From positions 1 through 57,269 of the forward strand of contig CAUEUQ010000001.1 of assembly GCA_959021215.1 (NCBI GenBank): a stretch of DNA of 57,269 nt, in the 5' to 3' direction. The position numbers and the translations under genes were made by a program. Positions within the stretch are counted from its first letter, which is position 1, and each line of letters begins with the position of its first letter. Positions 1 through 57,269 of this stretch are shown in pieces. The stretch comes from an uncultured Collinsella sp. (lineage in GTDB: Bacteria; Actinomycetota; Coriobacteriia; Coriobacteriales; Coriobacteriaceae). The notes under the pieces were generated by a model that saw only the letters and a program-made list of their open reading frames with translations, was not told the DNA's origin and did no database searches.

Positions 1-90
1 AGCGACAAGTAAGAAAACAGAGAGATTAACGACAGTAAAAAGACGCCTCTCAAGAACTTGACTTCTTAGGGAAATCGTTTTTCCCGTCAT
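1..90 (-). CDS. 5' fragment of next EPS-operon gene (hydrophobic N-terminus, possibly polymerase/flippase); runs off window
   Basis: ATG at 90-88 overlaps the GT2 stop (ATGA); open frame MTGKTISLRSQVLERRLFTVVNLSVFLLVA to window edge. Confidence 0.6.
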   Translation of the reverse strand, partial: MTGKTISLRSQVLERRLFTVVNLSVFLLVA

Positions 91-1007
91 TCAACATCAC
101 CTCTAAGAGGAAACAAACAGGCGAAAGGCAAGGCGAGTAGAACAATCAGAGGATGGCAAGAACTGGATACAAGCGAACCTATACCACAGCCGGCATAACT
201 ACCGTACCGGAGATAATTAACAGCAGATCTCAGTTTCATCTTGATCGGAACGTGAGTCCCCAACGTGAAATCATCAATAAAAGAACGCCCTCTCGGATTT
301 TTCAGCATAACCTCCTTCATATTGGTCGTAAGACCATCTTCCAGATAGTCGCCGTAATACGTCGGCGTATTGAACCATCTAATCTTGAGATCCAATTCCG
401 ATATCGACTGCCATAGATAGAATTCAGAAAGATATCTTTCGCCTTCGAAACGCGGAAAAGGAAAACGCTTGATTAGTTCAGTGCGCACAATCTCTGCCCT
501 GTCGCCCGGCATCTTGTATTTGAACCTGAAATCACACGACGTAGAGTCTATGTACTCCTCGGTAAACCGTTCAACCGTCTTCTCATCCATGTCGCTCAAA
601 GACACGCCAGACTCCCCAAGAAGCAGTGAGCCGTCAGCGCGCGCGCGCACACCGGAAACGCCAGCAAAAGAATCGTCATCAGCGACTTGCGCGATATATC
701 GCAAGTTCACCTCAATGGAATCATCCGGTAGCCAATCATCGGAATCAACGATAAAAAACCATTCTCCACGAGCAAGGTTCACTCCCCGATTAATCGCTAC
801 ATGCTTGCCGGCATTTTCCTGCCTTTCGAAATGCATGGGGAATGTCGCATTTGCCTTAAGCTCTGCGAGCAAAGAAGTCGTCTCATCCGTGGATCCATCA
901 TCCACAACAACCCACTCAAAATCCTTGCAAGTCTGGCGTTGAAGCGAGTCGAACAGACGGGCTATCGAATAAGCCCTGTTGTAGGTGGGAGTGAATACTG
1001 TAATCAT
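87..1007 (-). CDS. Glycosyltransferase family 2
   Basis: MITVFTPTYNR, VVVDDGSTD, ENAGKHVAINRG, IVDSDD motifs. Confidence 0.93.
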   Translation of the reverse strand: MITVFTPTYNRAYSIARLFDSLQRQTCKDFEWVVVDDGSTDETTSLLAELKANATFPMHFERQENAGKHVAINRGVNLARGEWFFIVDSDDWLPDDSIEVNLRYIAQVADDDSFAGVSGVRARADGSLLLGESGVSLSDMDEKTVERFTEEYIDSTSCDFRFKYKMPGDRAEIVRTELIKRFPFPRFEGERYLSEFYLWQSISELDLKIRWFNTPTYYGDYLEDGLTTNMKEVMLKNPRGRSFIDDFTLGTHVPIKMKLRSAVNYLRYGSYAGCGIGSLVSSSCHPLIVLLALPFACLFPLRGDVE

Positions 1008-1753
1008 CGGGTATCACCCTTATATAACGTTAACGAGAGAATACGAGCGATCTTGCGTGCAATGAAATCGCCCACGTAGGGGGCACACTTGTTGATGAAG
1101 CCAATCCGAAACCGCTCACCGGCCGGCAACCAACTCGCGGTACTGACATGGGTGGAGTACGTGCGACTAGTACATTTAAACCCACCGAAGTCGAGCTTTG
1201 GACAGAAGTACTCACTCGGATAGACCCTAAAACCGTCATACTCCCATAGAGCGTCTACGCCCCACTGATAGCCATAGCGTTCAAGAACCTCACCGAAAAT
1301 GTGATTAACGGTATGGGAATACAGGAACTCAATGGAATCCACGAAATCAAGATTTCGGTAAGATTCAAGGACCTCGCCGATTAAGTCAGAGTGAGCCCCA
1401 GCCGAGAGCACTAGGCCGGGGTTCACTGCATGCGACTCATAGTCACATGCAGTGAACCCCGATTCTTTGACAAGCGGGTCGATTGACTTCAGAAGCTCAC
1501 TACCTATGTCCATATAGGTACCGCCGTTGTCGTAAACGACCTTGAAGCGCGCATAGTCGCTCACAAATGCCCATTTACCTGCCTTGTAAGCGTCCCGGGC
1601 ATAAGGGCACTCATCAACGTCAAAGTTCGATTCATCCCATCGGACAATCTCATAATCCGGCATAAGCTCCTGCCAGCGCTCAACGTTTGCCTGAGCTTTT
1701 TGCGGTAGGGGCTTTCCTCCGAACCAGCAGTAATGCAGCACCTTAGGCGTCAA
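1004..1753 (-). CDS. Glycosyltransferase family 32 / capsular polysaccharide synthesis protein
   Basis: PKVLHYCWFGG, WAFVSDYARF, GGTYMD motifs; TTG start at 1753 after GGAGG. Confidence 0.88.
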   Translation of the reverse strand: MTPKVLHYCWFGGKPLPQKAQANVERWQELMPDYEIVRWDESNFDVDECPYARDAYKAGKWAFVSDYARFKVVYDNGGTYMDIGSELLKSIDPLVKESGFTACDYESHAVNPGLVLSAGAHSDLIGEVLESYRNLDFVDSIEFLYSHTVNHIFGEVLERYGYQWGVDALWEYDGFRVYPSEYFCPKLDFGGFKCTSRTYSTHVSTASWLPAGERFRIGFINKCAPYVGDFIARKIARILSLTLYKGDTR

Positions 1754-2822
1754 CGGTTCCACCTCCAGCAAGCTCCTCATAAACACCTACAAGTTCAGAC
1801 ACGACAGCGCCGAGGTTGTAATTCTCGCGCACCATGTCGGCACCCGCCTTCGCAACGCGGGTGCGCTCGTTCTTATCGCGGCATAGTGTCACAATCGCCT
1901 CCACTAGGGCATCTATATCATCGACGGGAACGAAAACGCCGGTCTTACCGTCCTCCACGATGTCACGCACGCCGCCCACGGGGGTCACAACGACCGCTAA
2001 GCCGTTCGCCATGGCCTCCAAGAGCCCCATGGGGAAGGCCTCGTTCTTGGACGGCAGACAGTAGATTGCGCACATGTCCAGCAGCGCCTGCTTCTCCCGC
2101 GAGCCGACCCATCCCAAGATCGAGCACGCGTCCTCGCAGCCCAGCTCGGCAACAAGCGCCTTCGCACCCTCCACGTCGCCGTCCGCACCGAAATATGCTC
2201 GAATACCAGGCACGATCTCCCGCGCCCTAGAAATCGCGCGTATGAGTACGGTGGCGTTCTTGTTGTCATCGAAGTGTCCCAGAAACAGCACCGTGTTCGG
2301 CTCCTTGTGATCGTTTACATCCTCGGGGACGTGGATACCGTTGGGAATCGTAACGACATTGTCCGAACCTGATATCTCGGAGGAGAAGTACTCCTTCCAT
2401 GAGTCGGAAAGAGCGACCACTCTATCTACCGCCGAGAAAACCCTGCGGTAGTCCGACCTGGTCTTCTCGGGCGCATTCGCGTAGGTATCGCGAAAGAGGC
2501 CGTCGTGCACGTGCAGAATTGTCGGCACACCGGCATCGACACCTGCCATGGCGAAGAAACGCTCCCGGGCGAAGCTGTTGCCGCCGCCCATGTGGACGTG
2601 CAGCACGTCGAAGCCCCTCAAGTGTCGCTTAACCCACGCCAGGGCATAGACACCCTGCGCGAGCTTCTTAAGTTTGCTCCCCTTGCCTGTGCACGGCAGA
2701 AAGGTAATGTCGCAGCGGTCCTCGATGCCAGCCTTATAGTAGTCGTTGATGACGGTCGCGATACCGCCTTGCTCGTTGCGTGCGGGCCCCACCATGAGGA
2801 CCTTAGTGCGCCTCTGTATCAT
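1743..2822 (-). CDS. Glycosyltransferase family 4
   Basis: GGIATV, CLPSKNEAFPMGLLEAMA (GT-B EX7E); ATG 2822 overlaps upstream stop. Confidence 0.9.
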   Translation of the reverse strand: MIQRRTKVLMVGPARNEQGGIATVINDYYKAGIEDRCDITFLPCTGKGSKLKKLAQGVYALAWVKRHLRGFDVLHVHMGGGNSFARERFFAMAGVDAGVPTILHVHDGLFRDTYANAPEKTRSDYRRVFSAVDRVVALSDSWKEYFSSEISGSDNVVTIPNGIHVPEDVNDHKEPNTVLFLGHFDDNKNATVLIRAISRAREIVPGIRAYFGADGDVEGAKALVAELGCEDACSILGWVGSREKQALLDMCAIYCLPSKNEAFPMGLLEAMANGLAVVVTPVGGVRDIVEDGKTGVFVPVDDIDALVEAIVTLCRDKNERTRVAKAGADMVRENYNLGAVVSELVGVYEELAGGGTVDA

Positions 2823-3925
2823 CGGCCACCACCCCGGTAGGCCATGGCAATCGTTGCGAAGCACGCCTCCCTGTCGAAGCCGGCGGCGCGCATCTTTTCC
2901 GCATACGAAGGGCGCTCTTCAATACGATACCTATCGATACCCTCGGCGATACGCCGCGCCCAGGTGGAAGGCGCCTCGTCGGTGGGCGCGAATAAGATTC
3001 TGTCAGTGATGGACAACTCGCGAGGAAGCACGTCGGAGCCGTATATGGGAAGACCTTCAGCCTGCCCTTCGATGCCAACGAAGGGCAGGCCCTCAAAGAG
3101 GGAGGGCAATAGCAGTGCGTCGAAAGCCGAATAGTAGGCGTCGCTTTCCGAGGTCCTCGATACCTTTATGAGCGAGCTGCCCAGACCGAGTCGCTCGGCC
3201 TCAGCATCACGTTCGACCTCCATGTCGCCGCTGCCAACCATGCAGAAGCGAGCCCCGGGAACGAGCTTGCGCAGCTCGGAGAACACCTGAAGCTGGTAAA
3301 GCGGATTCTTCTGCAGGGCTATGCGGCCGATGCTACCAAGCAGGAACTCGCCGTCAGCCACGCCGAGCTCGCCGCGTATGTTTGCGCGCTTCTGCTCAGA
3401 GAAGGCGAACCTAACGAGATCAATACCATTAAAGTAGACGTTAAACGGTTGTTTGCCAAATAGATATTCGCCAGCGTTCGCCGAGCAGGCCCACAAATCG
3501 GTCGGCGCGTCTGAAAAGAGCGACGCACAGGCTGCGCCCACGGCCCTCTTCAACGGGTTACCAGAAATCTCGGCCCCCGCGTTGTGCGAGTGGATTATGC
3601 GACGGGGGATCCCCGCTTTCTTTGCAATGTCAGCAAGGAAGAAGGCACTGCCGTTGCTTGCTTGGATGTGCACGACGTCGTAATGACCCTCCCGCATGAC
3701 CGAAGCTATAGAGGAGCTTTGAGCGAACATGTCCTGCACGCGTTCGGAACTCAGAACCGGCCCGATCTTGATGCAGGCAGCATCGGAGTCGACGCGGGTG
3801 GTGAGAGACATTATCGCGTAGTCGATTGAACCCGAGGTCTCAGACACCAGCTGCTCGAGAAAGTTCTCAACGCCACCGTCCGGGTACCAACGGTTCACTA
3901 GGAGAAGCACGCGTATCTTACCCAC
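2819..3925 (-). CDS. Glycosyltransferase family 4 (EpsF-like)
   Basis: GGVE, IIHSHN, GRIALQKN, LPSLFEGLPFVGIEGQ; start GTG 3925 or 3934. Confidence 0.88.
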   Translation of the reverse strand: MGKIRVLLLVNRWYPDGGVENFLEQLVSETSGSIDYAIMSLTTRVDSDAACIKIGPVLSSERVQDMFAQSSSIASVMREGHYDVVHIQASNGSAFFLADIAKKAGIPRRIIHSHNAGAEISGNPLKRAVGAACASLFSDAPTDLWACSANAGEYLFGKQPFNVYFNGIDLVRFAFSEQKRANIRGELGVADGEFLLGSIGRIALQKNPLYQLQVFSELRKLVPGARFCMVGSGDMEVERDAEAERLGLGSSLIKVSRTSESDAYYSAFDALLLPSLFEGLPFVGIEGQAEGLPIYGSDVLPRELSITDRILFAPTDEAPSTWARRIAEGIDRYRIEERPSYAEKMRAAGFDREACFATIAMAYRGGGR

Positions 3926-5033
3926 GGTATTCACCGTCCGCCAGTACGTCCGCGATCCGCTCGCTCGCATGCCCGTCACCATAGGGGTTCGAGGCGCGGC
4001 TCATAGCCTCGTACTCAGCCTGATCGGAGAGAAGGCAACTGAACTCACGGTAGATGACGTCCTCCTCGGTGCCGACGAGCTTCAGCGTGCCGGCGGCCAC
4101 GCCCTCGGGGCGCTCAGTTGTGTCGCGCATCACGAGCACCGGCTTGCCCAGGCTAGGCGCCTCCTCCTGGATGCCGCCAGAGTCGGTGAGGATGAGGTGG
4201 CTCGCGGCCATGAAGTTGTGGAAGTCGAGCACCTCGAGCGGGTCGATGATGTGCAGACGGTCGAAGCCGTCCAACTCCTCGTGCGCCGCCTTGCGGACGA
4301 GCGGGTTCATGTGGATGGGGTAGATCGCCTTGGTGTCGGGATGCTCCTCCATAACGCGGCGGATGGCGCGGAACATGCGGTGCATTGGCTCTCCCAGGTT
4401 CTCGCGGCGGTGCGCCGTGATGAGGATGAGGCGCGAGCCATCCGCCCACTCGAGCTCGGGGTGGGTATAGCCATCGCGAACGGTGGTGCGCAGGGCGTCG
4501 ATGCCGGTGTTGCCGGTGACCCAGATCCTGGACTCAGGCTTGCCCTCGTCGAGCAGGTTCTGCTTGCTCGCCTCCGTGGGGGCGAAGTAGTACTCGCTCA
4601 CGATGTCGACCGCCTGGCGGTTGAACTCCTCCGGCCAGGGACTGTAGATGTCGTGCGTGCGCAGCCCCGCCTCGACGTGGCCCACGGGGATCTGAAGGTA
4701 GAAGCACGCGAGGGCCGCCGCAAAGCTGGTCGTGGTGTCGCCGTGAACCAGAACCACGTCGGGTTTCTCGTCCTCGAGGACCGCCTTGAGCTTGAGCAGA
4801 ACGTCGCACGTAACGTCAAACAGTGTCTGGCCCGGCTTCATGATCGCAAGGTCGTGGTCGGGAGTCACGCCGAAGACGCGCAGCACCTGGTCGAGCATCT
4901 CGCGGTGCTGCCCCGTCACGGTCACGACGGTCTCGAACTCATCCGTGCGTGCCTTCAGCTCGTTGACGAGCGGACACATCTTGATCGCCTCCGGGCGGGT
5001 GCCGAAGACGAGCATTACTTTCTTCTTAGACAT
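3918..5033 (-). CDS. wecB: UDP-N-acetylglucosamine 2-epimerase (non-hydrolysing)
   Basis: FGTRPEAIKM, HGDTTT, HVEAGLRT, TDSGGIQEEAP. Confidence 0.96.
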   Translation of the reverse strand: MSKKKVMLVFGTRPEAIKMCPLVNELKARTDEFETVVTVTGQHREMLDQVLRVFGVTPDHDLAIMKPGQTLFDVTCDVLLKLKAVLEDEKPDVVLVHGDTTTSFAAALACFYLQIPVGHVEAGLRTHDIYSPWPEEFNRQAVDIVSEYYFAPTEASKQNLLDEGKPESRIWVTGNTGIDALRTTVRDGYTHPELEWADGSRLILITAHRRENLGEPMHRMFRAIRRVMEEHPDTKAIYPIHMNPLVRKAAHEELDGFDRLHIIDPLEVLDFHNFMAASHLILTDSGGIQEEAPSLGKPVLVMRDTTERPEGVAAGTLKLVGTEEDVIYREFSCLLSDQAEYEAMSRASNPYGDGHASERIADVLADGEYRG

Positions 5034-5832
5034 TGGCCTTGCTCCTCTTTGACTCCTTGCGGAGAAGCATGTAGAAACGGGTGTTACCGACTAGATAGCG
5101 CTTCACCAGGCGCTTAGGCTCCTGCATCATGCGGAAGAGCCACTCCAGGTTCGCGCGCTGCATCCACATCGGGGCTCGCGGGATGTTGCCGGAGACAACG
5201 TCGAACGAGCCGCCCACGCCCACGAATGCGCCCATTGCGCCCAGCTCGCGGAAACGCTCGATCAGGCGCTCCTTCTTGGGCGAGGTAATGCCTACGAAAA
5301 CGATGTCGGGTTTAGTCTGCTCAACCTCGGCTATCACGGCGTCGAACTCGTCGTCGCCGAAGTAGCCGTCACGGTAGCCAGCGAGGACAATGTTGGGATA
5401 CCTCTCGGACAGTACCCCTGCGGTTTTTGCGACCACCTCGGCCTTGGCGCCCAGCAGGTAGACCCTGTGCCCCTCGCGCTCAGCCAGTCCGCACAACTCC
5501 CACATGAGGTCGATTCCGGCCACGCGCCCGGGCAGGTCCACGCCCAGCTTCCTGGCGGCCATGACCATGGACGCGCCATCGGCATTCACGATTTCGCATC
5601 GGCGCACGCATGCGTCCATCTCTGGATCGTCGCGCATCTGCAGCAGCTTGTCGGCGTTCACGCCGATTAGGTGGGCGAAGCGCCCCTCCTTGATGAGGGC
5701 GTCGGTCGCCTCGACGGTCTGCTCCATCGTCCATGGGTCGACGGGTGCGCCCAGGATTTCAATTCGCCCGGGAAGAACAGCCCTTGAACTGGCGTCTTCG
5801 TGTTTCACTCTTGTCTCTTTAGCAAGCGCCAT
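5026..5832 (-). CDS. WecG/TagA/CpsF-family glycosyltransferase (ManNAc-type transferase)
   Basis: RVAGIDL, FVGITSPKKE, GVGGSFDV, RAPMWMQRANLEWLFR..QEPKRL. Confidence 0.93.
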   Translation of the reverse strand: MALAKETRVKHEDASSRAVLPGRIEILGAPVDPWTMEQTVEATDALIKEGRFAHLIGVNADKLLQMRDDPEMDACVRRCEIVNADGASMVMAARKLGVDLPGRVAGIDLMWELCGLAEREGHRVYLLGAKAEVVAKTAGVLSERYPNIVLAGYRDGYFGDDEFDAVIAEVEQTKPDIVFVGITSPKKERLIERFRELGAMGAFVGVGGSFDVVSGNIPRAPMWMQRANLEWLFRMMQEPKRLVKRYLVGNTRFYMLLRKESKRSKANV

Positions 5833-6580
5833 TTCCGCTGACAACCTCAATCACTGTGAGTAGGATTATTTTCAAATCGAAGAAAGCGCCTCGTTTGGCG
5901 ATATATTCAAGGTCACGACGGACCATTCCGTCGAATCCCGTCGAGTTGCGCTCAGTGACCTGCCACCAGCCGGTAATGCCTGGTTTTACTGCCAGACGCT
6001 GCAGGTCGTACTCGGTGTACTCCGCAACCTCGTTGGGCAGCGGCGGGCGCGGGCCCACGACAGACATCTGGCCCAAGAACACGTTGAGGAACTGCGGGAA
6101 CTCGTCGATGGAGTGCTTGCGGATGAACCGGCCGATCCTGGTGACGCGCGGGTCCTCCTTCATCTTGAACATGGCGCCGGCGATCTCGTTCTGTTCCTTG
6201 AGCTCCACCAGGCGCTCGTCGGCGTCCTTGTACATGCTTCGGAACTTCCACATGCGGAAAGTAGTCAAGCTGCCGTCGGGTCGAGTCTGGCCCACGCGGA
6301 TCTGGCTGTAGAAGGGGCTGCCCTCGCTCTCCAGGCGGATGAGCGCCGCGAGCACCAGACTGGGGATCGCGATAGCGACGAGCGCGGCACCGCTGAATAC
6401 GATGTCGAATGTGCGCTTGACGGCCCTGTAGGCCAGGCGCGAGCGGTCCCAGTCCATGATGGATTGCATGGCCTTGTAGCGACCAACGCCTTCACGCCGG
6501 TCCATGGCCTGAGCGATGAGCGCTGCCCCCGCGGGCGCATCCTTTGCATATTGAGGTTTATCCAACACGTTCTCTTCCAA
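5819..6580 (-). CDS. Priming sugar-phosphate transferase (bacterial sugar transferase family)
   Basis: KRTFDI, KFRSM, DPRVTRIGRFIRKHSIDEFPQ, MSVVGPRP, KPGITGWWQ; exact start uncertain. Confidence 0.93.
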   Translation of the reverse strand: MEENVLDKPQYAKDAPAGAALIAQAMDRREGVGRYKAMQSIMDWDRSRLAYRAVKRTFDIVFSGAALVAIAIPSLVLAALIRLESEGSPFYSQIRVGQTRPDGSLTTFRMWKFRSMYKDADERLVELKEQNEIAGAMFKMKEDPRVTRIGRFIRKHSIDEFPQFLNVFLGQMSVVGPRPPLPNEVAEYTEYDLQRLAVKPGITGWWQVTERNSTGFDGMVRRDLEYIAKRGAFFDLKIILLTVIEVVSGNGAC

Positions 6581-6634
6581 TACTTCGTCCCCGGGTCGGG
6601 GATACTCCCTGTTCTGCGTAGCGACCGCACGCAG

Positions 6635-7180
6635 CTAGGCGATCGCCTTTTTAAGGTTGCGCATCACACGCTGCTCGTTGGAAAGCACCGCGAGGCCAAC
6701 GCGGGTGGTTACGCGTCGACCGCACAGGTCGAGCTCCAAATAAGCAGTGCTCTTGCGTCTGTTAATTGTTTTGATAAGGCCTTCGTGGCCCAGCAGCGGA
6801 CCTGCCGTAACTACGACCTGGTCACCGTCTTTTAGGGCCTCGCTCATGGGCACTACGCGGTCTCCCCTATGCGTAAAGCCGCCAATAAGCTGGACCTCTT
6901 CTTTTGCCAGCGGCACAAACTGACCGTCCTGGGAAAGCACCCGGGCAAAGTCGTCCATGCGTAGCAGATACTGTTGCACAGTTTGAGGGTCTGCCGTATC
7001 GCAGATGAGATAACCGGGAAAGAGCGGCTTGGTCGTCTTGACCCATTCGCCGTGTACCTTGATCTCGGTTTGATATTGGGGATAAAAGAGCTCTTGCATG
7101 GCACCAACCGGCACCATGCGCTCAATGCGCTCGCGCATTACGTCTTCGCGACCGTTAATGACCTGGATCACATACCACAC
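6635..7180 (-). CDS. loaP: NusG-family transcription antiterminator, LoaP-like
   Basis: WYVIQV..GRE, LFPGYL NGN domain; KOW GDQVVVTAGPLLGHEG; basic NRRK; first gene of polysaccharide operon; GTG 7180 after AAGGGGG. Confidence 0.8.
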   Translation of the reverse strand: MWYVIQVINGREDVMRERIERMVPVGAMQELFYPQYQTEIKVHGEWVKTTKPLFPGYLICDTADPQTVQQYLLRMDDFARVLSQDGQFVPLAKEEVQLIGGFTHRGDRVVPMSEALKDGDQVVVTAGPLLGHEGLIKTINRRKSTAYLELDLCGRRVTTRVGLAVLSNEQRVMRNLKKAIA

Positions 7181-7572
7181 GAGCACCACCCCCTTGCTGT
7201 CTTACGTGTGGCTCACGAGGTTTGTGTATGGCTTCGCCAGGGCGCTTGTGCGCGAAGGCGCTCCATATTCAAACCCTGAGCCCAGTTAGACAAGCACGTG
7301 GCTCTGCCCCACCGTGAACGGTATGTATAAAAGCAGCGCTGAGATTGCAGGCGTGTATAACAAATTAACCTACAACCTCAGCTGGCTGCGTGCGAACCAG
7401 TCAAGCAAGTAAAAAACTAAACCGCACACAAACAGCTGAGGACTGCTACGTTTAGCATATTATTGGAGCTCGTGGCTTTTCTGGCACCGCCGTTACGGCC
7501 GGATGCTGATCGACCCTGCGCTTTGTGGTTTAGTGGAACCTGCGGCACAGTTGAACTCATGTGATTTGAAGT

Positions 7573-7601
7573 ATCCTAGCACAAGGGTTTATAGGAATCA
7601 A
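7573..7601 (-). promoter_or_regulatory. Housekeeping-sigma promoter of loaP/EPS operon
   Basis: Minus strand TTGATT-N17-TAGGAT with TG extended -10. Confidence 0.6.
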
Positions 7602-7687
7602 TTTAGGTAGTACTGGACAACATATCTATTTACAAAAATAGCGGGTTATTGCGCAACTTTTTTGGGTGCAGCTTGTTGGGGAGCTTG

Positions 7688-7719
7688 AAAATAAAAAAGC
7701 CACTCAATCGAGTGACTTT
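7688..7719 (-). terminator. Intrinsic terminator after tRNA-Ala
   Basis: AAAGTCACTC-GATT-GAGTGGCTTT then TTTATTTT on minus strand. Confidence 0.8.
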
Positions 7720-7729
7720 AAATTCACGA

Positions 7730-7805
7730 TGGTGGAGACGAGGGGGATCGAACCCCTGACCTCTTGACTGCCAGTCAAGCGCTCTCCCAGCTGAGCTACG
7801 CCCCC
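7730..7805 (-). tRNA. tRNA-Ala (GGC)
   Basis: GGGGGCGTAGCTCAGCTGGGAGAGCG, anticodon arm CTTGA-CTGGCAG-TCAAG, TTCGA T-loop, G3-U70, CCA end. Confidence 0.97.
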
Positions 7806-7818
7806 GTGACGGAGTGAT

Positions 7819-7847
7819 ACTATAGGGGAAAGTCGCAGGTGTTGCAA
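7819..7847 (-). promoter_or_regulatory. tRNA promoter
   Basis: Minus strand TTGCAA-N17-TATAGT. Confidence 0.75.
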
Positions 7848-7887
7848 GAGGGAATTTTGAGTTTGTTGCTCTGCTTAGGGGTTTTCC

Positions 7888-8532
7888 TCACGCACGGTAT
7901 AAATAACCGATTGCTACTCCCTGGTGGACGGTTATTGTTGCTGTCCTTCTTACGACGTTGCTGATGCCGGTGTCGGCTAGTAAACCCAAGAAGGCGTGGT
8001 CTAGTTCCCACTCTAGGCCATGCTCGCTGACTACGGTGTTGGGGGCTATAGCGATAATGGAGAAGGTTTTGCCCTCGGAGCCCTCGATGGTCCACGATTC
8101 ACCTGCGTGAAGAATACGGGCGACAACCTTGTCTTCCTCGACCCAGACGGGAGCATCCTCGTAACCGGCAAGCAAACCCAACACGCTCAGTGCCATGTCG
8201 GGGCGGCCGCCGGAGGCACAGGTCGCAATCACCTCGGCACCCGGCCAGCGGCGTCGGACGAAATCGAGCGCCAGCGCCAGGTCGGTATAGTCTTTGTAGG
8301 GGTCGTGACGCTCAACTTCAAAGTCGGTGGCGGCATCGACCAACGCACGACCGGCGTCGCTCACCGTGTCGGCGTCACCGACATAGACATCGCAGCCCAA
8401 GCCGGCGCCCAGCAGCGCATCGAGTCCGCGGTCCACGGCGACAACGTGATCGCACTCTCCCGCTAGCCTACGCAACAGATCCGCGCTCGCCACCACCGGC
8501 GAGCCGCAGACAACTAATACCTTGCAAGCCAC
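7888..8532 (-). CDS. thiN: Thiamine diphosphokinase
   Basis: VAVDRG, VGDADT, KDYTDL, GGRPDM, GLEWEL..GISN. Confidence 0.88.
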   Translation of the reverse strand: MACKVLVVCGSPVVASADLLRRLAGECDHVVAVDRGLDALLGAGLGCDVYVGDADTVSDAGRALVDAATDFEVERHDPYKDYTDLALALDFVRRRWPGAEVIATCASGGRPDMALSVLGLLAGYEDAPVWVEEDKVVARILHAGESWTIEGSEGKTFSIIAIAPNTVVSEHGLEWELDHAFLGLLADTGISNVVRRTATITVHQGVAIGYLYRA

Positions 8533-8541
8533 AGCCCTCGC

Positions 8542-9231
8542 CTACCCCTCAAACGCCAGCACGCGATCCAGATCCAGCTCCTCATAGCTGTCGATAAAGA
8601 TATCGCAGTTGGCGCGTACGTCGTCGCGCTTCATGCGGCCGTGCGGATCATAGATCCCCACGCGCTTAAAGCCTGCGGTGCCAGAGCTCTTTAGACCAAA
8701 AACGGCGTCCTCAAACGCCCATGCGCGCTCAAATTTACACCCGTGGCTCTCCTCCAGGCGGCGCAGCGCCAGTTCGTATACATCGGGGAACTGCTTGGAG
8801 CGTCCCGCCTCGCCCGTCGTGGTAACAAACTCCATGTAAGCATCGAGCCCGGCACCAGCGAGCGCGGACTGTACCAGCTCGGCCGGCGTGGACGTGGCCA
8901 CGCACATGGCAATGCCCGCCGCCTTCGCCTGCTCCAAAAATGCCAGGAGCCCCTCGCGCGGCGGCACCTTGGAGTAGCCATCGATCAGGATGTCGCTCAG
9001 CTCGCGGTAAAGCTCCTCGCCATTCGCGCCAATATCCCAGGTGTCGTGGTAGGCCTGACACTCATCCTCCAGCGACAAATGCTCAAACTGGGCAAAATCG
9101 TCAACGGTCACGTCGACACCGTGGCGGTGCAATAACTCGGGCTGGGCATAGGCCCAAACGGGGGTGCTATTAACCAGTGTGCCGTCGCAATCGAAAATAA
9201 AAGCAACCTTGGGAGCGGCGGTATGGGACAT
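8542..9231 (-). CDS. HAD-family phosphatase
   Basis: FDCDGTL motif I, VATS, K.FPDVY, FEDA..G. Confidence 0.9.
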   Translation of the reverse strand: MSHTAAPKVAFIFDCDGTLVNSTPVWAYAQPELLHRHGVDVTVDDFAQFEHLSLEDECQAYHDTWDIGANGEELYRELSDILIDGYSKVPPREGLLAFLEQAKAAGIAMCVATSTPAELVQSALAGAGLDAYMEFVTTTGEAGRSKQFPDVYELALRRLEESHGCKFERAWAFEDAVFGLKSSGTAGFKRVGIYDPHGRMKRDDVRANCDIFIDSYEELDLDRVLAFEG

Positions 9232-9577
9232 AAACGAACCTTTCGATGTCAAATGGTAAACAACCTGCTAAAAACGTTTTACCAAACGTCAGGCTAACAA
9301 TTTTGAAACCCTAATTGGTAAAACTGTCAAGAGTTTTACCACGGCAATTCTGCCAGTGGTATAAACATGTCGCTTACCGATTAAACGCCCCCGCAAATCC
9401 GCTTTCGTCCATAAAACTAACGCACAGGTGTTATCGTAGTTTCTGCCGAAAGTTCCACCGAGCACGCGAGGTGGAACGAATCACAGAAACTTCGCCGTCC
9501 CTTCGATTCGTGCAGCCTTGGACCTTTCGCATCTAGTCACCAAGGCAACACGCTGCCGCGTCATGATGGGATCAAAC

Positions 9578-11821
9578 GTGAGCGATACAAAGCTAAAGCC
9601 AACGGCTAAAAAGCCCGCAACCCGCAAACCGGCTCCGCATGCACCGGAGCTCTCCAAGGACGATGTCTACCTGTTTGGCATTGGAATGTGGGAGCGCAGC
9701 TGGGAAAAGATGGGCGCGCATCCCGACACGCAGAACCGTACGCGCGGCTGGCGTTTTTGCGTTTGGGCGCCCGACGTAAAGAGTGTCCATGTCATTGGCG
9801 AATTTAACGACTGGGATGAGGAAGCCAACCCGCTGGTGCCCGTGCATACGAGCGCTATTTGGGAAGGCTTTATTCCTGGCGCCGAGCAGGGCCAGCTCTA
9901 TAAATATCTCATTGAGACCAACGAGGGCGAAAAGCTCTACAAGGCCGATCCATACGCCTTTAAGGCCGAGTGCCCTCCGGGTACCGCGAGCGTACTGTGG
10001 ACCCTCGATGGCTACAAGTGGAACGACGCTGCGTGGCTCAAGCGCCGCGCCGCCCACAACCACATGTCGCAGCCGCTGAACATCTACGAGGTGCATATTG
10101 GATCGTGGAAGCGCCACGGCGACGCACCCCAGGGCGACCCCGACGAGTACGGCAACTACCCCGGCCCCATGGATCCCTTCCCCGCCCAGCGCGGCGAGTT
10201 CTATACCTACGACGACCTGTCGGTGGAACTCGTGGACTACGTGCGCGACATGGGCTACACGCATATCGAGGTCATGCCGCTCATGGAGCATCCCTTCGAT
10301 GGCTCCTGGGGATACCAGACGACCGGCTACTTTGCCGCTACGTCGCGCTACGGCAACCCGCAGCAGCTCATGCACTTTATCGATGCGTGCCACGAGGCAG
10401 GCATCGGCGTGATCATGGACTGGGTGCCCGGCGGTTTTTGCGCCGACTCCCACGGTCTTGCCACCTTTAACGGCCACATGCTGTTTGAGCACGAGATTCA
10501 CCCCAACTGGGGCACGCACAAGTTTGACTTCGCCCGCGGCGAGGTCCGCTCCTTCCTGGTCTCCAACGTGCTGTATTGGCTCGAGAACTTCCACGTGGAC
10601 GGCATTCGCATGGACGGCGTGTCCAGCATGCTGTACCTCAACTTTGGCATTGACGATCCCGGCCAAAAGAAGTTCAACAAGTACGGTACCGAGGAGGACC
10701 TGGACGCCAGCGCGTTTATCCGCCAGGTCAACTGCGCCGTGGAGGCCCACTACCCCGACGTGATGATGATGGCCGAGGAGTCCACCGCGTGGCCGCTCGT
10801 GACCTATCCGCCGCAGGACGGCGGCCTGGGCTTCCACTACAAGTGGGACATGGGCTGGATGAACGACACCCTGCACTACATGCAGACCGATTTTCCGTGG
10901 CGCCCCGGCAACCACGGGCTGCTCACGTTCTCCATCATGTACGCCTTTACCGAGAACTTTATTTGCCCGCTGAGCCACGACGAGGTCGTGCACGGCAAGT
11001 GCTCGCTGATCGGCCGCATGCCGGGCGACTGGTGGCGCCAGTTTGCCGGCCTGCGCACGCTGGCTTTCTACCAGATGACGCACCCCGGTGCCAAGCTCAA
11101 CTTTATGGGCAACGAGATCGGCCAGTTTATTGAGTGGCGCTACTACGAGTCCATCCAGTGGTTCCTGACCGAGGAGTACGAGACCCACCGTCATCATCAG
11201 GCGTTTATTAAGGCGCTCAACCACCTGTACACCGACGAGCCTGCCCTGTACGAGCGCGGCTACACCGACGACGGCTTTACCTGGATCGACGCGGACAACT
11301 CCAAGCAGTCCATCGTGAGCTTTGTGCGCCAGGGCGAGGACGTCGATGACGACCTGGTGATCTTGATCAACTTTGACCCGGCGAGCTACGAGAGCTTCCG
11401 CGTGGGCGTGCCGCGCGAGGGTGACTGGGAGGTAATCTTCGACTCCGACCGTCCCGAGTTTGGCGGCAGCGGCTATGCCGGCGAGGAGCCCTACACCTGC
11501 TCGAGCGAGCCCTATCCCTGGAACGGGCAGATGGACTCCATCGAGATTAAGGTGCCTGGCCTGGCAGGCGTGGTGCTTAAGCGCCGCGGTCCCAGCAGCT
11601 ACAAGCCGCCCGTGGTCGAGGAGCCCAAGAAGGCGACGCGCAAGCGCACGTCCTCGGTGAAGCCCAAGCCCGCGGCTGCTAAGAAGGCTTCGGTTAAGGC
11701 GAAGACTGTCAAGTCTGCCGCCAAAGCTACGGCTAAGCCCAAGACCAAGAAGACAACCACTAAAAAGGCTGCTCCCAAGGCTAAGGCAGGCGCTGTTAAA
11801 GCATCTGGCAAGGATGCGTAA
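9578..11821 (+). CDS. glgB: 1,4-alpha-glucan branching enzyme with basic N- and C-terminal extensions
   Basis: FCVWAP, IYEVHIGSW, SWGYQ, GIRMDGV, AEEST, LSHDEVVHGK; start could be 9563/9566. Confidence 0.96.
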   Translation: MSDTKLKPTAKKPATRKPAPHAPELSKDDVYLFGIGMWERSWEKMGAHPDTQNRTRGWRFCVWAPDVKSVHVIGEFNDWDEEANPLVPVHTSAIWEGFIPGAEQGQLYKYLIETNEGEKLYKADPYAFKAECPPGTASVLWTLDGYKWNDAAWLKRRAAHNHMSQPLNIYEVHIGSWKRHGDAPQGDPDEYGNYPGPMDPFPAQRGEFYTYDDLSVELVDYVRDMGYTHIEVMPLMEHPFDGSWGYQTTGYFAATSRYGNPQQLMHFIDACHEAGIGVIMDWVPGGFCADSHGLATFNGHMLFEHEIHPNWGTHKFDFARGEVRSFLVSNVLYWLENFHVDGIRMDGVSSMLYLNFGIDDPGQKKFNKYGTEEDLDASAFIRQVNCAVEAHYPDVMMMAEESTAWPLVTYPPQDGGLGFHYKWDMGWMNDTLHYMQTDFPWRPGNHGLLTFSIMYAFTENFICPLSHDEVVHGKCSLIGRMPGDWWRQFAGLRTLAFYQMTHPGAKLNFMGNEIGQFIEWRYYESIQWFLTEEYETHRHHQAFIKALNHLYTDEPALYERGYTDDGFTWIDADNSKQSIVSFVRQGEDVDDDLVILINFDPASYESFRVGVPREGDWEVIFDSDRPEFGGSGYAGEEPYTCSSEPYPWNGQMDSIEIKVPGLAGVVLKRRGPSSYKPPVVEEPKKATRKRTSSVKPKPAAAKKASVKAKTVKSAAKATAKPKTKKTTTKKAAPKAKAGAVKASGKDA

Positions 11822-11914
11822 CAAAAGCGTTACCACTGTAATTACCCGCCCCGCGGGGGCGTAGGATACATGTCACAACCGTTCCGGGAGAAACATCCCC
11901 GGGGGAAGGAACGT

Positions 11915-14341
11915 ATGAATAAGATCTTCGACAACAAGCAGGAGTTTACCGAGCTCTATCGCGATTCCGTCATGAGCATCAGCGGCAAGAGCGTCGAGGC
12001 CGCCAGTGACCTCGACCGCTTTAACGCCCTGGCCAAGCTCGTGGCCGAGAAGGCACGCACCGTTGCCACCAAGAGCGACGCCCGCGCCACCGCCGAGGGC
12101 AAGAAGCGCGTGTACTACTTCTCGATCGAGTTTTTGATCGGCCGCCTGCTTGACAACTACCTGCTTAACTTTGGCGTGCGCGATATGGTCGCCGAAGCGC
12201 TCAACGACATGGGCTTCGACCTTTCCGTCATCGAAAACCAGGAGCCCGATCCGGCGCTGGGCAACGGTGGCCTGGGCCGTCTGGCCGCGTGCTTCCTGGA
12301 TTCCATGGCAGCCGAGGGCATTGCCGGCTACGGCAACGGCATGCGCTACCGCTACGGCCTGTTTAAGCAAGAGATCGTCAACGGCAGCCAGGTCGAGGCC
12401 ACCGACGAGTGGCTCACCCACGGCTATCCCTGGGAGGTCCGCCGTCAGGACAAGGCCGTGACCATCAAGTTTGGTGGCCACGTCGAGGGCTTTGAGGAGA
12501 ACGGCCGCACGTTCTACCGCACGGTGGACACGCAGGATATCCTGGCCGTCCCCTATGACATCCCCGTTGTGGGCTATGCCGGCGAGACCGTCAACAAGCT
12601 GCGCGTCTGGGCTGCTGAGCCGGTCGAGGAGCACTTCGATCTGGAGGCCTTCAACCGCGGCGACTATGCTCTGGCCGATGCCGAGCGCGCCGAGGCCGAG
12701 GCTATCAGCGCCATCCTCTACCCCAACGACGCCGGCGAGCACGGCCGTCTGCTGCGCCTGAAGCAGGAGTACCTGTTTGTCTCGGCCGGCATCTACAGCC
12801 TGCTCGACACCTTTGAGAAGGAGCACGGCGCGAACTGGGAGCTGCTGCCGCAGTTCGTGGCTATCCACACCAACGATACCCACCCCGCCATGTGCGGCCC
12901 CGAGCTCATGCGCATCCTCATCGACGAGAAGAAGCTCGAGTGGGATGACGCCTGGAACATCGTGACGCAGGTCGTGAGCTACACCAACCACACCATCCTG
13001 CCCGAAGCCCTGGAGAAGTGGCCCATTGGCACGTTCTCTAAGCTCCTCCCCCGCGTGTACCAGATCATCGACGAGATCAGCCGTCGTTGGCACGAGTCGT
13101 TCGACACCACCCAGGAGGGCTGGCAGGAGCGTTTGCGCCAGACCGCCATCCTGTGGGACGGCGAAATTCGCATGGCCAACCTGTCCGTGATCTGCAGCCA
13201 CAGCGTCAACGGCGTGGCCAAGATCCACTCCGACATCATCAAGAACATTGTGCTCAAGGACTTCTATGCCCTGACGCCCGAAAAGTTCAACAACAAGACC
13301 AACGGCATCTCGCACCGTCGCTTCTTTGCCGAGGCCAACCCCACCTACGCCAAGCTCGTGACCGAGGCCATTGGCGACGGCTGGCTGAAGGACGCCTTTG
13401 AGCTGGAGAAACTCAAGGAGTTTAAGGACGACACCGAGTTCCTGAAGGCCGTGGGTGCCTCCAAGCGCGCCAACAAGGAGCGCCTGGCCGCCTACGTTAA
13501 GGCCGAGACCGGTCTGGTCATCGACCCCAACACCGTCTTCGATGTCCAGGTCAAGCGCTTCCATGCCTACAAGCGCCAGCTCATGAACATCATGAAGGTG
13601 ATGGACATATACAACCGTCGCATCGCCGATCCCAACTTCCACGTGACGCCGACGACCTTCATCTTTAGCGGCAAGGCTGCCTCGAGCTACACCTTTGCCA
13701 AGGAGACCATCCGCCTCATTAACTCCGTGGCCGATGTCATCAACAACGACCCGCGCGTCAACGAGGTCATGAAGGTCTGCTTTATCCCCAACTTCCGTGT
13801 GAGCAACGCCCAGCTCATCTACCCCGCCGCCGAGATCTCGGAGCAGATTTCCACGGCCGGCAAGGAGGCCTCGGGCACGTCCAACATGAAGCTCATGATG
13901 AACGGCGCCATTACGCTGGGTACCCTCGACGGCGCCAACATCGAGATCGCCGACCTGGCCGGTCGCGAGAACGAGGCCATCTTTGGCCTGACCGCCCCCG
14001 AGGTCGAGCAGCTCTGGGCATCCAACAGCTACTTTGCGTGGGATACCCTCAACGGCGACCGCGAGCGTCTGGGTCGCGTGATGGACGAGCTCAAGGACAA
14101 CACCTTTGCGGGTCTTTCGGGCAACTTCGAGAGCATCTACAACGAGCTCATGAACAACAACGACCCCGACCTGGTCATGGCCGACTTCCGTAGCTACGTG
14201 GATGCGTGGGAGAAGCTCACGAACAGCTATGGTGACCACGAGACCTGGAACCGCAAGGCGCTGCTCAACACCGCCTCCTCGGGCTGGTTCTCGAGCGACC
14301 GCACCATTCGCGAGTACCGTGACGAGATCTGGCACGCGTAA
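11915..14341 (+). CDS. glgP: Glycogen/starch phosphorylase
   Basis: LGNGGLGRLAACFLDS, HTNDTHP, KEASGTSNMK PLP site, FSSDRTI; ATG 11915 after AAGGA. Confidence 0.96.
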   Translation: MNKIFDNKQEFTELYRDSVMSISGKSVEAASDLDRFNALAKLVAEKARTVATKSDARATAEGKKRVYYFSIEFLIGRLLDNYLLNFGVRDMVAEALNDMGFDLSVIENQEPDPALGNGGLGRLAACFLDSMAAEGIAGYGNGMRYRYGLFKQEIVNGSQVEATDEWLTHGYPWEVRRQDKAVTIKFGGHVEGFEENGRTFYRTVDTQDILAVPYDIPVVGYAGETVNKLRVWAAEPVEEHFDLEAFNRGDYALADAERAEAEAISAILYPNDAGEHGRLLRLKQEYLFVSAGIYSLLDTFEKEHGANWELLPQFVAIHTNDTHPAMCGPELMRILIDEKKLEWDDAWNIVTQVVSYTNHTILPEALEKWPIGTFSKLLPRVYQIIDEISRRWHESFDTTQEGWQERLRQTAILWDGEIRMANLSVICSHSVNGVAKIHSDIIKNIVLKDFYALTPEKFNNKTNGISHRRFFAEANPTYAKLVTEAIGDGWLKDAFELEKLKEFKDDTEFLKAVGASKRANKERLAAYVKAETGLVIDPNTVFDVQVKRFHAYKRQLMNIMKVMDIYNRRIADPNFHVTPTTFIFSGKAASSYTFAKETIRLINSVADVINNDPRVNEVMKVCFIPNFRVSNAQLIYPAAEISEQISTAGKEASGTSNMKLMMNGAITLGTLDGANIEIADLAGRENEAIFGLTAPEVEQLWASNSYFAWDTLNGDRERLGRVMDELKDNTFAGLSGNFESIYNELMNNNDPDLVMADFRSYVDAWEKLTNSYGDHETWNRKALLNTASSGWFSSDRTIREYRDEIWHA

Positions 14342-14448
14342 AGGCCGCGAGCTCCCTTATGCCAGCACGGCATTACTCGACGGGCGTGACGTTGCGCCGC
14401 GCCCGTCGCTAATGGGTTTAGGAACATCGATGACAGAAGGAGAAATCG

Positions 14449-15597
14449 ATGAGTAAGAAAGAATGCATCGCGATGCTCCTCGCAGGAGGACAGGGCAGCC
14501 GATTGGGGGCACTCACCCAAAAGATCGCTAAGCCGGCGGTTAGCTTTGGTGGCAAGTTCCGCATTATCGACTTTTCGCTCTCCAACTGCTCCAACTCGGG
14601 CATCGACACGGTGGGTGTTCTGACGCAGTATCGCCCCTACCTGCTGCATGCCTATGTGGGCTCCGGCGAGGCGTGGGATCTGGACAGCCGTGACGGCGGC
14701 GTGTCGATCCTGCCGCCGTACGAGACACAGACCGGCGGCGCCTGGTATGCGGGCACGGCCGACGCCATTACGCAGAACCTGGACTACATCAAGGCCAACG
14801 ACCCCAAGTACGTCCTGATTCTTTCGGGCGATCACCTGTATCGCATGGACTACCGCAAGATGCTCAAGACGCACATTGAGAACAATGCCGACCTCACGGT
14901 GAGCGTTATGCCCGTGCCGTGGGAGGAGGCCAGCCGCTTTGGCATCCTGACCACCGATCCCGAGGACGGCCGCATCACCAAATTCACCGAGAAGCCCGAT
15001 AAGCCCGATTCGAACCTCGCTTCCATGGGCATCTACATCTTCTCGGCCGACGTGCTGATCGAGGCGCTCGAGGAGGACGCTCTGGACCAGCGCTCGAGCC
15101 ACGACTTTGGCAAGGACATCATCCCCAAGCTGCTCGGCGAGAACAAGCGCCTGTACAGCTACGAGTTCCACGGCTTTTGGAAGGACGTCGGCACCATCGC
15201 CAGCTTCCACGAGACCTCGATGGACCTGCTGGGCAACAACCCCGAGTTCGATCTGTTCGACAAGCACTTCCCCATCATGTCCAACATCACCACGCGTCCG
15301 CCGCACTACATTGGTCCGGATGGTCGCTTGGACGACTGCCTGGTCTCTAACGGCTGCAAGATCTACGGTACCGCTCGCCACTCGATCCTTTCGACCGATG
15401 TCATCATCGAGGAGCGCGCCGTGGTCGAGGACTCCGTGCTGCTGCCGGGTGCGCACGTTAAGAGCGGCGCGCATATCTGCCGCGCAATTTTGGGCGAGAA
15501 CTCCACGGTCGAAGAGGGCGTGAAGCTCGGCTCTGTCGATACCACCAAGGATACGGCCGTCGTTGGAAATGACGTCGTTATCGGGAAGGGGGAATGA
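14449..15597 (+). CDS. glgC: Glucose-1-phosphate adenylyltransferase
   Basis: [38 protein letters not shown]. Confidence 0.96.
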
Positions 15598-15601
15598 TCC
15601 G

Positions 15602-16729
15602 ATGATCAATCGCAAGGCCATCGGTTATATCACCGCTAACTACTCTTCGACCTACGGCAGCGTGCTGCTCAAGGACCGCCCCATCGCGTCCGTTCCGTTT
15701 TTGGGCCGCTACCGCCTGATCGACTTTCCGCTGTCCAACATGATGAATGCCGGCATTAAAACTGTCGGTGTCGTTATGCCGGGCAACTACCGCTCGCTGA
15801 TTGACCACGTGGGCTCGGGCAAGGACTGGGGCCTGGACCGCAAGAAGGGCGGCCTGTTCATGGTGCCCGGCAACGCGTATGGCACCACCAAGGGCGGCAT
15901 GCGCTTCCTGCTGCGCGATATCATCTCTAACAAGACGCTGTTCCAGCGCTCGGACAAGCCCTATGTCGTGATGATGGGCACCAACATCATCTTTAACATG
16001 GACCTCAACACCATCATCGAGGCGCACGAGAACTCCGGTGCCCAGATGACCGTGGTGTACTGCAAGGCCACGCGCAACGTCGATGACGAGACCAAACTCG
16101 AAATTAACGAGAACGGTCGCCTGACGGGCGTGAGCGCCGGCGTCGTGTACGGCGACAACGCCTCTATGGACTGCTGCATCGTCAACCGCGAGACGCTGCT
16201 CGAGATCATCGATCACTACCAGGCAGCCGACTATCTGGACCTGCTCGAGGCACTCCAAGGCGACTTTGGCAACATCGACGTGTGCAGCTACGAGTACAAG
16301 GGCGAGGTCGTGGGCGTGTTTAGCGAGAAGTCGCTGTATCGCCGCAGCATGGACCTGCTCGACCAGACCGTGGCCGACCAGCTCTTTGACCCCGAGCGCC
16401 CAATCCTGACCAAGGCTCACGACGTGCCGCCTTCGCGCTATGCGACCGGCAGCCACGCGTGCAACTCGATCATCTCGGCCGGCTGCATCATCAAGGGCAC
16501 CGTGCGTAACTCGATCCTGTCGCGCGGCGTTGTGGTCGAAGAGGGCGCTTCGGTGACCAATTCGATCATCAACCAGAGCTGTGTCATCAAGAGCGGTGCA
16601 CGAGTTGAGAACGCCATTCTGGACAAGAACAACGTGGTTCCCATCAACACCGAGCTTCGAGGCACGCCCGAGAACATCCTGGTGCTGGGCAAGGCTCCGT
16701 TAACTTCCGACACAACCATCGTACGTTAA
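15602..16729 (+). CDS. glgD: ADP-glucose pyrophosphorylase subunit GlgD
   Basis: RPIASVPFLGRYRLIDFPLSN, HVGSGKDWGLDRK; follows glgC. Confidence 0.93.
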   Translation: MINRKAIGYITANYSSTYGSVLLKDRPIASVPFLGRYRLIDFPLSNMMNAGIKTVGVVMPGNYRSLIDHVGSGKDWGLDRKKGGLFMVPGNAYGTTKGGMRFLLRDIISNKTLFQRSDKPYVVMMGTNIIFNMDLNTIIEAHENSGAQMTVVYCKATRNVDDETKLEINENGRLTGVSAGVVYGDNASMDCCIVNRETLLEIIDHYQAADYLDLLEALQGDFGNIDVCSYEYKGEVVGVFSEKSLYRRSMDLLDQTVADQLFDPERPILTKAHDVPPSRYATGSHACNSIISAGCIIKGTVRNSILSRGVVVEEGASVTNSIINQSCVIKSGARVENAILDKNNVVPINTELRGTPENILVLGKAPLTSDTTIVR

Positions 16730-16760
16730 CGTTGGCACCGCAACATCGCTCGTAACAGGT

Positions 16761-16796
16761 AGAATAGCCGCCCGGTTAGCGCCAGGCGGCTATTCT
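16761..16796. terminator. Stem-loop between glgD and glgA
   Basis: AGAATAGCCGCC...GGCGGCTATTCT 12-bp inverted repeat, no long U-tract. Confidence 0.5.
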
Positions 16797-16819
16797 CGAA
16801 TTGCAACATGGGAGACAAT

Positions 16820-19210
16820 ATGGCAGATTCCAGCAAAAAGATGCAGATCGTGTTTGCCTCGGCCGAGTGCGCACCGTTTGTTAAGACCGGTGGCCTGGGC
16901 GACGTGGCGGGCTCGCTGCCTGCGGCGCTCGTGCGCGCCGGCGCCGAAGTCATTGTGATGGTGCCCAAGTACGCCACCATCAAGGATGAGTACAAGGCGC
17001 AGATGGAGCACTTTTCCGACTTTTACGTGAGCCTGGGCTGGCGCAACGAGTACTGCGGGCTGGAGAAGCTCGAGCACGACGGCGTCACCTATATGTTCGT
17101 GGACAACGAGCGCTACTTTGCGCGCGATTATCCGTACGGCTTCTTCGACGACGGCGAGCGCTTCGCGTTCTTCTCCAAGGCCATTACCGAGAGCCTGCAG
17201 CACCTGCCCGAGGGCTTTGAGTGCGACATCCTGCACTGTAACGACTGGCAGACGGCACTGGCGCCCGTGTTCTTGCGCGAGTTCTACCAGGGCCTGCCGC
17301 TGTACGACCGCGTCAAGACTGTGTTCTCGATCCACAACGTGGCGTTCCAGGGCCAGTTTAGCGACACCGTGATGGAGGACATCCTGGGAGTGGCGCATAT
17401 TCCCGCGGCCGCCACGCAGTTGCGCTGCGACGCCTGCAGCATCAACTACATGCTGGGCGCGCTGCACTATGCCGACGCCATCACCACGGTGAGCCCCACC
17501 TACGCGAGCGAGATCCAGACGCCCGAGTTTGGCGAGGGCCTGGACGGCGTACTGCGCGAGCGTTCCTACGCGCTGCAGGGCATCCTCAACGGCATTGACG
17601 TGGCGGCCTTTGACCCGGCAACCGACAAGCGCATTGCCGCCAACTACACGGTTGACGACCGTTCCGGCAAGGCCGTGTGCAAGGCCAAGCTGCAGGAGGA
17701 ACTGGGGCTCGAGGTGCGCGACGACCGCCCGCTTATGGTGATGGTCACGCGCCTGACGCGCCAGAAGGGCATGGACCTGGTCATGTACGCGCTCGACCGC
17801 ATCCTGTCCGGCGGCGTTCAGGTGGCCGTGCTGGGCACCGGCGACCGCGACTACGAGGACGGTCTGCGCTACTTCCAGGACAAGTACCCCGGCACCATGG
17901 CCGCGCGCATCGAGTTCGATCCGGCGCTGTCGCAGCGCATGTACGCTGCCGCCGATATGTTCCTGATGCCTTCGAAGTTTGAGCCCTGCGGCCTGTCGCA
18001 GATCATCGCCATGCGCTACGGCACCCTGCCCATCGTGCGCGAGACCGGTGGCCTGAAGGACACCGTGCAGCCGTACAACGAGTTTACCGGCGAGGGCACG
18101 GGCTTCTCGTTTACCAACTTTAACGGCGACGAGATGGGCGACGCGGTGTTCCGCGCAGCACGCCTGTTCTGGGATAACCGTGAGGCATGGAACCAGCTAG
18201 TCACGCAGGCCATGAGCCAGGACTTTAGCTGGACGCGTTCGGCCGACAAGTATCTGGACCTGTACTTCTTTATGCACCCGGAGATTGAGCGCCCGGCGGC
18301 TGTGGAGGCTGCCACGGCCATAGAGGAGCCGGTTGCTGATGAGGCCGAGCCTGCGGCGCCCGTTAAGGAGCCCGCTGCTGAGGAGCCCAAGGTCGAGGAG
18401 AAGCCGGTTGAAGCTAAGCCCGTTAAGGCCGATCCTGAGGTGAAGGTCGAGGCTGCTCCCGAGCCCGAGCCTGAGGTGAAGCCCGCTGCGAAGCCTGCCA
18501 CCAAAAAGACGACGGCTCGCAAGACGACGGCTCGCAAGACGACGGCTAAGAAGGCTACGACCACGAAGGCCGCTGCGAGCAAGACCACCGCTGCCAAGGC
18601 AACTACTGCCAAGGCATCGACCACGCGCAAGCGCACGACCGCCGCTGCCAAGAAGGCCAACGAGGTCGAGGCTGCTCCCGAGGTAAAGGCCGCCGCCGAG
18701 GCTAAGCCTGCGGCAAAGGCTCCGGCCAAGACCGCTGCCAAGAAGACGGCTGCAACCACCAAGAAGGCAACGGCAGCCAAGAAGACCACGGCTACGAAGT
18801 CGACGACGGCCAAGGCCGCTACGACGAAGGCCGCCGCGAAGACGGCCCCGAAGGCTACTGCAAAGCCGGCCGCCAAAGTCGAGGAGACGCCCGCTGAGTC
18901 TAAGGATGAGGCAGCTGTCGAGGCAAAGCCGGCCGCCAAGACCACCACGCGCAAACGCGCCGCGACGACGGCCAAGAAGACCACGACCAAGGCTGCAGCT
19001 CCCAAGGCAGAGGGTAAGGCCGAGGACAAGCCCGCAGTAAAGGCCGAGCCGACTCCGAAGGCTGCCGAGGTTAAGGCCGCTCCCAAGACTAAGGCAAAGA
19101 CCGAGCCCGCCAAGGAGACCCCGGTCTCCCCCGCCGTTTCGGCCGAGGAAAAGGCTCCGACCAAGAAGACCTCCGTCCGCAAGGCAACGGCCGCCCGCAA
19201 GCGCCGCTAA
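16820..19210 (+). CDS. glgA: Glycogen synthase with ~310-aa low-complexity Ala/Lys/Thr/Pro/Glu tail
   Basis: KTGGLGDV, HCNDWQT, PSKFEPCGL, RETGGLKDTV; GT5 core ends near 18280; GGAGA before ATG 16820. Confidence 0.95.
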   Translation: MADSSKKMQIVFASAECAPFVKTGGLGDVAGSLPAALVRAGAEVIVMVPKYATIKDEYKAQMEHFSDFYVSLGWRNEYCGLEKLEHDGVTYMFVDNERYFARDYPYGFFDDGERFAFFSKAITESLQHLPEGFECDILHCNDWQTALAPVFLREFYQGLPLYDRVKTVFSIHNVAFQGQFSDTVMEDILGVAHIPAAATQLRCDACSINYMLGALHYADAITTVSPTYASEIQTPEFGEGLDGVLRERSYALQGILNGIDVAAFDPATDKRIAANYTVDDRSGKAVCKAKLQEELGLEVRDDRPLMVMVTRLTRQKGMDLVMYALDRILSGGVQVAVLGTGDRDYEDGLRYFQDKYPGTMAARIEFDPALSQRMYAAADMFLMPSKFEPCGLSQIIAMRYGTLPIVRETGGLKDTVQPYNEFTGEGTGFSFTNFNGDEMGDAVFRAARLFWDNREAWNQLVTQAMSQDFSWTRSADKYLDLYFFMHPEIERPAAVEAATAIEEPVADEAEPAAPVKEPAAEEPKVEEKPVEAKPVKADPEVKVEAAPEPEPEVKPAAKPATKKTTARKTTARKTTAKKATTTKAAASKTTAAKATTAKASTTRKRTTAAAKKANEVEAAPEVKAAAEAKPAAKAPAKTAAKKTAATTKKATAAKKTTATKSTTAKAATTKAAAKTAPKATAKPAAKVEETPAESKDEAAVEAKPAAKTTTRKRAATTAKKTTTKAAAPKAEGKAEDKPAVKAEPTPKAAEVKAAPKTKAKTEPAKETPVSPAVSAEEKAPTKKTSVRKATAARKRR
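18506..18547 (+). repeat. 15-bp tandem repeat (KTTAR) in glgA tail
   Basis: AAGACGACGGCTCGC x2 plus AAGACGACGGCT. Confidence 0.9.
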
Positions 19211-19233
19211 TCCGGACGATTAAAACTAAATCC

Positions 19234-19280
19234 TCAACGCAAAAGAGGGCGCCCCAACCAGGCGCCCTCTTTTGCGTTGA
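19234..19280. terminator. Bidirectional intrinsic terminator after glgA
   Basis: 20-bp perfect IR TCAACGCAAAAGAGGGCGCC / GGCGCCCTCTTTTGCGTTGA. Confidence 0.85.
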
Positions 19281-19291
19281 ACTTCGCATTA

Positions 19292-19443
19292 AAAAGAGGG
19301 CCGGTTTACTACGACAAAATGGCTCCGGCCGACCACGGCGAGTAATCTTCGAAATTAAGAACGCTTCTAGCTGCGGTTTTAATATCACCAAAATGACTGT
19401 TGTTGAGATCATTCAATTCGTCGTAGTAAACCGAAGTACTTTT
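19292..19443. repeat. 152-bp palindromic intergenic element, copy E1
   Basis: AAAA-N6-CGGTTTACTACGAC ... GTCGTAGTAAACCG-N6-TTTT; homologous to 23410-23561. Confidence 0.75.
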
Positions 19444-19640
19444 GTTTGGATACAAATAGTATCGGTATAGACGTTTTTAAATATCGCGATAATTTGGGTG
19501 GTAAAACGATTTTCTAGGACAACCGTTCGCCGATGGTAAACGGATGTTGTTTATACAGCCTGTGTGCAACATATATACTTATATCCTGTGCGTAAAGCCC
19601 ATGGCCCGCAGGCCGTGATTCTATTGAACTGGACCGAATT

Positions 19641-22600
19641 ATGAGATTGATTCACAACAGCCGTCTGCCGCAGTTTCGCACTCCGTTTGGCGCTGTGACC
19701 ACTGGAACTTCCGTTTCGCTCTCGGTGATTTTGGAGGATGCCGACCCCAACCAGGCAACGCTTACGCTGCGCACCTGGGTCGATGAGATCGGTGAGTCTC
19801 TGTATCCCATGACGCACGAGGGCGACGGCATATTTACCGTAGAGCTTGAGTGCGCCGAGCCCTGTCTTATCTGGTACAGCTTTATCTGCAACATCGAGGG
19901 CCAGCCCGAGGTCCGTCTGGGCGCACCGCAGGGTCGCACCGGTGGCGAGGGCGTAACTTACAACTACGCCGAGGTCCCGTCCTTCCAGATCACCGTCTAC
20001 AAGCACCGCGAAGTTCGTCCCGAGTGGTACGAGCGTGGCATGGTCTACCAGATCTTCCCCGACCGATATGCCCGCGACGAAAACTGGCACGAGCGTACGC
20101 TTGCCGAAGTTGAAAAACCGCGCAAAGGAATCCAGCGCCGCATGGTCGAGGACTGGAACGAACCGCCCGAGTACGAGCGTGCCGAAGACGGCTCCATCAA
20201 GACCTGGGATTTTTACGGCGGCTCGCTCAAGGGTATCCAAAATGACCTGCCCCGCATTGCCGAGCTAGGCTTTACGGCCATCTACCTCAACCCAATCTTT
20301 GAGGCCGCGAGTAACCACCGCTACGACACGGCCGACTACACCAAGATCGACCCGATCCTGGGCACCGAGCAGGACTTTACCGAGCTGTGCCAGGCAGCCG
20401 AGAAGCTGGGCATCTCCATCATCCTGGACGGCGTCTTCAACCACACGGGCGACGATTCGATCTATTTCAACCGCTACGGCAACTATCCCGGCGTGGGCGC
20501 TTGGCAGAGCGAGGATTCACCGTGGCGCGATGCGTTTTACTTCCATGAGGACGGTTCGTATGACTGCTGGTGGGGCGTGGGCAACATGCCCGCCATCAAT
20601 GAGAGCTCCGAACTGGTGCGCGAGCGGCTCCTGGGCAAGGACGGCGTGATCCGTAAATGGCTGCGCGCCGGTGCCCATGGCTGGCGACTCGATGTGGCCG
20701 ACGAGCTTTCCGACGACTTCCTGGCCGAGATCAAAAAGGCCGTGCTCGCCGAGAAGCCCGACGCGCTGCTGCTCGGCGAAGTCTGGGAAGACGCCTCCAA
20801 CAAGATCAGCTATGGCCACCTGCGTCGCTATCTGCAGGGCTCGGAGCTCGACTCCGCCATGGACTACCCCTTCCGCGACATGGTCATCGGCTTTTTGATG
20901 GGCTACAAGAACGCCTACCAGGCAGCCGAGGATATCGAAACCCTGCGCGAGAACTACCCACGCGAGGCACTGGCCTGCGCGCTCAATCTGCTTTCGAGCC
21001 ACGACCGCCCGCGCATCATCTCGGTGCTCGGCGGTGGCCCCGACGAGTCGCAGCTGCCCGAGAGCGAGCGCAGCAAATGGCGCCTGGACGATAACTCGAT
21101 GGGCCTGGCCAAGAGCCGTTTTTGGCTGGCGACGCTCATGCAGATGACCTTCCCGGGTGTGCCCTCGATCTATTATGGCGACGAGTACGGCCTGGAGGGC
21201 CTCACCGATCCGGGCAACCGCCGCACCCTGCCGACCAAAGACCAACTCCACGACTTCGACACACTGGCCATCGTTAAGAACGCGTCTGCCGTGCGCCGTG
21301 CGCTGCCCTTTATGGTCGATGGCGAGATCAAGGCCTTTGCGCTCAACGACGAAGTCTTGGCTTACACCCGCACGGGCAATGACGGCGAAGCCGCGACGGT
21401 TATCATCAACCGCAGCCTGCGCAATTCGCACCGCGTGACGATTCCGGCGCTCGGCGAATGCGCGAGCGACGTGATCAGCGGTCACGAGTGCGAGATCCAC
21501 AACGGTACCGTCACGCTCGACCTGTACCCGCTGGGCTCTTCGATTATCTATCACCATGCCGAGAAGCGCCTGCAGGAGCCGCTCGATCATGGCGCGGGCG
21601 TTGTGTGCCACATCACCTCGGTGCCGACCGATGACGGCAAGCCCGGCACAATCGGTGCGCCCACGCGTCGCTTTATCGACCATCTGGCCGCTATGGGCAT
21701 GCGCTACTGGCAAGTCCTGCCCGTCAACCCCACGGACTTCTTCCGCTCCCCCTACGCCGGCCCCTCGGCCTTTGCAGGCAATATCGACCTGCTGCCTGAG
21801 AGCCACGAGGAACTTGCGGACGACTTTGAGGCTTGGAAGGCCCGTGGCGGCGAAGATGCAGACCCGCTCTACACGGCGTTTAAGCATCGCAACGCCGATT
21901 GGCTCGAGAAGTACTGCGTCTACATGGCCGTTAAGAAGTACTTTGAGGGCGAATCGCGTCACGATTGGCCGGCAGATGTCGCGCGCTACAACGAGCACCT
22001 GATCGATGACAAGCGTTTCCACGACGAGGCTGAACTGCAGGCGTACATGCAGTATCGCTTTGACCTGGCCTGGTGCGAGCTCATGAACTATGCGCACAAG
22101 AAGGGCATCGAGGTCATCGGCGACATTCCCATGTATGTTTCGGACGATTCGACAGACGCATGGAGCGAGCCCGAGAACTTCTGGCTGTCCGATACCGGCA
22201 AGGCGATTGAGGTTTCCGGCGCGCCGCCCGATAATTTTGCGCCCGAGGGTCAGGTGTGGGGCAACCCCACCTTCCGTTGGGATCACATGAAGGAGAACGG
22301 CTATCGCTGGTGGATGGACCGCCTGCGTCGCGCGTTCTCGCTCTACGACCGCGTGCGCCTGGACCACTTCCTGGGATTCCACAGCTACTTTAGCATTCCC
22401 GCAGGCAAGGCCTGCGCCGACGGTCGCTGGCTGGCGGGACCGGGCAAGGATCTGTTCCAGACTGCCTATGACGAGCTGGGGCCGCTCAACTTTATCGCCG
22501 AGGACCTGGGCTACCTGACGCCCGGCGTTCGCGCCATGGCTTCGACCTGCGGCTTCCCCGGTATGGACGTGCTGGAGTTTAGCGATTACGACGTCCGAAA

Positions 22601-22937
22601 CGGCGTGTATCCCACGCCGGGCAAGATTCTGTACACCTCGACGCACGACACGTCGACGCTCGCCGGTTGGTGCACGCGCTCCTTTGCGGGCGGCGACGAG
22701 CCGAGCGGCAAGGAGTTGGCCGGCAAACTGATGGGCGACGCGCTCGCAAGCGACGCTCCCCTGGTGATGATGCCGCTGCAGGACATCCTGGGGCTAGGCG
22801 ACGATGCACGCATGAACGTGCCGGGCGTGGCAACGGGCAACTGGACCTGGAAGGCCGATGAGGCCGACGTTGCGGCCGCCGAGGGCAAAACTGCACAGCT
22901 CCTGCGCAGCACCCATAGATTCTGGGGCGAAGCGTGA
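19641..22937 (+). CDS. malQ: GH13 amylopullulanase/neopullulanase fused to GH77 4-alpha-glucanotransferase
   Basis: YQIFPDR, LDGVFNH, GWRLDVA, GEVWED, SSHD (GH13); WQVLP, GDIPMYV, RLDHF, IAEDLG, THD, RMNVPG..GNW (GH77). Confidence 0.9.
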   Translation: MRLIHNSRLPQFRTPFGAVTTGTSVSLSVILEDADPNQATLTLRTWVDEIGESLYPMTHEGDGIFTVELECAEPCLIWYSFICNIEGQPEVRLGAPQGRTGGEGVTYNYAEVPSFQITVYKHREVRPEWYERGMVYQIFPDRYARDENWHERTLAEVEKPRKGIQRRMVEDWNEPPEYERAEDGSIKTWDFYGGSLKGIQNDLPRIAELGFTAIYLNPIFEAASNHRYDTADYTKIDPILGTEQDFTELCQAAEKLGISIILDGVFNHTGDDSIYFNRYGNYPGVGAWQSEDSPWRDAFYFHEDGSYDCWWGVGNMPAINESSELVRERLLGKDGVIRKWLRAGAHGWRLDVADELSDDFLAEIKKAVLAEKPDALLLGEVWEDASNKISYGHLRRYLQGSELDSAMDYPFRDMVIGFLMGYKNAYQAAEDIETLRENYPREALACALNLLSSHDRPRIISVLGGGPDESQLPESERSKWRLDDNSMGLAKSRFWLATLMQMTFPGVPSIYYGDEYGLEGLTDPGNRRTLPTKDQLHDFDTLAIVKNASAVRRALPFMVDGEIKAFALNDEVLAYTRTGNDGEAATVIINRSLRNSHRVTIPALGECASDVISGHECEIHNGTVTLDLYPLGSSIIYHHAEKRLQEPLDHGAGVVCHITSVPTDDGKPGTIGAPTRRFIDHLAAMGMRYWQVLPVNPTDFFRSPYAGPSAFAGNIDLLPESHEELADDFEAWKARGGEDADPLYTAFKHRNADWLEKYCVYMAVKKYFEGESRHDWPADVARYNEHLIDDKRFHDEAELQAYMQYRFDLAWCELMNYAHKKGIEVIGDIPMYVSDDSTDAWSEPENFWLSDTGKAIEVSGAPPDNFAPEGQVWGNPTFRWDHMKENGYRWWMDRLRRAFSLYDRVRLDHFLGFHSYFSIPAGKACADGRWLAGPGKDLFQTAYDELGPLNFIAEDLGYLTPGVRAMASTCGFPGMDVLEFSDYDVRNGVYPTPGKILYTSTHDTSTLAGWCTRSFAGGDEPSGKELAGKLMGDALASDAPLVMMPLQDILGLGDDARMNVPGVATGNWTWKADEADVAAAEGKTAQLLRSTHRFWGEA

Positions 22938-23025
22938 TAAAACCCCCGATATAGGGTACAGTTACAGCAGTTTGAATTTATGCGGGCAGAGCGATCTGCC
23001 CGCTTTGTGCTGAAAAGGAAGTATT

Positions 23026-23262
23026 ATGGCGCGCTACGATTACAAGTGCTCGAGCTGCGGCAACGTGTTTGAGGTTGAGCATCCCATGTCCGAGACCCCC
23101 GAGGTCGTGTGCCCGAGCTGCGGCGCTCCGGCCTCCAAGACGTTCTCGGCCAGCGGCATCAAGTTTGAGGGCAGCGGTTTCTACAACACCGACCAGCGCA
23201 GCGGTGGTTCCAGCACCAACGCCACAAGCGGCTGCTGCGCCAACTGCCCACATAACCACTAA
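23026..23262 (+). CDS. FmdB-family zinc-ribbon protein
   Basis: YDYKCSSCG..FE, CPSCG, FEGSGFY.TD; AAAGGA RBS. Confidence 0.88.
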   Translation: MARYDYKCSSCGNVFEVEHPMSETPEVVCPSCGAPASKTFSASGIKFEGSGFYNTDQRSGGSSTNATSGCCANCPHNH

Positions 23263-23296
23263 AGACAAACGGTCCCGCCACCCAGGTTTCCTTATG

Positions 23297-23363
23297 AGTT
23301 GCGGTGAAATAGTTCCTGAATCAGCCCATCCAACGGCCAAACAGGAACCATTTCACCGCAACT
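23297..23363. repeat. 67-bp palindromic element, copy 1
   Basis: AGTTGCGGTGAAAT...ATTTCACCGCAACT; 22-bp arms with one mismatch. Confidence 0.85.
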
Positions 23364-23409
23364 TTTCTTTAGATCGGATTTCAGGCTGATGCTAAGTTTG
23401 TAACATTTC

Positions 23410-23561
23410 AAAACTCTGCCGGATTACGGGGCTGAATTGACAGCCTCTATCCATTCCGGTAATTTGCAAATTTCAACAAGCCATCTACCTGCGGTTTTAT
23501 TTAGACCATTTTTGATGTGGTCGGGCATCACCAATCTAGCCCCGTAATCCGCCCTACTTTT
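23410..23561. repeat. 152-bp palindromic intergenic element, copy E2
   Basis: AAAA-N6-CGGATTACGGGGCT ... AGCCCCGTAATCCG-N6-TTTT; same length and internal motif offset as E1. Confidence 0.75.
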
Positions 23562-23637
23562 GATAACAGCAAGTTTGAGACAGGGCTATCCTTCCATTCT
23601 TTACCGCTATTGCGATCTCCACTCGCACGACCTTCTG

Positions 23638-23704
23638 AGTTGCGGTGAAATAAGGACTATTTGGCGGGTAGATGCCGCTATTCAATCCCTATTTCACCGC
23701 AACT
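23638..23704. repeat. 67-bp palindromic element, copy 2
   Basis: AGTTGCGGTGAAATA...TATTTCACCGCAACT. Confidence 0.85.
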
Positions 23705-23710
23705 TAGTAG

Positions 23711-25111
23711 TTACTTGTGGACCAGGCGGGCGCAGAAGTGACCGTCGTAGGAGTCGGCGTTTACGGGGACACTTTGGAAGAGGCCTCGAGGGTTTTGGCG
23801 GAGAGTGACGAGGCTCTTGGCGTGGTCGTACTCGGGGAGCTGCAGAATCTGGGCTTCGGAGAGCGGTGCCACGATAAAGCCGGCGCCCTCGGAAGAGGCC
23901 AGGAAGGCATCCACGACCTGCGTGTTCTCTTCATCAAAAACCGAGCAGGTGGCATAGATAAGCTCACCGCCGGCAGCAACGCGCGCGGCTGCTTCCTTGA
24001 GCATCGTCAGCTGTAGCTTGGGCAGCTCAGTCGTAACGTCGTTCTCGGTCAGACGCCACGGTATCTCGGGATGACGGCGCATGGTGCCGGTGCCAGAGCA
24101 CGGCGCATCGATAAACACCGTGTCGAACAGGGCGGGCTCGCCGAGCATCGCGTCAAAGGACGTGAGCACCTCATTGAGCTCGCAGGCATCGCCCGACACC
24201 GTACGAACACCTGTTATACCCGCCTTATGCAGGCGTGCGAGATTCTGATCGCACTTGCGATCGTGCAGATCGAGCGCGGTATGCTGACGCTCGTACCCGG
24301 CACGCTTGGCCTGGCACATCATCACATAGGTCTTGGTGCCGCGACCGGCTCCAATCTCCAGGCAACGACCGGGACGTGTAGCGGCAGTAGCGATAAGCTG
24401 AGCGTTGAGGTCCGAGGCAACCGCGGCAGCACGCTCAAACACGCCCGATGCAACCGTGACCTGCGCATCGACCGGAGCATGGCAGCCCGGGAAGACAGGT
24501 GCGACGAGCTGCGAGATATACGGGTCGGCCTTGGTCGCAAACGCATTCTCGTGCAGTGCAAGCGGCGCGGGGGCCAGATTACCGGCAAAGTTGAGCGCGC
24601 CCTCGGGCGTATCGAACGAGGCCATAATACGAGCGCACAGCCAACGCGGCAGTCCCATCAGGCGCGACAGACGAACCAAGCGTCGCTCAGACTCATCCAC
24701 ATCGGACGCAGTAGCAAAGTCCTCAACATTGTCCGCAACCTTATGCAGCACAGCATTGGCCAAACCGGCGGCAGACTTAGCTCCGCTGCGCACCAGCTCA
24801 ACACCCTGACTTACGGCAACGCGACCAGGCGTATGCAGGTAAAGCATCTCGAAGGCCGAGATGCGAAGCGCCATGCGAACGCGCGGCGCGACCTTTTTGG
24901 GCTTATCCAAAAACTGATCGAGCAACTCATCCAAAATACCCTGCGTGGCGGCAACACCGAGCGCCAAACGAGCGGCAAAAGCGGAATCGCGCTGGTCAAT
25001 GGACTTGGCGGAAGCGCGGGACGAGAGCACGTCGCGCGCATACATACCGCGGCGATCGGCCTCCATCAACACATCGAGCGCAAGCTTGCGCGCGGGAGAA
25101 AGCTTGCTCAT
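23711..25111 (-). CDS. rsmB: 16S rRNA m5C methyltransferase (NusB-like + RsmB/Sun)
   Basis: N-terminal NusB-like helices, GAGRGTKT, DAPCSGTG, YATCS; ATGA overlap with fmt. Confidence 0.85.
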   Translation of the reverse strand: MSKLSPARKLALDVLMEADRRGMYARDVLSSRASAKSIDQRDSAFAARLALGVAATQGILDELLDQFLDKPKKVAPRVRMALRISAFEMLYLHTPGRVAVSQGVELVRSGAKSAAGLANAVLHKVADNVEDFATASDVDESERRLVRLSRLMGLPRWLCARIMASFDTPEGALNFAGNLAPAPLALHENAFATKADPYISQLVAPVFPGCHAPVDAQVTVASGVFERAAAVASDLNAQLIATAATRPGRCLEIGAGRGTKTYVMMCQAKRAGYERQHTALDLHDRKCDQNLARLHKAGITGVRTVSGDACELNEVLTSFDAMLGEPALFDTVFIDAPCSGTGTMRRHPEIPWRLTENDVTTELPKLQLTMLKEAAARVAAGGELIYATCSVFDEENTQVVDAFLASSEGAGFIVAPLSEAQILQLPEYDHAKSLVTLRQNPRGLFQSVPVNADSYDGHFCARLVHK

Positions 25112-26028
25112 GACAAAACACCCCACGTCAGATCGGCACCCTGCAGGCCGGCAGCCCAGGCAGAAGCAGTCATGGCACGCTTGCCATCGGGCTTAACCTC
25201 GAGCAACTCAACCGAGCCATCGGAAAGACCCAGGTAAACACGCTTGGCCTTAACGTCAACGGCGCCCTCGCCAAGCGACACATCAGCCGGCGCGGCATCG
25301 AGCACGCGAACCGTCTTGCCAGCGATCACACAACGAGCGGGCGCGGTGTCGGACGAAGCGAGCACATGACGCACACAATCAAGCGCCGCCATCTGCGGAT
25401 CCAGACGCATCTCCTGCTTGGAAATCTTGGCAGCATGAGTGACGAGCGACTCATCCTGCTCAGTCCAAACAGCCGAGCCATAAGCAAGCGAGGGAAGCGT
25501 ATCGGCAAGCAACTTACCGCCAAGCTCACCAAGCTCCATCGTGAGCGCATCGGCATGCTTACCGGCAACCGACGTAGAGGCCTGGGCACAATAAGCGCCC
25601 GTATCCACGCCATGTCCAATGCGCATAATGGAAACGCCAGCAACCTCATCACCAGCAAGAATGGCACGCTGAATGGGAGCAGCGCCACGCCAACGAGGCA
25701 GCAAGGACGCATGAACGTTCACGATACCGAGCGGCGCCATATGCAGCACCTCATCAGGCAAAATGCAGCCATAAGCAGCCACACAGAAAATATCAGCCTG
25801 CACAGCCTGGAGCGCCTCAACAACCTCAGGCGTCATACGATTAGCCTCAACAACCGGCAGGCCAAGCTCAAGCGCCTTGGCCTTAACAGGAGACGGCTCC
25901 AGCTTCTTACCACGCCCACGAACAGCATCGGGACGCGTAATAACAAGCGCAATCTCGTTCCCAGCCTCAACAAGCGAAGTCAGCGAAGGCACAGCAAAAT
26001 CAGGCGTACCCATAAACACAATACGCAT
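25108..26028 (-). CDS. fmt: Methionyl-tRNA formyltransferase
   Basis: MRIVFMGTPDFAV, NVHASLLPRWRGAAPIQRAI. Confidence 0.96.
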   Translation of the reverse strand: MRIVFMGTPDFAVPSLTSLVEAGNEIALVITRPDAVRGRGKKLEPSPVKAKALELGLPVVEANRMTPEVVEALQAVQADIFCVAAYGCILPDEVLHMAPLGIVNVHASLLPRWRGAAPIQRAILAGDEVAGVSIMRIGHGVDTGAYCAQASTSVAGKHADALTMELGELGGKLLADTLPSLAYGSAVWTEQDESLVTHAAKISKQEMRLDPQMAALDCVRHVLASSDTAPARCVIAGKTVRVLDAAPADVSLGEGAVDVKAKRVYLGLSDGSVELLEVKPDGKRAMTASAWAAGLQGADLTWGVLS

Positions 26029-26245
26029 AAAGAACGTCTCCCCTCAACCAAAGCCGAGACGGCTACAAACAACAGCGGAAAGCCAAGTACCCAGCCCATC
26101 CGCAATAACAATTCAACAAGAACAAATATACCCAAAACCAAAGAAAGAGCCGCAATAAAAGCAGCTCTTCCAACAAAGCAATTATCAGTGAAGACGCCCA
26201 TCCCTGGCCCGACGGCACCCGGGCGAGACAAGCAGCGTCAACGTA

Positions 26246-26341
26246 GTCCCCGGGGCGCCCGCCTATATCGTCCCGCGCGCAGTTTCGCAGCGCAGCGAGA
26301 ATGTTTGAGCACGGGATGATATAGGCGGGCGCCCCGGGGAC
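26246..26341. repeat. REP-like long hairpin (30-bp arms) between def and fmt
   Basis: GTCCCCGGGGCGCCCGCCTATATCGTCCCG / CGGGATGATATAGGCGGGCGCCCCGGGGAC; GTAG at 26243-26246. Confidence 0.85.
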
Positions 26342-26349
26342 GGACAAAC

Positions 26350-26886
26350 CTACTCCGTCTCGCCCGGTCGAGCGCCGCGGGCTAGGGCGTCCTGGTACTC
26401 CTTGACTGCCTTGATCCTCTGCATCGGCTTGAGTCGCTCGAACATGGTATTGCCGTGCAGGTGATCGATCTCGTGCTGCAGGCACACGCAGAACAGGTCG
26501 CCTGTGGCCTCATAGCGAATCAGGTTGGCATCCAGGTCGTACGCCTCGACGACGACATGGTCGGGACGCTCGATCTCGCAGCTAATACCAGGAATGGAAA
26601 GGCAGCCCTCGCTAAACGGCACCAGATGGTCGCTCTGCTCCACGATCACGGGATTAATGAGCACGTACGGATCGTAGTCGCTCTTGTCGCTGTAGTCGCA
26701 GTCGATGGTGACCAGCTGAATGAGCTCGCCGATCTGCGGGGCAGCCAGGCCGCAGCCGCCGTTCTCGAACATCATCTTCTTCATCTTCTCGGCAAGTGCC
26801 TCGATCGCCGGGGTGATCTCCTCGATGACGGCGCACTCCTGGCGCAGACGAGGGTCAGGCGACAGTACGATTCCGTTGGCTTCCAT
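26350..26886 (-). CDS. def: Peptide deformylase
   Basis: GCGLAAPQIG, EGCLS, QHEIDHLHG; alternative start 26892. Confidence 0.96.
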   Translation of the reverse strand: MEANGIVLSPDPRLRQECAVIEEITPAIEALAEKMKKMMFENGGCGLAAPQIGELIQLVTIDCDYSDKSDYDPYVLINPVIVEQSDHLVPFSEGCLSIPGISCEIERPDHVVVEAYDLDANLIRYEATGDLFCVCLQHEIDHLHGNTMFERLKPMQRIKAVKEYQDALARGARPGETE

Positions 26887-26904
26887 GGCCATCCTTTCGG
26901 GTTG

Positions 26905-29358
26905 TTACATCAAATCATAGGCGTCGACGTCAACGCTCACGCTCACGCCGCGCACGGAGCCCACCTCTTTGAGGCAGGCGTCGATATCATCAGAGACATG
27001 GTACCCCACGGGCGACTTCACAAGCAGATGGAAGCGGTAACGGTCCTTGGCTCTCTCGATTACACACGAAGCCGGGCCCAGCACCTGCGGCACGGCACTC
27101 CCCGCCCGCAAAAAGTCGGGCGCGGCGGCATGCCAGCGGCGCTTAAGAAGCTTTGCGATACGTCCGATGTAGTTCTGCGCGTCGTCTCGGTTCGCCGACC
27201 ACACCAAGATGTTGACCAGGCGAACAAACGGCGGGTACAGCGCGTCGCGGCGCTGATCCAGGTCGTAGTCGGTAAAGATCGAACGATCGTGCTCAGCGAC
27301 GGCGCGAATGACCGGATCCTCGGGCAGGTAGGTCTGGATGATAACCTCGCCGGGGCGATCGCCGCGGCCGGCACGGCCTGCAACCTGCTCCAGCAGATCG
27401 TAGGCGCGCTCCCCTGCGCGGAAGTCCGGCAGCTTGAGGGCAAAGTCGGCATTGACCACGCCCACAAGCGTGACCTCGGGAAAGTCAAGGCCCTTGGCGA
27501 TCATCTGCGTGCCCAGCAGCACCGCACAATCGGCGGCATCGAACTGCTCGAGCAGTTTTTTGTGCGCATCCTTGCCGCGCGTGGAATCGGCATCCATGCG
27601 AATGATGGCGACATCCTCGGGCAGCATCTGGTGCAGTGCGTCCTCGATCTGCTGAGTGCCCAGGCCCATTTTTGCCAGATAGCGGCTACCGCATTTGGGG
27701 CAACGACTCGTGGGCGCGGGATACGGCTGCACGCGCCAAGACGATCCGCAGGTGTGACACTGCAGCGTGTGCGTGCGCTCGTGATACGTAAGCGCGGTGG
27801 AGCAGTGGTTGCAGGTTGGGACGCAGCCGCACTCGCGGCACATCAGGAACGGCGCAAAGCCACGGCGGTTATGTAGTAGCACTGCCTTCTCGCGGCGCTC
27901 GACCACACGCTCCAGACCTTCCATCAAGGGTTTTGAGAACATAGAGCGGCTGCCGTGCGAGAACTCGCGGCGCAGGTCGGCAATGCGGACTGTCGGCAGC
28001 ACGGCGTGTCCCGGGCGCTCGGGCATCTCGACGCGCGTCCAGGTGGCACCGTTATACGTGCCACGGCGGCAGCGGTCGAGGGCCTCGGCCGAGGGCGTGG
28101 CGGAGCCCAACACGAGCGGGCAGCGGTAGCGCCGCGCCATCTCGGCCGCCACCTCGCGCGCATGGTAGCGCGGACTAGAGCCCTGCTTGTAGCTGGTCTC
28201 GTGCTCCTCGTCGATGATGATGAGACCCAAGTCGCTGAGCGGGCAAAAGAGCGCCGAGCGGGCGCCGACTACCACGCGGGCCGCACCGCTGGCGACCATA
28301 TCCCACTGGTCCAGACGCTCGCCGGCCGAAAGGCGCGAATGGAACACGGCGACCGTCTCGCCAAAGCGCGAACGGAAGCGGCCGACGGTCTGGGCCGTAA
28401 GCGAGATCTCGGGCACGAGCACGCAGGCCGAACGGCCGGTCGCCAGCACGCGCTCAATCGCCGAGAGGTAGACCTCGGTTTTGCCGGAGCCGGTGACGCC
28501 GTCGACCAGCACCACGTCGCCATGAGCGTCCAGACGGGCGCGCTCAATCTGCGCGAGTGCCTGTTGCTGGCCGTTGGTAAGAGAGACCGGCGCCTTGCCG
28601 CTTGCCGAGGACAGCGTGGTCTGCTCGCTGCAACCGCGCCAGGCACGGCGCTCCTCCACCACCACGACGCCGCGTTTTTCGAGCGCCTTGATGGTCGCCG
28701 ACATACTGTTATAGAGCAGGTTGAGGTCGCGCGTCGTGACCGGGCCGCACTGGAGCGCCTCGATGAGCTGACGCTGACGGACCGCGGTCTTTGGCGGCGT
28801 GTAGTCGAAACCCTCGGGCGTGAGCATGACCCAGCGGTTTTGGATGGGTTTAACGGCAGGGCGCTCAACGGTCCACACGCCGTCATCGCCCTTGACCACG
28901 CGCGGGCTTCCGCCCGGAGGCAAGAACAGGCGCAGGCACTCGGAAAGCGTCGCAACATACTCGCGGCTCATCCAACGTGCAATACGGGCGGACTCGGCGC
29001 CAAAGAGCGGTTTGCTGAGGATGGTCTCGATGGGCTTGATGCGCGCGGTGTCGAGGGTAATGTTGCCTTGCAAGTCGCCCAGTTCGGGCGCAATATCGAC
29101 GATATAGCCTGCGGCGGCACGGTTGCCAAAGTGGACCAGGACCGTGGATCCGATCTGCGCTTCGCTAGCAAGGGGTTGAGGAATGCCATAGGCAAACGGC
29201 TCGGACAGCGCACGCGTCGGGATGTCGAGAACCACGCTCGCATAGGCGGCGATGGGCTCAGGTGCGGGCTCGGGCTGCGCCGGGGCGGCGGCAGGAGCCG
29301 CGGACTTCGGAGCTTCCTCCGGTTCCGGCGAACCAAACAGCGAAAGTTGCTCGACCAT
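26905..29358 (-). CDS. priA: Primosomal protein N' (replication restart helicase)
   Basis: GVTGSGKTEVY, DEEHE, four CxxC, GTQMIAKGLDFP, QVAGRAGR. Confidence 0.96.
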   Translation of the reverse strand: MVEQLSLFGSPEPEEAPKSAAPAAAPAQPEPAPEPIAAYASVVLDIPTRALSEPFAYGIPQPLASEAQIGSTVLVHFGNRAAAGYIVDIAPELGDLQGNITLDTARIKPIETILSKPLFGAESARIARWMSREYVATLSECLRLFLPPGGSPRVVKGDDGVWTVERPAVKPIQNRWVMLTPEGFDYTPPKTAVRQRQLIEALQCGPVTTRDLNLLYNSMSATIKALEKRGVVVVEERRAWRGCSEQTTLSSASGKAPVSLTNGQQQALAQIERARLDAHGDVVLVDGVTGSGKTEVYLSAIERVLATGRSACVLVPEISLTAQTVGRFRSRFGETVAVFHSRLSAGERLDQWDMVASGAARVVVGARSALFCPLSDLGLIIIDEEHETSYKQGSSPRYHAREVAAEMARRYRCPLVLGSATPSAEALDRCRRGTYNGATWTRVEMPERPGHAVLPTVRIADLRREFSHGSRSMFSKPLMEGLERVVERREKAVLLHNRRGFAPFLMCRECGCVPTCNHCSTALTYHERTHTLQCHTCGSSWRVQPYPAPTSRCPKCGSRYLAKMGLGTQQIEDALHQMLPEDVAIIRMDADSTRGKDAHKKLLEQFDAADCAVLLGTQMIAKGLDFPEVTLVGVVNADFALKLPDFRAGERAYDLLEQVAGRAGRGDRPGEVIIQTYLPEDPVIRAVAEHDRSIFTDYDLDQRRDALYPPFVRLVNILVWSANRDDAQNYIGRIAKLLKRRWHAAAPDFLRAGSAVPQVLGPASCVIERAKDRYRFHLLVKSPVGYHVSDDIDACLKEVGSVRGVSVSVDVDAYDLM

Positions 29359-29389
29359 GGCCCCAGCACCTCCTATCCCATACGTCTAC

Positions 29390-29423
29390 AAAAACAAGAG
29401 CCCCGCTCGGGTGAACGGGGCTC
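29390..29423 (-). terminator. Intrinsic terminator after gltX
   Basis: Minus strand GAGCCCCG-TTCACCCGAG-CGGGGCTC-TTGTTTTT. Confidence 0.75.
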
Positions 29424-29446
29424 GGATACATACGTTTACGCTGCTG

Positions 29447-30922
29447 CTACAGCGCCATCGTGCGGGCGCGATCGATGCGCGCCAGGCAGTCGTCGCGACC
29501 GACGAGCGCCATGGTCTCGCCCAGCGGAGGGCTCACCATGTTGCCGCAGACGGCGACGCGCACGGCTTGGAACACCACGCGCTTCTTGAGGTCCATCTGC
29601 TCGGGCAGCGGCTCAAGCGCGGCGTCGATGTTGGCAGCCGTCCACTCGTCCACGCCCTCGAGCGCGGCCTTGGCGGCATCCAGAATGGCGCCCATGCCTT
29701 CCTTGGCCAGGCCCTTGTTAACTGACTTCTCGTCATACTCGAGCGTCTCGGCCGTAGCGAAGATGGGAGCGGCGACGGTCACGGCGTCGGCCGGCATCTT
29801 GGTGCGCGGCTTGACGATAGCGGCAAGCGCGTCGATCCAGTCCTCGCCGTACTCGACATTACCCTCGATGAGACCCGCCTCGTGCAGCTCGGGGACCATG
29901 ATCTCATCGGCAAACTGGGCGTCGGACATACCGTTGATGTACTCAGCGTTAACCCAATCGAGCTTTTTGGGATCGAAGGTCGCAGGGTTCTTGGAGATGC
30001 GGTCGAGCGAGAACTTGCTGGCCAGGACATCGCGCGGGATGATCGTGGTCTCGCCGTCGAGCGACCAGCCGAGCAGCGCCAAGTAGTTTACGAAGGCGTC
30101 GGACAGGTAGCCGGCGTCGCGGTACTCCTCCACGGAGGTGGCGCCGTGGCGCTTGGAGAGCTTTTTGCCGTCGGCGCCAAGGATCATGGAGATGTGGGCG
30201 AACGTGGGCACGGGAGCGCCGAGGGCCTCGTACACCATGACCTGACGCGGGGTGTTGGACAGATGGTCGTCGCCACGGATGACATGGGTGATCTTCATCA
30301 TGGCGTCGTCGACGACGGTCGCGAAGTTGTACGTGGGCGTGCCATCGGAGCGGAAGATGACAAAGTCGTCGAGCTCCTTGGCGTCGAAGGTCACCTCGCC
30401 GTGAACGGCGTCGTGGATGACGACATCGCCGCGGTCCTCGGGCACCTTGATGCGCAGGACGTAGGACTCGCCGGCCTCGATGCGGCGGCGGGCCTCCTCG
30501 GGATCAAGATCGCGGCAACGGCGCTGATAACCCTGGAAGGGGTCCTTGCGCTCCTGCGCGGCCTTGCGGTCGGCGTCGAGCTGCTCCTTGGTGCAGAAGC
30601 AGGGATAGGCCTTGCCCTCGTCCCAAAGCTTCTGGGCGGCCTGCTTGTACAGGTCCAGGCGCTCGGTCTGGGCGTAGGGGCCAAAATCGCCGCCCACCTC
30701 GGGACCCTCGTCCCAGTCCAGGCCCAGCCAACGCATGGCGCGCAGGATGATCTGCGTGTTTTCGTCGGTGGAGCGGGTGGGATCGGTGTCGTCGATGCGC
30801 AGGATGAACGTGCCGCCGTTTGCGCGGGCGAAAGCCCAGTTATAGATAGCGGTGCGGGCGCCGCCGATGTGCAGCTTGCCCGTCGGTGAGGGTGCAAAGC
30901 GGACGCGAACGTCTGATGCCAT
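29447..30922 (-). CDS. gltX: Glutamate--tRNA ligase
   Basis: RFAPSPTG, HIGG, LRIDDTD, KLSKR. Confidence 0.96.
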   Translation of the reverse strand: MASDVRVRFAPSPTGKLHIGGARTAIYNWAFARANGGTFILRIDDTDPTRSTDENTQIILRAMRWLGLDWDEGPEVGGDFGPYAQTERLDLYKQAAQKLWDEGKAYPCFCTKEQLDADRKAAQERKDPFQGYQRRCRDLDPEEARRRIEAGESYVLRIKVPEDRGDVVIHDAVHGEVTFDAKELDDFVIFRSDGTPTYNFATVVDDAMMKITHVIRGDDHLSNTPRQVMVYEALGAPVPTFAHISMILGADGKKLSKRHGATSVEEYRDAGYLSDAFVNYLALLGWSLDGETTIIPRDVLASKFSLDRISKNPATFDPKKLDWVNAEYINGMSDAQFADEIMVPELHEAGLIEGNVEYGEDWIDALAAIVKPRTKMPADAVTVAAPIFATAETLEYDEKSVNKGLAKEGMGAILDAAKAALEGVDEWTAANIDAALEPLPEQMDLKKRVVFQAVRVAVCGNMVSPPLGETMALVGRDDCLARIDRARTMAL

Positions 30923-31002
30923 GGAAATCTCCTCGATTGCAGGATGGATGTCTAACCGCACCAGTATAAAGCATCAAAGCAACCTCCGCACAAAGGGCAC
31001 CG

Positions 31003-31101
31003 ACCTACTCATTGGGGACAGACTTAAATGACCAGTCATTGGACAACCTGTCGGCACTTAGTTTAAGGCTGGTCATTTAAGTCTGTCCCCAATGAGTAGG
31101 T
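31003..31101. repeat. 99-bp element with 33-bp perfect inverted arms
   Basis: ACCTACTCATTGGGGACAGACTTAAATGACCAG at 31003-31035, reverse complement at 31069-31101. Confidence 0.9.
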
Positions 31102-31206
31102 GCGGAAAGGGTGTGAATGTTTGATTTACGCGCTATGATGAGCCCTTGCATAGAGAGCCCGGCGGAATGGTAACGGTCGCCGGGACACGTTTTTGAAAGG
31201 ACAATC

Positions 31207-32487
<1,281 letters not shown>

Positions 32488-32524
32488 GCTAACTCGAAAA
32501 GCTACAGCCAAATAACAACGCACC

Positions 32525-32562
32525 AAAAGAAGTACCGGCCCCAACCGGTACTTCTTTTTTTT
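32525..32562 (+). terminator. Intrinsic terminator after metK
   Basis: AAAAGAAGTACCGG-CCCCAA-CCGGTACTTCTTTTTTTT. Confidence 0.88.
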
Positions 32563-32652
32563 AAAGGTTGTGAAGATGAGCCTACCTGGGACATGGAATA
32601 AATCACAGGCCGATAAATTTTGCAGCAGAGCGACTCCAGCCATGTATCCTAA

Positions 32653-32773
32653 GTTCCGAGGGCTTTGGTATTTGGTCGGTCGCGAGTTCCGCACGAGCCG
32701 GAGGCCACTTAATGTGGCCTCCGTGCGAGCCAGGACTGTAGAGCAGGCGACCAAATACCAAAGCCCTCGGAAC
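32653..32773. repeat. 121-bp element with 26-bp perfect inverted arms and an inner hairpin
   Basis: GTTCCGAGGGCTTTGGTATTTGGTCG / CGACCAAATACCAAAGCCCTCGGAAC; inner CGGAGGCCAC-TTAAT-GTGGCCTCCG. Confidence 0.88.
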
Positions 32774-32827
32774 GACGGGACAAGTATGCCCCGCCCCTCG
32801 GAACGACGGGATAGAACAGGAGCACCC

Positions 32828-34435
32828 ATGGCAGGCAAGCCGCAAACACTAGCTACGACCTCGGCATTCGAAATCTTGGGCCCCGTCATGGTCGGCCCCA
32901 GCTCATCGCACACCGCCGGCGCCCTGCGGTGCGCCCAAGTTGCTGCCAGCCTGCTGGAAGGCCGCATCACCAAAGTCACCTTTGGCCTGTGGAACTCCTT
33001 CGCCCACACCTACCGCGGCCACGGCACCGACCGCGCGCTCGTCGCAGGCATCCTGGGCCTCGACACCGATGACGAGAACATCAAGCAGGCCTTCGACCTC
33101 GCACGCGAGCAGGGCCTCGAATATCACTTTGGCATCAAGGGCGACGACGCCTCCATCCACCCCAATACCGTCGACATCGACATGGTCGACGACACGGGCG
33201 CCACGGCACAGGTCCGCGGCGAGAGCCTGGGAGGCGGCAAGATGCGCATCAGCCGCATTAACGGCGTCGGCGTCGACATCTCGGGCATGTATTCCACGCT
33301 CTTCGTGGCGCACAAGGACGTTCCCGGCGTGCTCGCCGCGCTCACCAACCTGCTCGCCTACGCCCATGTAAACATCGCCTTCTGCCGCACCTACCGCACC
33401 GAAGTGGGCGGCCAGGCCTACTCCGTCTTTGAGACCGACGGCGCGCCCGACGACACCGTCGTCCCCATGCTCCGCAAGCTCGACAATGTCGATTACGCGA
33501 CCTTTATCGAGCTCCCCGGTTCTGCCTCGTCGCTCTCCCCCGGCGTCTCGGCTAAGGAGATCTTCGACGACGGCGAGCAGCTGCTCGATGCGTGCGAGGA
33601 ACTGGGACTCAGCATCGGTGCCGTCATGGCCGTTCGCGAGGCACGTCTGACCGGCGAGGCCCACGCCGTCGCCGCCATGCGCCGCGTGCTCGACGTCATG
33701 CGCGAGGAGACAACGGCCCCCATCGCCAATCCGCAGCGCTCGCTCGGCGGGCTTATCGGCGGCGAGGCCAAGCTCGTCGAAGCAACCCGCTGCAACGATT
33801 TGAGTGAAAGCCTGATGGGCCCCGTCCAGACCGAAGCCGTGGCCCGCGCCATGGCCGTGCTCGAGCGCTCCGCCACCATGGGCGTGATCGTCGCAGCTCC
33901 GACGGCAGGATCCGCGGGTGTCGTGCCCGGCTGCGTGCTGGCGCTCGCCGATCACCTTCAGCTCGACGACGAGCAAGTCATGGACGCGCTCTACTGCGCA
34001 GCCGCCATCGGCCTCAACCTCACCACAAGCGCCTGCGTTGCCGGCGCCGAGGGCGGCTGCCAAGCCGAGGTCGGAAGCGCCGCCGCCATGGCAGCCGCCG
34101 CGCTGGTGCAGATGCTCGGCGGCACGCCCGAGCAGGCGCTTGACGCCAGTTCCATCGCGCTGAGTAACCTGCTGGGCCTCGTTTGTGACCCCGTCGGTGG
34201 CCTCGTGGAGGTGCCCTGCCAAAACCGCAACGCCATCGGCGTGGCAGCGGCCTTTAGCTCGGCACAACTCGCCCTCGCAGGCATTAAGAGCCTGGTGCCG
34301 TTTGACCAGATGGCACATGTCATGCTCTCAGTGGGCCACGCGTTGCCGGCCACGCTGCGCGAGACGGCAAAGGGCGGCATCGCGCAGGCTCCGGCCGCAC
34401 TTTCGGCCTGTGCAAAATGCGGTGTGTGCGGATAG
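32828..34435 (+). CDS. sdaA: Fe-S L-serine dehydratase, fused beta(ACT)-alpha subunits
   Basis: GPVMVGPSSSHTAGA, GHGTD, ACT segment, APTAGSAG, GGCQAEVG, CDPVGGLVEVPC; AGGAG RBS before 32828. Confidence 0.92.
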   Translation: MAGKPQTLATTSAFEILGPVMVGPSSSHTAGALRCAQVAASLLEGRITKVTFGLWNSFAHTYRGHGTDRALVAGILGLDTDDENIKQAFDLAREQGLEYHFGIKGDDASIHPNTVDIDMVDDTGATAQVRGESLGGGKMRISRINGVGVDISGMYSTLFVAHKDVPGVLAALTNLLAYAHVNIAFCRTYRTEVGGQAYSVFETDGAPDDTVVPMLRKLDNVDYATFIELPGSASSLSPGVSAKEIFDDGEQLLDACEELGLSIGAVMAVREARLTGEAHAVAAMRRVLDVMREETTAPIANPQRSLGGLIGGEAKLVEATRCNDLSESLMGPVQTEAVARAMAVLERSATMGVIVAAPTAGSAGVVPGCVLALADHLQLDDEQVMDALYCAAAIGLNLTTSACVAGAEGGCQAEVGSAAAMAAAALVQMLGGTPEQALDASSIALSNLLGLVCDPVGGLVEVPCQNRNAIGVAAAFSSAQLALAGIKSLVPFDQMAHVMLSVGHALPATLRETAKGGIAQAPAALSACAKCGVCG

Positions 34436-34453
34436 CGGCAAAGAACGACTCAA

Positions 34454-34480
34454 AGGTGGGACAAATGTCCCACCTCTTTT
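34454..34480 (+). terminator. Probable terminator hairpin after sdaA
   Basis: AGGTGGGACA-AA-TGTCCCACCT-CTTTT. Confidence 0.6.
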
Positions 34481-34584
34481 GAATGCCACCGTTTCCGTAC
34501 CACAAACAGCAGGGCAATCGCTATAATGCAAGCCCAGTAAAAACACGATGAACCGCAAGGCGAAAATCGAAGGATATGCATACG

Positions 34585-36318
34585 ATGTCGCAAAACGATC
34601 GAACTCAACTGATTCCCGATCCGCAGCAGCCGAGCAGGCACACCGGCGGCGTTCAGTCGCCGCGTCCTATCGCGCTGAGCCACGGTCAGCAGCGTGGTGC
34701 GGCAAACGCTTCCCAACGCCCGAACCAACAGCGACAGCAGCGTCAACAACGTCAGCAGCGCCAGGCAAACGGCAATGCGCCCAAGCAGCCCCCCACGCAC
34801 GCTCGAGGCGATCGCGGCCCCGCGCGCAAACCCGCCGAGAACAATAAGTCGGGCAAAAAGACGACGCTCTTTGTCATCCTGGGTCTAATCGTCATTGTCT
34901 ATATCGTAGGCGTCGTAGCGTTTTCGCAGGTAGCCTACCCCAACACCACCATTGCCGGCGTCGACGTCTCCTTCTCCAACGCTTCGTCTGCCGCAACCAA
35001 GGTCAACTCGGCATGGAAGCACTATAAGCTCACCGTGACAGGCGATGACTTTAGCTGGACCTATCAGCCCGACTCCGATGAGCCCATCGTCGACGGCGAA
35101 GCTGCCGCAAAAGAGATTATCGGCCACAACGAGGCCTTTATATGGCCGGTCCGCCTTGTGGAATCCTTAAGCGGCAAGACCAAAACAACCGCTACCTCCA
35201 ACGAAGTCGATCTTGATCAAGACGTCGACCTGTCCATGCTCTCCGGCACCTTTGACCATAAGAAATTTGAGAAGGATCTGGGCGCCGCCATCGACGAGTT
35301 TAACGAGGGGCGTTCGGGCACGTTCGAGGCCAATAGCTCCTATGACGAGCAAGCGGGCAAGTTTACCGTCGAGAAGGCGCGCTCCAACGAAAAACTCAAC
35401 CGCGAGCACGTCATTAAGTATGCCGAGCTCGAACTTGCCTCGCTGGCCGAGACCGTAGATCTTTCCAAGCTCGGCAACGATGCCTATGAGCCGCTCAATG
35501 GAACGCTGACCGATGATCAGATTCAGGCCGCATGCGATGCCGCCAACAACTTCCTAGGCGTCAACGTGACCCTCAAGCTCAACGGCGAGGATGCCGGCAA
35601 GGTTGATGGCAGCTCCGTATTGCAGTGGATCAGCTTTGCCGATCCCGCCAACCCCACACTCGATACGACGCAGATCAGCAGCTGGGCAGCCGAGCTCGCC
35701 AACGGCTTTAATACCGTGGGCTCCACTCGCTGGTGGACGCGCGCCGATGGCAAGCAGTGCGCCGTCGAAGGCGGTGACTTTGGTTGGTCCATCGACAGCA
35801 GCTCGCTCGCCAAGCAGGTCGAGGACGCCATTAACAACAAACAGACCGGCGAAATCGAGATCAAGTACTCCCAGAAGGCCGACACCTTTACCGCAAAGGG
35901 AGAGCCCGACTGGAAGGCGTATATCGACGTCGACCTGTCCGAGCAGCACGCGCGCTACTATGACGAGAACGGTAATATCGTTTGGGAGGCCAACTTTATT
36001 TCCGGCAAACCGGGCGAAGACGCAACCCCCGAGGGCGTGTGGCAGATCAACAGCAACGACGGCGGCAGCACCCTGATTGGAGCCAAGGACCCCGAAACCG
36101 GTAAGCCCAAATACGAGAGCCCGGTGAGCTACTGGATGCCGTTTGAGGGCAACATGATCGGCTTCCACGATGCCACCTGGCAAAACGACAAGAGCTTCGA
36201 TAACGCCGAGTCGTACAAGTGGTGCGGCAGCCACGGCTGCATCAACCTGCGCCTGGCCGACGCCAAGGCACTTCACGACTGCATCAAAGTCGGCCTGTGC
36301 GTGGTTGTCCACTCGTAG
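34585..36318 (+). CDS. Membrane-anchored L,D-transpeptidase (YkuD family)
   Basis: Gln/Arg-rich N-terminus, one TM helix, IDVDLSEQH, TPEG, FHDA, SHGCINL catalytic motif. Confidence 0.9.
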   Translation: MSQNDRTQLIPDPQQPSRHTGGVQSPRPIALSHGQQRGAANASQRPNQQRQQRQQRQQRQANGNAPKQPPTHARGDRGPARKPAENNKSGKKTTLFVILGLIVIVYIVGVVAFSQVAYPNTTIAGVDVSFSNASSAATKVNSAWKHYKLTVTGDDFSWTYQPDSDEPIVDGEAAAKEIIGHNEAFIWPVRLVESLSGKTKTTATSNEVDLDQDVDLSMLSGTFDHKKFEKDLGAAIDEFNEGRSGTFEANSSYDEQAGKFTVEKARSNEKLNREHVIKYAELELASLAETVDLSKLGNDAYEPLNGTLTDDQIQAACDAANNFLGVNVTLKLNGEDAGKVDGSSVLQWISFADPANPTLDTTQISSWAAELANGFNTVGSTRWWTRADGKQCAVEGGDFGWSIDSSSLAKQVEDAINNKQTGEIEIKYSQKADTFTAKGEPDWKAYIDVDLSEQHARYYDENGNIVWEANFISGKPGEDATPEGVWQINSNDGGSTLIGAKDPETGKPKYESPVSYWMPFEGNMIGFHDATWQNDKSFDNAESYKWCGSHGCINLRLADAKALHDCIKVGLCVVVHS

Positions 36319-36449
36319 TGCAACGCGCGCATTCCTACAACGTGGAACTGCTGCGACCAATCTAACAGTTCCGAAAGAAACCGTCCTATGCGCCCGCCCC
36401 AACCGGTGGGCGCTTATAATTATCGAGGTTTTTCTATAAAGGAGACGCT

Positions 36450-37883
36450 ATGCCGAATGTCCCCACGATCACCCCGGGCCCAGATGATACCGAGTGCACG
36501 CCCGAAGGTGCCACCGAAACGATTCCTCTGATTACAAACGTACATGCCGACAAGCAGAGCGAACGCACGAACGATACGGCCGAGATTTCCGATGAAGAGG
36601 CATATGCCAAGCTCAAGGCAAAACGCGCCGAACGTCGACACAAAAAGCTGATTCGACGCGGTATTGCCGCCGGCGTCGTAGGTGCCATCGCACTCATTGC
36701 CATTGTCGCAACCTTGGTTATCAATGCGCAGCCACAGAGCGCTAGCGGGGCTGTGACCGACATGGTGACCGAGGGCACGTTTAGCACAACGGTCGAGGCG
36801 AAAGGCCAGCTCAAACCCATTTCATCCTCAGTGGTCTCCCCTTCTGTCGACGGCACGGTCGATTCGATCAACGTGCAGGCAGGCCAATCCGTCAGCGAGG
36901 GCGACGTGCTTATGACCATTAAAAACGACGATCTCGATCGCAACGTTGCCGAGGCGCAGCGTGCAGTTGCAGCCGCCCAGGAAGACCTCACCAACGCGCA
37001 GAAAGCCGCCGCTGTCGCGCAGGCCACCCCAACGACGGACGTCGATGGAGCTTCCGCAGCGGCTGGCGTCTCCGCTGCATCAGTGGACACGAACGCCGTA
37101 TCGGCCGCGCAGCGCAGCCTCGCTTCGGCCCAGGCAAACCTAGACCAGGCGAACGCCAAGGCCGCCAGTCGCACGGTCACGGCCCCGAGCTCGGGCAGCA
37201 TCGTGGAGCTCAACGCCAAGGTGGGCGCCACGGTAACAGGCGGCATGATCATGGGCGAAAGCGATACGAGCGGCGGCAAGCAGTGCATGCAGATCGCCGA
37301 CCTATCCAAGATGAAGGTGACCGTGCAGGTGGGCGAAAAGAACATCGCCAAGATCGCCGTTGGGCAGAGCGCCAACGTCACGTATCCCGCGTTTCCCGAT
37401 ATCGTGAGCCAGGGCACCGTCACGGCTATCGCGTCGGTGGCAAACTCCGACGCCGCCAACGGCGGCGGCAGCGTGACCTTTAACGTCGACATCCTCATCG
37501 AGGCGCCCGACGCGCGCCTGAAGCCGGGCATGACGGCCGAGGTATCGGTGGTGACCGAGCAGCTCGACGACGTGGTGATGGTGCCGACGATGGCGCTCAT
37601 GACCGAAGACGGCGAACACTATTACGTCAACGTGGCAACCGATGACGAAGGCAAGGAAACGCGCCGCGTCAAGGTGACCGTCGTGACGCAAAACGACAAC
37701 GAAGCCGTAGTCGGCAAGACACAGGTCAAGCGCGACGACCAGGGCAACGAGATCAACCCCAACGTACCGGTTACCAAGCTGCGCGATGGCGACACGCTCG
37801 TCATGGACACCGGAGCGGACGCAACGGCTGACGGCGGCTACAGCGCGGATTCGGGCAGTATGTCTGCCGATGAGGACATGTAA
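36450..37883 (+). CDS. Efflux adaptor / membrane fusion protein (MacA-like)
   Basis: TM helix, lipoyl-like GQSVSEGDVL, TVTAPSSG, LKPGMTA. Confidence 0.88.
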   Translation: MPNVPTITPGPDDTECTPEGATETIPLITNVHADKQSERTNDTAEISDEEAYAKLKAKRAERRHKKLIRRGIAAGVVGAIALIAIVATLVINAQPQSASGAVTDMVTEGTFSTTVEAKGQLKPISSSVVSPSVDGTVDSINVQAGQSVSEGDVLMTIKNDDLDRNVAEAQRAVAAAQEDLTNAQKAAAVAQATPTTDVDGASAAAGVSAASVDTNAVSAAQRSLASAQANLDQANAKAASRTVTAPSSGSIVELNAKVGATVTGGMIMGESDTSGGKQCMQIADLSKMKVTVQVGEKNIAKIAVGQSANVTYPAFPDIVSQGTVTAIASVANSDAANGGGSVTFNVDILIEAPDARLKPGMTAEVSVVTEQLDDVVMVPTMALMTEDGEHYYVNVATDDEGKETRRVKVTVVTQNDNEAVVGKTQVKRDDQGNEINPNVPVTKLRDGDTLVMDTGADATADGGYSADSGSMSADEDM

Positions 37884-38656
37884 TGCGTCCCGTTATCGAC
37901 ATCCGCAACGTGCACCGCATCTTTGAGAGCGAGGCAGGTTGCGCCCACATCCTGCACAACGTGAGCCTGGCGGTAAATCCCGGCGAATTCGTCGCTATCA
38001 CTGGCCCCTCGGGCTCGGGCAAATCAACGCTCATGAACATCCTAGGCTGCCTGGATAAGCCGACGGCGGGCGACTACTACCTGCAAGGGCTCAACGTGGC
38101 CGAGCTTGACGATGACGAGCTCACCGAAGTCCGCGGCCTGAGCATTGGCTTTGTCTTTCAGAGCTTCAACCTGCTGCCGCGCCTGTCGGTTATCGAAAAC
38201 GTCATGCTGCCGCTGGCCTACACCAATGTGCCCCGTAGCCAGCGCGAAATGCGCGCCGTGCACGCGCTGCAGGCCGTCACGCTGCCGGTCGACCACTGGG
38301 ACCACCGCATATCAGAGCTCTCGGGCGGACAGATGCAGCGCGTCGCAATCGCGCGAGCCCTCGTCAATGACCCGCCCATCATTCTGGCCGACGAGCCGAC
38401 GGGAAACCTGGACTCCGCAACCGGAGTGCTCGTCATGGAAACATTCCACAAGCTTCAGGAGCGCGGCAAGACCATCGTGCTCATCACACACGACCCCGGC
38501 ATCGCCGCCGAAGCCGACCGCGCCGTGACCATCCGCGACGGCCGCATCCATGACGGCGCGTATATTCCACATGCACCGAAGACCCTACGCAGCGCCGTAG
38601 ATATCCTGCCCATGATTTCCGCCTCCGCCAACCCGCCGAAAGGAGTGGTGGCATGA
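37883..38656 (+). CDS. ABC transporter ATP-binding protein (MacB/LolD-like)
   Basis: [34 protein letters not shown]. Confidence 0.95.
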
Positions 38657-39867
38657 GCGCCCGCGATCTCATCCAGGAAGCCCTTCACTCGCTCGAGGCC
38701 AACAAGGGCCGCAGCCTGCTCACCATCCTGGGCATCGTCATTGGCATCGCCTCGGTTATCGCCATGACTTCGCTCATCGGCGGCATCCAAAACAGTTTGG
38801 TCAACAGCCTGGGCCTCAATGCGGCACGCATGGTGCAAATCTATTCGTCGCAAGAACTCACCGAGTCGGACATCGAGAAGCTTCAAAAACTGGTGCCGCA
38901 GATAGAGCAGATCGGCATTGTCGACAGCGCGTATACCGAGTATAAGACCGGCGATAAAAGCTATACCGTCATGGCACAGGGTGTCGATAGCGACATGCTC
39001 GACGCCGTGGGGGCCAGCAAGCTCGTTGCGGGGCGAACCTATTCCCAGGCCGAGTCCCAATCAGGCTCGCGCGTGGCGCTCATCAGCCGCGGCGGCGCCG
39101 ATCAGCTTTACGGCAACGAACAGGATGCGCTGGGGAAAACCATCAAGGTGTCCAACGGCGAGGTGCAGATTGTAGGCGTGATTGATGGCGGCAGCGACTC
39201 CATGGGCTCGCTCACGCTGTATATGCCACGCGAAACCATCTCCGGGCTGTTTGGCGACGAGAACCCTTCATTCCCCAGCGTGACGGCACTTGCCGCCGAG
39301 GGCACGGACATGGATGAGCTCTGCAAGACCATCGAGTCCAAGGTGCGCGCGATGAAGGGCATCGCGGAGGATGATGAGTACGACAGTGTATCGGCGACCT
39401 CCATGAAAAGCGCCATCGATGCACTCAACTCCTTTATGGGCGCGTTCTCGCTTATCATAGGTGCTGTCGCCAGCATCTCGCTGCTTGTCGGCGGTATCGG
39501 CATTATGAATATGATGCTCACCAACGTGACCGAGCGCATCCGCGAGATCGGTATTCGCCGTGCCCTGGGCGCCAGTCGTCGCGATATCACCGCGCAGTTT
39601 TTGGCCGAGTCCTCGGCACTGTGCGTCACCGGTGGCCTGCTGGGTGTCCTGATTGGCTATCTGCTGGCCTGGGGCCTCGCGATGTTTGCCGCAGGATCAG
39701 GGATTCTTGGCGAGCTCGGTGCCAGCGGGCAAATCACACCGAGCTTTTCAATCGCCACGGTGCTGCTGGCCTTCGCCGTCTCCGTCGGCATCGGCGTAAT
39801 CTTTGGCTTCTACCCCGCTCGCCGCGCGGCAAAGCTCGACCCGGTGGAGTGCCTACGCTACCAGTAA
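38653..39867 (+). CDS. ABC transporter permease (MacB/FtsX-like)
   Basis: RSLLTILGIVIG, GGIGIMNMML.NVTERIREIGIRRALGA, PARRAAKLDP. Confidence 0.95.
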   Translation: MSARDLIQEALHSLEANKGRSLLTILGIVIGIASVIAMTSLIGGIQNSLVNSLGLNAARMVQIYSSQELTESDIEKLQKLVPQIEQIGIVDSAYTEYKTGDKSYTVMAQGVDSDMLDAVGASKLVAGRTYSQAESQSGSRVALISRGGADQLYGNEQDALGKTIKVSNGEVQIVGVIDGGSDSMGSLTLYMPRETISGLFGDENPSFPSVTALAAEGTDMDELCKTIESKVRAMKGIAEDDEYDSVSATSMKSAIDALNSFMGAFSLIIGAVASISLLVGGIGIMNMMLTNVTERIREIGIRRALGASRRDITAQFLAESSALCVTGGLLGVLIGYLLAWGLAMFAAGSGILGELGASGQITPSFSIATVLLAFAVSVGIGVIFGFYPARRAAKLDPVECLRYQ

Positions 39868-39880
39868 GCCACCACCAACA

Positions 39881-39947
39881 AGTTGCGGTGAATTAGGGAC
39901 TGAATACGCTATCTAGCAGCAAAAACAGACACTATTTCACCGCAACT
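39881..39947. repeat. 67-bp palindromic element, copy 3
   Basis: AGTTGCGGTGAATT...ATTTCACCGCAACT; interior aligns with reverse complement of copy 2. Confidence 0.85.
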
Positions 39948-39956
39948 TATTGAAGG

Positions 39957-40075
39957 GCTGCTTGCGCCAGTTCCGGGCGTCGTGCTCGAGCTTTTGGCGG
40001 ATGACGGGCTTATACGGGTCGAGCTTGCTCGGGGCGCTCCTCCTCGCGGGCGGGAGGACGCGCAGGCGCGGCGAG
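39957..40075 (-). pseudogene. IS21-family IstA transposase remnant
   Basis: Frame reads PSKLDPYKPVIRQKLEHDARNWRKQ, like IstA N-terminal SKLDPxKxxI...RKQRHTA, broken before RHTA. Confidence 0.7.
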
Positions 40076-40078
40076 CGC

Positions 40079-40852
40079 CTAGCGCGCGAACTCCCGTAAG
40101 AGTGCGTCTTCCACTTCCCGAAGCGAAAGGCCCCCGTCTCCCTCGGCGGGACGGGTGACCACGATGCAGCGCGCTCCCACGTCGCGCGCGGCGGCAAGCT
40201 TCTCGGCCGTGCCGCCTACGGTTCCCGAGTCCTTGGTCACAAGCCACTGGGCTCCCACCTGCCGAAGCATCGCCTCGTTGAGCTCGCGGGTGAAGGGCCC
40301 CTGCATGCCGATGACGTGCGACGGCGAAAACCCCGCGTCGATGCACTTCGTTATAGCACCGGGCAGCGGGAGCACACGCACGAAGAAGCGCTCCGAGAAA
40401 TCGGCGACGCGCGTATAGGGAGCAAGCTCCTTGCTCCCCGTCGTGAGAAGCGCGCGACCCGGGTTCTCGGAGAGAAAGCGCGCCGCGCAGGCGATCGACG
40501 CGACCGACACGACGCCTTTGGGCAGCGCCTCGGCCGCACGCGCAAGGCGCAGACATCGTACACCCACGGCAAGCGAAGCGGCCCGGATGTTGCCGCTGGC
40601 GAGCGTAGCGAAGGGGTGCGTGGCGTCGACGACGATGCGCGCGCCGGAAAGCTCGCGCTCCATGTCGGCCTCGTCGAGCCTGCTCGCATGCACCTCGATG
40701 CCCGGAAGCTCGCCCAAAAGCTCGCCTCCGTACTCGGTTGCCGCGTAGGCACGGGCGGGGATGCCCGCCCCGCTCGCCCATTCGCACAGAAGGCGGCCCT
40801 CGGTGGTGCCGGCGAAGATGCGCAGCGCCGGCGCAGATGCGGGCGCCGTCAC
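40079..40852 (-). CDS. cbiJ: Cobalt-precorrin-6A reductase
   Basis: IFAGTTEGR, VDATHPFA, LTTGSK, GMQGPF, VTKDSG; GTGA overlap with cbiC. Confidence 0.9.
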   Translation of the reverse strand: MTAPASAPALRIFAGTTEGRLLCEWASGAGIPARAYAATEYGGELLGELPGIEVHASRLDEADMERELSGARIVVDATHPFATLASGNIRAASLAVGVRCLRLARAAEALPKGVVSVASIACAARFLSENPGRALLTTGSKELAPYTRVADFSERFFVRVLPLPGAITKCIDAGFSPSHVIGMQGPFTRELNEAMLRQVGAQWLVTKDSGTVGGTAEKLAAARDVGARCIVVTRPAEGDGGLSLREVEDALLREFAR

Positions 40853-41490
40853 TTCGGGCCGCCTGGGCGCGTGATCTGGTAGAGCAGCGCGTTCATAATG
40901 GCGGCCGCCACGGTCGAACCACCCTTGCGACCCCTCGCGACGATGGCCGGCGCGCGTCGCGCGAGTAGCTCCTCTTTCGCCTCGACCACGTTCACAAACC
41001 CGACCGGCACCCCAACGACGAGCGCGGGCGCGATCTTCCCCTCGTCCATGAGCTCGGCGAGGCGCAGAAGTGCTGTGGGAGCGTTGCCGACGGCCACGAT
41101 GAGCGGACCCTCGATGCCGCAAGCTTTGTCCATGCTCGCAACGGCGCGAGTCGTGCCCGCGGCGCGCGCAGCCACGGCGACATCAGGGTCGGCCATGTAG
41201 CACACGGCCTTGCAGCCGAGCTTCGCGAGCGCAGGCTTGCTTATGCCTGCGAGCGCCATGTTCGTATCGGTGAGCACCGTGGCCCCTGCGCGCAGTGCGT
41301 CGAGCGCACAGTGCGCGGCGTCATGAGTGAAAACGAGGGAATCGGCGTACGAGAAGTCGGCAGTGGTGTGGATGACGCGCTTCACGACGGGTTCTTCGAG
41401 CGGCGGGAACGTGCGGCCGCCGAGCTCTTCGGTGATGATCTCGAAGCTGCGCCGCTCGATGTCGCCGGGCGCCATCTCCTTGGAATCCAT
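40849..41490 (-). CDS. cbiC: Cobalt-precorrin-8 methylmutase
   Basis: IERRSFEII, RVIHTTAD, VGNAPTAL, PVGFV, RKGGS. Confidence 0.95.
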   Translation of the reverse strand: MDSKEMAPGDIERRSFEIITEELGGRTFPPLEEPVVKRVIHTTADFSYADSLVFTHDAAHCALDALRAGATVLTDTNMALAGISKPALAKLGCKAVCYMADPDVAVAARAAGTTRAVASMDKACGIEGPLIVAVGNAPTALLRLAELMDEGKIAPALVVGVPVGFVNVVEAKEELLARRAPAIVARGRKGGSTVAAAIMNALLYQITRPGGPK

Positions 41491-42006
41491 CTAGTACTCC
41501 ACTCCTTCCCTTGCACATATCCCCTGCTCGTAGGGGTGTTTCTCGCACCGCATCTCGGTTATGTAGTCGGCCTTCTCCACGATCTTGCGGGAAGGCGCGC
41601 GCCCGGTGAGCGCTACTTCGACGCCGCGCGCGGACATATCGAGCGCGCGGTCCACGAGCGCCTCGTCGACAAGCCCCTTCGAAAGCGCATCGAGCGCCTC
41701 GTCGAGCACGAGCAGCCCCTCCTGCGCGCCCTCGAGCTCGGCAAGCGCGGAAGCGAGGTTCCCATCGTGCAGCTCGCACGTAGCGGCAAGTTCTTCCGAC
41801 GACATCGACCAGGTAAACTTGTCCGACACCTTCCCCGCGAACACGGGCACGCCGAAATGCTCGGCGAGCAGGCGCGCCTCCCCGCTTTCGCCGTCTTTCA
41901 GGAACTGCACGACGACGACGCGGCGGCCTGCGGCGAGCATGCGAAGGGCGAGGCCCATCGCCGCCGTGGTCTTGCCTTTGCCGTCGCCATGATACACGTG
42001 AATCAT
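41491..42006 (-). CDS. cobO: Corrinoid adenosyltransferase (CobA/CobO/BtuR family)
   Basis: MIHVYHGDGKGKTTAAMG, QFLK, LDE, TGR, KHPY..G.EY. Confidence 0.92.
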   Translation of the reverse strand: MIHVYHGDGKGKTTAAMGLALRMLAAGRRVVVVQFLKDGESGEARLLAEHFGVPVFAGKVSDKFTWSMSSEELAATCELHDGNLASALAELEGAQEGLLVLDEALDALSKGLVDEALVDRALDMSARGVEVALTGRAPSRKIVEKADYITEMRCEKHPYEQGICAREGVEY

Positions 42007-43502
42007 ACGCTCTCCTCGATAATGCGGTAGACATACTCCATGTCGAGCGCTCCGCGCACGACGTCGGCCAGGCGGTCGAACTCGCGCGCACGGTGATCGG
42101 CCGCGGACGCCGCGCCCGCAGCACCCACGACGCTCTCGGGCAGGCCGCGCATGCGCGCGAGCGAGCGCGCGAGGGCGAGCGCCACCCCCGGTTCGTCGAA
42201 CAGGCCGTGGAGATAGGTTCCGAACACGTTTCCGCAGGCCGCGCCTTCTGGTTTGCCGCCAATCGTGCCCGCAGGGGCGCAGGAGACGGTCGTTTCGCCG
42301 TCGTGAATCTCGTACCCACGCGCCGTCATGCCGTTCCACACCGAGAACGCGCCTTGGGCGCCCGTGATGCGCAGCTCCGACTGGGCGAGGCGCTTTTCCA
42401 CCTTGAACACCGTACTTGCAGGGATGAGCCCGAGCCCGCGCGCGGTGCCAGCGCCTTCCCTGCCGTGCGGATCGGAAAGCTCGTCTCCCAAAAGCTGGTA
42501 GCCTCCGCATATGCCGAGCACCGGCGTGCCCGCGCCCGAAAGCGCGCGTACACAGGCTCCGATGCCGCTAGCCGCAAGCCAGCGCGCGTCGTCGACCGTG
42601 GACTTCGAGCCGGGAAGCACCACCAGGTCGGGTCGGCCCAGATCGGTCGTCGAGGAAACGTAGCGCACGCCCATGCCGGGCACGCGCGAAAGCGGGTCGA
42701 AGTCGGTGAAGTTCGACAGATGCGGAAGGCGCACGACGGCGACGTCGATGACGCCGCGCGCCTCGCGGGCAGTTAGGCGCGGCGCGAGCGAGTCCTCGTC
42801 GTCCAGGTCGAGCGTAAGATACGGCACGACCCCCACGACGGGAACCCCGCACATTTTCTCGAGCGGAGCCAAACCCGGACGCAGGATTTCCACATCGCCG
42901 CGGAACTTGTTCACCATAAGCCCCCGCAAAAGCGCGCGGTCCTCGGGCGCAAGGAGCGCGACCGTGCCGTAGAGCTGGGCAAACACCCCGCCTGGGTCGA
43001 TGTCGCCCGCGAGCAGCACGGGGGAGGACACGGCGCGCGCGAGCCCCATGTTGACGATGTCGTTTTCGGCAAGGTTGATTTCGACGGGACTGCCGGCGCC
43101 CTCGATGACGATGACGTCGTTTTCCTCCGCGAGCGAATCGAACGCCTCCAAAATCTGCGGCATGAGCGCCTTCTTTCGCGCGAAGTAGTCCCTCGCAGCG
43201 AAGGCTCCCTGCGCCTTGCCGGCCACGATGAGCTGGCTTCGGTGATCGCTTTCGGGCTTGAGCAGGATGGGGTTCATGCGCACGTCGGGCGCGATGCCGC
43301 ACGCCTCGGCCTGCATGATCTGAGCGCGCCCCATCTCGAGCCCGTCGGCCGTGACACCGCTGTTGAGCGCCATGTTCTGGCTCTTGAAGGGAGCCACGCG
43401 CAGGCCGTCCTGCGAAAGCACACGGCACAGCCCCGCCGCAAGCAGGCTCTTCCCCGCGTTCGACATGGTGCCCTGGATCATGATGGGCTTCGCCCTACCC
43501 AC
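42003..43502 (-). CDS. cbiP: Cobyric acid synthase
   Basis: QGTMSNAGKS, PFKSQNM, EGAGSP, GICGGYQ, GTYLHG; AAGGAGG before GTG 43502. Confidence 0.95.
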   Translation of the reverse strand: MGRAKPIMIQGTMSNAGKSLLAAGLCRVLSQDGLRVAPFKSQNMALNSGVTADGLEMGRAQIMQAEACGIAPDVRMNPILLKPESDHRSQLIVAGKAQGAFAARDYFARKKALMPQILEAFDSLAEENDVIVIEGAGSPVEINLAENDIVNMGLARAVSSPVLLAGDIDPGGVFAQLYGTVALLAPEDRALLRGLMVNKFRGDVEILRPGLAPLEKMCGVPVVGVVPYLTLDLDDEDSLAPRLTAREARGVIDVAVVRLPHLSNFTDFDPLSRVPGMGVRYVSSTTDLGRPDLVVLPGSKSTVDDARWLAASGIGACVRALSGAGTPVLGICGGYQLLGDELSDPHGREGAGTARGLGLIPASTVFKVEKRLAQSELRITGAQGAFSVWNGMTARGYEIHDGETTVSCAPAGTIGGKPEGAACGNVFGTYLHGLFDEPGVALALARSLARMRGLPESVVGAAGAASAADHRAREFDRLADVVRGALDMEYVYRIIEESV

Positions 43503-44718
43503 GGGTATCGACCTCCTTCGCCGAGCCTCGGCCATCCGCGCCCGCCATAGCGCCGCTGCAAGAAGCGCCGCCCCGTTCGTCGGGTTCGCCTTCGCCCGAT
43601 GCGCCTTCCGCCCGAAGCGCGCGGCTGAACGCCATCGCAAGCCGGGCATTCTCCTTGTGCGTGCGCACGGCGACGCGGCACCAGAAACGGGACAGTATCG
43701 AAAACGAGTCGCACGTGCGGACCAAAACCCCCTGTTTATACAGGCGCTCGGGGATGTCTTTCGCCGGCGTGCGGACTAAAAGGAAGTTCGCATCCGACGG
43801 CACGACGGAAAGCCCGAGCGAGGAGAGCTCGTGGGAAAGCCACGCTCGCTCGCCCGCCAATACATCGCGCGTGCGCGAGACGTATTCGACGTCTTCCAGG
43901 GCGGCGATGCCCGCGGCCTCGGCGACCGAGGAGACGGGCCACGCCTGCCCCGCCCGACGAATCCCCTCGATGAGTTGGGCGTTTCCGCTGATCAGATACC
44001 CCAACCGCAACCCTGCCATTCCGTAGAGCTTGGTGAACGCGGAGAGCACGGCCACATGGTGCGAACACGCGGCGCGTGCGGCCACGCTCCTTTCGCGGGC
44101 GTCGGGCGCAAATCCGAGGAAGCACTCGTCCACGACGAGCAGCGCGCCCACCTGCTCGCAGCGGCAAGCCGCGGCATCGATCACGCGGGGGTCGACGAGG
44201 CGCCCCGTCGGGTTGTTCGGATTGCAGAGGTACGCCACGTCTCCCGGCCCCTCGATCGCGCGGGCGAAGGAGGCGGGCACGTCGAAGTCATCCGCCTCGG
44301 AGAGCGGGAACTCCTGCACGCATGCACCGTAGTACGATGCCGCCTCCGCATATTCAGAGAACGTCGGCGCGCACACGACGATGCGTTTCGGGCGTACCGC
44401 CGCGGCGAGCCGCCAGATGATGTCAGACGCGCCCGCGCCGCAGACGATAGTATCTTCGGGAATGCCCTGGGCGCGCCCTAGGGCGCGAACGAGTGCGAGG
44501 CTTTCCCTATCGGGGTAGGCGTCGATTCGAGAAAGCGCCTTGCAAGCTGCGGCGACGGCGCGCGGCGAGGGGCCTGCCGGATTCACGTTCACCGAGAAGT
44601 CAATGAGGTCGGAGGCGCCCCCTTCGCAAGCGATGCCGAGCGATTGCGAGCTGCCCCCATGCGTACGGGCGCGCAGGATTCCCCCGGCAGCCTGGGGCGC
44701 GGCGTGGTCTTCCCTCAT
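43495..44718 (-). CDS. cobD: Threonine-phosphate decarboxylase
   Basis: HGG, DFSVNVNP, CNPNNPTG, VDECF, FTKLYGMAGLRLG; cob operon context. Confidence 0.88.
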   Translation of the reverse strand: MREDHAAPQAAGGILRARTHGGSSQSLGIACEGGASDLIDFSVNVNPAGPSPRAVAAACKALSRIDAYPDRESLALVRALGRAQGIPEDTIVCGAGASDIIWRLAAAVRPKRIVVCAPTFSEYAEAASYYGACVQEFPLSEADDFDVPASFARAIEGPGDVAYLCNPNNPTGRLVDPRVIDAAACRCEQVGALLVVDECFLGFAPDARERSVAARAACSHHVAVLSAFTKLYGMAGLRLGYLISGNAQLIEGIRRAGQAWPVSSVAEAAGIAALEDVEYVSRTRDVLAGERAWLSHELSSLGLSVVPSDANFLLVRTPAKDIPERLYKQGVLVRTCDSFSILSRFWCRVAVRTHKENARLAMAFSRALRAEGASGEGEPDERGGASCSGAMAGADGRGSAKEVDTRG

Positions 44719-45692
44719 GCCATCGCCCCCACGGCGAGCACGACCGCCGCGCGCGCGGCGCCGAAGACGACGAGCGCGCATACGGACGCGGCGAGCATGA
44801 GCCTTGTCGCCCGTGCGATGTCGCCCCACTCGATTTCGCGGGACGCGTCGCCTATCGTCGGTTTCTCAACGAGCTTGCCGAAATACACCGCGGGTCCCGC
44901 CAGGCGCAGCCCGAGCGCGCCCGCGCACGCTGACTCGGTCTGCGCCGAGTTGGGGCTCGCATGGCGACGCCTGTCGCGGCGCCAGATGCGCGCCGCCCCG
45001 CGCGCGTCGAGCCCGACGATCGGGCACACGACGATCATGAGCAGGGCCGATAAGCGCGAGGGAATCCAGTTCACCGCATCGTCGAGGCACGCCGAGGCGC
45101 AGCCGAAGTCGATGTAGAGCGCGTTTTTGTAGCCCACCATGCTGTCGAGCGTGTTCACCGCCTTGTACGCCATGCCCAAGGGCGCACCCCCGATCATAAG
45201 GTAGAACAGCGGCGCGATGACGCCGTCGCTCGCGTTCTCCGCCACCGTTTCCACAGCGGCGCGCGCGACGCCCTGCTCGTCGAGAACAGACGTGTCGCGT
45301 CCCACGATGAGCCCGACGGCTTCGCGCGCCGCGACAAGGCCGCCCTTCGAGAACGCGCGGGCCACGGCCAGGCTCTGGCGGCGCAGCTCGCATGCCGCGA
45401 GAATCTGATAGCTCGCCCATGCCTCGGCCACGAAGCGCAAGCCGGAGTGAACCATGCCGCAAAGATGCAGGATTCCCCAGGTCAAAAGTCCACACGCAAG
45501 CGGAAGCGCCACGGCGAGCACAAGCCCTGCGGCGCGCGTGCCCGCGGGCGTTTGCGGGAATGCGCCCCGCAGGCGGCCTTCGGCCCACGTGATCGCGCGC
45601 CCCATGGCGACGACGGGATGGGGAAGCCAGCGCGGGTCGCCGAAGGCAAGGTCGGCCGCGAACCCGGCGGCGACGGCAAGAATCGTCATCAC
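44715..45692 (-). CDS. cbiB: Adenosylcobinamide-phosphate synthase
   Basis: GDPRWLPHPV, IVGRDT, AENASDG, NTLDSMVGY, HASPN. Confidence 0.95.
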   Translation of the reverse strand: MMTILAVAAGFAADLAFGDPRWLPHPVVAMGRAITWAEGRLRGAFPQTPAGTRAAGLVLAVALPLACGLLTWGILHLCGMVHSGLRFVAEAWASYQILAACELRRQSLAVARAFSKGGLVAAREAVGLIVGRDTSVLDEQGVARAAVETVAENASDGVIAPLFYLMIGGAPLGMAYKAVNTLDSMVGYKNALYIDFGCASACLDDAVNWIPSRLSALLMIVVCPIVGLDARGAARIWRRDRRRHASPNSAQTESACAGALGLRLAGPAVYFGKLVEKPTIGDASREIEWGDIARATRLMLAASVCALVVFGAARAAVVLAVGAMA

Positions 45693-46690
45693 CGGGCATC
45701 GCCCCCCGAAGCGGGGCGAACGTCGCGAAGGCAGCGCCCATCCCAGGTGGCGGCCCATGCGCCGCCCGGCTCGGTATGCACGTCGAAGTATTCCATTTTC
45801 GGGACAGCAAGCTCGGAAAGCAGCGCTTTCACGGTACCCGCGTGAACGACGAAGACGGCGCGCCCACTCCCCTGGGCGCGCTCCGATTCGCACGCCTCCC
45901 GAAACGCCGCGACGACGCGGCGGGTGAAATCGCTCTTGCCCTCGCCATGCGGGCAGCGCGTCTCGCACCAGGAGTCTACCCAGGCGCGGTAGCGCGCATC
46001 CTCTTTAAGCTCGGCGGCGCTTCGCCCCTCGAAGTCACCGAAATCCATCTCGCGCAGACCGGGGCATGCCATAAGCTCCGCATTCGGGAAGAGGATGCGT
46101 GCCGTCTGGTCGGTGCGGGCCATGCCACTCGTGATAACACGGAACACGTCACGATCGCACGCGAGCTCGCACAAAACGTGCTCGCCCGCGCTCGACAGGG
46201 GCTCGTCGGTGCCCGCCCCGCTGTAGCGATGGTCTTCCGTGCCCGCCGTGGCACCATGGCGCACGAAGACGACTTCCAAAGGCGCGCCCGCGCCCTGCGT
46301 CCCTCGAGGCGCATCGGCAAGGTTTCCTTTGATGACCTGGGGAATCCCGCACGTCATGCGCACGACGACGTCGGCGCGCGCAGCAAGCGCGCATCCCAGG
46401 CGCCCCGCGCGCTCGCGCCATTGGGCGTCTTCCGCACGCATGGGGACGACCCCCGAGCCGACCAAGGGCAGAATCACTGCGTCGAAGCCGATCAGCCGCT
46501 CGAGCGCCCGGTCAGCGTCGAGCGCGCGTACGAGTTCCTCAGCACGGTACGCGACACGGCCGGCAAAAGCCGCGGGCACGCCGCCCTCCGCAAGCTGCGC
46601 CGCGTCGACGAAATCGTCCGCCGCGAACCCGAGCTTTTCGCGCACGAAGGTCCTCTTCCCCGAATGCGCGCCACCTACCACGAGAATCAT
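45689..46690 (-). CDS. Fusion of short CobU-like domain and histidine phosphatase (CobC-like)
   Basis: N-terminal GGAHSGK and VGSGVVP..WRE..GR..CGIP; C-terminal VRHG, EMDFGDFEG, VHAG. Confidence 0.85.
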   Translation of the reverse strand: MILVVGGAHSGKRTFVREKLGFAADDFVDAAQLAEGGVPAAFAGRVAYRAEELVRALDADRALERLIGFDAVILPLVGSGVVPMRAEDAQWRERAGRLGCALAARADVVVRMTCGIPQVIKGNLADAPRGTQGAGAPLEVVFVRHGATAGTEDHRYSGAGTDEPLSSAGEHVLCELACDRDVFRVITSGMARTDQTARILFPNAELMACPGLREMDFGDFEGRSAAELKEDARYRAWVDSWCETRCPHGEGKSDFTRRVVAAFREACESERAQGSGRAVFVVHAGTVKALLSELAVPKMEYFDVHTEPGGAWAATWDGRCLRDVRPASGGDAR

Positions 46691-47454
46691 AGGAGCATAC
46701 CCCCCGCCACCAGCATGGCAAGCATCGCGAGCTCGGCCCATTGCAGAAACCATCCGGCCAAATCCCCCGTCACCCCGCCGAAGCGGGACAGGGCAACATG
46801 GCGGTACCACGCGAGCGCCAAAAGCCCCGCCACCGCCATAAGGGCGCCGACGGCCTGAGCGCACGCGACCATCCCTGCAGCCGAAGCCGCAGCGAAAGCG
46901 CAAAGCGGCACAACGATCGCCGCGCGCTTCTTCGAAGGCGAGAGCCCCGCGGCCATGCCGTCCGCCCGCGCGGCAGGCCAGCATTCAACGGCAAGCCCCG
47001 AAAGCGCGCGGGAGAACACGAGCGAGCACAGAAGCGCGAGGAACGTCCCCGCCGTAAGCGGCAGCGCGGTGAACAGGGAAAACTGCAGAATAAGGTACAC
47101 GACAACACCGATGACCCCGAAGGCGCCCGCCCGCGGGTCGTGCATGATCTCGAGCTTTCGCTCGCGCGGGGCCCAACTTGCAAGCGCATCGGAGGTGTCG
47201 CAGAGCCCGTCTAGGTGGATGCCTCCCGTCACCGCCACAGGCAGCGCCACGAGCACAGCCGCGACGATGGTCGCGGGCACGCCGAGCAGGTTCGCCACGT
47301 GCCCCCACGCCGTCATGAGTAAGCCTTCCGCAAGGCCCACCAGGGGAAACGCGGCAAGAGCATGGGTTGACCCGAAATCGGTCCAAGCCGATTTCGGGAC
47401 GGGGATGCGCGAGAACGTTCCGAACGCCGCGCCGATTGCCTCTGCTATCTTCAC
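46687..47454 (-). CDS. cobS: Adenosylcobinamide-GDP ribazoletransferase (cobalamin synthase)
   Basis: FSRIP, TGGIHLDGLCDTSD, IMHDPRAGAFG, GGVTGD. Confidence 0.94.
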   Translation of the reverse strand: MKIAEAIGAAFGTFSRIPVPKSAWTDFGSTHALAAFPLVGLAEGLLMTAWGHVANLLGVPATIVAAVLVALPVAVTGGIHLDGLCDTSDALASWAPRERKLEIMHDPRAGAFGVIGVVVYLILQFSLFTALPLTAGTFLALLCSLVFSRALSGLAVECWPAARADGMAAGLSPSKKRAAIVVPLCAFAAASAAGMVACAQAVGALMAVAGLLALAWYRHVALSRFGGVTGDLAGWFLQWAELAMLAMLVAGGMLL

Positions 47455-47999
47455 CTTGTAGGTCCTTCGCCTTTCATCCACACGGGAATCCCGCATACCA
47501 CTTCGACTGCGCGGTCGGCCAGCGCCGCCACGCCCGCGTTTACGCGCGCGAGCGCGCGCCTCCATGCCTCGGTCCCCTCATCGTAGCGCATCCCATCGGC
47601 GAACACGTCGACGGTGACCACCACCGTATACGCAGCGGCCTGAGCGAGCCGTTCGATACCTCCGAGCACCTCTCGCGCCGCAGCGTCAGGGTCACGTGGG
47701 GACAAGCCGCCTTCCGCGAAGAGCTCGTTCGCAACCAGGTTGCCCACGTCCTCCAAAAGAAGCGTACAGCCGCGCGGAAGCCCGGGCGCTGCGGCGCCCA
47801 CGTCACGCGTGCGCTCGAGGGTGGAAAACCCCTTACCCTCGCGCAGCGCCCGATGGCGCGCGATGCGGCGGGCGCCCTCTTCCCCGAAGGGATCCATCGT
47901 TGCCAGGTACACGCGGGGGCCGTCGTGCCCGAGGCACAGGGACTCGGCGTAGGCGCTCTTGCCGCTCGCGGCGGCGCCGATGACGAGCGACACCGTCAT
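47451..47999 (-). CDS. cobU: Adenosylcobinamide kinase/guanylyltransferase family protein
   Basis: GAAASGKS, YLAT, RIARHR..R, LLED, VCGIP. Confidence 0.88.
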   Translation of the reverse strand: MTVSLVIGAAASGKSAYAESLCLGHDGPRVYLATMDPFGEEGARRIARHRALREGKGFSTLERTRDVGAAAPGLPRGCTLLLEDVGNLVANELFAEGGLSPRDPDAAAREVLGGIERLAQAAAYTVVVTVDVFADGMRYDEGTEAWRRALARVNAGVAALADRAVEVVCGIPVWMKGEGPTR

Positions 48000-49138
48000 T
48001 TCCCGGCCTCGAAATGCTCGTAAGCAGCCATGCCAGTCGCCGTGAACGTCTTCCCATCCCGGTACACGCGCAGCGCCGAATCCAGAAGGGGCAGATACGC
48101 CATGGCGCCCGCGCCCTCGCCCAAGTGCATACCTGCGTCGAGGGGTGCCTTTATGCCGAGCTCGCGAAGGAGCTCCTGGCTTGCGGGTTCACTTGATGCG
48201 TGGGTGCCCACGAGGTAGCCCAAGGCGTTGGGGCACAGGCGCGCCGCGCACAGGGCCGCCGTGCAGGATATGACCCCGTCGAGGAGCGCCGGCGCCTTCG
48301 AGGCCGCGGCCCCCAGGTAGAAGCCGCACATCGCCGCGATGTCGAAGCCGCCCACCTTCGAGAGCACGTCGATCGGGTCGGCGGGATCGGGCGAGTTCGC
48401 GTCGATAGCGCGCTCGACCACGTCGCGCTTGCGCGCGAGCGAGGCGTCCGAGAGGCCCGCGCCGCGCCCGACGAGGCTCCGCGCGTCCGCCCGGATGAGC
48501 ACTGCGGCCACCGCCGCCGAGGTGGTCGTGTTGCCGATGCCCATCTCGCCCGCGGCGAGAAGGCGCACGCCGGCGCGGGCAAGCCCGCACGCGACGGCGA
48601 TTCCGACCTCGATCGCGCGCACGGCCCCATCGCGAGACATAGCGGAGCCGTGCGCGATGTTGCCGCTCCCCCGCCGCACGTTCGCGCGCACCATGCGCGC
48701 GTCATCTATGCCCCGGGCCATACCCACGTCGACGGGCACGACCTCGGCACCCGCGAACGCCGCCATGCGGCAGGCGCTCGTGGCCCCCTCGCACATGTTG
48801 CGCGCGACGGCTCGCGTCACGTCTTGCCCGCTTTGCGACACGCCTTCGGCAACGACCCCGTTGTCGGAGAAGAATACCGCGAGCGCACGGGGAAACTCGG
48901 CCACCTCGGCGCTCCCCTGAGCTGCGGCGATACACGCGACGGCGTCTTCAAAGTCGCCCAATCCCCCCAAGGGGTGCGCGATGGAGTCCCACGCGGCGTA
49001 CGCGGCGGCGCGGGCACACTCGTCTGCGGGCGCGATCCGGGAGAGCGCGGCTTCGAGCACGGCGCCCGGCGCCGACGAAAACGCGCGCTCGACTTCCTCG
49101 CGGATGCAGGCAAACGCGGTTTCGGTTGCTTCAGCCAT
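47996..49138 (-). CDS. cobT: Nicotinate-nucleotide--dimethylbenzimidazole phosphoribosyltransferase
   Basis: DNGVVAEGVS, GEMGIGNTT, GGFDIA, LDGVI, LGEGAGA. Confidence 0.93.
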   Translation of the reverse strand: MAEATETAFACIREEVERAFSSAPGAVLEAALSRIAPADECARAAAYAAWDSIAHPLGGLGDFEDAVACIAAAQGSAEVAEFPRALAVFFSDNGVVAEGVSQSGQDVTRAVARNMCEGATSACRMAAFAGAEVVPVDVGMARGIDDARMVRANVRRGSGNIAHGSAMSRDGAVRAIEVGIAVACGLARAGVRLLAAGEMGIGNTTTSAAVAAVLIRADARSLVGRGAGLSDASLARKRDVVERAIDANSPDPADPIDVLSKVGGFDIAAMCGFYLGAAASKAPALLDGVISCTAALCAARLCPNALGYLVGTHASSEPASQELLRELGIKAPLDAGMHLGEGAGAMAYLPLLDSALRVYRDGKTFTATGMAAYEHFEAGK

Positions 49139-50513
49139 GCCGTCTCCTCTCTACGAACGACGCTGCGGCAGACGCGAACGCGCGCGCAACGTCGGGGTTC
49201 GCAGGATAGTACACATGCGGGAAGCCCGCAACCAGGGACGGGGTGGTCGTCATGCACGGCCAGCCCTTGTCGCGCCGGGGCTTCTGCGCCCAGAAGTCGC
49301 CGCCCGGGCAGGTGGACTGCCAGTAGTGGAACTCGTGCGCGCGGATGCGTGTGCCGCGCGGCCCGTAGAGCCCGTCGCGTTGAGAAGTGAGCTCCACGTA
49401 CCCGAAATGGGACAGCCTTCCCCCGTTCTCGCTTGCGCCCTCAAGGGCGCCCGCAACAGGCCAGCGCCGCCCCTCGCTATCGGCGATTTCGCGCTGCAGG
49501 TACAGAAACCCACCGCATTCGGCGACCGTCGGCATGCCGGATTCCACCGCGCGCCGCACCGCCTCGCGCATCGGCGCGTTCTCGGAGAGCTGTCGCGCAT
49601 GGAGCTCCGGGTAGCCGCCTCCCAGATAGAGGGCGCTTGTCCCCCGGGGCAACTCGCTATCACACAGGGGGCTGAAAAAGGCCAGCTCGCAACCCAGGTC
49701 CTCGAGCGCGCGCAGGTTCTCCTCGTAGTAGAACGAGAACGCCTCGTCACGCGCGACGGCGACGATGGGCCGCGCTCCCGCGATCGGCTCCAACCGGTAA
49801 GGTTCCTCGCGGATATCGGGTGCCGTCGCCGCTATTTCGAGCAAGCGGTCGACGTCGACGCTCTTTTCCACCAGCTCGGCCATCTTGTCAATGCGCGCGG
49901 AGAGCTGCTTGACTTCGTCGGCGGTCACAAGTCCCAGATGCCGGCTTTCGAGCGAGAACGCCTCGTCGGCGGGGATATTACCCAAAACCGCGACGCCCGT
50001 GTGCTTCTCGATCGCAGGCGCCGCGTAGGCGCAGGCAGCGGCGCTCGTCTTGTTCAGCACGACGCCGCGCACGTTCGCACAGGGCAGGAACTCGGCGATG
50101 CCGCGGATTACGGCGGCGAGCGATAAAGACGCCCCGCGCCCGTTCACCACTAAAACGACCGGCGTTTCCGTGTCACGCGCAACCTGGTAGCTGCTCGCGT
50201 CGGCCACGCCGGGCGCCATGCCGTCGTAGAAGCCCATGACCCCCTCGAGCACCGCGACATCCGCGCCCGCGGCGCCGCGTGCGAGCAGGGCGCGCAACGT
50301 CGGGGCGTCGGTGAAGAAGCCGTCTAAGTTGCCCGAGCGCGCGCCCACGACGCGACGATGAAAGAGCGGATCAATGTAGTCGGGGCCGCATTTGAAGGCC
50401 GCGCATGCAAGGCCGCGGCGCGCGAGCGCGCGCAGGAGCGCGCACGTAACGACCGTCTTGCCGCTCCCGCTCGAGGGCGCAGCGACCATGAAGCGCGGGA
50501 TGGTCGTGCTCAC
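49131..50513 (-). CDS. cbiA: Cobyrinate a,c-diamide synthase
   Basis: SGSGKT, FKCGPDYIDP, EGVMG, GGGYPE, AECGG, HEFHY. Confidence 0.95.
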   Translation of the reverse strand: MSTTIPRFMVAAPSSGSGKTVVTCALLRALARRGLACAAFKCGPDYIDPLFHRRVVGARSGNLDGFFTDAPTLRALLARGAAGADVAVLEGVMGFYDGMAPGVADASSYQVARDTETPVVLVVNGRGASLSLAAVIRGIAEFLPCANVRGVVLNKTSAAACAYAAPAIEKHTGVAVLGNIPADEAFSLESRHLGLVTADEVKQLSARIDKMAELVEKSVDVDRLLEIAATAPDIREEPYRLEPIAGARPIVAVARDEAFSFYYEENLRALEDLGCELAFFSPLCDSELPRGTSALYLGGGYPELHARQLSENAPMREAVRRAVESGMPTVAECGGFLYLQREIADSEGRRWPVAGALEGASENGGRLSHFGYVELTSQRDGLYGPRGTRIRAHEFHYWQSTCPGGDFWAQKPRRDKGWPCMTTTPSLVAGFPHVYYPANPDVARAFASAAASFVERRRHG

Positions 50514-51766
50514 CGGGCGCCGCCTTCCCCACCTGCACCACGCGCGCTGACGAGGAACACGGGGTTTTGCGCCTTCATAAGATGGTGCGAGCCTACAGCC
50601 TCGGCGCGGGCGGCCGACACCTGGCAAGCCTCGAACCCCTTAAAGCGCGAACTCGAGAGGAGCGCGCACGCCTCGGTGAGCGTCTCAACGGTGACGCATG
50701 GCACGCACAGGCGAACCTGCGAGTTCTTCTCGAGCGCCACCTCCACGATGGAGGGAAGCTCGCCCGCGCTCCCGCCGACGAACACGGCGTCGGGGACGGG
50801 CAGTATCGCGAGCGCTTCGGGGGCGACACCGGGGACCGCATGCACGTTGCCGCACCCGAATGCATCCGCGTTCTCTCGGATGAGCCGCACGCCGGCCGCG
50901 TTGCGCTCGACCGCCCATACCGACCCCGCTCGCGCGACGAGCGCCGCCTCGATCGACACGCTCCCCGTGCCGGCGCCGACGTCCCACACGGTGTCGGTCG
51001 CGGTAAGGCGCAGCTTCGCGAGCGCGACGGCGCGCACCTCCTGCTTGGTCATGGGAACGTCGCCGCGGATGAAGAGCTCGTCGGGAATGCCCGAGGAAGC
51101 GTACGGCCAGCGGGAGCTCGCAGGCGACCCGGCGCCGCCTGCGAAATCGATAAGCATCACGTTCAAGTCGTCGAACGTCTGACCTGCGATTTCACTTGCG
51201 GTCGCACAGGTGATGCGCTCGTCGGGGTACGACAGGCGCTCGGCCACCGTCACGCGCGCGTCCCCGAAGCCCGCCTGCACAAGCTCGCCGGAAAGCCGCG
51301 AGGGGTCTTCCCCGCCCGACGTGACGAGGAAGAGCTCACCTGCGCGCTCGGCCTCGGCCACGATGTCGCACGCCACGCCGTGAGCGCTCGCAAAGCGCCA
51401 ATCCTGCCATGGACGCGCGAGGCGCGCGGCGAGATACGACGCTGAGCTTATACCGGGAATGACGCGCACGTCCACCTGCGCGTTGCCGGAGAGCGCCTCC
51501 ACCAGGCGGCGCGCGCCGCTGAACAGCCCCACATCGCCCGTCATCACGACCACGGCGCGCTGCCACGACGCCGCATCGGTGAGCGCGGCGACGATGTCCG
51601 CCGTCTTCACGAGCTCGCATCTCACCACGTCGGGCGGCACGTCGATGCCGGCAAGCGCACGATGAGCGCCGATGACCACGTCGGCGATGTCGATCGCGTC
51701 GAGCGCCGCGCGCGAGAGCAAGTCGGGGTTTCCGGGCCCCGCCCCGATGATCGTTACCTTTCGCAT
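50510..51766 (-). CDS. cbiET: Bifunctional CbiE/CbiT methyltransferase (decarboxylating)
   Basis: GAGPG, TGDVG, PGISS; PMTKQEVR, WDVGAGTGS, AQNPV. Confidence 0.92.
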   Translation of the reverse strand: MRKVTIIGAGPGNPDLLSRAALDAIDIADVVIGAHRALAGIDVPPDVVRCELVKTADIVAALTDAASWQRAVVVMTGDVGLFSGARRLVEALSGNAQVDVRVIPGISSASYLAARLARPWQDWRFASAHGVACDIVAEAERAGELFLVTSGGEDPSRLSGELVQAGFGDARVTVAERLSYPDERITCATASEIAGQTFDDLNVMLIDFAGGAGSPASSRWPYASSGIPDELFIRGDVPMTKQEVRAVALAKLRLTATDTVWDVGAGTGSVSIEAALVARAGSVWAVERNAAGVRLIRENADAFGCGNVHAVPGVAPEALAILPVPDAVFVGGSAGELPSIVEVALEKNSQVRLCVPCVTVETLTEACALLSSSRFKGFEACQVSAARAEAVGSHHLMKAQNPVFLVSARGAGGEGGAR

Positions 51767-52500
51767 GGAATCTCCCGATACCCGCGCGGCGTGACCATAC
51801 GGCCGCCTACGAGCTTCGTGTCCGCGTTGCCGACGAACACGGTGGTGAACATGTCGGCGTCGATCTCCCCCAGCTCGGAGAGCCTGCACATGCCCGACTG
51901 CTGCCCCTCGCGCCCGATGTTGCGTACCCAGCCGCAGAGCGTGTCGGGGGCCTTCCATTCGAGCATAATCTTCGCCGCGCGTGAGAGCCTGTCGGCGCGC
52001 TTTCTGCTGCGCGGGTTGTACAAACAGATGCAGAAGTCGGCGCTCGCCACGGCGGCGAGCCTGCGCTCGATGACCTCCCATGGCGTGAGCAGGTCGGAGA
52101 GCGACACGACCGCGAAGTCGTGGGCAAGCGGGGCGCCGAGCACCGCCGACCCGCTCTGAGCCGCGGTGGCCCCGGCGATAACTTCCACGTCTACATCGGG
52201 GTAGTCCTCCGCAAGCTCCAGCACGGGGCTCGCCATGCCGTACACGCCCGCGTCGCCGCTGCACACGAGCGCCACGGCTTCCCCACTCTGCGCGCGCGAA
52301 AGCGCAAGGCGGCACCGTTCGACCTCGTGCATCATCGGCGTCGCGAGATGCGCCGCGTCGGGCACGGCGGCGAGCGCGAACTCCACGTATTTCGTGTAAC
52401 CCACAACGACGTCGGACGCCTCGAGCGCACGCCGAGCCGCAATCGTCATGCCGTCGGGGCCGCCCGGGCCGATTCCCACCACGAAGAGCTTTCCCATCAC
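51754..52500 (-). CDS. cbiH: Cobalt-precorrin-3 C17-methyltransferase
   Basis: VGIGPG, SGDAGVYGMA, GAPLAHDF..SLSDLLTPW, LYNP, TPRGY. Confidence 0.94.
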   Translation of the reverse strand: MMGKLFVVGIGPGGPDGMTIAARRALEASDVVVGYTKYVEFALAAVPDAAHLATPMMHEVERCRLALSRAQSGEAVALVCSGDAGVYGMASPVLELAEDYPDVDVEVIAGATAAQSGSAVLGAPLAHDFAVVSLSDLLTPWEVIERRLAAVASADFCICLYNPRSRKRADRLSRAAKIMLEWKAPDTLCGWVRNIGREGQQSGMCRLSELGEIDADMFTTVFVGNADTKLVGGRMVTPRGYREIPCER

Positions 52501-53630
52501 CGCTCCTTAAACGAAAGTTCGATAGTTACCTTGGAAAACGCGACGGTCACGCCGCCGTGAGCGATCTTCGAGAAGATAAGTTTGCCCCCGTCCGCGAGCG
52601 CCGCGCGCTCGCACACGTTGTCGACCCCAACCGTCGCGCGCACGAAATCAGATGGCGAAACGCTGCCTTTGACTTGCGACAACTCATCTGCGGAATACGT
52701 CGCAAGCGGAATATTGCGCGCGTGGCAGAAGGCGAGCAGACCCTCCTCGTGCGCCTTCACGTCGATCGTCGCCGCCTTGCGCACGGCCAAAGGCGAGATA
52801 CCCGCCTGCCCGCACGCGAGAAGAAACGCCTCCTCGATCGCTTCGGCGCACGCACCGCGACGGCACCCTATGCCCGCAACGATGCAGGGCACGACAAGGC
52901 GAAGCGGCTCGGGCGCAGGCGCCTGCGCCCGCACGCCCGCCGGCTTCCACGTCTCACCGGCGGGCACGACCTCGCCCGTTGTCTCCAAGGCGCGAACGGA
53001 CGCACCTGCATTCGCGCCAGCGAACGGCGACACGACGATATCGGCCCGAGCGCGGTCGGACGCAATGTCAACCCCCTCAGGCGGCTGTCCCGAAATCGGC
53101 ATGTCGGAATAGAGCGCCACGCGCCCGCCCGAAAGCAGCCGCGCCGACACTCGCTTGATGGCCTCGGGATTCGAAACGGCGAGCCCCGCACAGCGCGCCC
53201 ACGTATCCACCGCCCACACGCCGCGGACGTCGGTCGCCGTGGTGATGACGGGGATGGCCCCTGCCGCGCGTGCCACAGTTTGCGCAAGCTCGTTCGCACC
53301 GCCCAAATGCCCCGACAAAAGCGGGACGGCAAAGCGCCCCGCCTCGTCGATCGCCACAACCGCGGAATCGGTTGCCTTCGAGGCGACATGCGGCGCGATC
53401 GCCCGCACGGCGATGCCCGCCGCGCCCACGAACAGAAGCGCGTCCGACGCTTCCCACGCGAGCGCCGTCCATGCGCGCAGGTCGGCCTTCCCCTCGCCGA
53501 ACCCGCGCGAAACGGAAACGTCCCAGCCAGGGTCATCTTCACCTGTCTGTGCGCAATCGGAAAGCGCGCGTGCGGTGCGCTCCGCCAACGCATACCCCCT
53601 CTCAGTGAACGCTATGCAGGAAACCCTCAT
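52497..53630 (-). CDS. cbiG: Cobalt-precorrin-5A hydrolase
   Basis: GIAVRAIAP, SGHLGGAN, ITTATD, GIGCRRG, VCERAA. Confidence 0.93.
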   Translation of the reverse strand: MRVSCIAFTERGYALAERTARALSDCAQTGEDDPGWDVSVSRGFGEGKADLRAWTALAWEASDALLFVGAAGIAVRAIAPHVASKATDSAVVAIDEAGRFAVPLLSGHLGGANELAQTVARAAGAIPVITTATDVRGVWAVDTWARCAGLAVSNPEAIKRVSARLLSGGRVALYSDMPISGQPPEGVDIASDRARADIVVSPFAGANAGASVRALETTGEVVPAGETWKPAGVRAQAPAPEPLRLVVPCIVAGIGCRRGACAEAIEEAFLLACGQAGISPLAVRKAATIDVKAHEEGLLAFCHARNIPLATYSADELSQVKGSVSPSDFVRATVGVDNVCERAALADGGKLIFSKIAHGGVTVAFSKVTIELSFKER

Positions 53631-53864
53631 CTAGCGCACCACCATCGTCGAGAAGTAGCTGCCCCGATCGGGCACATCGTCGAGCGAACGGTACACGCGC
53701 TCGCCCGGAAGCCCACAGTCCTCTACGAGCTCGGCACCGTCGAAGGCGCCCTCCTCGCGAAGGATGCGCTTCGTGTCCGCAAGCGAGCGGCGCGCCTTCA
53801 TGACCACCTTCGTCCCTGGCCAGCCGATTGCGCGGCCCACCCCATACAGCACGCCTTTACTCAT
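53631..53864 (-). pseudogene. cbiL: Internally deleted cobalt-precorrin-2 C20-methyltransferase (77 aa)
   Basis: N-terminal KGVLYGVG joined in frame to C-terminal GTKVVMK..CGLPGE..SYFSTMVV; GPGDP/SAM-binding core absent. Confidence 0.82.
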
Positions 53865-55041
53865 ACGTCGCCCCCAATTCCCCGATAACTGCTTCGGCGC
53901 CCGACGTGCGGAAAAGCTCGCGGCGCTCGGCGTCGAACACGACCGCGGCGATGTCGCATGCGCCCGCCGCGCGGCGGCGCAACCTGTCCTCGATTGCCGC
54001 AGCGAGCGAGGCGCGCGCAGCGTCCCCCACGCCGGCGGCCTCGATTACCTCGAGCGCCGCCGTGGTCGTGACCGACGACATGATCTCGCGCACGGTCTTC
54101 GCGCCCGCGCCGGCCAAGGCCGCGTGGGCGGCCAGAATCTCCGCGCGGCAGTCGGCGGTACGCGAATGGGTGTCCATGATGCCGCCAGCGACCTTCACCA
54201 GCTTGCCGATGTGTCCCACAAGAAGGACATTGGTGAATCCCTCGCGAACGCAGCAATCAATCGCATCGCCCACAAAGTTGGAGATGAAGACCACCGGCGC
54301 ACCGTTTAGGTGAAAATGCCCCGAGATGAACTGCCCGCCGTAGTTGCCAGGCGTGAGCACGACTCCGCGCCGCCCCATAGCCGCATGCTGCCGGATCTCG
54401 AGCTCGATGCTGTCGCGCAAGGCAGCGAGGCTGCGCGGCTCGACGATGCCCGTCGTACCCAGGATGGAGATGCCGTCCTCTATCCCCAGGTGCGGGTTAA
54501 AGGTCTTTTCGGCAAGGGCAACACCCTCGGGTACCGAAATCGTCACAGCAATATTTCCAGAAAAGCCGTGCGCGGCACACACCTCGCGCACCGCCGAAGT
54601 GATCATCGCGCGCGGCGTCGCGTTGATGGCGGCCGCCCCCACCGGCTGCTCGAGCCCGGGCAACGTCACGCGCCCCACGCCCACGCCGCCATCGACGGAA
54701 ACTTCCGATTCGCGCGTGGGCACGTCCTTGCTGCCCGCAGCACCCGTGCCCGAACCCGCATGTTCCACGCGCGCGTACACGAGCACGCCGTCGGTCACAT
54801 CGGCATCGTCGCCTGCGTCCTTTCGCACGGCGCACTGGGCGCACCCCTCGCCGATGTATGCGTCGACCACGTTCGCCTCGACGGGCAGCCCACCGGGGGT
54901 GACGATCGAAACGAGGCCGACGGGCTTTCGTGACAAGAGCATCTCGCAGGCCGCCTTCGCCGCGAGCGCGGCGCAGCTCCCCGTGGTGTAACCGCAGCGC
55001 AGGCGGGTCGTCCCGGTATATATATAGTGCTCGAAGGCCAC
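53857..55041 (-). CDS. cbiD: Cobalt-precorrin-5B C1-methyltransferase
   Basis: GYTTGSCAA, KDAGDD.DVT, TFNP.LGI..GISILGTTGIV, GHIGKLVK. Confidence 0.95.
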   Translation of the reverse strand: MAFEHYIYTGTTRLRCGYTTGSCAALAAKAACEMLLSRKPVGLVSIVTPGGLPVEANVVDAYIGEGCAQCAVRKDAGDDADVTDGVLVYARVEHAGSGTGAAGSKDVPTRESEVSVDGGVGVGRVTLPGLEQPVGAAAINATPRAMITSAVREVCAAHGFSGNIAVTISVPEGVALAEKTFNPHLGIEDGISILGTTGIVEPRSLAALRDSIELEIRQHAAMGRRGVVLTPGNYGGQFISGHFHLNGAPVVFISNFVGDAIDCCVREGFTNVLLVGHIGKLVKVAGGIMDTHSRTADCRAEILAAHAALAGAGAKTVREIMSSVTTTAALEVIEAAGVGDAARASLAAAIEDRLRRRAAGACDIAAVVFDAERRELFRTSGAEAVIGELGATYE

Positions 55042-55042
55042 G

Positions 55043-55834
55043 CTAGCTGCTCGCCTTCCGATATCCCGTGGCAAAAGAAGGGTCGTAAAGCTTGCTGCGC
55101 TCGTACGACTCCGCTTGCGCGCCGTTGTGCGCAAGCCCGCCGCGAGCTCCGAGCACGCGGCCCACCACCACGAGCGCCGTGCGGTCGATGCCCTCTCGCG
55201 CGCCCGCATCAGCGAGCGTGCCCACTGTGCATCGCACCACGCGCTCCTCAGGCCAGGTCGCCTTGTACACGAGCGCCGCCGGCTCGTCGGAGCTGCGGCC
55301 CGCGGCCAAAAGCTCGGCGGAAAGCTCGGCGAGCATACCCGAGCTCAGGAAGATGACCATGGTCGAGCCGCTTTCCGCCATGGTGCGCATGCCCTCGCCC
55401 GCGGGCATGGGGGTGCGTCCGGAAAGCCGCGTGATCACGACCGACTGGCTGATTCCCGGCAGCGTGTATTCCTGGCGAAGTGCCGCCGCGGCACCGCAAA
55501 AGCTCGACACGCCGGGCACCACCTCGTAGTCCACGCCGCGCGCGTCGAGCGCGTCCATCTGCTCCTGGATGGCGCCGTACAGGCACGGGTCGCCCGTGTG
55601 CAGGCGCACCACTTCCTCGCCCCGCGCATCTGCCGCGCACATCACGTCGAGCACTTCCTCCAAGGTCATGTACGCGCTGTCGTAGACGATGCAGGATTCC
55701 TTGCACTCAGCGAGCAGCTCGGGGTTCACAAGGCTTCCCGCCCAAACGACCACGTCGGCCGCGCGCAGAAGGCGCGCCCCGCGCAGCGTGATAAGGTCGG
55801 CGGCGCCCGAGCCTGCGCCAACGATATGAATCAT
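55043..55834 (-). CDS. cbiF: Cobalt-precorrin-4 C11-methyltransferase
   Basis: VGAG.G, AGSLV, RLHTGDP, EQM, PGVSS, SKLYD. Confidence 0.94.
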   Translation of the reverse strand: MIHIVGAGSGAADLITLRGARLLRAADVVVWAGSLVNPELLAECKESCIVYDSAYMTLEEVLDVMCAADARGEEVVRLHTGDPCLYGAIQEQMDALDARGVDYEVVPGVSSFCGAAAALRQEYTLPGISQSVVITRLSGRTPMPAGEGMRTMAESGSTMVIFLSSGMLAELSAELLAAGRSSDEPAALVYKATWPEERVVRCTVGTLADAGAREGIDRTALVVVGRVLGARGGLAHNGAQAESYERSKLYDPSFATGYRKASS

Positions 55835-55965
55835 CCGAGCCTTCCCTTCCCGTTTCTCATCGCAACCGTTTACGCCGCCATTCGCGCAGCGGGCAAAACA
55901 CGGCGCCCGCAGCGGCAATCGGCGCAAATACGCAGGCAGGAGGCGCAATGCCGCCCGCCCTGGCT

Positions 55966-55994
55966 TTGACACGTTCACAAGTGCCCACTATCAT
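55966..55994 (+). promoter_or_regulatory. Promoter for riboswitch-cbiK transcript
   Basis: TTGACA-N17-TATCAT. Confidence 0.75.
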
Positions 55995-56029
55995 AGTAAA
56001 AGTTTCGGCAACGAGCATATGACAATCGG

Positions 56030-56170
56030 ATAAAAGGAAATGACCGGCGCGGCGCCCGCACAGCCCGCGCTGGCTTGCGGAGGGAACCAGGTGGGAATCC
56101 TGGGCAAGGGACATTACTGTATAGGACGCGCGGGCGAACCGCCTCGCGCCCCAAGCCAGACTGCTTCGCC
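56030..56170 (+). ncRNA. Cobalamin riboswitch (boundaries approximate)
   Basis: AGGGAA-CCAGG-TGGGAAT-CCTGG, ACTGTA, AAGCCAGAC B12-box-like elements in order upstream of cbiK. Confidence 0.85.
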
Positions 56171-56292
56171 TTTTCCTCACGGCATCGCCGTGGCGTAAGC
56201 TCCTTGTGAACCCCGAGGGGTGCGCTTTTCTTTCGCTTGTGCCGACAAGCAACTGTCGCCGGGGGACCGGCAAACCGAGGAAAGGAAAAACC

Positions 56293-57219
56293 ATGTCCGA
56301 CCAGATGTCACGCCGCGGCTTCATGGGCGCCGCAGCAACCGGAGCCGTCGCGCTCGCCGGAGTCGCGCTCGCGGGCTGCTCCAACACCTCCGCGAGTTCC
56401 GAGAAATCGAGTGAAAAGGAGAAGGCCGTGAAGCCGGTCATCCTCGTCACGAGCTTCGGCACGAGCTACAACGACTCGCGCCACATTACCATCGGCGCCA
56501 TCGAAGACGCTATCCGCGAGAAGTACTGGCAGGACTACGACATCCGCCGCGCCTTCACCGCGCAGATCATCATCGACAAGCTGAAGAAGCGCGACGGCAT
56601 CACGATCGACAACATGACCGAGGCGCTCGACCGCTGCGTGGAAGACGGCGTGAAGGAAATCGTCGTGCAGCCGACGCATCTCATGGGTGGCCTGGAATAC
56701 ACCGACGTGAAAGACGAGCTCGACAAGTACGCCGACAAGTTCGACAAGATCTCGCTCGGCGACCCGCTGCTCACCTCCGACGACGACTACAAGAAGGTGG
56801 CCGCAGCCATTAAGGAGAACATGGCGTCCTTCGACGACGGCAAGACGGCGCTGTGCCTCATGGGTCACGGCACCGAAGCCGATTCCAACGCCGACTATGC
56901 CAAGATGCAGGAAGTGTTTAAGAACGAGGGCTTGACGCAGTTCTTCGTCGGCACCGTCGAGGCTGAACCGACCTGCGAGGATGTTATCGCCGCCGCGAGC
57001 GCCGCAGGCTACAAGAAGGCCGTGCTCGCGCCGTTCATGGTGGTCGCGGGCGACCACGCGAACAACGACATGGCAGACGAGACCGACCCCGACAGCTGGG
57101 CTGCGAAGTTCGTGGCCGCCGGCTTCGAAGTGACGTGCCTGCTCCAGGGTCTGGGACAGAACGTCGCGGTCGACGACATCTACGTCTCACACGTGGACGA
57201 CGCCATCGCCAAGCTGTAA
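56293..57219 (+). CDS. cbiK: CbiK-family cobalt chelatase / binding lipoprotein with Tat signal
   Basis: SRRGF Tat motif, LAGC lipobox, SFGTS, RAFT, MGHGT, VAGDHANNDM, GLG. Confidence 0.9.
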   Translation: MSDQMSRRGFMGAAATGAVALAGVALAGCSNTSASSEKSSEKEKAVKPVILVTSFGTSYNDSRHITIGAIEDAIREKYWQDYDIRRAFTAQIIIDKLKKRDGITIDNMTEALDRCVEDGVKEIVVQPTHLMGGLEYTDVKDELDKYADKFDKISLGDPLLTSDDDYKKVAAAIKENMASFDDGKTALCLMGHGTEADSNADYAKMQEVFKNEGLTQFFVGTVEAEPTCEDVIAAASAAGYKKAVLAPFMVVAGDHANNDMADETDPDSWAAKFVAAGFEVTCLLQGLGQNVAVDDIYVSHVDDAIAKL

Positions 57220-57228
57220 ACTCGCCGC

Positions 57229-57257
57229 GCACGGGGGCGCCGGTCGCGTCCCCGTGC
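57229..57257 (+). other. GC-rich stem-loop after cbiK without U-tract
   Basis: GCACGGGGGCGC-CGGTC-GCGTCCCCGTGC. Confidence 0.5.
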
Positions 57258-57269
57258 AACGGGCATGCG

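Follow-up and report, generated by a model that had tools for sequence, protein, structure and literature searches.

What are E1 (19292-19443) and E2 (23410-23561), two palindromic segments in a 57,269-nt stretch of DNA from an uncultured Collinsella sp. (the window, by which we mean the whole stretch that was analysed)? The window carries glycogen, cell-envelope, cobalamin and other housekeeping genes, and the gene between the two segments (19641-22937) has a 1098-aa product in which an alpha-amylase catalytic domain is fused to a 4-alpha-glucanotransferase (GH77) domain. A preliminary description had proposed that structure and spacing are maintained in E1 and E2 rather than sequence, and had offered three readings: a structured non-coding RNA, an attC-like recombination site or a non-autonomous element. 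Its basic observations were confirmed, as both segments are 152 bp long, each ends in a 14-bp perfect inverted repeat (CGGTTTACTACGAC/GTCGTAGTAAACCG in E1, CGGATTACGGGGCT/AGCCCCGTAATCCG in E2), and the interior motif CTGCGGTTTT lies 69 nt past the CGG in both. With moderate confidence, we interpret E1 and E2 as members of a Collinsella-wide family of non-coding intergenic palindromic repeats of the REP/BIME, REPIN, ERIC and Correia/MITE kind, with an IS110 target at the centre; the Collinsella palindromes are probably not a new RNA but a new case of an already known type of repeat. Of these three readings, the best fit is the non-autonomous element, since both segments are insertion polymorphisms. 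The centre of the core is indeed a site-specific recombination target, but that of an IS110-family insertion sequence, which none of the earlier readings had included.

An exact-spacing search for CGGWTTAC-N116-GTAAWCCG found four copies in this 2.01-Mb genome (G000), each spanning 132 bp, with two on contig C1 and one each on C7 and C38. The same pattern was present in 21 of 41 genomes, i.e., in G000 and 20 of 24 congeners but in 0 of 16 genomes from other genera of the order, and the reversed pattern gave no hits in these 41 genomes. Congeners held 2-9 exact-pattern copies per genome, and a 14-mer search found up to ~20 core sites per genome. Profile searching of G000 (nhmmer) recovered six intact copies, four left halves and five right halves; all of the half copies lay at contig ends and all were cut at the core. 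With one genome taken per species, at least 123 loci were found, and every named record among the matches listed was Collinsella, while four were titled 'uncultured bacterium'.

All of 75 distinct copies could be aligned without gaps and with a constant core offset, although they fall into 17 sequence clusters that are only ~50-65% alike. The spacers are therefore saturated with substitutions, yet tolerate no indel. These gapless copies, in which arm complementarity was kept while arm sequence changed, bear out the proposal that structure and spacing are maintained over sequence. Spacers that are saturated but free of indels, together with a core of 15 invariant nt, suggest a host function that a REP/BIME/ERIC-like explanation would not cover. 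In all clusters but one, copies sat past the 3' end of at least one gene, a preference that is approximate because the genes were called by a GC3 heuristic that missed at least one known gene. By the same calls, five clusters sat between convergent genes, and both orientations relative to adjacent genes were found. We also considered a replication-strand bias and rejected it, since nine copies in the near-complete, two-contig genome G021 (dnaA at 1.77 Mb) showed no consistent strand with respect to the replichores. At one locus of G021 (L027, 3250-3385, G021:C1), three tandem elements of three arm classes lie between the genes for a ferredoxin-like protein and a LuxR-type regulator, and the number and type of elements at this locus differ among genomes.

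Table 1. Coordinates of E1, E2, their parts and the inserted units, numbered along the window.
Feature	Position	Strand	Description
E1	19302..19433	+	132-bp palindromic element, core on + strand; exact-spacing pattern, gapless alignment with 74 others, nhmmer 93.4 bits
E1 outer left arm	19302..19319	.	TACGA class; pairs with 19416-19433
E1 inner left arm CGACCAC	19330..19336	.	partner 19399-19405 is GTTGTTG here, GTGGTTG in orthologues
E1 core CTAGCTGCGGTTTT	19367..19380	+	family consensus CTACCTGCGGTTTT; predicted IS110 insertion point between 19374 and 19375
E1 outer right arm	19416..19433	.	arm-pairing analysis
E1 inserted unit, ~212 bp	19278..19489	+	E1 with ~24 nt on the left and ~56 nt on the right; outer inverted ends TTCGCATTAAAAAG / CGTTTTTAAATATCGCGA
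E2	23420..23551	+	132-bp palindromic element, GGGGC arm class, core on + strand; pattern, alignment, nhmmer 128.3 bits
E2 outer left arm	23420..23437	.	arm-pairing analysis
E2 inner left arm TATCCAT	23448..23454	.	partner GTGGTCG at 23517-23523
E2 core CTACCTGCGGTTTT	23485..23498	+	IS110 insertion point between 23492 and 23493
E2 outer right arm	23534..23551	.	arm-pairing analysis
E2 inserted unit, 341 bp	23296..23636	+	one H hairpin, flank module, E2 and right flank; minority of genomes

With the core on the top strand, the 75-copy alignment (features of E1 and E2 in Table 1) reads CGGWTTAC at positions 1-8, TACGA or GGGGC at 9-13 and roughly TGAAT at 14-18, where a free spacer begins. An inner arm, C(G/A)(A/T)CCA(C/T), occupies positions 29-35 and is followed by a T-run and then an A-run; GCAAG stands at 57-61, and the asymmetric, nearly invariant TCTACCTGCGGTTTT at 64-79, after which the inner and outer arms return in mirror image. 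The plan of the module is outer arm, spacer, 7-bp inner arm, T/A-rich stretch, the asymmetric core GCAAGnnnTCTACCTGCGGTTTTR and the mirror image. E1 of G000 has a private core mutation, CTAGCTGC instead of CTACCTGC, and private changes in its right inner arm. The 152 bp given earlier is correct as a length of E1 and E2 but falls short of the unit, because the palindrome runs outward through CAAAACTATGC, in many copies also through TGCCATTTC, and the whole unit with flanks measures ~170-220 bp.

The pairing of the arms was maintained through sequence change. Positions 9-13, which occur in two main sequence classes, were Watson-Crick paired in 65-74 of the 75 copies, and a second sample showed identical arm classes in 105 of 127 copies. 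Both the outer arms and the 7-bp inner arm pair stayed complementary through double changes. When 36 proposed pairs were scored in 22 representatives, 85.6% of cells held standard pairs, compared to 29-40.5% with slid partners, and the observed covariation score was reached by none of 500 shuffles. Further copies with compensatory changes, on which the preliminary description had staked its inference, thus exist: 22 of the 36 pairs had changed on both sides. One detail did not survive, as the T/A versus A/T exchange at position 4, described as covarying, was complementary in only 61/75 and 104/127 copies, the others having T.T or A.A. Folding as single-stranded DNA gave z = -3.54 for E1 and z = -2.39 for E2, and only the terminal stem was robust. 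A hybrid copy in G010 (L012), which joins non-complementary arm classes, shows that pairing is no absolute requirement. At least five arm classes surround one common interior. Because these arm sequences are unrelated, arm complementarity would be kept for fold-back into a hairpin or cruciform, and not for a protein that reads one arm sequence.

Empty-site alleles, which had been proposed as a check, were found for E1 (11 of 11 loci examined) and for E2 (4 of 4). Of 61 congeneric genomes, 17 gave a one-piece match to the spacer between glgA and malQ, the amylase-MalQ gene, that holds E1, and most of the others a match in two pieces. Two-piece BLAST matches showed that the E1 unit is present in E1-filled genomes and missing from empty-site genomes, where ~9 nt replace the ~212-bp unit (L090-L100); no target-site duplication was legible at the junctions of these 11 empty loci. 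A promoter-like site of malQ, at 19550-19579, lies outside the inserted unit. Identity between E1-filled and empty genomes was 73-85% on the left (glgA 3' end, 18700-19268) and 87-99% on the right (19499-20100), a difference which suggests that E1 marks a recombination boundary. In the spacer matches themselves, identity was 75-80% left of E1 and 91-99% right of it, so that homologous exchange may have brought in E1 along with the divergent glgA 3' end.

The E2 locus gave a one-piece match in 7 of 61 genomes, and most of the others were without the 341-bp unit, with matches in two pieces (query 2-683 and 1032-1501). The boundary of this unit is ambiguous within a 16-bp repeat, GAGTTGCGGTGAAATA (23296-23311 and 23637-23652), which belongs to the resident H hairpin, and no target-site duplication was readable in the four empty alleles. 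The H hairpin is itself a second repeat family (GAGTTGCGGTGAAAT ... ATTTCACCGCAACT, ~68 bp), with copies at 23296-23363 and 23637-23704 and a third right arm at 39934-39947. It is present once at the E2 locus in E2-less genomes, and another copy stands ahead of the C95 paralogue of the elements; in a related isolate, DNA contigs are broken within this hairpin. E2 occurs without E1, e.g. in G010 and G060, and the gains of E1 and E2 were independent. At another level of variation, one locus with the same two neighbour genes carries a GGGGC-arm allele, a TACGA-arm allele or the G010 hybrid, whose halves meet at the core. These alleles show that copies exchange sequence with the core as boundary, which may be due to gene conversion or to a recombinase. 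Copies would have reached their present sites by insertion or recombination and then persisted at orthologous sites.

Furthermore, a 1.56-kb insertion sequence was found at the exact junction of CTACCTGC and GGTTTT, always in the same orientation. All four complete insertions in other genomes were 1559-1561 bp long and were followed by GGTTTT and the right half of the element. The insert encodes a 447-aa protein with DEDD_Tnp_IS110 (PF01548, 65.5 bits) and Transposase_20 (PF02371, 59.2 bits) domains, both above cut-offs, and is therefore an IS110-family insertion sequence. A fixed nucleotide position, a single orientation and a product with both PF01548 and PF02371 mark the core as an IS110 target. 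Left junctions were read at 39 sites, six in G000 and 33 spread over 11 other genomes. All 39 ended in (A)CCTGC, the last six bases being ACCTGC in 38-39 of them, and target and donor overlapped by at most 1 nt (C). Palindromes of this superfamily accounted for 36 of the junctions, and three were elsewhere. Eight were in CGGWTTAC-arm elements, including the orthologues of E1 (G012), E2 (G002) and E4 (G010), and the remainder were in the CCATCTACTACGTTT-arm (15), CTAAGTGAGTAG-arm (10), GAAGTATGCGGC-arm (2) and AGAAGTGAACGAG-arm (1) classes.

Individual loci gave the same picture. The paralogue on contig C95 and the G002 orthologue of E2 stop at ...TCTACCTGC and continue with ACTGATAATTGTTCTCGGGGG, the latter junction (L328) reading ...CATCTACCTGC|ACTGATAATTG. 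In G012, the E1 orthologue is split exactly at the core: its contigs break off at query position 675, G012:C134 carries the IS end, and L318 shows the junction. Six of six contig ends in G000 read ...CCTGC|ACTGATAA, and another is the right-hand IS junction. Since the half-elements lie at contig ends and are cut at the core, about half of the G000 family is occupied by the IS, whose presence is the reason why about half of the copies end a contig. The IS end sequence was detected in only 12 of 61 genomes, whereas 55 of 57 Collinsella genomes retain the core, which is therefore conserved for a reason of its own. Conserved, multicopy and harmless, the core is a landing site that the IS may have evolved to use. 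Earlier reports describe the insertion of IS110 elements into REP elements under the guidance of a bridge RNA (PMC11208160; PMC1525189), and a preprint describes how a target-encoded stem-loop can add specificity (bioRxiv 10.64898/2026.03.19.712850). Targeting in Collinsella presumably also uses a bridge RNA, which would be encoded in the 305-nt non-coding left end of the IS. This left end holds ATAGGAGC, which is the right-end terminus, as well as GACCTGC and AAATCCG, short matches seen by eye that resemble the two target halves; no Rfam model hit it.

A second type of palindrome in G000, ~160 bp long with arms CCGTGAAGTGAACG / CGTTCACTTCGCGG, has the same centre, TTTCCTGCGGTTTTG (C2:34270 and 37339, C14:14466 and the end of C5). 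The centre is sometimes present twice, 21 nt apart, and the C5 copy carries the IS110 element.

The 14-mer at the core extends beyond the palindromes and the genus. It also occurred outside palindromes, and was present, mostly once, in 32 of 193 non-Collinsella Coriobacteriia genomes, compared to two control hits. Twelve out-of-genus loci were examined, and in two of them the 14-mer was part of a sigma-factor coding sequence (LYLRFF). At three loci from other Coriobacteriia genera (L285, L286 and L289; g89, g95), CTACCTGCGGTTTT stands 2-3 nt off the 3' end of a tRNA gene, and at three (L280, L282 and L284) it lies within ~100 nt of clusters of the DnaA-box-like TTATCCACA. Genome G173, from another family of the class, has shorter palindromes with arms ACTGAATCCCACCATAC / GTATGGTGGGATTCAGT around the same 14-mer (L292, L293 and L295), and the design is therefore not limited to Collinsella.

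Covarying arms are also what speaks for an element that acts as RNA, either as a long hairpin in 3' UTRs (a weak two-way terminator or decay barrier) or as a stand-alone structured small RNA, the core supplying the 3' half of an apical hairpin and a U-run. Such a central hairpin can be drawn, with AAAAnnGCA(A/G)G, a 7-nt loop and CCTGCGGTTTT; its A60.C70 mismatch (57/75 copies) would be G.U in a bottom-strand RNA, L002 has a perfect 12-bp version, and a tRNA terminator in G000 ends in the look-alike ATCTACCTGCCTTTTT. The location of most copies past genes, and of five clusters between convergent ones, is in keeping with this reading as far as the heuristic gene calls go. However, the hairpin is weak, pairing in 57% of cells at its best register, G.T and A.C mismatches in the arms showed no strand bias (63 versus 90, positions 13-19), and the elements adopt both orientations relative to adjacent genes. 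The Rfam scan that had been proposed did not match the family: at the gathering threshold the whole window yielded only a tRNA, and E-value scans of 19200-19700 and 22900-23750 yielded only sub-threshold hits, nearly all of which fell on neighbouring hairpins (the H hairpin and the terminator of glgA); a few overlapped E1 and scored 13.5-20.6 bits against gathering scores of 40-440. A terminator scan detected no intrinsic-terminator pattern inside E1 or E2. Transcription was assessed in three stranded RNA-seq runs from one study with the same species label, whose reads were mostly 90-95% alike to the window and hence came from another strain; its E1 allele resembles that of G020, and E2 is missing from it (joint 23261-23631), which makes the runs uninformative on E2. 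Sense transcription of glgA ended at its own terminator ahead of E1, and depth in the E1 bin was 1.4-7 sense and 9-16 antisense, compared to 41-49 at the 3' end of glgA and 150-300 across most bins of malQ, in standard libraries of a type that loses small RNAs. No strand-changing joints were seen in these runs or in one DNA contig set. The low E1 depth and the lack of such joints weigh against an abundant RNA or an active switch. With depth this low and interior pairing this sparse, the structured-RNA reading of the preliminary description gained no support, and we regard a role as RNA, perhaps a small or conditional one, as unlikely. A small protein was rejected as well, as no frame was open in all copies (per-frame open counts 0-31 of 75).

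A short segment bounded by inverted repeats might equally be the site of a host site-specific recombinase, working as an inverton, in which the 132-bp segment flips between the arms, or as an attC-like folded single strand for cassette exchange. The alternative GGGGC-arm, TACGA-arm and core-joined hybrid alleles at one locus are consistent with this, as are neighbouring copies ~370 bp apart in G008 and G021 and the variable side of the flank module TGCCATTTCAAAAC, which among 127 copies accompanied the core on the left alone in 53, on the right alone in 25, on each side in 19, and was missing from 30. Against it, 265 within-cluster pairs comprised 157 with the same flank orientation relative to the core, 108 with unrelated flanks and none inverted. 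This result, the lack of a sigma-70-like promoter inside E1 or E2, and the position of E2 and several other copies between convergent genes, where there is nothing to switch, led us to reject the inverton; the strand-changing joints that it should leave are those missing from the RNA-seq runs and the contig set. The linked recombinase genes that the attC-like reading called for were not found, since none of the 38 window ORFs has a recombinase domain. The element ends misfit the attC R-box form, and copies are scattered singly and not in cassette arrays. We consider a host recombinase site very unlikely. As a third alternative, the element might be a DNA module that binds protein in an architectural or regulatory role, in the way of the E. 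coli BIMEs that bind gyrase or IHF; the core, inner arms and outer arms would be spaced sites for a host protein complex. Strict length despite saturated spacers, the invariance of the 15-nt core, the excess of the 14-mer over control hits outside the genus and its presence outside palindromes, the proximity of some of these sites to tRNA 3' ends or DnaA-box clusters, and the tandem CCTG(C/T)GGTTTTG motifs 21 nt apart in the second palindrome family would all be accommodated by such a module. It has no known candidate protein, however, and five unrelated outer-arm sequences argue against sequence-specific binding of the arms; moreover, the two out-of-genus loci inside sigma-factor genes do not suit it, and the presence/absence polymorphism of E1 and E2 means that single copies are dispensable. 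We find this module improbable.

We therefore return to the palindromic repeat family as the interpretation of E1 and E2, in which the copies would act as DNA rather than as abundant RNA, and compare it with known systems. REPs are 20-40 nt long and are found in hundreds of copies, unlike the Collinsella units of 132-220 bp, with 2-9 exact-pattern copies and at most ~20 core sites per genome. ERIC (~127 bp) and Correia/NEMIS elements are long imperfect, MITE-like palindromes; the Collinsella elements share with them the 100-160 bp size class, long terminal inverted repeats, intergenic location, presence or absence among strains and either orientation relative to genes, though kinship in sequence is not expected. 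They differ in having no readable target duplication, an invariant centre with arms of several classes, and paralogues that are far more diverged (~50-65%) yet free of indels. The features of a MITE are present, as the units are small (132-220 bp), non-coding and bounded by paired terminal inverted repeats, but in contrast to typical MITE bursts the family has a low copy number and old paralogues. No parent IS with the same ends was found in G000, where every CAAAACTATGCCGG-like site was an element copy or a chance match within a gene. An attC site is an imperfect palindrome of 57-141 bp with R-boxes of the form GTTRRRY, and some attC sites are targets of IS1111-type relatives of IS110. The imperfect palindrome and the conservation of structure over sequence are common to attC and the Collinsella elements, which are nevertheless scattered among housekeeping genes without an integrase, a cassette array or R-box ends.

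REPINs are hairpin-forming REP doublets moved by a RAYT. The Collinsella elements resemble them in that compensatory changes tie together the evolution of the hairpin halves and the repeat stays in the genome as a resident of low activity, but they flank no RAYT, and both Y1 transposase genes (PF01797) of G000 lie outside all nhmmer hits. A RAYT-linked REP was rejected, since the element profile matches neither Y1 contig and the Y1 gene on C6 is flanked by a different repeat, TTGGGGACAGAC. This gene (G000:C6:26651-29977, L156; ORF 1093-1884, - strand) encodes a 264-aa IS200-like Y1 transposase (PF01797, 31 bits) between 51-nt inverted repeats with two TTGGGGACAGAC motifs each, and resembles a RAYT that has a REP family of its own. 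GGGGAC-loop hairpins like those of the C6 repeats adjoin several elements (e.g. in the flanks of L009, L025 and L028). The closest likeness in kind to an IS110 target is with REP/BIME sequences (targets of IS621, ISPpu9, ISPpu10 and ISPa11), which are likewise multicopy intergenic palindromes, mostly past genes, and which an IS110-family element enters at a fixed position and in one orientation, as described in PMC11208160, PMC1525189 and PMC12288879. The REP/BIME hosts are enterobacteria and pseudomonads (Pseudomonadota), whereas the Collinsella elements are in Actinomycetota.

In searches of full-text literature, no paper came up that connects Collinsella with IS110 targeting, MITEs, REPs or invertons. 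With our results, Collinsella, a genus common in the human gut, gains a well-defined family of repeats, and the IS in these palindromes explains many contig breaks in Collinsella assemblies. The results also advise caution, as covarying terminal stems need not mean RNA. For bridge-RNA recombinases, one 15-nt target centred in long palindromes with at least five arm sequences provides a natural test case, and the set is suited to testing whether target structure gates insertion. A bolder proposal, to which we give little credence, is that palindromes and IS110 form one system, in which the hairpin arms would be a structural gate that admits the bridge-RNA recombinase only to harmless sites, and the recombinase, by exchange between cores, would reshuffle half-elements along with the intervening DNA. 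Such a system would explain the core-joined hybrid allele, the swaps of alleles at one locus and the single invariant 15-nt centre within at least five arm classes. If it were correct, the family would constitute natural landing pads for RNA-guided recombination, maintained by the traffic through them. Finally, one IS110 copy in G012 (L320, G012:C11:16061-16201) was observed at ...CCCTACCTGC, adjoining or within an apparent reverse complement of a tRNA gene (TGGTGCCCCCGGGCGGATTCGAACC).
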